This document shows, piece after piece, positions 1 through 64,000 of a DNA stretch of 64,000 nucleotides (the stretch's first letter is position 1; every line of letters starts with the position of its first letter). The translations under genes and the position numbers were made by a program. The notes beneath the pieces were generated by a model. The model ran no database searches. It worked only from the letters and a program-made list of their open reading frames with translations, and was not told the origin of the DNA. Source of the stretch: Tubulanus polymorphus (Eukaryota > Animalia > Nemertea); assembly GCF_964204645.1 (NCBI RefSeq), contig NC_134036.1, positions 1,922,001 to 1,986,000 of the forward strand. The letters run 5' to 3'.

Positions 1-124
1 TACATATTGCATAGGGATGTTTCATAAAAACATCTGTTAGAGGTTCTGTCATCGACCATGAGCCGGCTGAGCAAAATACGGTTAAACTATATATTTCAAG
101 TATGGGGGTACGTGTACAGAGGCC

Positions 125-345
125 TCAAGTCGGATCTTTTGATTCAAGAGTGATATATGTGAGTTGGATGGTACAGTAGACTCCGCTCAAGTCGGGTCTT
201 TTGACTTGACAGTGACATCTGAGTAGGATGATACAGTAGACTCCGCTCAAGTCGGATCTTTTGACTTGAGAGTGATATCTGAGTTGGATGATACAGTTGA
301 CTCCGCTTAAGTCGGATCTTTTGACTCGAGTGTGATATCTGAGTT
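125..345. repeat. 60-bp tandem repeat, ~3.7 copies, each with a small hairpin
   Basis: Unit CTCAAGTCGGATCTTTTGACTTGAGAGTGATATCTGAGTTGGATGATACAGTAGACTCCG recurs at 60-bp period; internal inverted repeat CTCAAGTC/GACTTGAG. Confidence 0.9.
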
Positions 346-3334
346 GAGTTCGACGAACCCTATCTACACTAGTCAATTAACTTATTCCAACTCAAAAAGT
401 ATTTCAACGACTTTCAAACATAAAATCTGCCGCATCGACTCGATCGCATCGTATCAAAATATTCGTTGAATAATATTTAAGCCCCTGCTTTATTATTTGA
501 CCCAACAAAACTGGTAAACCGTAAATATTTATGTGTTTGTCTAACTCTGCGGGTTGAAGAAACTCCACTTGAGAATTTTTTTCGATCAAGTGGCAGAAAG
601 TCTGCGCATATTGTAAACAAACAGTAACACGTAAACCGTATTCGTGGCGCTCGATAAAAATGGACCCAATAACACAAAGCATTGTACGATAGATTCTGTT
701 GACTTCTAAAGTTTAAACTATCTTCGAAAAACTAGATAACCGTTATTGTGAGTCTGAAAATATTCTTTTTCAGTAACCAATTATAGTTTAATTGATAACA
801 TCTAACCAGATATCAGAAGAAAATAAAAAGTAGAAAAAATAGTTATTTTATCCTTTTTCAATAATGATTGATGCTTGAATTTAGATACCAATTAACTTCG
901 ATTAGATTTTGATTTTTTTTTATGATAGTCGGCCATCAAAGAGAATAAAAAGTTAGTTTTTCCTGTTCTTCGATCAAAGCTTTTTCTTATAAAATCTAAT
1001 TCATTTTGAATATTGAAAAAAGAATTTTGTATCGATCTAGGCCGCTCACCTTTTGTCACTCGGCGAAATGAACTATTCACTAAAGTCCTAAGTTCCTGAT
1101 ACGCAACAAACGTAGCGGTTGTACTCAACAATACACATCACCGCGCAACACATCACCACGAGTGACCCTTTACTCAATGACGTGTTGGTATAAAGTCAGT
1201 CGCTTGATGTTCAGTGCGCGAGGCAAGGTGCGCGTCATAGCGCGACAGTAGCAGGTGCGCGCAGCGCGGTTTAATTCAAAACTCTAAACAAACACAGACG
1301 GCGCGCGCGATACGCGAAAGGTTGTGTGGGCTTTTCAAAACGTGATAATTCAAACATGACCTTGTCCCCAAAACCCACAACAATACCCACAAGATGTTTT
1401 TTTCGTTTCTATTTAGATACATCAAAGATATGAGGTTAGAAAAAGATTATTCAGGGTTGTATTTAGTACCAAACTTCCTCCTATTTTTCCCAAGGTAAAA
1501 TTTTCACAACCTGGCAATAGAAATATAGATTAACATTCGCGAATCGTTGGTGCCGCTTTAGAAGCCCAGAATTTATTAAATTATCGAACTTCTAATATAT
1601 ACACATGTTCAACATGCAAGTAGATATGGAAACCCCTCACCACCCCACCCCCGTTGAGAATTCCTGACACCTCCCTGTCGAGCTAAGCTGAGATTTAAAA
1701 CATTTTCCCACGCACCTAGTTATAGAACGCGCACTTCAGTATTTTCTAATCACCAGAAACAGCTTTTCTTTGTTCTGAATCCCAGATTAAATAAATATCA
1801 ACTTGTCTCCCGAGATGACGAAAGAAAGCCTTAAAAAAATTCGAATTAAGTGTCGCCAGGGGAACGGATTTGGTAGGCGATGACGGTGGGAGGTATTGTT
1901 GGTATCCCGACACCTGTCTCCTTTTCAGGACGAAGTTTTATTTCCAATAATAGGAGATTTATTTTAAAGCTTATGTTACACAGTAATCACGTCGTCATCC
2001 GACGCCATTTTGTTTCTGTGCGTGTCGTGTTTTTTTTTGTCCAATTCCATTTGAAGTAGGTTCGAATCCCATTAAAAGCGACGAGCCAGTTTTTCTTTTG
2101 TTTTTTTTTTGCCTTTTAGACGTTTCGTGTCGCATTTCAATTTTAACTCCACTCCACAAGAAGGTTCGAATCCCATTATTACTTGAGATCGGAACAACAA
2201 GCCAATTTTTTTTCAAAAGGATCATTCCTTTGTTTAATATACCTCTTAGATTCTTTTTTTCAATTTAAATGGATTGGATCATGTCCCGTGAAAAGCACAT
2301 CCACCACTCCACGTGACTCATGACACGACCATCACAGAGATCATTAAAATGTCAAAAAGGCTTTTGTCCGGAATTTGAAATTCGAGTGGCAACTTTTTTC
2401 AAGCCATCTGTCGTGATTCAGTTGAATCGTGCATGGTTTCATCAGAGCCGTTTGATATTTCAAGGATATTCATTCTAAGCCTGGAAATGTACAGGAGTTT
2501 GTTAGCCAGTTTAGTGACCGAACAATAATGCCGTACCTTATCATTTTGAGATTTTAGTCGACAGTTCAACGTTAACATTTTTTATGAACCCCCTCCTGTA
2601 AAAATCCTGGATCCACGCCTGAAGTGTACAGGAGTTTGATATAGCCAGTTTTGGTGACCCACTCATCACCTCTCAACGACTTTGGACTCGCAAAACTTTG
2701 TCCGATTCCACGGTTCGTAAGGTTTGATTCTAGTTTTGAGTTAACTCATTGAAAATGAACTGATTTCAACTGGATTTAGATTTCTCATCCATCTTCGCCA
2801 CCAATGCGGCTTTGGCAAAACTGTGAGACGAATAAATAGGTCCGGCCTTATACAACCCAGTTTTTTAACGAAATTGTAAGATTTTCTATTCAGCTACATG
2901 GAGGTATATATGATACTGTGTTGTCACGAAGCTTTGGAATCCGTCTTCATAAAGAGTGAGCATGAAGCCATTCTTCACTTGATCGCGGAGGTGTTAATTT
3001 GGCGTCGAGAGAGAAAACTGCCCCAATCCGTGCTAAAACCAATCTTTTTTCTATTTCAACTACCACGACGGCCCCACGCGAAGCTTTCTAATGAGTAACA
3101 TCGGAATTTCGCAGCCACTACCATCACCAGCCATCGCCTATACAACATCTGACAATAACTCCATTTCTTTTTCTATTCAAAATCGTCCTACGTATCCGAC
3201 ACAAAAACCCGCGGTTTCTTTCCCAGCTTGTATTGTTCGTTTCGTCGCGTTGGCTTCAATACGAATCATGAGTCACGGTTCGTAATGATGACTAAACGCG
3301 ATTAGGTTTAAAAAAACAAATGACAGTCCACGAC

Positions 3335-3575
3335 CTTCCCTCTCCCCTCTCTCTCTCTCTTTCACTTTCCCCTCTCCTCTCTCTCTCCCTCCCTCCCTCC
3401 CTCTCTCTCCCCGCCCCCTCTCTCCCTCCCTCTCCTCTCACACTCACCCTCTCCCTCCCTCTCCTCTTTCTCTACTCTCTCCTCTCTCTCCTCTTCTCTC
3501 CCCTATCTCTCTCTCTCCCCTCTCTCTCCCTTCCTCTCTCATCCTTCTCCCCCTCTCCCTCTCTCTCCTCTCTCG
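3335..3575. repeat. CT-rich low-complexity tract
   Basis: Almost purely C/T; explains the Ser/Leu/Pro ORF 3320..3664. Confidence 0.95.
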
Positions 3576-3814
3576 GACTCCCACACGTTGACAACAAACT
3601 ATCATTCAGTTATGTGGTGTTAATTTACGTTCCCCTCCTCGGAATCGAATCAACCCGGAGATGAATCATCACCATCGACATTAAAACATCTTTATCGGAT
3701 GATAATGAAATTTTTGTCGTTTATTTGCAGATAAGCGGTTTTTACCAACTTTCGCAATACAATGACTTGGTTTCCAATACCATGCAGAGAGAATGCCACA
3801 ATAATAACGAAAAT

Positions 3815-3894
3815 TACTAGGGTACCCAATACTAGGGTACCCAGTACTAGGTACCCAATACTAGGGTACCCAATACTAGGGTACCCAGTACTAG
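3815..3894. repeat. ~15-bp minisatellite (TACTAGGGTACCCAA) x5
   Basis: Tandem copies of a unit containing the palindrome GGGTACCC. Confidence 0.9.
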
Positions 3895-6800
3895 CTTCCT
3901 CAAACTTTACTTGGACGAAATTAATCTTTGTCATCTAATTTCTAATGTAATTTCTCATTCGTCAAGATGATTTGCATATTCAGAAATCGATAGTTAGAGT
4001 CTGAATTTATTTTTAAAATAATATTTTCTTTCTGACTTTACCCTTTTGTCACATTTAGTTTAAACTACGTTACAACAGCCGGCCTCTGATTTTTCAAAGA
4101 CAAATAAATCTTAATTCTTAAAGAATTAGATTTAGCTGCACTAGCAGCTGATGTTGCTGTTATTGAAGCTGTTCGGATCTAATCCACAATTAACGGATAA
4201 TCTCCTTTTACGACAGGTGCGCGTCGACGCCATTGTCACCGGTCAAACAGATTAACAGCCGGACGCGTAAATAGGGGATTAACGAGGGATTATCGTAGGT
4301 AACGGATTATAGCCAGTGTTATTGATATCATTGATGAATTGAAGCGGATTTATCCGACCAATAAGGCCTAGTGGACACAAAAGAACAACATACTTGCGGT
4401 GTGTACCGGTGATTGCGCAATGACATTGTCTATTAGCTTATAAGGAGGAGAACGGTTTTCACCTGCGCGCAACCAATATAAACTCCATTAATAGATTCAA
4501 TTGGCTATTGATGTCACGAAAAAAAGAACAAATGAATAGGAAACTGGACAACTTAATAATATTGATTCCAATTTAGGATTATTACTATTGCTCATAGGCT
4601 AGATGAAAGCTATGTTTATGTAGCCCGCGTAAGACCTATAGAATGTATGGCTATTGATGTCATGAGAAACTCCCTGAGTTTTCCAGATTTTGGGGAAAAT
4701 TTATCAAATTCCTTGCAGTTTTCTTCCAGATTTATCGATTTTCCTAGATTCTTCCGCATTGGGTTTATTGCGATCGGTTTGTTGAAGTTCAATATAGGTA
4801 TATAGGCTGGTATTGATGCAGTTTCTCTAGTTTAGTAAGGCGACGCCGTGTCAGTGGGTTGAGTTAAGAGTTACACTCGAAACTTGCCAGCATCATCAAG
4901 TACTTCCGCGTCTTTGTGAAGTTGATGCTCGCGAAGAGGCTTTTACATAATAATTTACCAGCGCGAAGAGTTTACCGTGAACAATAACGGAGACCTGCCC
5001 AATATAGCGCGGGTTAAGTTTACTTTCTCTATAGAATAAAAACTAGAAAGTATCTTTTCATCTTGCTCTCCTTGATTGTAGAGAATTTGCATAATTAGAA
5101 CCAGAGTCACGCGATGAGGCCTATCATGTAATAATGTGTATGTACAGGACTTTATCGGATATCGTCGCGACTCCATGGCGACTGGGGTTCTCACAGGTGC
5201 TCGTCCGAATTAGTTTCGTCGTAGTTTTAAAGCATGTCGTATTATGGAGGCAATTGTTTAGAAAAAAAGTGACGGAACCATCCCCACAATAAGGTGGCAG
5301 AAGGATCGCTTCTACCATAATCTTACGACATCTTGAAATTGATATAGTGATATACGTAGACTCTTCGAGAGACGTCTGCTCCTAAGAGAATCCCCCTATG
5401 ACATCACCAAACTGATCTATAGATAAAGATGGCTACATCTACCATAATCCCCCTATGACATCAACAAATTGATATGGTAGATACTTTCAGAAAAGATGGC
5501 TACCTCTATAAAGATATGGTGGTAAGGACACTTCTAGAAAATATGCTGCTTTCAAATATTTGTCGGAAGATAAAAAAAATGTCTAAAGAGGAAGCATCAT
5601 GTGTTTGTTTATATAGGGTTCTGATAATTTTTGCATTTTTCATTATTTGTTCGTTGTCTGTTTCTTATGGCGAAAGCCTGAAGCTGCTGGATCCTATATT
5701 ATCTAGAGATCACGATCGTAACAATGCTCTCAAAAATGTCTCTGATGAGGACACGACGCAAATAGTGCGTTTAATAAAGATCTCGGTGAAAGAAACCGGT
5801 TTTCAATACGGATGAACAGGATGTCTATTGTACGACCTGGAGACCCACCTGCGCCTATAGAGAGATTGAGGGAGAGGTAGCCGAAATTTTAAACGGGGGG
5901 GATATTCTATTATGATATAAAGAATAATGATACAACCTATTATAATTATTTTCGATTGAGCGCTCGAAATAGTGAATCATCGTCCATAGGGCTTTTATAC
6001 AGTCTGGTGATTTGGGAATTATGATTGATTGATAGCGCCCGGGCGTCAGCCCACGCCCCATCCCCCCTTCCTCCCGGTATTTATAATACTCAGTATTTGC
6101 TCGCGGTCACAAAGTTCACAAACTTTCTGATCGAATCCGTTCATGTATAAACCGCACTATCCCAAGGTCATTCGTCAATCGTTCGGACGTTGCCGTTATT
6201 AACATAACGAACGAGATTGTTGTAGTATTCAAATATTACTCTTAGACCAAGGCTCGACGCCTTCCATTACAAAAAACCGGATGTTTAAGGGACAATGTAA
6301 AAACAAAGTCTCGCGAGGGATTTCTCCTCTTCCCGGCTAAACGGACCAATAGCTATAGGCAATAAGAGGTTTATGGTTCTCCCGGCTGTGGTGAACTTTT
6401 ACGAGTAGGTGGTTATATTGATTTTGCACTTTACAAACTTTTGTATCGCGACAACAATGGGAGTCGTTAAGTTTCAGTTGAATAGACAGATTTCAAATAC
6501 TGATAATAAAAGATGACGAGGTCAAACATTTTAGAGACACACATCTCAAAATTAAAGTACACATTCTCATCGATACGTTTGATATTTGAGATTGATTTTG
6601 AGATGATATTTGAGATTTTATGGAGGTCAATAGATTACTGATAATGCGTTGTTTACTGATTTGAATTATATGACATTTTCGACGAGGATGTAGCCCACCT
6701 GTGACGATATTGGTTAAGTCAGCTATTGTCTAAAATCAACAGTGTAGCCTAAGCAGTCCTATTATTGAAATCTCGAAAACTAGGTTACCTTTGGATATCA

Positions 6801-7401
6801 CTAGAATATCATCCGTCGGTAAAATAAATTGAGACAGAAATTTGAGATATTACGACGGCTATCATAAAAAGACATTTAGAAAGATTATCTAATTGAATCT
6901 TAATGACTTCAAACTGTTTAATTTCCAATCCAACATAACTAACCGTTATTCGATTACTGATTACGCAACAATTGATATATAAGAATCTGTGGTTTTCATA
7001 GCAACGTCCTATACTAAAATCGCCTCTGTTCATCACAAGTCTCATTTTCATTGTATCATCAAAATTGCTTCGAGCTTCGTGAATTTTACGTCCAATTAAA
7101 CTCGACACTTACTATAGCTATCATTAAATGATGATCTTCACTTAATAACGAAATGTCCAATAATTCCCTAGTGACAACGATAACATTTATTTTATAAATA
7201 GTGTGGATAATAATGGTGATAATTTAAACTTCTAACGGTTTCTAAAACTGTTGCATTTAAAGCGATGAATGTTTTGAATAGAATTATGTAATTCGTTTTT
7301 AGTATCAAAGACTGAAGGCCCCCAAGGAGAAGGAATTTGAAAGTCTTGTGGTCCGTTAGTATTCAACCCTATCTATCTATACGGTCGGCCTTGGTTTGGT
7401 T

Positions 7402-8730
7402 GACAAGGCCTTTGACTCTATTGCAATCCGACTAAAAGTTAACTTAAATCGTCGGTTTTTAACACACAAAAGGTCTTCGACTCAATTACACACTTCAAAC
7501 TCTAGAACAAAACACACCCGTTGATTTTCGAAAAGCGTTTGATCGGATGATAATCAACAGTTTCCAAGGCATTTTTTTTCCGCTGTTTTCTTCTTTGATT
7601 TCACTAAAGCGTTTGATTTTTACCCATCTTATCTTAAACTGCCTTCACTGAAGCTCTTGAAAGCTTTCTTCAGATTAGCAAACAGTCCTCTTTATAGACT
7701 TCATCAACACATTCGAGACCGTGTCAACTCTGAAACAATTTCGCCAAGGCGCCATTTGATCCCATCAATTAGAATCATTATCAAACCTCAGCTCACACGA
7801 GATCTTGCACCTCCCTGACGAGATCAAACCACTTCATAGCCTAGGATCCCAACAAAACCACTAAACAACGCTCTTCATCACATCATCACTACAAACACAC
7901 TCATCTGCCTGACAACTTTTGTTACTAACATCTCTTTCTCACGTGCATTCACCGGACGTGTTACCTATAGCGGCGGTGGTCATACGATCGCGAATAAAGT
8001 CTTTCAAACGGCCGCCGAACTTACAACAATTCCCGGGCAATCTATAAACTAGATTGTATACTATTATAACCATGGGTGCAAATTCTAACGGCGTAAATTA
8101 GTCAACGTCGCGATAATGATTTGGGAAATGCGACGCTTCTGATCTTCTGATCGTATTGCACCGAACCGGGCGGATAGCAACGACTATAAGCACGTCTTCA
8201 GATGCCTCAAAATTCTCTAAACTTGAATCCCTTCTTAGGAATTATCAATCTAAACACTAAGCACGAATATTAGAACCTTTTTTTTATAGAATATTTAAAG
8301 TTCATTTCCATGGTCTGACTTCTGACTTTCTAACAAATTTTTCTTAATTCAGGCTATCGGTTAGCTCCGACCAAATCTACCACGGTCTCAGCAAGTCTGA
8401 GTTAGGTAAGGTCTATGTGCATATTCATCTTTATGTCGTCGGCCATTTTAACTTTTCACATTTCAAAACAGACTTTACCACCGTGGAGAAAAATCTCTTC
8501 AATATATATATGCAAATTCGGCATCTATTGAATTCTATTTTCTATCTCGGGTAGTGAATGCATTTTTATAGTCGCTTTCAATGCGAGTAAGTTAATGCAT
8601 TAAAGCACTCGAGTTTCAAAAGGCATTTGACAAGGAACAGGATGCGGGTGCGCATACTTTACTTGATTCGAAAGATAGTTGTTCAAGCGTTATGTCTTCC
8701 TCATTCTAAACGACAGATATCTAGATTTTG
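7402..8730 (+). mobile_element. Decayed LINE reverse-transcriptase fragments, multiple copies of the DFxKAFD segment
   Basis: Hand translations in different frames: DKAFDSI (7402), KVFDSITHFKL (7470), VDFRKAFDRM (7520), AVFFFDFTKAFDF (7582), VLFIDFINTFETV (7685), LEFQKAFDK (8608), YLDF (8718). Matches the non-LTR RT motif hhhDhxKAFDsV. Confidence 0.55.
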
Positions 8731-8861
8731 TTAGTAGAGATATTGTATGACATTGAATATAGTGGCTTCCTATCTATCTAATGTAGGTATGAATCCGAAG
8801 GTTGGAACCACACCCTTTTAGATATTCGTAGTGTGAGGATGATTTAGCTAATTAAGCATCT

Positions 8862-10145
8862 ATAATATCTGGTAGTTTGTAGTTCATTTCCAATTAGAAA
8901 TGTCTCAGGTGAAGCACTGAACACATGTGAAGTTTGGACGATCAGTTTTTGAAAGTGTGCTGATAAAATGTCTAATATCTGGTAGTTTGTAGTTCATTTC
9001 CAATTAGAAATGTCTCAGGTGAAGCACTGAACACATGTGAAGTTTGGACGATCAGTTTTTGAAAGTGTGCTGATAAAATGTCTAATGTCTGGTGTTTGTA
9101 GTTCATTTTCAATTAGAAATGTCTCAGGTGAAGCACTGAACACATGTGAAGTTTGGACGATCAGTTTTTGAAAGTGTGCTGATAAAATGTCTAATGTCTG
9201 GTGTTTGTAGTTCATTTTCAATTAGAAATGTCTCAGGTGAAGCACTGAACACATGTGAAGTGTGGACGATCAGTTTTTGAAAATGTGCTGATGAAATGTC
9301 TAATGTCTGATGTTTGTAGTTCATTTTCAATTAGAAATGTCTCAGGTGAAGCACTGAACACATGTGAAGTGCGGACGATCAGATTTTGAAAGTTGCGCTG
9401 ATGAAATGTCCAATGTCTCATGTTTGTAGTTCATTTTCAATTAGAAATGTCTCAGATGAAGCACTGAACACATGTGAAGTGTGGACGATCAGTTTTTGAA
9501 ATGGTGCTGATAAAATATCTAATATCTGGTGTTTGTAGTTCATTTTCAATTAGAAATGTCTCAGATGAAGCACTGAACACATGTGAAGTGTGGACGGTCA
9601 GTTTTTGAAAGTGAGCTGATAAAATGTCTAATATCTGGTGTTTGTAGTTCATTTTCAATTAGAAATGTCTCAAATGAAGCACTGAACACATGTGAAGTGT
9701 GGACGATCAGTGTTTGAAAGTGCGCTGATAAAATATCTAATATCTGGTGTTTGTAGTTCATTTTCAATTAGAAATGTCTCAGATGAAGCACTGAACACAT
9801 GTGAAGTGTGGAAGATCAGTTTTTGAAATTGTGCTGATAAAATGTCTAATATCTGGTGTTTTTAGTTCATTTTCAATTAGAAATGTCTCAGGTGAAGCAC
9901 TGAACACATGTGAAGTGTGGACGATCAGTTTTTGAAAGTGTGCTGATAAAATTTCTAATATCTAGTGTTTGTAGTTCATTTTCAATTAGAAATGTCTCAA
10001 ATGAAGCACTGAACACATGTGAAGTGTGGACGATCAGTTTTTGAAAGTGCGCTGATAAAATGTCTAATATCTGGTGTTTGTAGTTCATTTCCAATTTATA
10101 ACATCCTAAATTTTTCTGAAAGTGTGCTGATAAAATGTCTAATGC
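8862..10145. repeat. 109-bp satellite, ~11-12 copies
   Basis: Unit ...CTGGTGTTTGTAGTTCATTTTCAATTAGAAATGTCTCAGGTGAAGCACTGAACACATGTGAAGTGTGGACGATCAGTTTTTGAAAGTGTGCTGATAAAATGTCTAATAT. A diverged inverted solo copy lies at ~45695-45770. Explains the repeated ORFs 9015-10151. Confidence 0.97.
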
Positions 10146-10425
10146 AAGCATTTTCAGATATATTGTAGTTTCGTGTATATCTATAATGTAATGAATAATG
10201 CATGTAGGTTTTATCTGTGATGGGATAATTTTTCCCTAGACACAAAATTACCGGGTATTTATCGAACAAAGTGCTTTCACATACATGTGAATGACGTTAA
10301 TTATACCCTGTTCAAAAATTACTCGTTTCATCAAATACATATAATAACAATAATAATATAATCATAATAATAGCCTAATTATACATAATTGTCGTAATTA
10401 CGACTATTAGTAGGAATTGTTATTA

Positions 10426-10648
<223 letters not shown>

Positions 10649-13600
10649 ATATATATACTCTCTGCTTCGCCTATGTGGGTTTCACTCGGTGCTAACAGCA
10701 GCCGAATGAACCAATTATCTCCTAAAGCAGGAAGTAATGTGCAGTAAAATCTATAATGGCGGCTTTTTCGCAGCCATTTAGATGATTGGATGGACTAGAT
10801 CGAGGCCATGTCGTCGCTTGAGGGTCGCGCCTGCGACTAACACCCTGAGAATTATTTGTAAAAGTAACACGACTGTTGCGCCGTGGCTGTAACGTAATTT
10901 CAATCAAAACAGGTTCGAATCCCGCTTTTATTTAGGAATTTCGACGTTATGCAAAGTAACTACGTTTTCCAACTAGCTGGTTCATTCTGGATTTTTTTTC
11001 TTGGTGGTACAGTGACAGTGCAATCAGGTTCGAATCCCGATATGATTGAGAATCTCGGCGTATTTATTTAGTGAAAAAATTGCCAACTCTGACAATTTGG
11101 AATGTCTCGACAGCGAAGAGTTTATCAATCACACGATCAGGGCCTGGGACAAATTTGGAAAGAAATTGATTCTTGAAATCAAAGAATTATCTGAATTTTC
11201 GAGCTTCAATATAAATAAGATTTCACATGTATCATTCAAATAAATTCTTAAAAGAATTTTCAAAGAATTTGAGATTATGTTCCACTCATACCAATTATAC
11301 TCCATTTATCACCCACTCACCCACACACTCACACACTCACGCACTCACACACTCACATAACCCCCACTCACCCCATTCAAACCCTCACATTCCTCCTCAC
11401 ACTCACACAAATCATTCATTCAACCTGTAAAAAATGGTTCTCTGATTGGACGGGAGAACTGATAAAGTTGTACATCGAATATCGAAAAACGAAAACACAC
11501 ACACAAACTAACCGACAAACGACACGACAACATCCGACATACGACAAACTGACTGATCGGCGTGACTATACACTGGCGCCATCGTGCGGGAATCTCGCGA
11601 ATTAATCAAATCATATTATTATATTATTATAAATCAATATTCTCTGCTTTGTCTGCGCAATGTCGATCTATGAATCTATGACGTCAGCGTCTTTGACCTT
11701 TAAGCCCACCCAAAGGTCACAGAATTGGATTATTGTGTTAACAGTAAATTACCAAACCTACACCGCCCCAGACTTGACTCGAGTCAAATGCTTTATCTAA
11801 ATCTGTTCTATTTTCGACGTGGCCATATTTCTTCGGAAAGTCTTTCTATTTTTGTCTCATCAATTTTTTCAGCCGTTTTTTTATCTTTGGCTATATTTCA
11901 ATATCATATTTTATTAGACAACGTTAGATGTTGGTTTCGATAGATAATTTGTTTTATTTTATTTTTACTTTTATTACTTTTCTCAAATTTTTGATCATCC
12001 CACAATTTTAATTTTCATCGAATTAGTCTTACGACACTGTAAAACTGGTTTCGGGCATTTTTTGCCATTTTTAAAATCAAATTCCATTCGATCTATAACT
12101 CTAGAACTGACCGATCAATTCTTACAGGGACCTTAATTTCGTCCTCGATAAATTCGTCGCCTGAATGTATATGATTTAGTTCACGAAATTCGAAACTGAT
12201 CATACTTTCCGGTTTAGCGAAGCTTCCACGGAATTCGAAACTGCTCATAATGAGTTCCGGCGTTTATCGATTCTCTAATTAAACCCGGTCTTTGTTTGTT
12301 TATTAATAACGATCGAATTAATCCGGAAATACCGCCCGATTGTTGATACATCCGGGACACGTTATCGCGCACTGAGCAGACGGATTTCATACACTTCCGG
12401 TTACTAATTAACGACACGTGATCTCTATCACGATGAACACTTAAGCGCTCCACCTTTCAAAATCGATATATTGCGAAAAGATCAAATAGCTAATAGGGAA
12501 TCAGATGACGTCATAGGGGGATTTCTGTAAGGTTCTAGTTCCAATTCTTTTATCTAAGAACAGTCTATAATCATTTTAGATATTTTAAGCCAATCTAACA
12601 TTACAACTTGATACCGTTTTTAAGATTTAAGACCACTTTTATTTTATTTTTTACTCAAAATTTCAAAGATTAAAAGCGAATTTTATTTTTTTATAAATTA
12701 AACGACGTTTTCGGATTCTCCTCCCCCCTCTCTCTCTCTCTCTCTAGTGATTGTCGTGAAGATGTTGTTTAACCTTTTATTCATAGCCACTTTGTACTGT
12801 AGACGTGTGAAACGTGACTGTTCCATTGTTAGAGACCCCCCGTACCACCGCCGCCGCTGCAGACGATGATGATTTGATTTATTTGTTCACCGCAAATATC
12901 CACATTCTATGAATAATTCATTATCGGTTTAATTCATCCGATATTATTTGCTTCTTTTTAAATATTAAACCGTTTCGATCGCCGTTTCCCGCTCGAGACT
13001 GAATCGAAAGCTTTCATGAAATCGGGGAAAATTTGCTGACGTGAATTTGAAGGAACTTTTCAAACAATAACGACTGAATTCCTCGTTTTTTTCTGAAATA
13101 AGTTTCTAATGAATATTCCAAACCTTTTTTCCCCCAAAATTACATTATTCGACTACCTTGAAAGGAATGCGGATTTAAAAGAAAAAATATCTAAAATAAA
13201 TTTGCATTCTATCGCTAAGATTTCACTTAAATTCCCGAGCTATAGTTCCTTGCGTAATTAAATTACCGATTCGTTTTGCTTTTAATTACAGAATCTACAA
13301 GGGGTCTTTATATTTCAACACACTACCAGGGGGAAAATTTATTATTCCATTAAATCTTTTTTCTCTCAAGCCCCGAGGGTACGGGTGCGAGCGCGCACTC
13401 CCATCTGATCAAAGAATTAGTTTCATTTACTTTTAAGATTTTACAACATCAAAAAAAAATTTAACGTGCACGTGAGATAAAGCAAATTTGACATTTTTCC
13501 CGCTGGTGACGATCAAAGCTTTAAGAAAATTAAAAAATGCAATAAAAGAAAAAAAATGTTGCTCACCTCTTTCACCTCTGAAGATTTTTCTAACGTATTT

Positions 13601-14639
13601 CGGGCACTTCTCCGGTTTCTAGACGGCGCAACGTTCGCTCGCCATTTGTTCACCGTCGTGATTCGTAATTCAGCCGCTATTGTTTTCAACAATGCACCGA
13701 CTGACGAGCGTATTGTCTTCAACAATGGAGCGTCGTCTTGTCAACAATACCGGCCGCAGTTCAATCAAATCACACACGAGTAAATGTTAATGATGGCTTT
13801 TTTCACGCGCGCAGCGTCTTTTCGTCGGCGAATCGAAAAGCCAGACCCCGGAGCAATTGAGGCTCTTCGCTTTTTTCTTTTCGCAAACCCCTCAAAGAAA
13901 CGCAGTCTTTTCATTCGTCAAACTCGGCATTTTTCTTCACGCTGGATGAAACCTTTTGTAGTAACGTATCGTGCTTAATCTTTTCTAACGGCGGCGAAAA
14001 GAAAGAGCAGAAAAAATGTCGCTCACTGGAAACTTTGAATGGTATCAAAAAGGAGATCAGCCCATCTGCTCGCGTTCTGATTGTCGGCCATCTGTCCACA
14101 GTTTTACAGTTATAACTCGCTCTCTTTCACTGAGAGATAAGAAAGCGATATTTCAATCTCAGATTTTATCGTCTGCTCTCCCTCGACCTCTCTCTCTCTC
14201 TCGGCATCTGCTGTAACGGTCAGCCGGTAACAAACCGTGCTGTAAACGAAATTGTTCGATTTCACAGCGGTCAAAAATGCGCTCGGTCTTTTCTGCGACT
14301 AACTTTCTTCAAAGCCGAAAATCCGATGGTCTATTCACGCGGGTGGGACACGTCATTTCTAACCGGAAAAATAATTACCAGACACCGAGTGACCGGTAAC
14401 GTTCTCGAACATTGAGCAGCAGCTGGAGCAGTTTGACGAGAACGAAGTTTGACAAACACGTAAACCGACACCAGCACATCACCGAATTGCCGTCTGCCGA
14501 CATTTCGAAATCTCGCGATTTTTCTTTCAATCACACGCCGTTCTAATCGAGTCAGTTTTTGAACGGTTGAAAAAAGTTCTCCAAAAATTTCACAATACCA
14601 CCTTAAACGCTTCGACGAATATTGTCCGTGTTTAGTTTA

Positions 14640-14885
14640 AACGCGAGTGTCAATCCGGCGTCTCCGCGAATCCGGCCCGGCATCCTGCAGCCGCGTCCCG
14701 TGTGCGTCCTGCGTCCTGCGTGCGCCTCCACCCGTCTGTGTGCCGCATGTCGAGGCTCGCACCCGCTTTATATACCCTCATAGTAATAATCAACCTCCTA
14801 TTCGTGACGTCACGAATATGGGCGGAGTTTTACGCGTATCACGTGATCATCCGCAGCAGCAGCAGCAGCTGTTTCCACGCGCCGT
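14640..14885 (-). promoter_or_regulatory. Candidate promoter/enhancer (GC/CpG-rich) with no assigned gene
   Basis: TATATAAAG on the - strand at ~14767-14775, palindromic CRE GTGACGTCAC at ~14804, GC box GGGCGG at ~14820, E-box CACGTG at ~14840. Confidence 0.4.
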
Positions 14886-16300
14886 CAGCATCCTCTTAAT
14901 ATGGATGCAACGGGACCGCATCATCCGAAGATGGATTTTAGAGTAATGTCTGACTCGTGCGCACACTTTCTCTGTAAGGGAAACTCTTGCATCAAATTCA
15001 GAAGCAGACCTGCTCTCTTTTTAAGGCTTTACATTATTTCTTATAAGTCCAAATTTATTTCAAGAAAAGGAAAATCCTGTTATCTTATATGTTTATCAAG
15101 AAAACGAAAACAATTTTCTTCTTTTTTGAGCATTTCGATGTGAAGGTACAGATGGTCAGAAATCCGTTTCGACTGTATTGGATTCTATACGTACTAACGA
15201 CCTCCTTCTAAATTAGCGCTCTACGATTCTCTTCAAAATTTATTTCGGGGAAAAGGAAAATCGGAAATGTTATTTACGCTGAATAAGGATTCCGTATTCA
15301 CAACGACCACCGATGGACTCGTGTCCGTCCATGGACCTGCGTCACTCTCTCACTTCATGGGATCTAACCGTTTTAAATAAAGATGTAATATCTATTTTTC
15401 AAGTGTGCTCTGTTCAAACTGTCTGTGATTCTATTGTGACGTGAGAGGGAGAGAGTGGGGTATGGAGAGAGGAGAGAGGAAATAAGAAGAAAGAAAAATA
15501 AGAGTGGTTATGAAGCGTGAGCACGTGTCAAGTAGCTCTTTGATAGATAATAATTATGTCTAAAAATAAATTGTGTGGTCCCTTTTATCATGGAAATGTC
15601 GCTGCTGGTGCTGGAGCTGGAGCTGATGCTGGTGATGGTGTTGCTGGTACTGCTGCTGGTGCTCCATGAAAAAATTATAAACAGTTTGGAAATAGAATGA
15701 ATTCATAAATTTTAACATGAAGTGAGGGGGTGCCAATATTCACACAAGCGCCCCCTTACCTTTCCTCACTATAAACACCCCCTCACCTCAAGTTACCCCC
15801 CCCTCCCCTCCTTGGGTATCTCATTATCATCAATGAGTTTTCTTTCTTGTTTTATTTGCGATGAGACGGATGCGACGATAGTTCTGTTAATTTCCCCAGA
15901 ATCAGGAAATTAAATATCGGAACAGAGTGTAAATGTATATCAGCGCGTACTGCGTTGGGTTTTCATTAATTAGGCGGAAAATTTTTCTTCGTCGTGTATT
16001 TCATCCGCCGGATTATTTTTTTAGAAAGAAGTATTAGTTTCTATTTTGAAATACTTTGCAAAACGGCTTTAAATCAAACCACGCGATTTTTTTTCACGAA
16101 AATTTATTCTTTTTTTTACAGTCATCGAATTTGCAAAACAAAACAAAAATTGTTCGATATAAAAGAGCTATATTTTCTCGAAATATTATTCTTCTTCGAT
16201 TTTGCAAAAAAGAAATTGTTAAGTGTGTTGAATGAAATAAACCTAAATTCTAAAATATTTTCTAAAAATATTTTCTAAAAATATTACGAATTTACCGACG

Positions 16301-16865
16301 TTTACAAAAGTGACCCGGCCGATTAGGAGAAATAAGGTATCATTGCAAATGATACCTTGACTAAAATAAAAGCCTCATCATCACCTTTCTTTGATAACAG
16401 ACCCGGCAGTTTTAGAGATGAACTAATTATAGATTTTATTGCAGTTTACAAAAGTGACCCGGCCGATTAAAAGAAACAAGGTATCATTTTATTTTAGCCT
16501 TATCACCACCTTTCTTTAATAACAGACCCGGCAGTTTTAGAGATGAACTAATTATAGATTTTATTGCAGTTTACAAAAGTGACCCGGCCGATTAGAAGAA
16601 ACAAGGTATCATTTTATTTTAGCCTTATCACCACCTTTCTTTAATAACAAACCCGACAGTTTTAGAAATTAACTGATTATAGATTTAATTGCGGTTTACA
16701 AAAGTGACCCGGCCGATTAGAAGAAACAAGGTATCATTTTATTTTAGCCTTATCACCACCTTTCTTAAATAACAGACCCGGCAGTTTTAGAGATGAACTA
16801 ATTATAGATTTAATTGCCGTTTACAAAAGTGACCCAGTCGATTAGAAGAAACAAGGTATCATTTT
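16301..16865. repeat. ~127-bp tandem repeat (x4.5) derived from a dispersed repeat family
   Basis: Unit TTTACAAAAGTGACCCGGCCGATTAGAAGAAACAAGGTATCATTTT...GACCCGGCAGTTTTAGAGATGAACTAATTATAGATT. Related single copies at ~23530-23620, 33650-33830, 53310-53500 and 62594-62718. Confidence 0.92.
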
Positions 16866-17432
16866 GTTGTGTTAATGTGTAGGATTTCAAAGACTTCCTC
16901 GAATCCCAATAAAATTGAAGAAACCACCCAGGTAAAAAACACACAAAGTATCATTTTATTCCAGCCTTATTTCTCGTCACATTTCGAAACGTTGTTTATG
17001 TCGAAACACGCGGATCTGAATTGTTGGCAGATGGTCGTAGTCGATCAGAGGCACTCATTCTATGAATAGTCACTCGAATAATTGGTTAATAATCCCCCTC
17101 AATATCCAATGTAACATTAATAATAGGCCCGTATCATAACCGCTGCTCGACGGGTATCTAGATGAGTAGTTGGTTTTATTGGAGAAAAGGACATACCCGA
17201 ACTCTTACCTGTTGGAGGTATATATATATATATATAACCTATAAGTATGATATCGATGATAATTATAATAGAATTATACTGAATAAATTATCATAATAAT
17301 TAACAATGTACACTGATCAGTTTTACTATCATTTTTATATTATTTTAATACTAATAGATATATTAGATCATATTATTGAATATTACAATAAACAAACTGA
17401 TGAAAATAAATTAATGTATATATGATAATTTA

Positions 17433-17586
17433 TAATGTACACTGATTACTAGTTTTACTAGCATAATGTACACTGATTACTAGTTTTACTAGCATAATGT
17501 ACACTGATTACTAGTTTTACTAGCATAATGTACACTGATTACTAGTTTTACTAGCATAATGTACACTGATTACTAGTTTTACTAGC
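17433..17586. repeat. 31-bp minisatellite x5
   Basis: ATAATGTACACTGATTACTAGTTTTACTAGC repeated perfectly. Confidence 0.97.
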
Positions 17587-19780
17587 AGTTTTATATCATT
17601 TTGATACTAATAGTTATATTATTGAATATTGAAATAATCATACTGATGAAAATGAATTAATGTATATAAAATAATTAATGATATGGCACTTATTATTATA
17701 GTTATATAAGATCATATTATTGAATATTAAAATAATCATACTGATGAAAATGAATTAATGTATATAAAATAGTTAATGATATGGCACTGATAATATTGAT
17801 ACAGGTAAATATGCTAATATCATCAGTTCGATATCATTTTATTACGAAGAGTAGATCATTTCATCGAAAACAAATTCATCATTATATCATTGATATCATA
17901 ATTTCTCGATTCAAATATTCCCTCTATTCGCAATATATAAAACCCACCACATTATGAGCTATCTGGAGACCCCTCGGAGACAGGTGCGCGTTAGAAAATT
18001 AGACAATGGGTCAATCGACTATTGATACAACGAGAAAGTGAGAGAGAGTTTCTATACAATAGTTCCAAATGGTCACTCGTAACAACTATTATTTTTAAGT
18101 GGGGTGTAATTTTCTAATGACGCCCGCTCTCGACAATCGACCAAACGACAGACGTGTTGTTAACGCAACGCATTTAAAACGCAATTGATCGTATCTTCCT
18201 CAAACGGCGCAGACGATCTGAATTCAAAATTTTAAATTTTACGTTAACAATATCTAACGATTTTCATTGTTGTCCGCGGGTGAAAGTGGACGTACACGCG
18301 TCGGGGCCATGGATACACAGCGTTTTACGTTCGTGTGTCGCCTTGTGTGTATTGTTTAACGCGCGATATCGTGACGTCACGCGTGTACGGTGGTCAACTT
18401 CGTTAAAATGACGACGGATTGGTTGGTGATCTGTGACTGGATCAAAGCTATAATTATCAGGCTTGGGTTAGCGCGCCTGTCTTATTATTGTCGGCGAAAG
18501 TTGAAACTCGTACGACTTGTATCGAAACAAACATAATTCAAATTCGTGTCGGTGACAATTTCGTGTGAATTTTAACTCCTCCGTTGCCAAGACGCGACGG
18601 GGGAACACGCCAACAATCATTTTTACGTTCATGTCCTACTGGTATGACGTCTTAACATATACTGACTGTTCCGTGGCTACAACGGAAACGGAATTATTTT
18701 TTTCATCTTATAATTATAAGGATTGTCCCTAAAAGTCGAATTCGAATTTCACCGAAAAAATACAAATAATTTTTATATTTTAACCCATAAACGATAAAAC
18801 GGTAGCTAAACCGAAAACAACGTTGTTATTAATGGTACTGATTAATCTATTCATCGTAAATCATAAGATTTTAATTGAAAAGCGAGCGTCAACAATTAAT
18901 TCAGAGCCTTCACAATTTTGTCTTTTTATTTTTTTTGTTGTAAATAACATTTTTTGAACCATGCTATCTTTCGAGATTAATTGAAATCGAATTGAATGAA
19001 ATCTCTTTTGCGAATTTATTCGCATTTTAAACTAGAGATTTCGATCTCGTGATTTTTCGAAACGAATTTCAAACGCAGGTCGTTGATCGCACACTGTGGG
19101 GGTGCACACGTGTGTGCCAGGATGCACACGAGTGTGCGTCTATGTTTGATTAGTTTCTAAATTGATGTAATTATGATAGATACTGTTCACGTGTATTTAC
19201 GTATGCCTGGTTTCCCCTTGAGATACTCCTAGCTGAGTTTTGAGATGAACTCGGGAGTATATGACAGGAGTACACACACTTCAGTCAATGGATGTTAATT
19301 ACGTTCAGCAGACGAGTTTACTCTCGCGGGATCTCGCGAGATTCTCCATCGCGTAATTTGATTTCTGAAACGAAATTCGCTGTAAAACGAAATGAGTCCA
19401 CTGAAAATAATCTAATTTATATGAGCAGGAAAGAGGGGAGAGAGAAGAGAGAGGAGATGAGAGAGTGAGAAAGGAGAGGGAGGAGAAGAGAGCAGAGAGA
19501 AAACAATAGGGAGAGAGAGAGGAGAGAAGGGAAATGATGAGAGGAGAGAGAGAAAGGAGAGGTGAAAGGATGAGAGGGAGAGGAGAGAGAGGAGAGTGAG
19601 GGAAGGGGGAGGGCGAGGTAGATATCATTTAGAAAGATACTGCGGTGCAAACAAACAAATATGTAATAAACCAAAAACGAAAATGTTAAATCAAATGTTT
19701 CATAGATTTTCTGCAGATGAGACGTATATTCCAGTGATCAGTGATGCTACTAAACCAAACAAGGATGAAAAATGCAAAAA

Positions 19781-19853
19781 AGGCACCGCCCGGATTTGAA
19801 CCGGGGATCTCCTGTTTACTAGACAGGCGCTTTAACCGCTAAGCCACGGCGCC
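19781..19853 (-). tRNA. trnT-AGT: tRNA-Thr (anticodon AGT)
   Basis: Reverse complement GGCGCCGTGGCTTAGCGGTTAAAGCGCCTGTCTAGTAAACAGGAGATCCCCGGTTCAAATCCGGGCGGTGCCT folds into a full cloverleaf (anticodon stem CCTGT/ACAGG, T stem CCCGG/CCGGG) and is followed by a T run terminator. Confidence 0.97.
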
Positions 19854-21916
19854 GCTTGTAGCCATTTGAGCTCGGACAGAGTCCAGGTCAGTTCTTCTGG
19901 TGGTGACATGTTCGGGTCAGTTAGCAGTGAGTGTATGCGTGATAAGGACAATATAACAGTGACAGTGACAGCCAGAAGGCAACTAGAATAGCCTAATATT
20001 CCTTCCAATAGGTTCTTGGCGAACCTCTTCCGCTCACAGCTATGTGCCTGGAGAACAGCGAGTAGAACAGACGCAATAAGTTCTCGGTGAACCCCCTCCC
20101 GTCACAGCTATGCCCATTAAACCTTTGTTCTATAACACAACTGATGTCGAGGCGGAGATAACGAATATAAATTGCTCACTTTCTCCTTCGTCATTAATTG
20201 TCATTTTTTCCCAGTGCATTTCGTGCATCACAAAACATCCCCCGTTGCCCCAGCATCAGCGTCATCAGTTTCATCAGCTACACAGGCAACGTCTCAACGT
20301 CACCTTCTTTTGCAATTTAATGATGACAATGAGACACTGAAATAATCCGTCGTAACGATGGCAACCGCGTAAGAGTGAAATTCCTTTCTTTCCCTCATTT
20401 TGTCGTCTTTTTTTGCGCGCGAGTCAAATCGAGTTCGTTCTTGAATTTCAAGGTCGTGTCTTCAAAGCTTTCATCTGTATCCGGTGTATGCCGGTGCTGA
20501 AACGAGATGGAGAGATTCGCATGTGTCTCGCGAGAACAAACCATATTCAACGAGAACTTGCGAGAGCAACTATTTATTAATCGTTTCTAAACATAATTTC
20601 TACACTTTTGATTATAGAACTCAGACGGCCTTAGACCGGTCTTAAGTTGTTAGATTTGTTATAGAACCAAACTTAAACTGGTCCGAGCCATAACTATGCA
20701 GACAGCCCCAAGGTCTATGGGCACTGATATGTTTGAAAATTCCTGGACCGTCGAATCTCTCTCAAAATCTAATTTCTGGTGCCCTTACTCGACCGAATAG
20801 ATCTAATGAACTTGGGCTCCATTTTATTGAACGCTGTGAAGTCGCGATAACATCCCCGCATTTAAATTTCTGATGAATTATTCAATGATCTCTCGGTCGC
20901 GGCTGCCAAACTCAAACTTCACGGAATCTCCCGAGAGAGATATTTCCGCTTAACAATCGAAGCCGAGCGAACCGGGTTACCATCGTAACCGAATCATGAG
21001 ATTACTCGCCAATAGTTTCGGGATTATGATATTAAGTCGAGGATGTTTGACTGCATTGAAGTTTGATGGTTCGACAAATTCTTCGGGAAAACTATTTTCA
21101 AAATCCAACGAGTAACGTCACTTCGATGACTTAAACAGGGAACGGTTCCACAGTCAGGGCTTAGACTTACGTATGACTTGTTCTAATACAAACTTATGAC
21201 CAACCATGGAAGTGGCCCCAGAATTTACGAACTCGCGGATCAAAGGGAAATTCACCAGCACGGGGTATCAGTTGACCACATTCTGCTTCCCCTCTAGCCT
21301 CCTCCCGGGCATGGATCAATGGTTACCAGAAACTGGGGTTATCGATCGATCGATCAGTTTACCAATCTCATCAATACACGATACGGCGTGCACGTCATTT
21401 CCGGTACGTTACGCGACCTGCGACCGACCGTCACTTCCGGTTTGTACCGATCCCTTGATATATATCCACTCGCATGCCAGAGGAGGCCAGAGGCGAAAAT
21501 ATTTACGCACGACGCGAGAGGAATTCCCGCTATCACTGATCTTCTTATCGTCTGCCCATCTTCGTGACTCGTCACGTGACTCGGCACGTGTTTGTGTAAA
21601 CTGCTTACAATTGAGATCATCACGCGATGATGTAATATTTATGGCCACCAGAAACACGCACGCACGCACGCATAATGCGTGTTTTCGCGCGTGAGTTCTT
21701 CGCCGTTTTGTAGCTATCTTTAATTATTCATTACAAGACCTTTTGTCTGTCCTGATTTTAGTGTGTGCAGTTCTCGGTTTTGTCCTGATTTTAGCGACGG
21801 CTTTGATTCCGATGAATTATTTATGAATTCGATTATTTCATCTTCGTGCGCGGTGTTTAATCCCTCCCCGTCCGCTCAGATCAGGTCATCTTTCATAGCT
21901 TCATATATGATTAATA

Positions 21917-23520
21917 TCAGTAGGTGTCAGGACTGAACCTTGTGAAACACCAACTGGACGGGGTCTTCTTTCAAAACGCTGACATTGTCAGTTTTTTTTT
22001 CCAGTAATATCAGTTGGTCTCAGTTCGTTGCCTTGTCAAATACCTACTCGACACAGCTTCTTTTTTCAAAGCATTTTATGGTTTTTATCAGCAATAGCTG
22101 TTGGTGTCAGGACTGAACCTTGTGAAATACCGACTGGACAGGGTCTTCTTTCAGAGCACTGACATTATCAGTTTTTTTTTCAGTAATATCAGTTGGTCTC
22201 AGTTCGTTGCCTTGTCAAATACCTACCCGACATAGCTTCTTTTTTCAAAGCATTTTATGGTTTTTATCAGCAATAGCTGTTGGTGTCAGGACTGAACCTT
22301 GTGAAACACCAACTGGACGGGGTCTTCTTTCAAAACGCTGACATTGTCAGTTTTTTTTTTCCAGTAATATCAGTTGGTCTCAGTTCGTTGCCTTGTCAAA
22401 TACCTACTCGACACAGCTTCTTTTTTCAAAGCATTTTATGGTTTTTATCAGCAATAGCTGTTGGTGTCAGGACTGAACCTTGTGAAATACCGACTGGACA
22501 GGGTCTTCTTTCAGAGCACTGACATTATCAGTTTTTTTTTCAGTAATATCAGTTGGTCTCAGTTCGTTGCCTTGTCAAATACCTACCCGACATAGCTTCT
22601 TTTTTCAAAGCATTTTATGGTTTTTATCAGCAATAGCTGTTGGTGTCAGGACTGAACCTTGTGAAATACCAAGTGGACGGGGTCTTCTTTCAAAACGCTG
22701 ACATTATCAGTTTTTTTTTCTCAGTAATATAAGCGATATTGGAATATCAGCTTTCTTTCAACTTGATACTTATCAACAGTTTTTATCAGTTGACCTAATA
22801 TCAGTAGGTGTCAGTTCTCAATAATGACCACTGGAAATATCGCCTTCTTTCAGCTTACTGATATTAACAGCTTCGTGTATCAGTGGATGTCAATATTGAA
22901 CCTTGTGAAACACCACTTGGACGGGGATCTTCTTTCAAAACTTGACATTATCATTTTTTGAAAAAATACCAGAAGTTGATACCAGAACGTTGCCTTGTCA
23001 AATATCAACTGGACAGGGTCTTCTTTCACAGCACTGGTTTTTATCAGCGAGATTGTTGGTGTCCAGGTCGCTTGCTTGTAGAATATCAGCTTTCTTTCAG
23101 CTTACTGATATTAACAGCTTCATGTATCAGTGGATGTCAAGATTAAACCTTGTGAAACACCACTTGGACGGGGATCTTCTTTCACAGCACTGGTTTTTTT
23201 ATCTGCGATATCTGTTGGTGTCCAGGTCGCTTGCTTGTAGAATATCAGCTTTCTTTCAGCTTACTGATATCAACGGCTTCGTGTAACAGTAATATCAGTA
23301 GGTGTCGGGATTGAACCTTGTGAAATGCCAAATGTACTTTTCAAACGCACACTGATGACATTACCGGTTTTATCACTGATAACAGTTGGTGCCAGGATGT
23401 AGCCTCTGTCAAATGCCAAATGGATGGACAGGCGCTTCTTTCAAAACACTGACATTATCAAATTTTTTTTCAGTTATGTCAGGGTTGGTGTCAGGACTTA
23501 GCTTTGTAAAATACCAACTC
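21917..23520. repeat. ~180-bp tandem repeat (360-bp higher-order dimer) decaying into degenerate subunits
   Basis: GGTGTCAGGACTGAACCTTGTGAAAYACC recurs every ~180 bp from 21922 to ~22640 with alternating variants; shuffled fragments continue to ~23520. Confidence 0.93.
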
Positions 23521-26046
23521 GGAACAGTACCGACTGTTATAGAAACGAACTGATTACAGATTTAATAACAGTTGACGAAAGTGACCCCCGACCGATTAGG
23601 AGAAACAAGGTATCATTTTATTCTAGCTTTGAATCATCTATTTCTATCTCTTGAGTTGAAAACCTAACCTAGAACAGTTGAACCGGGATCCTGAATTATT
23701 TGATATTTTCGCTTGCTATATCGCTATCACGATCGCTTCGATATCGCGTGCGGCGTTTAATTCATTTTTCTTCGGAGCAGCACAAATTTCAATCGAACAA
23801 ATTTCACATCATCATCGACCGCTAGAATAGATTGCTGATAATTCAGAGAGCGGTGAATTCGAGGATGCCGTGATTGATATTACGAAGGTCGTTTCATCAG
23901 TCTCCTAAAGTGCTGCTGCTGCTGCTACTGCTGCTGTTACTTCAGATGTCTGATGATGAAACTGCGTCATCTTTGAGTCAATAATATTCAATGTCAGCAA
24001 CATCAATTTGAATTGCAGATAAGATCGAAGGGGAACGAATCTTCTTCGCTCCGTTCCCAGCGCCGAGGAGTTATGTTGTGTCGATAGATATTTTCGTCGG
24101 ACTCGAATTTTCGCTATTTTCGCTATAATCTTTGCTGCGGATATATTTCTCGAAATTTAAACGTTTCGAAGAACTCGAAATTTAGAACGTTGTTGAATAT
24201 CTCGATTAGACCTACCTGAAGATCGCGACAGGGGTCTGTCTTAATATTAAAAAAATAACAGACTTTTGAAATGCTTATTTCAAACGGCAGATGGAAAATA
24301 ATTTCGTCTCCAATTTCGATGAACTATTGCTGTTATTGCCTGAACGATAACAGGACCTTCAAAGCGACGAGATTCAGCGTGGCTTCGAACCAGTTCGTAG
24401 ACAATATCACGACTTTTTTAAGCTCGCTTCACTTTGGTATCATCGTCACCATCATCATCATCATCATCATCATCATCATTGTTATCGTCATCCTTTAGAT
24501 CCACAAACACACACGTGATTCATCTGAATCACGCTCGCCTGCCAGGGTAAGGTTTCAAAAAGAGCGTAGATACGTTTCATCTCGTTAACATATATCACAC
24601 ATTCAAGGATACCTCGATAGCAAAGATGATATCTCATGAGATATCGTATGAAATTGGTAACGCGATATATTGATAATTGATATGGGCAAAAAGGAAAGTC
24701 GCTTTACTTGAAATCTCACGTATAGACGTCATAAAAAACAAACATAGCTGAATCCCCATATGACGTCACAATGAAGTGATGAATAACTCTCTGCCAGAAA
24801 GAAGATGTCTGATTTACTTAATCCTCCACAATGACATCAGTTTCTCACGGTTGAGCTGGTAATATAGACACTCCACAAAAAAACGGCTACCTCAGTAGAT
24901 CCCCCTATGACATCATCAAATAAGGTAGCAATAACATATGCACTTCAAGAAAAGATGGCTACGTCTATAAATCCCCTTATGACATCATCAAGATGTAGTA
25001 ACATAGCTATTTCTGGAAAAGATGGCTCCATCCATGGTGGTGTTGAATGAGAATTTATTGGGGCAGCCATAATTTTTTTGTCTCTGAAACTCTTTATGGT
25101 CGTCTGAGATGTATAATGATTAGACATTGTTTCTATTCATAAGAGATCGTAATCTTCCGCGTGAGACTGATGCCCGACACGTGTCTCCGATAGACTGGTG
25201 TTCACACGCCAAAAACGTCTCAAATCGCGTAAATTCTCGCACCTGTCACGTGCGCACGCGAGATGTTCGTCTTCAGGCGTCGATTTTAATTACAGCCTTT
25301 TCTCGAATGGTAATTACAGTATGACCGAAGGACAAATCCGAGCCGCGCTGACAAAAGGCTTTCTCTCCCCCGAGAGAGATGCCGCGCAGCAGCAGCAGCA
25401 GAAGCTGGTGCTCGTTACAATGACGTCATAAGGAAGCGCTGGCAGGAGGCCAACAAACGTATTCCCAATTTGTATCGATCGATCGGGCAGATGGCCGACG
25501 AGTCGAGAGGGAGAGCAGCCGAATTCACTGGTGTAGATTGGACGAGATAATGGTCTGTAATGTGTGTGTAGTATGGCTGGTCCTCCCCTCATCCCCTCCC
25601 CCTCACCCCTCACCCCCTCTTTCTCTCTGTATACACCAGTGAACCGTTCATGACGTTTACTACTCGACGTTTAGATTAATCCCGCACTAATCTGATTAGG
25701 GAGTAAATATAAAATCCCCCGTTAGCCGTCTGTCGTCTGTTGAGGCACTGTTTCATCCACACGTACCAAGCCATGTGCGCGCATTTTAGAATTTAGGATA
25801 TGAAATGGTCGTCTGGCATCTGGCGCGCTGGGACAGGGGAAGGGACTCTGATACAGCATTCAAACCTGTCGTCACGAAAATTCTGCATTAATCTATAATT
25901 CCCTGGACCATGGACTCTAGAAACGCCGATGATTTGTCAGGTAAATAACTGACATGACAGTAGACTATCTCACAGTATCAATCGAAATAAGGTTTATCAG
26001 GATATTGGCACGATTTGGTAAATAAAAAGATGAACCGACCCGCGCC

Positions 26047-26586
26047 GGCATGCGAGTTCGAGAAGGGACCTGCGGCCAGTGAGTTCATGCCCTGAGATAG
26101 TATAGTAGATCAGTTTGAAAGTGTAATTGTACCGAAATGAGTGCTTTTGGCGGCGAGGAGCCCCTGGAAAGCGAGTACTCTGAAATCGTGTAAAGATCTC
26201 GCGATGAAGGCAACCCTGGCAAGTTGCCTGAGATACTGGCAGATGATGCTAGAGGGACCCCTGGTAATCGAGGTTTCCGAGGTCCTGTCACGCATGATGA
26301 GAATATTGAGATGGTTGATCTATGGCAATCGAGTTTCCTGAGATCGCGACACATGACGATACTTCACGCGAAGGCACCTCTGGCGCGTGAGGTCTCTCCG
26401 AGAGTAATACGGCACTCGAAATGATACTTCGACGACGTTGTGACGAGCCCCTGGCGAGCGAGTTTGCGGGATCGTTGTGGCATGCTACGGAAAGCACCCC
26501 TGGCGAGCGAGAGTCGCCGAGAGACCAGTCACGAACAGCTGACGAGATTTAAGATGAAAGCCGCGTATGGACGCCAAGGGGCAGCG
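26047..26586 (+). pseudogene. Decayed collagen-like Gly-X-Y coding fragment
   Basis: Frame-shifted patches: GAPGKR (26157), GNPGK, GTPGNRGFRGP (26254), GTSGA*GLS (26373), APGER (26447), TPGER, GRQGAA (26569). Stops and frameshifts throughout. Confidence 0.5.
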
Positions 26587-26875
26587 CAAACATCCATTTG
26601 TTTCCAGACACCGTAATCCACTTATGTAAAATCCCACGTCAAATTCAGATTCTCGGTTTAGGATGAAGTGATTTTTGTTTTCGTAAAAGATTTCCTACGA
26701 GTTCGTCACCGTCCGAGTGTGTGCGCGCGGCTGGTGTGCGCGCACGGATGTGTGCCTCTTTAATGACTCAAAATGATCTATTATGAATGTCACAAAGAAC
26801 ACGCATCAACATTAATTTCTCAACATAGATAATGAATCATCATTCTATTTTCCAGACAATCCGAATGAAAGCATT

Positions 26876-27452
26876 ACCTTCAAATAACTTCCCCTCCCCT
26901 CACAGCTATGGTATCGGCACCTTAGTGGGGTTTCCTTCAAATAACTTCCCTCCCCTCACAGCTATGGTCGCAGCCCCCTAGTGGTGTCACCTTCAAATAA
27001 CTTCCCCTCCCCTCACAGCTATGGTATCGGCACCTTAGTGGGGTTTCCTTCAAATAACTTCCCTCCCCTCACAGCTATGGTCGCAGCCCCCTAGTGGTGT
27101 CACCTTCAAATAACTTCCCCTCCCCTCACAGCTATGGTATCGGCACCTTAGTGGGGTTTCCTTCAAATAACTTCCCTCCCCTCACAGCTATGGTCGCAGC
27201 CCCCTAGTGGTGTCACCTTCAAATAACTTCCCCTCCCCTCACAGCTATGGTATCGGCACCCTAGTGGGGTTACCTTCAAATAACTTCCCCTCCCCTCACA
27301 GCTATGGTCGCAGCCCCCTAGTGGTGTCACCTTCATCAACTTCCCCTCCCCTCACAGCTATGGTATCACCACCCTAGTGTTACCTTCAAATAACTTCCCC
27401 TCCCCTAACAGTTGTGGTAGCAGCATCTTAGTGGTGTTACCTTCAAATAACT
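26876..27452. repeat. 56-57-bp minisatellite with alternating A/B units (113-bp dimer), ~10 units
   Basis: CTTCAAATAACTTCCCCTCCCCTCACAGCTATGG followed by TATCGGCACCTTAGTGGGG or TCGCAGCCCCCTAGTGGTG. A short related copy lies at ~39225-39305. Confidence 0.96.
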
Positions 27453-28061
27453 TTCCATGGACCTCGAAGTCGGAATGGGGATTATGGTGGTCAGTACTGT
27501 GGTTCATCAAGACAAAGAGCATGTCCCAATTTAGGACATAATCTTGCATTTTCCACTTATACAAACATTTACAACACAATCAAAGCCTATTTCACTCATC
27601 AATTAGTGCATAGCTTCGGGCTGGGCATTTGCTCGTCAAGATTACAAGATTTCAGATTTTCACAAAGACACATCGTTAGCTTGTGCTCATCTACTCGCCC
27701 TACACAGGCGAGCCGGAATCCATCAGATCCACTCAGAACAAATTCAATATTCATGAGTTGTTTAAATCGGGCAACAATGGAGACCGATGTGATTTGATTT
27801 ACGCCGCGGGAAAGTGGTAGAATTTTCCGAGCGATTTGAATGCGTGGAATAGTTCCTAATCCACGAACAATGCCGAACAATACCGAAGTACGCTGGGCAA
27901 GATGATCTTGTCGCTTCGTAACGACATCCGGTATGCTCCGGGAGCACTTTTGAGATTCTCTCCTTTGGTATAATGATTACCCATGTCTGTTCTATCTATT
28001 TTCGTCCGCCTGCTCTGTGTTCGATCATATGTGTGGAAATGTTATTGCATTGATCAATTTG

Positions 28062-28425
28062 ACCACCACAACACAGCACCACAGCACCACAGCACCACAA
28101 CTCTGTGCACTAGGCTACTGTCGTTAAGTTGGTTTGCTTAAATGTAGTCCTGGGCCCGGTTAGGTTGAGACCTTCAGTCCAATTTGGCCAACACAACACA
28201 GCACCACAGCACCACCACTCTGTGCACTAGGCTACTGTCGTGAAGTTGGTTTGCTTAAATGTAGGCCTGGTCCCGGTTTGGTTGAGACCTTCAGTCCAAT
28301 TTGGCCACCACAACACAGCACCACAGCACCACAGCACCACCACTCTGTGCACTAGGCTACTGTCGTGAAGTTGGTTTGCTTAAATGTAGGCCTGGTCCCG
28401 GTTTGGTTGAGACCTTTAGTCCAAA
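28062..28425. repeat. ~125-bp tandem repeat x3 containing (CACCACAG)n
   Basis: CTCTGTGCACTAGGCTACTGTCGTKAAGTTGGTTTGCTTAAATGTAG...GTTGAGACCTTYAGTCCAA occurs three times. Confidence 0.93.
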
Positions 28426-30264
28426 ATTGGTCTTGAATCTTACGACTAGTCTAAAGCTGTAAGATTGGCTATATAACTACGGGGTCGGTCCCATAGTCAT
28501 GGGTTAGACTCAAGACCAGCCTAAAACCTTGGGTCTGTAAACAATCTTACAACTTAAGACCAGTCTTAAGATCAAAGATCAATTTTGAACTTAAATCTCA
28601 ACTAGATGGAACCGGCCCAAGAAGTCTAAGGCGGCTCTTAAGTCTAAGACATGACTAACCGGCCTTAGGTACTATAACCGCCACCTCATAAAACAACGTT
28701 TATCGTCGATGTTGGCCCCGAAGTCATTTAATAACAATAGTCATTTACATATTGCTTCGTCGTGATGGAGATACAGAGAAGACGCCGCGAACCGTTCAGG
28801 CGTGAGCTCATCTGCCTTTGACAGATGGGAATTAATCCCACCATCAAAGCGATGCCTGTCAAAACAGCCCCTGGCACTCGACTAATATCGCCGAATTCTT
28901 CCACGAGACTTGCGATTTTGTGAGGCTTCCACGAGATTCGTAATGACCGGGACATCTTTATTGGTTCCATATTTTTTTCCGTACGTTGATGCTGACTCGT
29001 CTCAGCTTTACGCGTCTCTGGAAACGTCTTCTTTGTTCGCTGCTGTAAGTGCAACGTAAAGCCGCCTTCTCCGGGCGCAGTTTCGCGAAGAAGTTTTAAG
29101 TTGAAAATGGTAAAGTTTTTTTGAAGTAACTTCTAGAACTTGATAAATAATGACGAAGGCATGAATTAATGTGATACTCTATAATATTGGTAATTTTACG
29201 GCAGACATCTTTACTTGGGACAATCTAGCAATGCAGATGGATACATAATAAGCATACTTTATTTCCAAGCCCGAGGGCTGTACCAGAAGAGGGAAGATGC
29301 CCTATAAATGTGTAATAATGATATTGATTATGATAACAATAATACCGATAACGATAAATGATAATTATAATAAGGCAGTGACCCCTAGTGAGAGGTCGCT
29401 TTATCGATTTGACATTGAAGAAGAAGGTGGTGGCAATCATTTTTTTCCTGGAAAGGTGGTAAGAATACTAGAAATAATACCAAGAATATTATCATTAATA
29501 TCATCATCAGTATTATTAGGATTGTAGTGATATATTGTTGATAATGTTGATGATACCACGAGGCGGTCACCAGTTCTGGAAGGTCGCCGGCTATATCGAC
29601 GAAGGGAATCATCATTTTTCGATACGTCGAAAAAATGGCCGCCAGTATATCTCTGGATATAGAAGATTGTATTCTGTTCGCAAGACTTTAGTCTATAAAC
29701 ATGTGTGATATATCAGCAATTAAGTCGCCAAGGCGTCTAATATTCTACTATTTACCCAACTCTTGACGCGGCGTAAAATACAGATTGGTTCTTTGCGACG
29801 GACACGTGTCGAGCACGGCGTGACTAACCCCCGTCCACTACTTGACGTCTCCCATCTCTCGAGAATACTACAATCTATTCTCCGCTTTTTCTCGAGTAAA
29901 CACGGTTATATCTATATACCACTCGAGGACCAATGCGCACGTGTCGCAACACGAGTGTCGAAGTGGGTTAGTCCGAATCGAATTCTTGTGATTTTTGACC
30001 CGGAGACAATGAACACGAATTGTTGTTCTTTCTGTTATGTGGATAGCAACGGCATAAATTTCGTTTAGGGCACGAGCGAGCTTTCTAAGGGAAAATCTTT
30101 CTTTCAAGTCGGTTTTGCAGTTTAATGATGAGAAGAAACTTTTTATGAATAAGTGCCGAAGGGGAAAAATGGATCACATCAGCGACTTAATCTTGTAACT
30201 GTACTTTTACATCGATGTCCACGTGTTATTCGGTTTCTTTACTTATAAGGTCTTGTCAGTCCAT

Positions 30265-30655
30265 AAGGTCTTAGGTTGTTAGATTGGCTATCAAACCAAG
30301 ATGTGCTTAGACTGGTCTTAAGTTATAAGATTGGCTATTCAACTAAGATAGATCTAGACTGGTCTCAATTTGTTAGTTTGGTTATAGAATCAAAATGAGC
30401 TTAGAACAGCCTTAAGTCGTTAGATTGGTTATATAACCAAATGAGCTTAGACTGGTCTTAAGTTATTAGATTGGTTATAGAACCAAAATGAGCTTAGAAT
30501 AGCCTTAAGTTGTAAGATTGGCTATAGAACCATAATGAGCTTGGATCGGTCTTAAGTTGTAAGATTGGCTATAGAACCAGAATGAGCTTAGACTGGTCTT
30601 AACTTGTAAGATTGGCTTTAGAACTAAGATGAGCTTAGACTAGTCTTAAGTTATC
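30265..30655. repeat. ~45-bp tandem repeat x8-9
   Basis: GGTCTTAAGTTGTAAGATTGGCTATAGAACCAAAATGAGCTTAGACT-like units; related fragments at ~20620-20690 and 28425-28660. Confidence 0.9.
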
Positions 30656-32073
30656 GGAATGTCTGTACAACTGACCCTCAGGCCATCGACGTTCGTTACT
30701 GTGCAAACAAAAGTAAATTAACGATTTGGTATTCTCGATTGGGATTCTGATACGGACGGGAAATTGATGCGGCCAATGCGAATAGCACGTAATCCTGGAC
30801 ACCTGTCATTGGCATCTAAATTACCCAACTGACCACTCAGTGCACATCGTGATTTGACAGATGCGCTGCTTGTTAACTCACAAACACATCGCCGTAATCG
30901 AAACGCTGGAAGCCACTCGATAAAATCCCGGAGGTGATTGCGCCAATTGTATCTGAATTATGACAGATAATGGACGTAGCCATCTGGCCAAATTCCGGAC
31001 CAATCGACCAATAATAAACATTAACCCACAACGCACTGCTTCTCGAGTATTGCAGACGACACTTGAAAATCAGATTGAGAAGACGGCAGGGGTACTGCGT
31101 TTGGAGGATCATCTTAGCAAGACAATGTGTCTAATAAGGGTTTGGACTGACATGGTTGGGCAGACAGCAGGGATATTGCGTTGGGGTCTCTACTTGCACA
31201 GTGTGTCTGTCTCCTTCGATTGAGAAGACTGCATTGGACATTCGTGTAATCATTTGTCAGATACTTCAAGCTTGGAGAGACAGCAGGAATATTGCGTTAG
31301 TTATCTCTCCTCTGACAAAATGTGTCTAATTTCGTCAGAAACTCAACTAATCGATTCACACACGTCTCTTCAAATCGAGACGACATTAGACTCTTCTTGT
31401 CGTGAACGTCCTTGCAGTAATAATAACACTGAATGATTACTTCAAGCTTGGGCTGACAGCATTCGGGAATCGCTTTTTACGCCAAGTGTTTTATCTCTTC
31501 TAAAACTTTTGTTTGTCCCTGCGTTGTAACAGAAGGCCTCTTCTGTCGTTGCGCAGACAATGTATTGCTTCTTATTTTTTGGCGCTTCTCATTTTTTTTT
31601 AAATTCAGATTCTCGTACATTTACTGAACAAAACTAATTTGTATTTGACTAGTAGGCTGATGTGAACTCGGTTTTCGAAGTTCAAATATTCCCAAAAAAG
31701 ATTTAGTCAAACAAAATGCATTTATCAATCGATTTGTGGTTTGTTTATCAGAAAGCTTACTGTATTTCGATTAATACTTTGTGTTGAAATTAATTTATCA
31801 AGAAGATGAATGAATGATACATCTCCCCTCTTAAAGAACTTCATATCAGCCTCAATTTTATGATGCTATATGGAGACTTTTGAAGCGGACATTTTTTCAA
31901 GTCCACATCAATTTGATGATGTTTGTGTTGATGCCAGTAGGGTCTAAAAAGTCTCTCTTCTCTGCGGGTAGTTTAGCAGGCTTCCTTTGATGAAACACTC
32001 CGAGTTCGTGCTGTACAGATTACCTCCCACACAATAAGAACAAACAGAGCCCGAAAACTTTTTGAGAACTTTT

Positions 32074-32810
32074 TTATTCAACGTTTCGACTATATCCTAA
32101 TAGTCATCTTCAGGAATACTGTATTCCTTGAGCTAGTGTAGTCTATTCAACGATTAGACCATATCCTAATAGTAATCTTCAGGAATACTGTATTCCTTGA
32201 GCTAGTGTAGTTTATTCGACGTTTCGACTATATCCTAATAGTCATCTTCAGGAATACTGTATTCCTTGAGTTAGTGTAGTTTATTCAACGTTTCGACTTT
32301 ATCCTAATAGTCATCTTCAGGAATACTGTATTCCTTGAGCTAGTGTAGTTTATTCAACGTTTCGACTTTATCCTAATAGTCATCTTCAGGAATACTGTAT
32401 TCCTTGAGCTAGTGTAGTTTATTCAACGTTACGACTTTATCCTAATAGTCATCTTCAGGAATACTGTATTCCTTGAGCTAGTGTAGTTTATTCAACGTTT
32501 CGACTTTATCCTAATATCATCTTCAGGAATACTGTATACCTTGAGCTAGTGTAGTTTATTCAACGTTTCGACTATATCCTAATAGTCATCTTCAGGAATA
32601 CTGTATTCCTTGAGCTAGTGTAGTTTATTCAACGTTTCGACTTTATCCTAATAGTCATCTTCAGGAATACTGTATTCCTTGAGCTAGTGTAGCTTATTCA
32701 ACGTTTCGACTTTATCCTAATAGTCATCTTCAGGAATACTGTATTCATTGAGCTAGTGTAGTTTATTCAACGTTTTGACTTTGTCCTTATACAGGTAATC
32801 ATATTCAGGA
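32074..32810 (-). ncRNA. Tandem array of 69-bp units, each a minimal type I hammerhead ribozyme motif (10 full units plus 1 partial)
   Basis: Minus-strand unit reads TATTC-CTGAAGA-T-GACTAT-TAGGAT-AWAGTC-GAA-ACGT-Y-GAATA-AA: helix I, conserved core, helix II and palindromic helix III. About 7 units have intact cores. Confidence 0.8.
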
Positions 32811-35210
32811 ATGTGTTCACAAAAGTAGCGAAAAAAAAAAACAATTCTGCTCATAGACGAATATCAAAGTTACAGCGAAAAAATGATGTTCTGCTTCAAT
32901 TGCAGGTTTGCACTATTACGGTGCGCATATGCACTACCAGATTACCCAATTTTCATCTTTCAATCTTAAATTTGACATCCCTGCACACTCCTTGAGCAAG
33001 TTTATTCAAAGTTTCCGGAATTCGACTATCCTGATAACCATCTACAGGAATACTGGATCTGTCTCCCCGTCCCCCAGGAAACACATGTACACGTATCTGT
33101 AGCCACTTATATAGACATCTTCGCAATGTGCGAATAATCAGCGGAATGGACATAAAAAAATATACCCGTTAGTGATACCATCACGTTTTTTACCAACAGC
33201 ACGAGTCTTACACAGACAGAGAGAGAGAAAGACAAGGAAAGAGGGAGATAGAGAGAGAGTGGAGAGAGTGGAGAGAGTTTGTATCGTTCTCGTGTTTGAG
33301 TGGTCGCGGCTACACGAGTACGTGACCAGAATAGAATCATTTATTGGCTTAATCTAGAACCCGGTAATTGTAGTGTGAAGGCATCATTTTTCTGTAGCCC
33401 TTCCATACACGGTTAACACTTTTTTATTCTTTATCTGTAGCTGGTTAGTCATACCACGTTTAGGTAAATAGCTCGGACGTTTTGTCCAGATAGAAATTCA
33501 GTATATTTCCTTTGTTCGCCTGTTCATTAAGGACAGATACAAAGCCGAAAAGTTCAATTATTGTTTTTCAAGCTTCTTAACCATTTAGTGAATGAGACAA
33601 GAGACTCAACAAATTAATTAATACATGAAATTTGGTACTATGGCTAAAATGATATCTTGTTTATCCGAATCATTTTCTTAAACTGCAATAAAATTTGTAA
33701 TCAGTTCATTTCTATAATTGTCGGGTCTGTTATTGTTAGATTGATCATGATTTCTTAACAAGAAAGGTAATATACATGGTAGATAAGCGGCCGGTCGGGT
33801 CAACTTTTAAGCTCAGCAGAAATTTCATTAATTTCAAAGCCGCTCATTCAGTAGGATCAGCACAGATTTAGTTTGTATGACGAGGCTTTTGATGAATGCA
33901 GTTTGATAGAATATGAGGTATTCTGAAACCTGTCCTGGAACAAAGTCCTACTTCGTCTGGTATGAGCAGCCGTTCAAGTTCTCAGTAATTCTGTCAAGTT
34001 TTTCTGTGTCGGGTTGCATTTTCATGAGGGGGCTCTAGTAAGAGCGAGTTAGGATCAGCTTCGATAAGATCCCGAATTAGGACGGAGAAGATCCATGTTT
34101 TGAAAATCCGTTTTATAGAATATAGATCTGATTATTTCAGAGTAGTTTCTACTCCTTTTAAGAACTTCTACCAAAATATCAAAATACTCAATAATATAGA
34201 ATAATTTCTAGTTCATTTTCAACGAAACTACTATGTTTTGAAACTCAGGCATCAGGTATCAGGTAGTCTAGACTGGATGTCTTTATTCCCAAGGTTGGAG
34301 TGACCCCCTGCCTACGGAATTTAACCAGCTGCGCCGTTAGTGAACACGCACCGTTTGAGATGCGAGCTTTATTAACTGCGCTTTAGGCTTGAATCGATTA
34401 AAAAACCCATCTCTCGAGTGGTGCTTCTCTTCTAGTTAAAGTGTCGTCTGTGTTTGTTCGAGACAGAGGTCAAAAAGGTCACATTGGATTTCGTTTATTT
34501 GCATAAAAGCGAGCTAAGAAAAATCGGCAATGTGGCTAAAGCAGCGGTAATAATTTACAGATTGAATTTATTTTGTTTGGATACCATGTTTTTGACGAAA
34601 TTGAAGTAAATTCGTAATCAATAAGCCACCCCGAGAAAGGACCAATCGTGAAATATGGATTGATTTCCAAGGCTACTTTGGACGCTTATCTTAAAATATT
34701 TTCACATTTACCCCCCTTGTGGGGAGCCCAAAAATAATAAAATAATAATAATAATCAAGCTAGCCGATCGTTGTTGTCGTGAAGATTTAAACCACAAACA
34801 ATCAGATTATTTTTACGGTGTTTCTTGCAAATGCTCGCAAATATTTGATTTAAACCATCTCACAGATAAAATCGATACGATGACGTCACCGATACTGGGG
34901 TGTTTCTATTTTTTAATGTAATTTCCCGATATTTAGATCATGCGCATTCCTATTGCAGTATGATACGTTCCTGGAATCGGGTTAGTTCCTTCGTCCACCG
35001 ATAGACGGCTCTGTCTGTATGAATTGTCGCCTTGTCGAGCTCCTGCTGGATTTTGCTCCCTAAAATGTCATTTTCTTTCTCACATATTATTTCTTTAGTA
35101 GAACGATTAACAATTCCTAAACTTGTTATATTATATCATTATATCATTTATGATAATTCTTGATATAAATTATATATATTATTATATCATAATATATTGT
35201 ATATGATACC

Positions 35211-35320
35211 GGATCCAGTTCCACAGTTATGAGTTAGAGTTAACTCTGAGTTAGATTTAGTTCATTTTCAATGAGTTAACTCAGAGTCAATTCTTTACTC
35301 GCAATTGCGAAACTGAACCC
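35211..35320. mobile_element. MITE-like palindromic element (CCAGTTCCACAGTT family)
   Basis: Starts GGATCCAGTTCCACAGTT, ends AATTGCGAAACTGAACCC. Inverted homolog at 50949-51056; partial copies near 2700, 48110 and 55890. Confidence 0.65.
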
Positions 35321-35727
35321 TGAATTGCTAGTCAAAGTAACTAGAAATATACTATTAAACAATTATGTTTAATATATAATGGCTTTCTGTTTGTCCCCAA
35401 TAATAGATTTTATTTTTGTTTTGATTGTAGATATTTTTAAAGTTATAATTATCATGCATACCGTAGTAATACTAGCTAAATGAGATTAAATAAAATAAAC
35501 TTTGAAATTTCAAAATGGCGGCAGTAAATTTCAAATAAATTTCGATTAATCTCATAAGAACGCATGCTTTAAGAATGAACAAACGAAACGAAACGAAACG
35601 AAACGAAACAAAAATAAAATTGAGAAGGCTTTCTTATGAGGGCCAAGCAAAAGCCAGAAATAGAAGAGAGACAACAAGAGAAGAGTCTCCGTATCTTTGC
35701 GCGTCTATCAACCACGGTGAATTGCTT

Positions 35728-36645
35728 TTAGAGAGAGGGAGAGATTGATAGATAGAGGGGGGTTCAGCCTCAGTCGCTACAGGGCTCATTGTAAATTAGA
35801 GAGAGGGAGAGATAGATAGGGGGGGGGTTCAGCCTCAGTCGCTACCGGGCTCATTGTAAATTGGAGAGAGGGAGAGATAGATAGAGGGGGGGGGGGGTTC
35901 AGCCTCAGTCGCTACAGGGCTCATTGTAAATTAGAGAGAGGGAGAGATAGATAGGGGGGGGGGTTGAGCCTCAGTCGCTACAGGGCTCATTGTAAATTAG
36001 AGAGAGGGAGAGATAGATAGGGGGGGGTTGAGCCTCAGTCGCTACCGGGCTCATTGTAAATTGGAGAGAGGGAGAGATAGATAGAGGGGGGGGTTCAGCC
36101 TCAGTCGCTACAGGGCTCATTGTAAATTAGAGAGAGGGAGAGATAGATAGGGGGGGGGGGGGTTGAGCCTCAGTCGCTACAGGGCTCATTGTAAATTAGA
36201 GAGAGGGAGAGATAGATAGGGGGGGGGGGGTTGAGCCTCAGTCGCTACAGGGCTCATTGTAAATTAGAGAGAGGGAGAGAGATAGATAGAGGGGGGGGGG
36301 TTCAGCCTCAGTCGCTACAGGGCTCATTGTAAATTAGAGAGAGGGAGAGAGATAGATAGAGGGGGGGGGGGGTTCAGCCTCAGTCGCTACAGGGCTCATT
36401 GTAAATTAGAGAGAGGGAGAGAGATAGATAGAGGGGGGGGGTTCAGCCTCAGTCGCTACAGGGCTCATTGTAAATTAGAGAGAGGGAGAGAGATAGATAG
36501 AGGGGGGGGGGTTCAGCCTCAGTCGCTACAGGGCTCATTGTAAATTAGAGAGAGGGAGAGAGATAGATAGAGGGGGGGGGTTCAGCCTCAGTCGCTACAG
36601 GGTTCATTGTAAATTAGAGAGAGGGAGAGATAGATAGATAGAGGG
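35728..36645. repeat. ~62-bp minisatellite x14 with variable poly-G runs
   Basis: TTSAGCCTCAGTCGCTACAGGGCTCATTGTAAATTAGAGAGAGGGAGAGATAGATAG(G)n repeated. Confidence 0.97.
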
Positions 36646-37004
36646 GGAGCAGACAAGACAATTATTATCACATAGTCTGCTGGTTTCCTGTAAGTGTATT
36701 TCCTTGTTCTGAAGCTCTTTAAGTATCTTGTTCTCGTCTGGTGTGTCTTGTCATCTCGTCTGCGCCGTTGCCCACTCCTTGTCTGACACACAAATTCGCT
36801 ATCTCGCTGTATATATAGATATTAGATACTATTGATCGATTGTTACATATTCAAGTCACGCAATACCAGCTATATTTACCAGTAGTCATACACTTCTTAC
36901 TTTTACCACTCCTCCTGTTTTGCCCCTGACTTAAATTTTTGCTACACATATTTTCCTTTTCTTTCATCAATACACTCCCTGCTCTATTTTCTCATCACCT
37001 CTTT

Positions 37005-37490
37005 CCCTCTCCCTCTCCAGCTCTCCCTCTCCGGCTCTCCCTCTCCCTCTCCGGCTCCTCTCCCTCTCCCTCCCTCTTCGGCTCTCCCTCTCCCTCTCCT
37101 GGCTCTCTCTCACCCTCTCCTGGCTGTCCCTCTCCGGCTCTCCCTCTCCCTCTCCTGACTCTCTCTCTCCCTCTCCTGGCTGTCCCTCTCCGGCTGTCCC
37201 TCTCCCTCTCCTGGCTCTCCCTCTCCGGCTCTCCCTCTCCCTCTCCCTCTCTCATCTCCCTCTCCCTCTCCCTCCTGGCTCTCCCTCCTCGGTATCCTTC
37301 ACTCACTCTGCCCAATTATTCTTCTTGTTATCTGCTGTTTGCATTCCATCTCCCCTCTCCTTCAATCTCTCTAATCTCTGTCCCTCTTACTCCCATCTCC
37401 TTTCTTTATCCCTCTTTCTCTGATATCTCTCACTTTCTCTTCTCCCCTCTCTCCCCTCTCCCCTCTCCCCTCTCTCCTCTCCCATCTCTT
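37005..37490. repeat. CT-rich degenerate repeat (CTCTCCCTCTCCYGG)n; inverted counterpart at 38546-38702
   Basis: Pyrimidine tract; 38546-38702 reads (GGAGAGGGAGAGCCA)n. Confidence 0.9.
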
Positions 37491-40390
37491 CTCTTGTTTA
37501 TCATCTCCAGCTACAATCCAAAACTCTGGGGACAAACTTTCGCTCCTCGATTCACGATAAACAAATCGAATGACGAATTATGCAAATGAGTCGTGACGCA
37601 CGCCGTTGACGATGACGACGGATTATGCAAATGAGGCGGCCGGTCAGGCGATTACAGGGTTTTATGGGATAAAAGCCGTTTATCATACGAAAGTTACTCG
37701 GGTTTTAAAACCAAGTCATGTTTAAACTGTAGGTATATACCGCTTCGCATAGGGATCTATTTAGCAGGAGCATAATCCGATTTATAAGTTCATGGTTTGA
37801 TCTATTATTATTGGTGGGAGATTAAGAACTTTGAGATCCTCCGTAATGGATCGGTGAGAGATGACAATTTTTCATCGCCAACCGTCGATTGAGTATGCAT
37901 TTCAGGGATCATATCTCAGCCTATTCAAGTTTGGACCCGGTTAAACAGGAACAAACGACACAATTGGTTATGCGGACCATAAAAGAAGCCAAAGCCTGGT
38001 CTTAATTTAGTTGATCGGCAGATTGAACCAAGCTGCTTTTGGGCTTGTCCATGATAATGCTCTTAACTTTTGATAATGCGTGCAATCTTGTTCGTGGATA
38101 CCATACTTAAATCTATGCTTTCACCGTGCATCTTTTAATCATGGTCTTAACTTTGATACCTTAGCAATGTTTGACTTATAGTCTTAACTTTAAAACGGTT
38201 TGCAATTTTGTTCTTGGACCGGTCTTAAATTAAAACTCATGGTCTTAACTTAAATACTGCACGCAATCTTGATCTTTGACCGGACTGGAATCAAAATTTT
38301 GACCGCGCAATTTTGACTAATGGTTTCAACTAAAGTACCGAATGCTGTCTTGGACTTTAGCCATTTTCAAATCAAATCTTTGACTCATGGACTCTCTTAA
38401 CTTATATACTTCGTTCGGTCTTGGTTCCTTTTTGCTATAGCCTGCTTGGTTTGTGCATTCAACATATCTGCTGCACAAGTCAATATTGAGACTATGCGAA
38501 ATTGCCGCAGGCAGGCTTCTTCTTTTTCTGCGATACATTTAGACAGGGAGAGAGAGAGGGAGAGGGAGAGGGAGAGGGAGAGCTAGGAGAGGGAGAGAGA
38601 GAGCCAGGAGAGGGAGAGCCAGGAGAGGGAGAGGGAGAGCCAGGAGAGGGAGAGCCAGGAGAGGGAGAGCCAGGAGAGGGAGAGCCAGGAGAGGGAGAGA
38701 GCAGTCGAGATTGTGTCGCCTGCTCTCTTGATGAATCTTATGAATAACTTAATTTCGTCATTTCGTCGATAACTCTTGATCTCAATAACAAACGCGCCGT
38801 TACAGTATCAATCTTCCCCAGGATAAAGCACCACAGGCAAACATCCCGTGGGAAGCGAGTTTATAACAGGACACGTGACAATATATCGCGTCGCTCGCCT
38901 AATATTCACGGCGTATATACATATACCACGTGACTGGTGTAATTGAAAAAGTCGTCTGCGTAAATGTCCACGAGTAAAAATTCGATAATGAAAGTAAAAG
39001 TGTAAATATTTGAGGATCGGGTTCGAGTCCCTAATTTCCCGAGTGACGAACGCGCGCGCAAACTTTATACTGTTCTAATTTCCATATTTTCCTAAGAGTC
39101 CCCCGGATTGAATTTATTGAATATGAAATAATGAAATCTAGGATTCCAAAAGATGCTGGGAGTATTCCTAATCATACATATAGCCCCATATAGAAAATCT
39201 ATTGAAGCCCCATGTGACGTTACTTTCAAATAATTTTCCCTCCCTCACAGCTATGGTAGCAGCACCCTAGTGGCGTTACCTTCTAATAACTTCCCACTTC
39301 TCTAACAGCAAACCCGAGCTCGTTGTGACAAAAAAGGAAATACCTAACATAAACCACATTCTGGTTTGAACTAATCGCTAACTAAAGGACATTCTGGCTT
39401 AACATAGAAAACGGCTTCTTAAGCACAACAACCAATCATCTACAGCCCCTGAATTCATTAAACAATTTGTTTATCCGGTTTTGCTCCGACGCTTCTGTGA
39501 TTGATTTCGTCAGTTTTCTGAGAAGTCGTCTGCTCGATTCGTCTGCTGCTGCTGCTTCACGGCTCTCCGATTTTCTCTGGCACGATGCCAAGATCGAGAA
39601 TGTTAACCGTGCTCTCATCAATTCTCGCGGTGACATGTGAAATCTCGCGGGATGCTGGTGAATTATGCATGAGATACTGGAACGAGAGAGGCACGGACTA
39701 ACACTCTCGCAGATACGCGGCGGTTGCGACTGTAAAACTCAATTATGGCCGGGCAGAATATAAATGAGTATTTTATGCTGGACGGAGCCAAGAGGGGCTA
39801 CTCTTAAAGAGTAGATAGCTTTTTTAGAAATGGCTACTTCTGGAAAGTATCGAACACTATTAGATTAAGTGACCCAGGTGGTATTGAGATTGGCTTTTTG
39901 ATTTACGTTTATTTTCAAGAGTCCCTTGATCGTGTTTTAGGAAATTAACAGGAACATTAACCTCCCCTTGACAAACTCCCAGATTCGAGAGAAAATATAA
40001 GGAGCATTAACCGCCCCTTGACAAACCCCAGATTCGATTGCCTTTGTGAGATCGATGAAAATTCTCCTTTAAAAAAGCTATATTAGAAAGACTGAATTAC
40101 CATCAACCACTTTAGTCCAGAACGTTTTAGGACCACTTACCTTCCCTTGACATATCCCAGATGTAAAATTGCCTTTTTGAGATCGACGACAAAAGCACTT
40201 TGTTAAACGACTGAAATAGGACGAAATCACCACGAAACAAAAGCTATTTTCCACCGCGTTTCACTTGTAATTAAGCTTAATTAGGGTTTTAGATGCACCG
40301 ATGGAGCGGGAAGAGTGGTTTCGTTTCGCCGAGTTTTGTTTTATAGCGTCCGTTAAGCTGCCAGCGTCGGTTAACGTCAAATAATCGACC

Positions 40391-40392
<2 letters not shown>

Positions 40393-40439
<47 letters not shown>

Positions 40440-40445
40440 ATGCAG
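40393..40445. repeat. (CTG)n(ATG)n compound microsatellite
   Basis: Direct reading. Confidence 0.95.
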
Positions 40446-41113
40446 CATTAAACTGTTAAGTGGTCGTTCTCGTATTTTTTTACATCGACTCGTGGAGAGA
40501 TGATGGAAATTGCGTTCGGAGTAATTGATCCGAATTGAGTCTATCGCTGTAATTGAGGCTGAGCTGAGTCCGGTGCGGCATTAAAAAATGCCACACTCCG
40601 TTTTGAGACGTAGAGATATGGGGGAGGAGAGGAGAGAAGAGAGAAGGGAGTAGTGAGGGGATAGACGAAAGGAGAGTGGGGATTAAGTGGACAGGGATGC
40701 GAGGCAGATGGAGAGATGGGAGGAGATAGTTTGATCGAAGAGAGGAGGGAAGAAGAAAGAAGAGTTGGGATTGAGGGGTAGAGAGAGGAAAGGGAGATGG
40801 AGTTAGAGTGAGGGAGAGTCAGGAGAGAGAAAGGAGAGGGAGAGAGAGAAGCAGAGGAAGAGGATGTGATGGAGAGAAGGAGAAGAATGAGGAGGATTGA
40901 AGACAGTTGCAATACAAAAAGATATGCTGAATTTTTGGCTTGACAAAGGTCGTAAAAGGGGGTGGCCGGGTTAGAGAGAGTTGGGCAGAGCGATAGCTTG
41001 TGGGATCGGGGACAGACAGCAAGATATTGAGAAATACTAAGATAAGGATCACGATTGATAGAACACTATATCCGTGTTGACGCGATGTAGAGAGAATCCC
41101 ACAATTTCTTTCT

Positions 41114-42268
41114 TATTCCTGATGATGACTATTAGGATAAAGACAAAACGTTGAATAAACTACACTAGCTCAAGGAATACAGTATTCCTGAAGATGACTA
41201 TTAGGATATAGTCGAAACGTCGAATAAACTACACTAGCTCAAGGAATACAGTATTCCTGAAGATGACTATTAGGATAAAGACAAAACGTTGAATAAACTA
41301 CACTAGCTCAAGGAATACAGTATTCCTGAAGATGACTATTAGGATATAGTCGAAACGTCGAATAAACTACACTAGCTCAAGGAATACAGTATTCCTGAAG
41401 ATGACTATTAGGATAAAGACAAAACGTTGAATAAACTACACTAGCTCAAGGAATACAGTATTCCTGAAGATGACTATTAGGATAAAGACAAAACGTTGAA
41501 TAAACTACACTAGCTCAAGGAATACAGTATTCCTAAAGATGACTATTAGGATAAAGACAATACGTTGAATAAACTACACTAGCTCAAGGAATACAGTATT
41601 CCTGAAGATGACTATTAGGATAAAGACAAAACGTTGAATAAACTACACTAGCTCAAGGAATACAGTATTCCTGAAGATGACTATTAGGATATAGTCGAAA
41701 CGTCGAATAAACTACACTAGCTCAAGGAATACAGTATTCCTGAAGATGACTATTAGGATAAAGACAAAACGTTGAATAAACTACACTAGCTCATGGAATA
41801 CAGTATTCCTGAAGATGACTATTAGGATAAAGACAAAACGTTGAATAAACTGCACTAGCTCAAGTAATACAGTATTCCTGAAGATGACTATTAGGATATA
41901 GTCGAAACGTCGAATAAACTACACTAGCTCAAGGAATACAGTATTCCTGAAGATGACTATTAGGATAAAGACAAAATGTTGAATAAACTACACTAGCTCA
42001 AGGAATACAGTATTCCTAAAGATGACTATTAGGATAAAGTCGAAACGTTGAATAAACTACACTAGCTCAAGGAATACAGTATTCCTGAAGATGACTATTA
42101 GGATAAAGACAAAATGTTGAATAAACTACACTAGCTCAAGGAATACAGTATTCCTAAAGATGACTATTAGGATAGAGTCGAAACGTTGAATAAACTACAC
42201 TAGCTCAAGGAATACAGTATTCCTGAAGATGACTTTTAGGATATAGTCAAAACGTTGAATAAACTACT
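41114..42268 (+). ncRNA. Tandem array of 17 x 69-bp hammerhead ribozyme units, same family as 32074-32810 but opposite orientation
   Basis: Cores every 69 bp from 41119 (CTGATGA) and 41188 (CTGAAGA) to ~42223. Units 2, 4, 9 and 12 are fully intact (ATAGTCGAAACGTCGAATA); the others have GACAAAA, CTAAAGA or GTCAAAA core lesions. Confidence 0.8.
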
Positions 42269-43130
42269 ATCTCAAAGTTACATTTTCGGACTTTTTCCTT
42301 ATCAGTGTTGGATTCTCTCTACACTAAGATAAGGACATTGGGATGTAGGACAAACTTGAAATAGAGCACGGGAGAAAATGAGAGAGGGGGATACTGAGAG
42401 AATTTAAGAGAAGGCAGTCACGCAGTGGTTGAGGGGTAAAGATGTAGGCGAGAGAGATGGGCTGGAAGTAAGTTACGATGGTGGGACTTAAAAAAAAGAA
42501 AGAGGCTTGGGATAAGATGAGATAAGGCAGTATAATGGATATCGGAAAGTGAATTAGAGATGAGAAACTTTGCTGCTGGATGAGTCACACGACTAGTCAC
42601 TTGCCGCAGTAGGAAACACGATCCGAATTGCGCCCATTTTTCTTTCTTCGCTAGTTTTTAATTGCGTCTCTCTTTGACTGAATCAATAATAGAATGAAAA
42701 CCCCGACTCGAATTACACATACGCAACCCGCTACTGCTGCTGCTGCTGCTGCTTCAACACTACTTCTTAATTTTTTTCTTTGCTGATGTTTAAGTTTTTC
42801 ATGAGGCAGAGCTTTTATTCCAGAAGCTGCGCGCAATTGACTTTCCCTGCTTTGAGAGCATCTGATTTCATAGATCGGACTGCGAATATTATACTATAAT
42901 GAAAGTATAGCTTAAAATTTCTATTTGAGAGTAATTTTTACTCTTTCTAAAAGCTCAAATTCTCTCAAAAATATCAAAATACTCTTAAAATCTGAATAAT
43001 TCATAGTTCATTTTAATTTAAACGACTATTTCATGATGTGAAATAACTCTCTTTTTTAAGAAAACTACTGCAATTAGGTGTTTGGTTTCATCTGTAATTA
43101 TTTCCTACACAATTCAAAATTGTGCTAAAT

Positions 43131-43430
43131 AACCCAGTTGCACAGGGTTATGTGGGTTTGATTTAACTCCGAACCCAGTTCTACAGTTGTGTGGGTTTAA
43201 TCCGACTCTGAACCCAGTTCTACATTTGTGTGGGTTTAATTTAACTCTGGACCCAGTTCCACAGTTTCGTGGGTTTAATTTGGCCTAGGGTCCAGTTCCA
43301 CAGTTGTGTGGGTTTAATTTGACTCAGGGTCCAGTTCCACAGTTGTGTGGGTTAAATTTGACTCCGGCTCCAGTTATGTGGGCTTGATTTAACTCTGAAC
43401 CCAGATCCACAATTTGTTGTGTGGGTTTAA
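43131..43430. repeat. 38-39-bp tandem repeat x8 derived from the MITE terminus
   Basis: ACCCAGTTCCACAGTTGTGTGGGTTTAATTTGACTCTG-like units; other arrays at ~56730-56900 (inverted) and ~60197-60260. Confidence 0.9.
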
Positions 43431-43971
43431 TATTTTCATCAGCTGCAGGCACTGTAGTGGTGAATATCGTCCACGGTTTTAGTAACGAATTCTCATCTTG
43501 CATCCGATGTATCACCATCCCGCCTCCAGCTTCCCTTTCATCCCGGTTATCACATATCGATAGTTACACGGCCCGTCGTCGTCGTAATTTCATTACTTCT
43601 CTAAATCCGTTTCCATAGTAACTGCATCCCGAAACATCTGCTGCAACGAGGACGACAGACAGAAAGAGCGAGATGACGATATATCGGATATATCGGAATT
43701 GTAGGATGGAAACTGATACGGTCGGATGGATCAGGATTCGCGGATGCTGCGGCTGCTGATGGCGATGGTTATTCACGGATGTTGAATGCTCAGAAAGCCA
43801 TTGAAGAAAGCTTTTTTTGTAAAAATTCTCGAGTTTCAAAATCGGGAAATACATTTTAGTTCCTCGATCCCTGAACTACACAACTGAACTCAGTTTTTTA
43901 GTGTGAACCTGGTTCCTTGTTCAAATGTTCGCTTGAATAAAAGGCTTTCTTGGTCAGTTTCATCTCGTCTG

Positions 43972-44256
43972 GAGATTCTGTGCAGATGGTGCTGGGAAGG
44001 ATCAGGCGATCTTTGAAAATATTTCTGGCATTTCTGGACCTTGTTACACGTCGCTTTCTTCGAGGAAACGACGAGGGTATGGGATCAACTGGAGCTTTTC
44101 CATTTTCATTTTGATCCATCGCTAACAGTCTTGTAATAACCGATCCCATACCCTTGGCGTTTCCTCGAAGAAAGCGACGTGTAACAAGGTCCAGAAATGC
44201 CAGAAATATTTTCAAAGATCGCCTGATCCTTCCCAGCACCATCTGCACAGAATCTC
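43972..44256. repeat. Long inverted repeat (115-bp arms, 55-nt spacer); foldback/MITE or hairpin RNA
   Basis: 43972-44086 is the reverse complement of 44142-44256 with two differences. Confidence 0.97.
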
Positions 44257-44541
44257 ACGATTAGCAGATTTTCGTTGTTTCAGTAATTCCTTTACAAAAC
44301 CTTTATTGGCCGCAGTTGCCCAAAGGTTCACCCAGTCGTGTAGTGCGGCTGTCTCCACGGTGATCTACGTTGATCTACGGTCCTTTTGTACCCATCTGTG
44401 GTACAACAGACACTTAAGTTCTTGGTGAACCCAACAGAAATAAAGAGACAATTGATAACTGCACCAGCCCTAAATCAAACCTTCTAATTGTATAGTCAGG
44501 TTTGCTGAAATTGCGTGGATTTTGTGGCATTATGCAACGGC

Positions 44542-44672
44542 GGCTGCAATTGCTCACAACTTGGTTTTAGTAAACCAGTGGATAGTTGACATAGTGACGA
44601 TTAAAAGTTCATTGTTACTATGGTATTTATCCGCCGGTTATCTTTAACCAACTTTTGAACAACTTGTGCCCC
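44542..44672. mobile_element. MITE-like element (GGCTGCAGTTGCTCAAAAGTTGGTT-type termini); tandem derivatives at 51745-51975
   Basis: Imperfect terminal inverted repeats; internal AACCAGTGGATAGTTGAC is shared, inverted, with the 51745-51975 repeats. Confidence 0.6.
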
Positions 44673-47600
44673 TTGTCTAAGAATGGGACGTGAACATCCC
44701 TACCCCGATTGATGTCTTTGTAACCGCCCTCGCATTAATATGTACTAGACCGTCGTTTCGTCTGTTGTGAGTATCGTTTTTGAGATACCCCACCGGAACC
44801 AGTCTCATGGGGGATAATGCCACCGGAAGTTTGTACACGGTCGAACCGGAAGTCGACGACGGGAAACCATCAGTAACGGATTTGTTTGTTAAAGACTTGT
44901 TTCGGCTGCCTGGCAACAATTGATGAACGGAATGATCGTTCTTTATCAAATAACAATCTCTGAAGATTTTGAACGCCAGTAGTACTGTGGTTATCGAGAA
45001 TCCGACAGGTGTCACTAGTGTACAGTAGGCCATAACTTATTGTGAGATTTCTCCTATTTAAATGACAACTCGGCAACGCTACTGTAAGGATCCGACAGGT
45101 GTCGCCGCTTGTGTGCAGTAAGGGTATAAACTACTGTTTCACGTGAGGATCCACCAGGTGTCGCTAGTGTGCAGTAAAGGTATAAACTACTGTGACCCGC
45201 CAGACAACAGCGGAAATGTTCAGTAATATTCGTATTCGTAGAAAACTTGTCGTCTGTCTGTGCTCCAATGTACTGATTGCACCTTGGACCAATTTACGAA
45301 TAATTTTCTACAATTTGTCTGACGAGGAGAGTGAGACAGAGAGACGTGTCAACGGAATAAAAGGTTCGTCTGTCTCTGGCTCCCAGGTCCCGCCTAAACG
45401 TGGTTGAATCTGATTGGTGCGTTTTCCTGTCGGCACGCCGGAGCCCGAGGGGCGCGTCTCACTTCACTGCGCCATCGCTCTCATCAGAGATCGCAAAAGA
45501 ATTCCATCTATTCGTTACCACGGCAACGACGTTCCGGGGCACTGGATAACAACGACGTAAATAACGCAATAAACGGCTTATATTCGATTGTCTATTCGTC
45601 TTCGGTATTTCTTCTTTTTTTGGATCTACCGCCATCCGTAAATACTTACTTCAGGGTTTATACCGAGTGAACCCCCTGCGACCGACATCAGTTATCAGAC
45701 ATTTCTAATTGAACATGAACCACAGTCATCAGACATTAGACATTTCATCAGCGCACTTTCAAACCCTGAGTGTTTAACCTGTCCGAGTGCAGGGGAGCAG
45801 CTTCCAGGCTGTAGGGGGGGGGGGAGCAGGTTCCAGGCTTCAGACAAGGACCGACATTTTAACCGGCCATAAATATTCATCGGCTCCTATTCGTCGTTTC
45901 GTGTTCAGGAATTCAGTTCACGTTCCTTTGAACAATTTGCGCGCGCGCACACAAACCATTATTAGACATCTCATCGTCCCGTTTCTATGGTAACGGAATT
46001 TAGAGGATTAGTCGGCGCGAACGAACGTCATACACAAATCCACCCGTCGCCCCATCCCGTCTCTCCCCCTCACTCCCTCTACCCTCACCCCCTCCCTATA
46101 ATCTACACTCCCTCGCCCCTCCTGATCCTCCACATTCCCACTCCCCGTCACTGTCCCTCGGGCACGAATCAAACGAATGAAATCTTGCGATTTCTCCAAT
46201 TCTTTCTAATAACGCTCTTTATTTATGTTAACTCTGTAAGGTGGTATAATATATAATTTATTAATTTATTTATTATAATGATATATACACCATATATGAA
46301 AATAAACAGAAGATTTAGTACCCAGCCCTAATTAAGATTGATAAGTTACTTTTTCCTGTGTCTTTTCTGTTTTATATCTGTAGGAACGTGCTCAAAAACA
46401 AGCCATGCAGCACTTCGTCTGTCGTTTATATATTTCTGATATCTTTCTTATCTGAAAAAAAACTTATTCGAAATGAAAAAAAGAACCAAAAGTCAATCAT
46501 TCTTTTATCATTTTCATATTTTTTAAAATGTTTTTATTTCATCTGTATAATTTCTCAATTGTTCATTTTATTTTTGTATTATTTTTACTATTCTTATATT
46601 CATTATTTTCGTATCATTTATATTATTTTTTAAATCATTTATATAATTCTTATTTTATCTAGATCATTTCTATATTATTCATATTATTTCTACATTGTTT
46701 ATATTATTTTTTGTATACGCGCATTCAATCCCTTGACGCGAGACATTTGGGGCTTTCAGGAGAATTATTTCATAGAAAAAATTATAATTTTCAGGCCGGT
46801 TGAATTTTTCTGCCTCTGCCTTTTGGCAGTAATAATGATACGTTACAGGGCGTTGATAAGGTACAGGGCGTTGATAATAATATTGACAAATACAGAATTG
46901 GGACTCAAAATATGGACCAGTTCTATGTAGGCCTGATAAGGATTTTGAGGGACGTTGAAAAGAGTCCTTTTTGCGCCATTAAAGACAATTTTTGTTTTTA
47001 TATACATTCAGATTTCTTTAAGATGGTGATATTTTCTACCGAGAAGGCACCGGACCGTGTGATACAATGGCGATAACCCAAAAAAGAGATCGGGATGGTC
47101 GAAATGTATCCACGACCACCAAATGGGGAACATACAGAGGACATCTTTCCTCAGACCGCGGATTCGAAGCTACATGTATTCTCACGATTAGGTAGAACTT
47201 ATTTGTTTTTAGTTTTCTAGTGCCAGTATTCTGAAAACCAGGTAGGACCCTTTCTGTTTTTTTAGCCAGTTTCTCGTTTATGTACAAATTCCTATCGAAA
47301 AATATCTCGTAGTCTATGAAATGAAATTGATGAATTTTTAAGATTTTTATTACATTCATCACCTCCAAGAGATATTTGCAGAGCAAGCATTTACAAAATG
47401 ACAAATTTCAGCAATACTTCTATAAATACGTTGTACTGTATCGCCATCTATCGGGTGAATAATGAAACGTTCCCAGTGACAGCTCAACGCACTGGTCGTC
47501 TTTGATACCAATATCGATGCAATCGCCATCTATCGGTTTCTCGGTGTAATACAACCAAGACTTCATGTTCAACATTCGCTGCGCTAGTCCCATGCATTAT

Positions 47601-48591
47601 TTATAACCTGCTCATCCACCAGATGGCGAACGAGTGCTTGCACCCGAAAAGCACGTACCGTCATTTCCATCACTGCCGCTAGTAGTCGCTGGGAATTACT
47701 ATCTGTAAATGCCGCCAGACGTCGTTGCGCGCGATGTTAAAAAAAGTTGATCACAGTTTTATGCGCTGACGTGATACCGATCGATAATCACTAACGGTTT
47801 TTCTCTCGTTTGAACAAGTTGATCGATCAACAATCGGAACCGTTTTTTCATCGATGACATCACGGGAGCTTAGTAACGTAAGTTTTTTGTTTTCTTTCAT
47901 TTGTTTACTCTTCCACTTTATCATTCTCGAACTTCTGGTACCGGTCAGTATCACCTATAGCATGTCCCACGTCGGGGCGAAATGATTCGTGGTAAGATTT
48001 TAAATTTCGATTTACGTAAGAATTATTGCCATGGTTTTCATCCATATTGTCGTGACAGAACCAGTTAGGTTGAGGGGTTTATCGGCTGGTATCCGACGAC
48101 TACGGAACCAGTTCTAAGCCGTAGGTTAAAGTTTGACTCAAAGTTAAAACATAACTTGATTTAAAATAAGTTGATTTTTCTGATGAGTCACATCTTCACG
48201 GTCATACCTAGCAGAGGGACCCAGACATTTTGGGAAAGTGCCCTTTTTGTATATATTTTGTACATATTAATTGTTATGTCTTATAGAACTGCCCTTTTTC
48301 GGGTTTCCTGCCCTTTTTTGGTACGGCCCTTATCTTAACTCAATGAACTGGGTCCTGGTATATATTCGACATGTTTGTTTTAAAGTTTTGAATTTTCAGT
48401 AATAGGCCTATTCTGCTTAAAAGGCCATCGAAAGTGTAAGAGTTTCATCATAGAATTTCAAAAAGAAAAAAAAAACGAACAGATTTTCACAGAAGAAAGT
48501 TTATTATCGATTTTTCAAAAAATGAAATAAATTAATATTGTGCATAGATTATGCATATCCGATATTTACAAACAAAAGCAAACATTTAGAT

Positions 48592-49110
48592 TCGAAACCA
48601 TGACGTTTTTGCCATTGACAAAAATGCAAACCCCTTATTCTGTTTACTCTCCAAAATATCTAAGATATCGAAACCATGACGTGGTTTGCCCAAATTCTGT
48701 TTACTCTCCAAAATATCTAAGATATCGAAACCATGACGTGGTTTGCCCAAATTCAGTTTATTCTCCAAAATATTTTCCATGTCGAAACCATGACGTGCAT
48801 TAAGCCCAAAACGCAAATTCAAAGGGCTCAATATTTAGCCTTAAATTTTCCAAAATATGTTTGTATTTTGGATTTCGAAACCATGACGTTTGTTTGCCAT
48901 TTACCCAAATCCAAGGTGTTTTAATTCTGTTTTTTCCTCCAAAATATTTAAGATCTCGAAACCATGACGTGTTAACTAAAAATCGAAAGCCTCATTTTTC
49001 AGGCCGGGATCTTTAGATTTCGAAACCATGACGTTTTTTGCGACAAACTAAAATCCAAGGCCTCGTTTTTCTCCAAAATATCTAAGACGTCGAAACCATG
49101 ACGTGGTTTG
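48592..49110 (+). repeat. Irregular array of 8 copies of TCGAAACCATGACGT, homologous to the adjacent Dmrt DM-box exon
   Basis: Invariant 15-mer at 48592, 48668, 48725, 48782, 48875, 48956, 49020 and 49090. The best units match exon 50146-50181 at 30-31 of 36 nt. Confidence 0.88.
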
Positions 49111-49714
49111 CCATCAACTAAAGGCCTCATTTTCCAGACCTATGTCTTTAGAAGTCGAATCATTCTTTTCGCCATTGTCGCTATTTTGGCCTTTATTTTC
49201 CTAAATATCCAATGGTATCGGAACCCATGCGTCGCTATGCCAATCCTAGCCACTACTATGGCGTTCTCCTCCAAAATATTTCCACTGTCGAGACCACTGT
49301 TACATTATTTTGCCACTATAGACTAATGAAGCCAAACACGATTTCGTCCGGTGGTGTAACGCGCTCTAAAGAATCTGTTTTAGTAACAACATTTCGCGTG
49401 CACATCAAAACATGACGTTGAACTTTTTCCAAACGGCACTCCCTCAAACAGCAAGCTACATCTCCTAAATCATTCTTTAAACATGTGTCGCTACTGGCAT
49501 CTGAATCGGGTTCGACCTGAAAATATAAATTGTAAATCGTGAGCGTGTTGGTAAGAGTCTAAAAATAGATGGACTCAACAAGAGACGTAGAAATGGAAAT
49601 GCTGCAATAATACTAAGCTCGAACTGTTCAAATGGATTTAGAGGTTTACTGTCAAACAGTAAATTCATGATCACACATTTTTTCCTAAACTAATATAAAA
49701 TGTACCTTTTACAT

Positions 49715-49940
49715 TCAGTGTGCGATACCTTCACATTCCGTGTGCGACACCTAACGAGACGTGTGCCACACCCCGCTGGAAGTGTGCGCTACCCACTCAA
49801 ACAACCGATCTTTATATACATTGTAACCAACTGTTTAAAACATATCGTTTGCCTAACTGTTAACCAATCAGATTCTCCCCGATAGTGTCACGTGCTATGA
49901 TAAAAATCAGCCATTGGTTGATTGATTACTCAGTCGAGGG
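49715..49940 (+). promoter_or_regulatory. Putative Dmrt promoter
   Basis: Four GTGTGCGACACC-like motifs (49717-49792), DMRT-type site TATACATTGTAAC (49815-49827), CCAAT at ~49864 and ATTGG at ~49913, E-box GTCACGTG at ~49887, Inr-like TCAGTC at ~49930. Confidence 0.55.
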
Positions 49941-50079
49941 ACTCTAACGTTCCAAAACTATGAACGTCATTTGATCTTACGGCATCGTTACGCTTGTTAC
50001 GTTACGTTACGTTTTTTACAGGTGATTGTCGAGTCTTCAATCAGACAACACCACCGTTGCCATAACTACGGCGGTAACA

Positions 50080-53000
50080 ATGCCGAAAGATGTTACGTCA
50101 GTGATAACCAACGCTGCAGGTGGCGCTGCCAGTAAGCGTCTGCGTTCTCCAAAATGTTCTAGATGTCGAAACCATGGCGTGATAGCCGAACTGAAAGGAC
50201 ATAAGCGCTACTGTAGGTGGCGCGACTGTCGCTGCGTGAAATGTTTATTGATCAACGAGCGACAACGAGTAATGGCGGCCCAGGTGGCGCTGCGACGGCA
50301 ACAGGTAATTATAGATTCGATATTTGTCTGTCAGTGTTAACACTAGTAATGTAACAACATAGGATTCTTAGATGGGGAAAACCCAACTGATAGCGCCCCC
50401 TAGTTGTGTTTCGTTGCATTTCAATGAATTGTAATGAACACCAGGGGACAGGACTAGCTAACTCGTATAAATAATTTAATGTCACTTAAACGCCACCTAG
50501 TGGGTTTTATCATTTAACGTTCTGTGGCATAACATCGGTTTAGAATGATGCTTAGATTTTTTTTGCTGGATATATTTCCAGGAACAGGAAGTAGCGATGG
50601 GATTGTGTGTGCCCATACCCATATCGACTTTAGACGGTGGGACTGCTTCTTCGGAAAATACCACCTTCTCACCCTCGAAACTGAAAAGACTGGCCCTCTT
50701 ACACGGCAACTGTATCACCCAAGGTGAGTTCCCGAGGGGTAGCAGGTTGCTTTGATATTCGCAGTAGGATCAGAGCCAAATTTTTGGCCTCTTTAATATA
50801 TATCTTAAAAACTAAGATGGCCGCTATAGCAGCTATATGAATTCTTACACAAATTTGAGAAAATACAAAGATGGCTGCTATGCGACTTAATCGATGGAAA
50901 TCTTCCGAAATTTATAAAAACGTCGTGAACGCAACGCGGAACATAAGTGGCCCAGTTCCACAGTTCTGATTTAAATTTGATTCTAGAGTTAAAACATTGA
51001 AGATGAACAGACTTTAACTCTGAGTGAACTCTAACTCACAACTGTGGAACCGGGCCATGGAGTTTAGTGATAGTAAAAAATTGAAGATGGTTGTTCATTG
51101 AATAGCCGATGGTTTAGATTAACTATTTTAATCTCAACTGCTTGGTTGTGTATCGTCAATGGACCTTTGAGACGGTCAAATTCGTCATGATGATAAGGCG
51201 GCATCCCGTATCTGGTATCGGTTAGCCTATAGGCCAAAATAACAATGTAACTATATACGATAATAGTATTTACATCGTGAATGGTATTTCAGCTATGGCA
51301 TTAAATCAGCGAGTTTAGGAGGAACTTGTCTGGCAACAAAATTACTTACATGTCTCGATTGTTTGTTTTCTGCGCACGTCGCCTTAAAGAAAAATAACAA
51401 AGGGATCCGCGTTGTAATTGTTATTGCATCGAGAAGATTTATGAAGGTTTCTTGACAGCGGTCTTTCTTTCATACAGGCCCAGGAGAAATTAAACACGAA
51501 TTCTCTTGTAATTTCGGGAAATAAAAAAGAACATTTTGGAAACGGGTGATAAAATGCTTTAAAAACTGAATAACAAAAATAGTAAAACAGGTTAAAGCCA
51601 AGGTGACTAACTCTTGACTTTTGACCAAGTCAAAAAATTAGGAAAAGTCCCCTGAATCACCAAATGATGCAACACAGAAATTGTTTTGCCTTCCATTCAA
51701 CGGCTAGGGGCTGCGGTAACGATAGTAACAATGAAATTTGAATTGACTGTCAACTATCCACTGGTTAAGTCCAACCAACTTTTGAGATTTGACCCAGCTG
51801 GTTAACTCTTTTGAACAACTGCAGCCCCTGATATTAACAATGAACTTTCAATTGTCATTATGTCAACTATCCACTGGTTAAGTCTAACCAACTTTTGAGC
51901 AACTGCAGTCCCTGATAGTGACAATGAACTTTTAATTTTCACTATGTCAACTATCCACTGGTTAACCTTTAACCAAATATTTCGAATCAAAGTTTACTTA
52001 GCTCTAACGGCCAACAGATAATTCAGTTTGCTTCGACTACATTTTGATCCCACGCTTCAAAATCTGCAACAGATAATTCAGTTTGCGTCGCCTTCATCTC
52101 TTGACTCATGTCGTTTATTTTATTACATAATAAAACATTCTATGTACGGATATACTCTTTAAATGGCAACAGACTTTCAAAGTTCAATCCAACTTCGTAA
52201 AAAAGAAATCCTCGCATGGCTTACGGAAATAAACAAGGTCCGCCGTAGCGACCCCGGAACCGGAGAATGGTTATACTATAGCCTTCAAAACTAACAAATT
52301 TCACTTCGACTTCGACTCTCGCCTGTTCGCTACAAAAGTGGTAATAATTGCGAATGATGAATGCGCAAGGTTGACCGCTCTAAATTCTATAAACATAAGC
52401 CCAAAATGTACATACGTTTCCAACGTACCAACCAAATTCTGATGATCCATTTCTATGTAGCCAAGGTGCTAAATATGAAACCACCATCACCAACCCTATC
52501 AGGAGAGCCTTCTTCTATAACCCAACACATCTTTGAATCGTACATCAGTCTGATTGTGTGGATATTATGTACATTTAGCTTCACATTCATATGTAGCCCA
52601 TGGCCGTGACCGGTGTCCAACAAGCCCATGATATCCACGAGGCTATCCATTGTTAACGCCGCTAATGCTGGTAAATAAAGAAAACCAATATTAAGACTCA
52701 TTATATCGCAGTGCTAATGACCCATCTCAAGGCGAACTAAATTCTGATGATCCATTTCTGTAAACAAGATGCTTAATATGAAATCATCATCACCAACCCA
52801 AGCAGGTGAGCCTTCTAACCCAACCCATCTTGGCCTCTTGAGCACCAAATATCAAAGCACATCCTACACAGCATAGAACTTTAAAACTAACATCGTTCCA
52901 ATTTCATCATCAACCAAGACCCCTGTTCTGCATCAAGCTTAAGTACAAGAACGAAGGCTTGCTTCGAAAAAGTAAGACTCACAAGAAAGATCGTGGCTAT

Positions 53001-55409
53001 AATAGTCTCCAAATCTGATTGAATTACTCACATCCTGTTGAACTATAGACCGTTCTTTTTTTTCAAATCGGGAGATTTTCGCTCAAAAACGTTGTCCCGT
53101 ACAATAAATCAGCAGCGCTTGACAGAAAAAGCAACATGTTTCAAATGCGTTCAGAAAATTAGGTTGTGGCGCTTATCTCGCGGTTGAATGCTATATCTTA
53201 TTAGTGTTTGCTCTTTTCAAAGTCCTCGAATCTTTTGATCTATTGAGTTACACAGTATCTGTTTGAAAATGGTTCTCATAAAAAGTGGGGTATTTAGGCT
53301 GAGAAAAAATGATACCTTGTTTCTCCTAGGCCGTGTTCGCTCATTTTGTAAACTGCAAAGAAGGATATAATCAGTTCATTCCCATAGATGTCGGGTCTGT
53401 TATTTTTAGCTTGATCGTGTTTTTAAAACAAAGTCATGTACCGCGTACAGCAGAGTAGATAGGCGGTCTACCGGGTCAACTTTCAAACTCTGCAGAAATG
53501 AAAAGAAACAGGACATCCAATTTTTCTAGCCTTATCTATTTTCAACATGACGGCTCAGACGTGTGCGGTAGTTTATGGTGTCTACACATTAAGAGATGTG
53601 TCGCTATTCATTTTATCGTTTCGTTACAAAATAACGCTTTGGAATGTAAACGGGGCCTTTTTAACAATGTACCCGGCGTTATCGGGAAGATTTTAGAATA
53701 GAAAATGGAGAATGATTTTATTGTGAAACTTGGTACAAAGTAACGTTTTTGAAATAAACTCGAACAATCTTTCTTTTCACAAAGTCGTCAATAGAATCGG
53801 AAAGGCGGTTTTAACACAACTTGGGGCAAGAGAAAAAAATAATCTGAAATGTTTATTTTTTTTTGCTTGTAGTTAATTCCTATTCGACGTTTCGACTTAA
53901 TCCTGATAGTTTGCTTCGGAAAATATTATTTAAAAATCGAAAATGGGGATTTCTATCTGTGCATACCCGTGGGATTGGGTATTTTGACCTAAAGGGATTC
54001 TGACAGCCGACCGACGACCTTGGATTTTGTCAAGTCACAACAGACGCGGCTGTTAAGAGAATGCAGACGAGACCGAATTTATATATATATATGTTCACTC
54101 CGTCAGACGACGTGTCATTAGACACCTCTAATTAGACGATGTTTTGATACAAGGTTGCCAAGGTTATCGGTCCGTTAACGTGTGATATCAGTTACATTCA
54201 CGCTGACTGTCAATGAAGCGAAGAGATCGCGTTTATCATTTTGATCTTGAAATAAGAAGAAAGAAGATTTCTTCCTCTTTGGTTTGATTTCTAATAGTTG
54301 TTTCCTACAAGTCATCACCAGGAATGTCGATCAAAAATCATTAACCGTGATTATGACACATTGGGCCAATCGAAGAATAAGAAGGGTTTGAAATGCTTCC
54401 TTTTACTTAGAGTTTCCCAGCAGCGGGCGTCTTGAAATAGGGAAAGAATTGTTCCTTTGAGCGGTTTGATCATTGATATTTATTTGTTGTTTTTCCTAAA
54501 CAAACCCACCGATCACACCTACCGGTCAAACCAACACGGAATGAAACAGATTTCTATTTTCCTTTATTGATTGGTTTGATTTATAATCATTTGTTGCGTC
54601 CCTAACCCCTTACATCATCAGCAATGATTAGTTACATTTAAATGATTAATATGCATTTTAATGATTAGCATGCATTTTAATCACAGCTTCATTGAAGTTA
54701 ACGAGAATCACGTGATATAAATGGCCGGTTCTACAGAAATCTCTTTGATCTCCATAAAACGGTTACGGCAAACAAACTCTTCCAGAAGATATTGCACCTT
54801 CCATAATTCCACTGATAACATCATTAATTACCAATTTTGCTTCGTTTTTTTTCCAGAAGAGACCACGCGTACAACGAGTCGTTTAAAAATGCTGTCGAAA
54901 TTCTTCCCTGAACTGCCGACGTCTTTCCTCGTGCACGTGTTAAATAGTTGCCACGATGACGTCAGTTTGGCCATTCAGAAACTCAGAGAAGGTACGTATC
55001 ACATTAACAGCCGGAAGATGGCAGCACTTAATGTTGTTAAGGGTTCGTTGTGTTTATTTTTTTTTCAGTTTCACCCTCAGCTCCGTCGAGCAGCGCCTCC
55101 GACTCGTCCGGTCTCTACCAACCATTTCTTCCGTGGCCCCCGCCCTCGATCGGTCCGCGTCCGTCTCTCGGCGATCCCGGTCCGGTCACGCAGCCGCATC
55201 AGCTTTCCACTGTCTCCTGGCCACCGGCGTCGCATCACCAACTGGTGACTGCCGGTAACGCGTACCCGCCACCGCCACCTATATACACGTGTTACGAGTC
55301 ACGTGCTAATATAGGTGGCGCCACGGTTATCGAGCCGGCCACCGACCTATCGCGTATGAAGTACCCGTATGAAGAGGTGAAATCGCACGACAAAGAAAAA
55401 GACCATTAA
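50080..55409 (+). CDS. Dmrt: Doublesex/mab-3-related transcription factor (DM + DMA domains), 280 aa; exons 50080-50304, 50582-50723, 54857-54991, 55069-55409
   Basis: Exon 1 encodes a full DM domain [54 protein letters not shown] with all 8 Zn ligands. Exon 2 reads [14 protein letters not shown]... with a GTGAGT donor. Exon 3 is DMA-like ([34 protein letters not shown]). Exon 4 is Pro/Ser-rich. All GT-AG phases (0,1,1) are compatible; AATAAA at 55793. Subfamily not assigned. Confidence 0.92.
50949..51056. mobile_element. MITE-like element in Dmrt intron 2
   Basis: TIRs GGCCCAGTTCCACAGTT / AACTGTGGAACCGGGCC (16/17 complementary). Confidence 0.75.
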
Positions 55410-58171
55410 TCACCGAAAAAAAAGTATTATCTTTGAAAATGTCCCATTTTCAGTGCACCGATCCGATAGTCCTAGTTTTCGGGAAGGACTGTAGCTCACG
55501 AGGCCTCACGCGGTGCTGCGTAGAGATAAAGAGGGCGTTACTTGTCACATAAAACAGTATTCTGACTATTGTGTCGATATCGATTTATTTCGTGCCTTAG
55601 AAAACACATTAAATGTCAATGAACTGAGTATTAAATGTTTAAAGAAACTCTCAATTTGCAGTGGAATTTAGGAGCAATGCAACCTCCACGTGTGGGTGGT
55701 ACAGTCGGTTAGGTTGTGGGGCGGTTCCTCTGTCCAGTTGATCCTGCGGTTCACTGCGAATGGAGAGTAAATATGTAAATATGACTTTATTAAATAAATC
55801 AATAATCTGCCGATGTATTAATTTTACATATCATTCTACTTAATAAATGTAGCTATCATATCAATTAGATAGGTATGTATGGCCCGCGGATCCAGTTCCA
55901 CAGTTTTGTATATGGGAACCAAGTTCCACTGTGGAACTGGACACTGGGTGTAATATGGTTATTTGTTATATATTGTGTACTGTGTAATGGACTCCGCAGA
56001 AGCATTTCATCTGTTGATAAATGAAATAAAGTTGTTTAAAAATGTAAATCGCTTTTCAGAGTACATGGTATATAATTCTCCGATCAGAGGTTTGTTCGCT
56101 GTAGGTTTTAGAATTCCAACTTGAATATACTCATTTCCAGTGGTTTTGCAAAGGAAGTTTGTTTAAATGACCCTCGGTCTTAGACCCCTTTGATCACTGA
56201 TTTCTCACGATGCATACTTCTTTACTTCACTGAAATATTGCTGAACACTTTTTACTGGGTTGTCATAGTCTTTTGTCGTTTCAAGGAGTTCCACCTGTGA
56301 TGTTTTGAGTTTCCACTCTGTGTTCGTCTTTTAAACGGTTCCACCCCGTGTTCTGAGTTTCCACCCTGTGTTCTGTGGTTCCACGCAACGGAAATATTCA
56401 CCTTTTTAAATAAAAAAAAAAAACGGGTCGGCGCGTGATGTTTATGTTATCATTTTCTTCGGCTCCCAATAAAAGTCGCATTTATTGCTTTGATTCATAA
56501 TCTATTTATTAATTAAACAGCCAGACACGCGGACAGGGAATCGTCTGCGACCTCCGGCCGTTAATAACTACACCTGCTATGATGTATCACCCGCATGCGT
56601 TAATCGCAGACGACTCCCAATGCCCCAGACTTTACTAACTATCTTCTCTCCCCACTCATCTGCTGATGTCGTTATGGACGACAGCAAAAACGTCGCCACA
56701 CGTGATACGTATTTTTGAAGATCTTTCGGATCCAGAGACAAATTAAATCTGTCACACAACTGTGGGACTGGATTCATAGAGACGAATTAAACCAACACAA
56801 CTGTGGAATTGGGTTCAGAGTCAAATACAACCCACACAACTGTGGAACTGGATTCATAGAGACAAATTAAACCCACACAACTGTGGAAATGGGTCCAGAG
56901 TTACACCGTTGATTTTTGAACCGTGGTCGTGTCGACAAATAAACAAAGATACCACAAACAAAAACTAACCAGCGAACACGCATGCGCATAACTTTTTTTC
57001 GTGTTATCGGATTCGCGTCACGAACAAATAAATCATGGGGAGAATAATTAAAAATCGTTTAGCGAACCCTCGAACTTTGCAACGCGGTATAATATTCGTA
57101 CTTGAATGCACTCGTCAGTGGTATGACTTGATTTCGGATTTTAAAAAAATATAGGCCAAACGATAAAGAAAATATAAAAATACCAGCAAACCTAGATTAT
57201 CTATTGTGGATTGGTTGCGGTTTTATTGGAATTTCAGTAAAAGTTTGCTTACAATGCCATCATTTTCCAGCGAACAAATTTGCTTAAATTCAATGAGAAT
57301 ACCTTTCTTTAAAACGCTGTCAATTTCGTTATAGCGCCATGATTGCCATTGCGATCCCAACAGTTGCAGCTTGGCAATATAACGGACTTTGACTGTAAGG
57401 CATAGAAAATATCAAAATATCTAATGTCGATTGGTTACGGTTCGGTTGGAATTGAAACTATCAAAATATCAAAAACATTGATCGATGATAGCCTGGAAAA
57501 TTTACAATACATCTAGTTGAATATCGGTAATCCTTAATGCGAAGTGTTCTCTTTGGTTTTATCCAGATTTTTCAACGAAGGCTTTAATTTTATCCGTGTT
57601 TTATCTCTTTAGAATATCCTGTCAAAAATCTTTGTGAAACCCTTTATCTGTGTATCTCAAAAGTGAATGGAATTGAATAACTGAATTTTCTTTGAACGCA
57701 AAAAAAAAGTTTTTTGGAGGCTTCCTCAATAAAATCCAATTAATCTTTTTAAATGCTTTGTTACTTTCGTTGTCCGCAATGCGTTAGGAGACACGCCCAT
57801 GCAAAGCAGCGGTGAAGCTTTACGTGAAGCCCAAGGCCTAAAAACGCTGTAAGAGATTTGTCTTGCGGAGATGTTAAAAGCCGATATGAAGTTGTCCATT
57901 TTTTGTTGAAAGGTGACATTCGATTGTGACTTTTATGTCTGCCAGTCTAGACAGAAACGAGAGGGGGAGAGTTAGATGGTGATTGAATGAATGAGAAGAG
58001 GGGATATCAGAAAGGGGAGAGTAGATTGAGGCCGATAAGATAGGGGGTCTTTCGTCTAGTTTGTATACCTTGCATGGCTGGCACCGAAGTTAAAATTGTA
58101 AAAAGCAATATGGAAAAACATGTGTTCCTAACAAACGAACAAGGATAAGGACTTAAGGATTAGGACCCGGG

Positions 58172-58276
58172 GCCCAGTTTCATAAAAATGATTAAAGCCC
58201 GAATCGATTTAAGATAATCTGAAGTAATGAAGAAATTAAATCGATTTGAGAGTTGAACGTTTTTGTGAAACTGGGC
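58172..58276. mobile_element. MITE-like palindromic element
   Basis: TIRs GCCCAGTTTCATAAAAA / TTTTTGTGAAACTGGGC; shares the terminal GCCCAGTT with the family above. Confidence 0.65.
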
Positions 58277-58279
58277 GCT

Positions 58280-58453
58280 GGGAATTAGTACTACGATTAG
58301 GACTGGGTTAAGGACTACAATTAGGACTACGGGATTAGTACTACGATTAGGACTGGGTTAAGGACTACAATTAGGACTACGGGATTAGTACTACGATTAG
58401 GACTGGGTTAAGGACTACAATTAGGACTACGGGATTAGGACTACGATTAGGAC
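58280..58453. repeat. 50-bp tandem repeat x3.4
   Basis: GGGATTAGTACTACGATTAGGACTGGGTTAAGGACTACAATTAGGACTAC repeated. Confidence 0.93.
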
Positions 58454-59093
58454 AAACTCTTGAAAACGAAGAAACCTACTATAACAAAATACACGGAGAC
58501 GACGTGTGAACATTGAGTGGGGACAGAAGCCTTATAAATCCCTTCTTTGTAAAACAAAGTTGCCGTTTGACATTTCCATCATCTTCCAGAGTAGAAAAAT
58601 ACTATGGAGGCGATGAAAGAGAGGGGGAGAGGACAGAGAGAAGAGGAGGGAGAGGAGGAGAGACAGAGGAGTGAGCGGCAAAAATACTAAGAAGTAAAGA
58701 TAACTGAAATTGAATTATTGGAAGGTAATTAATTTCTCAGACTACACGAGAAGTTGTTAATTGAATAGCGCATGCGCATTGATTAGTTTGTCTATTTTTG
58801 GTAAATCTAGAATTTATTAGAAATAGATAAAAAGTAAATTTCTTTGATATCAGATTCACCTGATACAAGTTATGAAGTATTCAACTTGGCTTTATTAGAA
58901 TATCATAGCAGAGTGTTTTTAGGTAGAATCGGGCTTTAGGATAGTGCCTTTCTTCCGGGTTGAAACAAAACATATCGAAGTTCAAAAAGGTGCCCCACGA
59001 TTTGTAGTTCCGCTGTCATAATAACCACTGGGTGTCTCGACTTGGTCTGTCCTCCTCACTGGGGTTGTTGGGGTTTGACAAAAAAGAATGCCT

Positions 59094-59166
59094 TGGAGAA
59101 CCCGGGCATCGATCCCGGTACCTCTCGCATGCTAAGCGAGCGCTCTACCATCTGAGCTAGTTCCCC
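59094..59166 (-). tRNA. trnA-AGC: tRNA-Ala (anticodon AGC)
   Basis: Reverse complement GGGGAACTAGCTCAGATGGTAGAGCGCTCGCTTAGCATGCGAGAGGTACCGGGATCGATGCCCGGGTTCTCCA forms a cloverleaf with the G3:U70 Ala identity pair; T6 terminator a few nt downstream. Confidence 0.97.
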
Positions 59167-60769
59167 AGTGACAAAAAATGTCGTGTTGGGCGTATTTTGT
59201 TGTGTTCCACATGTTTTGTTCACAAAAGGGAAAATGGTCAAATTTTATATAGAAGCAATTTGCGTAGGGAGCATTTGTGTTACGGAGTTCAATGTCTCCT
59301 AAAGGGTATCCAACAACTGCGAATTTCAGCCGAAATTATGTGGGTTCATTTTAATAAATTATTTCGTCATAAAATTTGAATTGTGGGACTTCTAATTCGA
59401 TTAACAATTCTGGAAGTTGTAAAAAGAAATCATCGTAATGAAAACGGTTGAATATCCAGAGATTGAAAGACAGCAGTAGCAAAAAACAGCAGGAACGAAG
59501 TCTCATTTTCACTAACGAGCAAACAATTTATCGATTATTCAAACGTTTTCGGGAGTTACGTTTTCCCTGTTCCGATGCACAAGTGTTTGATCAAAGAGTC
59601 CGAAATATTTCTTTTAGTTCTAATCCTAAATTTAGTCATCTTCAAGAATAATACCGAATCTATCTAAACACAATTCCTCAGTCAAAAGATTATTTACATA
59701 TATGATCGTCTTTATAGATGTGATATATTCTTAATTAACCACGCACTCTGTACTCATAACGCAAAAGCTAATCTGGTAGGCCTAAATAACAAATCAAGTA
59801 AAGATGACACAAATATCAATCTTTGGAACTATTTGACAGTAGCGCACTGACACTGCTGCGGTATTTAGGATATATTGTTGTTTTTGTTAAGGCGCAGAAT
59901 ATCAAAAAAGTACTGACATTATCAGCGCTTAATTCAAGTGGATAGCACTGTTACAAGTGGACAATATGCCAATCAAACTAAATATCGATTTTTCTGTACT
60001 AAGTAACACTAGTAATGACACTAACTAGAGATTTAGTTATCTGAATTATGTAACTAGTAAATGTGATAAGTGAAATGATAAATCATAAGCAATTCTCTTC
60101 AGTGAGATTTACTAGTGAGGGGTTTACCTGGTGCATACAAGGTCCACAACACTTGTGTAGCAATTGTCCTTTCCTCAGTTGCGTGACTTAATTTGATCTG
60201 AACCCAGTTCCACAGTTGTGTGGGTTTGATTTGACTCTGAACCCAGTTCCACAGTTTTGGGATATGATTTTAGGCTCCATCTCTATCTATCCTTGTTGTC
60301 CTCTAAATGTTATTTGTTCCAATTCAAGGTTTGAAGTTTCGTAAGAAAAAACTTTGAAAAGAATCTACAACACAAACCACTTTATTACAAGTATACTTCA
60401 ATATATTTTTTCTAAGTACAGAATTGCAAGTTAGATACTCTATACAGTGACACCCAAAGCAACATCGACGTAAATGTACATCACGAAGGCTGAGACTATA
60501 CTGCACATGCACATTTACAACGAACATTTAACACGACAGCTGTCTAACACAGTCATGTTCACAATTAACAGTTATTCGATGATTTTACAGTAGAATGTTT
60601 TGGGACCAACAAAGTTCATCCAGTCTACGAGAAATCCGGATTGAGTCATTTTCTTGTATATAATCAAACAAATAAACTGCAATTAATATAGTCCGGATTG
60701 GACAAAAATCCGGACTAAACGGGTTTGACTGTATTAACAAATATCAAGTTATTTCATAGTAGCAATTTA

Positions 60770-62307
60770 TTACGATCTATGTAAGAGTCCAGTATCGGGT
60801 GTGTCGCCTTTCACGAGGGCTTGAATCTGTTTGAAATGTGGATGATCCTTATCGCCGAGTAGTTGAAACAGGACCGATTCGCTGGTGGTAATAATAGCCC
60901 CGAACTGGCGTAATCTCTACAAATATACAACCGATAAAAGAGAGAGAGATAAGGTGAGATTTATTATATTCCCAGATATTAATGTTTAGTTTTCCGGTCA
61001 GACGGCACCACCGTACAGACATGGTCAAAATAATGATAATAATAATCAATAGATATATTAAATATATCGAGGACTCGAGGAAATGCAGCCAATTTTCTTA
61101 CGTCGAATGCGATGAGTCGATCTGATTGAAATCTTGACGACGTCGCATCAGCGACAATATGAACTTTAATGCCTTTCGACATCAAATCGATAGCAGTTTG
61201 TTGTATGCACACGTGCGTCTGAAATTTAATTTGAAACGAACTATAGGTTGACATGAGATTGTGAGACATCTTGCAGTTAGGTCTAAAAGTTTGCAGTCAA
61301 GAAGGAATCCTGGAAGATTTAAAGTTAAATGCATCTGATAGATTGGCAGCAGCAGCGGCAGCAGCAGCAGCACTAGCAGCAGCTGGCCTCAGTTCGCAGT
61401 CCAGGAATTTGTCTAGTTCCACTGAGTTAGGCCCATAATCCTTCAACCAAACCCGAACCTACAACCAACATGCTGTAACCTAACCCAGGTTCACTTCAGC
61501 CCAGCCTAGCCCTCAATACGGTATCAAGAAAGGCTCACAATACCTTGCATAACTTATTGAAAGTCTCAGAGACCGGTTTTTGGAAAAAATTAACAAATGG
61601 TTTCAACAAACCTCGACACCAAAAAGAACGACGTATTTCAAATTTCCATCGCAAATAGTTTTCATTATTTCCTCGACCTCAGGTACGATCATGCTGAATT
61701 TAGTTTTCTCGACGACACCGCCTGTGGCATGTGAGATGTCCAACTCGGCGACCGTGTGCAACAATCCTTTAGGATACTGTAGAAACGATAAACTATTGAT
61801 TATGTGTACTGACTACAGATCAGTCATTTCTGGATATAAGAAGTTTTCAAGGAATTTCAAAGAAAATCTCACACCACCACCAGAGGTAACGATGAAATGG
61901 TCTACTTACAGCGCTAAACTTTTGTGAATTTTCTTTCGCTTACCTGTTCAGTTACGATGAGTGGAATTTCTAAAATCTTCGTCATTTCAGTCTAAAAAAA
62001 AAACAGAGACAAAAATGATCAGAAGAGTCAAGCGAGAGGACTTAGACTCATCAGAGAGAGAGGGGGAGAGGGAGAGCCGGAGAGGGAGAGAAAGAGAGGG
62101 GGGAAAGGAGAGATTCAATAGTTGTGCACAGTTCGAACCCATATTCGACGTGTTATTTGATGTCCTCACCAATCTTTTAGAGATTTCCACAATTTCATTG
62201 AAATATTTGATAGACGGCCGGAACCTTTCCTGTATGTCACACATAAACACGGCCGTACGGGACGGTTCTAAATTTCCTAAATATTCTACCGACATGGGCG
62301 CCGCCAT
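60770..62307 (-). CDS. ISOC1: Isochorismatase domain-containing protein (ISOC1/2 family), 204 aa; exons 62307-62170, 61991-61944, 61776-61612, 61218-61102, 60916-60770
   Basis: Spliced product contains [73 protein letters not shown] and [14 protein letters not shown]. All four introns are GT-AG, phase 0. A YY1-type CAAAATGGCGGC overlaps the ATG. Motifs look closer to ISOC1; length resembles ISOC2. Confidence 0.93.
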
Positions 62308-63226
62308 TTTGTCCACGGAACTGGTCATGTGATCTGCGCTGTTGTGCCCGTAATGCGAATAGAAATCAAGAAGTTACCAGGAATAAAACGAATATTTATA
62401 AACGCAGGGACATAATAATTTCAGAAGTCAATTAGCGTGCTGTCAATAATAGAAAATATTTGCAAAATTGTTTTCGATCTTGCAAGGTGGCAGCACGGTA
62501 CAGTTGACAAATTCAATGCAAATGTACTATATTGAACACGACGGCGTGCATTTGCGGTTCGGTTCGGGTTGTTAGTGATTTAGTCTAATAAATAACACCT
62601 TGTTTCTCCTAATCGTTCGGGTCGTAATCAGTTCATTTCTACAACTGTCCGCTTGATCACGAGTTTGAAATATGTTATGCAGTAGAAGCGGCCGGCCGGG
62701 TCAACTTTTAAACTCAGTGGGATTGGCATTAATGCTGGCCTTCGTTAGCAACGCCTTTTAGCCTACAAACAAGATGCAATAAAGAAAATTGAAAAATATA
62801 ATAAAAGTTATCTAGACTAGAATTGAATTCTCCATTAATTCATTTTAATTGTTATAATGCATATAAATTTAAGTCATAATCTCGTTAAAACCGTTACCAA
62901 TCTCCAAACTATGTAATATCACTCAATTCGTGTGATGAAAGTTGAGAAATATATCGAAAATTTATTCATAGCGTTTATTGTGTTTTTGATTAATTCATTT
63001 TATTTGTAATAATCAGATGCATAAATGAATTCTTTATTTCGCGAAGCCGTTACCCCCAATATCCAGATAATATAATACGAATTCTTTAGCAGCCTAAACG
63101 GTATCTTCAGTCAAAATATATAAATCTCCAATCCGACTGATCAGTTTGTGGTTCAAACTCTTGTGGTAACAGTCGCTACAGAGATCATCTAAACGGTTTC
63201 GTCACTGGACTTAGGAAGACGAGGGG

Positions 63227-63996
63227 GTGGAACTGATACAGTTTATTACGGTTACAGCAGTTCTGTTGGTTCTCTTAGCTCAAAGTAAGTTAAAGTTTTT
63301 TTGTTAAGGACTTCAATATACATATTGTGTATATTTCAGTTCTTTACGAAAACATTTTATCGAAGCAATTGTTCGTAATTTGATTAACCCTAAGTGGTTT
63401 CGATCAGGAAAATCACATTCTCTAAATTCTGATACGTTTTAATCTAATTTTCAGGCACTGCAGGTCGTCCTGCTAATCTCACCTGTGCCGCTTGTATTTA
63501 CTATTATTGTGACAGCAAAGATAAGGCATTCTATGAAAATGTGAAAACATTTGCAAATGGCCGTAAGTTGTTTCTACTATATTTTGATTATTTATTCATT
63601 GTGTCGGTCAGCAGCGAGAAATTCAACATCTTCTTATTCCACATCGATAATGGGATTAGTTTTTATAGGAAATCCCGCACTAAGTTAGGATCGCACGTGA
63701 TAGCAAGGATCCTGTGTCAGCGAAGATCCCCTGCCCCACAGCCTTACGGGGATTAGAACCATCACGCGGGACACTGCCGCAGAACCGTGACCAGTAGTGA
63801 TACTCATAGCATGAGCTCCCTCCTACTCCCCAGCACGAGTCTAACCAATCTATTCGATTTTACTTCAGTTGGAATGCTTGATTGGAAAACCGCAGACAAA
63901 ACTGGTAGACTGCCATATTTACACGAGAAATGCATGGAAAGTATATGGGATGATACCACTCAACCGCTGAAAATCGCACCAGTTCTTCTTGGATAA
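63227..63996 (+). CDS. Candidate small secreted Cys-containing protein (~97 aa), GTG start or start-lost pseudogene; exons 63227-63284, 63455-63562, 63869-63996
   Basis: Two GTAAGT donors and TTCAG acceptors with CTAAY branch points join in phase 1/1. Product: (V)ELIQFITVTAVLLVLLAQSTAGRPANLTCAACIYYYCDSKDKAFYENVKTFANGLGMLDWKTADKTGRLPYLHEKCMESIWDDTTQPLKIAPVLLG*. Hydrophobic N-terminus looks like a signal peptide. Confidence 0.55.
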
Positions 63997-64000
63997 AATA

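Follow-up and report, generated by a model that had tools for sequence, protein, structure and literature searches.

In the window analysed here (the whole stretch of 64,000 nucleotides of Tubulanus polymorphus DNA), short repeated units resembling the DM-box of a Dmrt gene lie about 1 kb upstream of that gene's first exon. This raises the question of where these units come from and what, if anything, they do; the original prediction took them for a self-derived regulatory element, which would act as a source of antisense or small RNA, as a decoy or as a homotypic enhancer. The homology of the array to the exon, its uniqueness to this locus, the constraint on its 15-mer core and its transcription are demonstrated below. 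The array is very probably transcribed in the antisense direction, within a spliced divergent non-coding RNA, and the possible roles of this RNA are weighed after that.

Layout, origin and constraint of the array

The array (48592 to 49104) is an irregular tandem of eight plus-strand units, oriented as the exon, which share an identical 15-mer core; the RNA made over it appears to come from the minus strand. A sequence scan located the eight exact copies of the 15-mer TCGAAACCATGACGT at starts 48592, 48668, 48725, 48782, 48875, 48956, 49020 and 49090, and the exon carries a copy that is one base off at 50166. According to shuffled controls, 0.22 matches to the 15-mer at ≤2 mismatches are expected by chance. 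From core to core the spacing is, in order, 76, 57, 57, 93, 81, 64 and 70 bp, and three 57-bp units repeat at 93% match. The claim that the 15-mer is invariant in eight copies, with spacers that vary in length and sequence, was thus borne out.

Two types of units can be told apart by their likeness to exon bases 50146-50181. The five A-type units (cores at 48668, 48725, 48782, 48956 and 49090) are identical to the exon at 30-31/36 positions; sequence alignment places them, all on the plus strand, at 48648-48683 (30/36), 48705-48740, 48762-48797 (31/36), 48936-48971 and 49070-49105. The three B-type units (cores at 48592, 48875 and 49020, the first unit covering 48587-48607 on the plus strand) have about 21 bases in common with the exon, i.e. 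18-21/36. The identity of 30-31/36 that the original prediction had given for array units is that of the A-type. Independent repeat-finding put the exon and the array units in the same repeat families. Their homology is limited to 50145-50187 of the exon (plus strand), the segment that by alignment lies behind the array and is the predicted pairing target of antisense units, and the longest perfect match between array and exon is 11-14 nt.

Beyond the eight intact units the array runs on in a decayed form, as three or four copies (at about 49147, 49222, 49290 and 49411) that extend to about 49420. The repeat search assigned the first three to 49126-49330 on the plus strand, with 3-5 changes in the core, and the motif count revealed an isolated ninth CATGACGT(T) at 49411-49419 on the same strand, which is probably the last decayed unit. 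The window contains 10 plus-strand occurrences of CATGACGT, 9 of them in 48599-49411. The three 57-bp units, of 19 codons each, preserve the frame of the DM-box and produce an 87-aa plus-strand open frame (48540-48803). A coding array was rejected, as neither this frame nor an 80-aa frame on the minus strand had a Pfam match or homologs; there was no evidence of plus-strand RNA for the 87-aa frame.

The origin of the array was addressed by searching the 268-Mb genome (77 contigs), where it matched only itself. The exact 15-mer was found at two other places, both within one 2.9-kb local duplication of contig 4; these copies lack the remainder of the array unit and their number is about what chance allows. 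A chance similarity or a widespread repeat was rejected, since the array matches only itself and the stray 15-mers occur only at that one spot; on the point of genome-wide uniqueness, raised in the original prediction, the answer is thus that the array is unique. As a separate observation, the two contig 4 copies (3255745 and 3258669) are followed by CA, which makes a full CRE (TGACGTCA), and they lie in a promoter-like context.

The genome holds five DM-domain loci. The array units agree with the local exon at 30-31/36 positions, with that of the contig-1 paralog at 27-29/36 and with the others at 23 or fewer, and a 3' CGTG is common to the units and the local exon. No paralog's exon fits the units as well as the local one, and the array occurs at this locus alone; as had been proposed, it derives from the gene's own DM-box, and it is a one-off. 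The comparison thus supports an array made of a copied piece (about 40 bp) of the DM-box exon of its own gene, amplified about 1 kb upstream. An origin from a paralog was rejected because the best candidate, that of contig 1, reaches 27-29/36 and is without the 3' CGTG of the units, and a larger duplication of exon or promoter was rejected because homology is absent outside 50145-50187. Nor is the array a general trait of Dmrt loci: no comparable array was found at the four paralog DM loci, searched within ±4-6 kb. Relatives were also sought by a metagenome pattern scan, by look-ups of the exact product and by an exon-sized ortholog search; all were blank, and such blanks are little informative.

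All 15 columns of the core are invariant in 8/8 units, and the immediately flanking columns are already variable. When the three B+A dimers were aligned, 30/30 core columns were identical in all pairs and the remaining columns were 54-59% identical; at the rate of the non-core columns 20.6 core changes would be expected and 0 were found (P about 1e-9). Given such invariant cores against flanks of 54-59% identity, neutral decay with homogenisation of whole units is inadequate, even when alignment error and the post-hoc choice of the block are allowed for. The 15-mer is thus under constraint, and its invariance argues for function. The A units hold a second conserved block, CTCCAAAATAT, and the 8 bases that separate the two blocks vary.

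Recurrent G>A differences between units and exon had also been reported, with the suggestion that they would leave G:U pairs in an antisense transcript. G>A does account for 3/6 differences in the commonest unit, but the excess of wobble-compatible changes among the differences is not significant (P 0.04-0.10). The further claim that a G>A change creates TGACGT proved correct, this half-CRE being found in all eight cores.

The array is dynamic as well: one allele, present in DNA run X5 and RNA run X2 (see below), has gained a 133-bp dimer; the duplication lies at 48937-49069 and includes an 8-nt filler. A 32-bp deletion allele affects the decayed part (49229-49260). An allele of core 1, the outermost, was found in X5 which lacks TGACGT and can still form 14 Watson-Crick pairs and one G:U pair with the exon.

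Transcripts of the Dmrt gene and of the array

Read evidence was obtained by comparing 47400-53300 (5,901 letters) with runs X5, X2, X8 and X7, all from one study. The GT..AG joint of Dmrt intron 1 (50305-50581, plus strand) was carried by X2 and X8, at depths of 413 and 10.6, respectively. Depth in X2 was 4.6 within this intron, and zero in several intergenic and intronic bins as well as at 47400-47793. X2 is thus RNA, because the joint stands at depth 413 against 4.6 for the intron, and its signal over the array is not a carry-over of DNA, because depth is zero at 47400-47793 and in several intron bins.

On the plus strand, Dmrt exon 1 (50028-50304, X2 contig depth 413) encodes the DM domain (Pfam DM, 85 bits) from an ATG at 50080, and exon 2 (50582-50751), defined by RNA contig and translation, continues its open frame. 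Further downstream, an open frame with a weak DMA/CUE-like motif (54721-55248, plus strand) is probably a later Dmrt exon; the DMA motif scores 16.2 bits, under the 23-bit cut-off, and the CUE-like look-alikes of the frame (0.87) offer no more than a lead. Searching the exons one by one against exon-sized proteins yielded no close ortholog. The host gene is probably a divergent DM paralog of the DMRTA kind, going by these sequence features. The link to sex development drawn in the original prediction finds no support here: this divergent paralog, whose C-terminal DMA/CUE-like motif is weak, is not of dsx/DMRT1 type. A Dmrt intron contains very high-copy repeats at 50946-51142 and 51734-52127, where DNA depth is in the hundreds versus a background of about 8 and RNA, too, reaches a very high depth; among them is an 84-bp tandem (51808-51965) with inverted joints.

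X2 depth was 45-67 from the array up to 49983, versus 413 at Dmrt exon 1. This upstream signal comes as two contigs, one over 48768-48979 and one of 759 nt over 49004-49983 (its end before the skip described next is 49514 in the contig table). The 759-nt contig skips the 189 nt from 49517 to 49705, at a depth of 47.5 in X2; DNA run X5 (about 6-9x) has 0 reads with this skip. Within the 4-nt overlap there are five choices of cut, the sole canonical one being CT..AC on the plus strand, which makes GT..AG when read from the minus strand; the minus-strand donor reads AAAAG/GTACAT, and the acceptor has a pyrimidine tract followed by CAG/G. The contigs are unstranded and strand was read from this single splice junction in one informative run (X2), X8 being too shallow to reveal the upstream RNA. 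A homozygous 189-bp deletion with such ends is a possible alternative to an intron, but an unlikely one, at a few percent.

The upstream contig stops at 49983 and that of the Dmrt mRNA begins at 50028, 45 bp apart as measured between contig ends. As the depth of bin 49961-50157 is wholly explained by the two flanking contigs, no RNA cover spans the 44-bp gap between the head-to-head transcripts (49984-50027, from X2 depth). The gap contains a polymorphic (GTTAC)n microsatellite at 49996-50013, of which DNA run X5 has a +GTTAC allele. We strongly infer that the upstream RNA is a minus-strand one with start sites head-to-head with those of Dmrt, and a spliced minus-strand RNA with the whole array in its second exon is highly likely. 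The original prediction had made its G:U argument conditional on antisense transcription, and RNA contigs with a minus-strand GT..AG intron now support it. The same strand speaks against the decoy reading of that prediction in its sense form.

As modelled on the minus strand, the divergent RNA comprises an exon 1 at 49706-49983 (to the end of the X2 contig), the 189-nt intron at 49517-49705 and an exon 2 at 48480-49516 that includes the entire array (X2 contigs, depth 45-67) and whose 3' end is unmapped; coverage goes down to about 48582, and there is an AATAAA on the minus strand at 48505-48500. In this model no ORF is longer than 64 aa, and the longest one has neither a Pfam match nor homologs; the RNA is apparently non-coding. 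With contig ends that face each other less than about 1 kb apart on opposite strands, and without a long ORF, it has the attributes of a promoter-divergent lncRNA. Exon 1 has a small repeat module of its own, with four GTGTGCGA-type copies of a 22-bp tandem unit (GTGTGCGA(Y)ACC-type motifs, 49703-49800).

Other readings of the X2 signal were tried. A long 5' leader of Dmrt on the plus strand was rejected: the intron ends would be non-canonical on that strand, depth rises from 47 to 413, and 49984-50027 is uncovered. An extra exon at 48188-48384 was rejected because the signal there belongs to a dispersed repeat. This repeat, of about 100 bp (48220-48315), adjoins the array upstream, its genomic copies (at least 40) being 72-95% identical; near it, at 48181, lies a CTGATGAGTC motif, for which Rfam gave no match. 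An RNA family or a structured RNA over the array was likewise rejected, there being no Rfam match and fold z-scores near zero (-0.96 for the minus strand and -0.51 for the plus strand, with only weak inverted matches, 74%).

Possible pairing with the Dmrt mRNA and competing explanations

What might such an RNA do? A piece of about 40 bp of the DM-box in the first exon would have been copied to a place about 1 kb upstream and multiplied there to give the irregular tandem array, which would now form most of exon 2 of a spliced RNA that begins about 45 bp away from the Dmrt start and runs in the opposite direction. The divergent RNA would thereby carry 8-12 antisense copies of the DM-box and could base-pair over the DM-box with the Dmrt mRNA, and less well with the mRNA of the contig-1 paralog; this pairing would dampen or gate the translation or the stability of the Dmrt mRNA, and the strictly invariant 15-mer may in addition be read by a protein. 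Antisense pairing with the Dmrt mRNA is the action that we tentatively put forward as the most likely for the array RNA; that pairing takes place in vivo, and that it has any effect on Dmrt, we only infer.

An antisense A unit forms 30 Watson-Crick plus 3-4 G:U pairs out of 36 with the exon. The predicted duplex has -52 to -56 kcal/mol with the gene's own exon-1 mRNA, -48 kcal/mol with the contig-1 paralog and -24 to -34 kcal/mol with the other three paralogs; the shuffled controls are at -22 ± 3 kcal/mol, and a perfect 46-mer at -88 kcal/mol. In X2, the upstream RNA stands at 0.115-0.16 of the depth of the mRNA, which, multiplied by eight sites, comes to about one antisense site per mRNA, contig depth being a poor measure. 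The core 1 allele that has lost TGACGT and still pairs tips the balance slightly towards pairing and away from a CRE site. A pairing role is made less likely by the fact that transcripts diverging from promoters are frequent and in many cases without a function of their own. Moreover, the eight cores contain no wobble-compatible change, though simple pairing would tolerate them (rough P 0.04), so that recognition looks stricter than pairing alone would make it.

A core strictly invariant up to sharp edges, with variable columns next to it, is also what would be seen if the array were a homotypic cluster of one 15-bp site for a DNA-binding protein, containing the half-CRE TGACGT that arose by G>A, the RNA being a by-product; we think this possibility, the foremost rival of pairing, unlikely. 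The base that creates TGACGT is in all copies, which puts eight TGACGT within 513 bp, and more ATGACGT(T) motifs stand near the start sites (about 49412-49413 on the plus strand and 49964 on the minus strand). The array is 0.9-1.4 kb upstream of the bidirectional start region, and such a cluster might serve as a promoter-proximal enhancer for the Dmrt gene, for the divergent RNA or for both, a role that we hold to be doubtful in equal measure. However, 15 invariant bases in eight copies are stricter than usual transcription-factor sites, the full palindromic CRE (TGACGTCA) is found in 0/8 units, the second conserved block (CTCCAAAATAT) also falls within the exon-homologous part, and one natural allele of core 1 does without TGACGT. 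The 11-mer AACCATGACGT is not enriched in the genome either (102 occurrences, including the 8 of the array, versus 83 in the reversed control): these counts lend no support to a generic transcription-factor site and are compatible with a specific one. Another 11-mer, TCGAAACCATG, is about four times commoner genome-wide than its reversed control (147 versus 35).

Three further explanations seem to us less probable. Were the array a neutral minisatellite, in which a fragment of the exon was duplicated by chance, grew by slippage and unequal exchange and is carried passively in the divergent RNA, its variable copy number (the 133-bp dimer duplication allele of X5 and X2), its decayed units near the gene, the 32-bp deletion allele and the failure to find a relative elsewhere would all be readily understood. 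It is rendered improbable by the 30 core columns, which have 0 changes instead of the expected 20 or so, and by the flanks, which conversion would homogenise too and which are just 54-59% identical. Alternatively, the array RNA could be processed into piRNA or siRNA and silence Dmrt by means of these small RNAs. Comparators for this are Su(Ste)/Stellate, the Fem piRNA of Bombyx and the partial ARR17 duplicates of poplar. A gene-derived sequence in several copies, transcribed antisense, would suit this role, stretches of 15-21 nt can pair with the exon once G:U is allowed, and the partial first-exon duplicates of poplar give siRNAs (PMC7947767). Yet no signal of an inverted repeat or a hairpin was obtained (fold z-scores as given above), a perfect 20-nt match to the exon is absent, and the RNA appears as a long spliced species, so we grant a small-RNA precursor little chance. 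Equally slight, in our view, is the prospect that the array is a protein-binding repeat module of a non-coding RNA in the style of Xist repeat A, its exon origin being incidental and no mRNA being paired. It would account for eight identical short cores with spacers of variable length and sequence in an exon of a spliced non-coding RNA, and for an invariance beyond what pairing needs; but no conserved local RNA structure was found, and the case is one of resemblance only, with no known protein or motif.

To return to antisense pairing, a stronger form of it would give the Dmrt gene a stoichiometric antisense brake of its own, built from a piece of its DNA-binding-domain exon inside the divergent transcript of its promoter. 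As a whole this scheme is rather doubtful. If it is true, each firing of the promoter also makes an RNA that can pair at 8-12 sites with the mRNA, and with that of one paralog, and a threshold or a delay is set on protein output. If the RNA does pair with the Dmrt mRNA, the locus offers a compact natural case of a self-targeting regulator that evolved from its own coding sequence, is tied to the same promoter and is multiplied in tandem; it would join divergent promoter transcription, repeat modules of lncRNAs and antisense RNAs from gene fragments, which are usually treated apart. If the array is a cluster of DNA-level sites instead, an exon fragment has seeded a regulatory element through a single base change. 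The locus may also serve as a test bed, because mutating one 15-mer separates a DNA-site model from an RNA-pairing model.

Comparison with known systems

A keyword search of the literature, limited in extent, did not turn up such an array, be it at a Dmrt locus or within a divergent lncRNA. The array RNA shares several features with the divergent lncRNAs of developmental transcription-factor genes, being spliced and starting tens of bases from the coding start on the opposite strand. Ordinary divergent RNAs have no complementarity to the coding exon of their neighbour, whereas the array RNA has multiple antisense copies of it. Xist repeat A consists of about eight short conserved cores with variable spacers in an exon of a non-coding RNA. 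The array has the same layout of cores and spacers in such an exon but no sequence relation to repeat A, and its core comes from a coding exon.

Within the DM-domain genes themselves, DAPALR of Daphnia Dsx1 overlaps the 5' UTR in sense, acts as a decoy for the repressor Shep and tunes the output of Dsx1 post-transcriptionally (PMC8351930). Like DAPALR, the array RNA is a promoter-associated non-coding RNA of a DM-domain gene that shares sequence with the gene's own mRNA; the shared part, however, is a repeated antisense copy of coding sequence and not an overlap. In the sex-determining regions of Salicaceae, partial duplicates of the first exon of ARR17/RR yield RNA by which the intact gene may be silenced; they act through siRNA and DNA methylation and are hundreds of bases long, sex-linked and often inverted (PMC7947767). 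Several partial copies of the first exon of a regulator, giving RNA, are found in both cases, but the array is made of short direct repeats beside the gene. On our reading, DAPALR, the poplar ARR17 duplicates and Xist repeat A are analogues, and not families in which the array RNA would be included.

The closest known kind is the natural antisense RNA that arose by duplication of a gene fragment. The array has the exon-homologous segment (30-31/36) that this implies, and the antisense transcription, the latter as read from one junction in an unstranded library. The Lymnaea antiNOS RNAs are pseudogene-derived trans natural antisense RNAs, for which a duplex with the parent mRNA and negative regulation have been proposed (PMC3537157, PMC2984423). 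They resemble the array RNA in coming from a duplicated piece of a gene, with a region antisense to the parent mRNA, and in belonging to a spiralian animal. The array differs from them in that the copied piece spans just 40 bp or so, occurs 8-12 times in tandem and is not inverted, and in that a duplex with the mRNA is only predicted. It is antisense solely by virtue of the divergent host transcript, 1 kb from its parent, with which it shares a promoter region.
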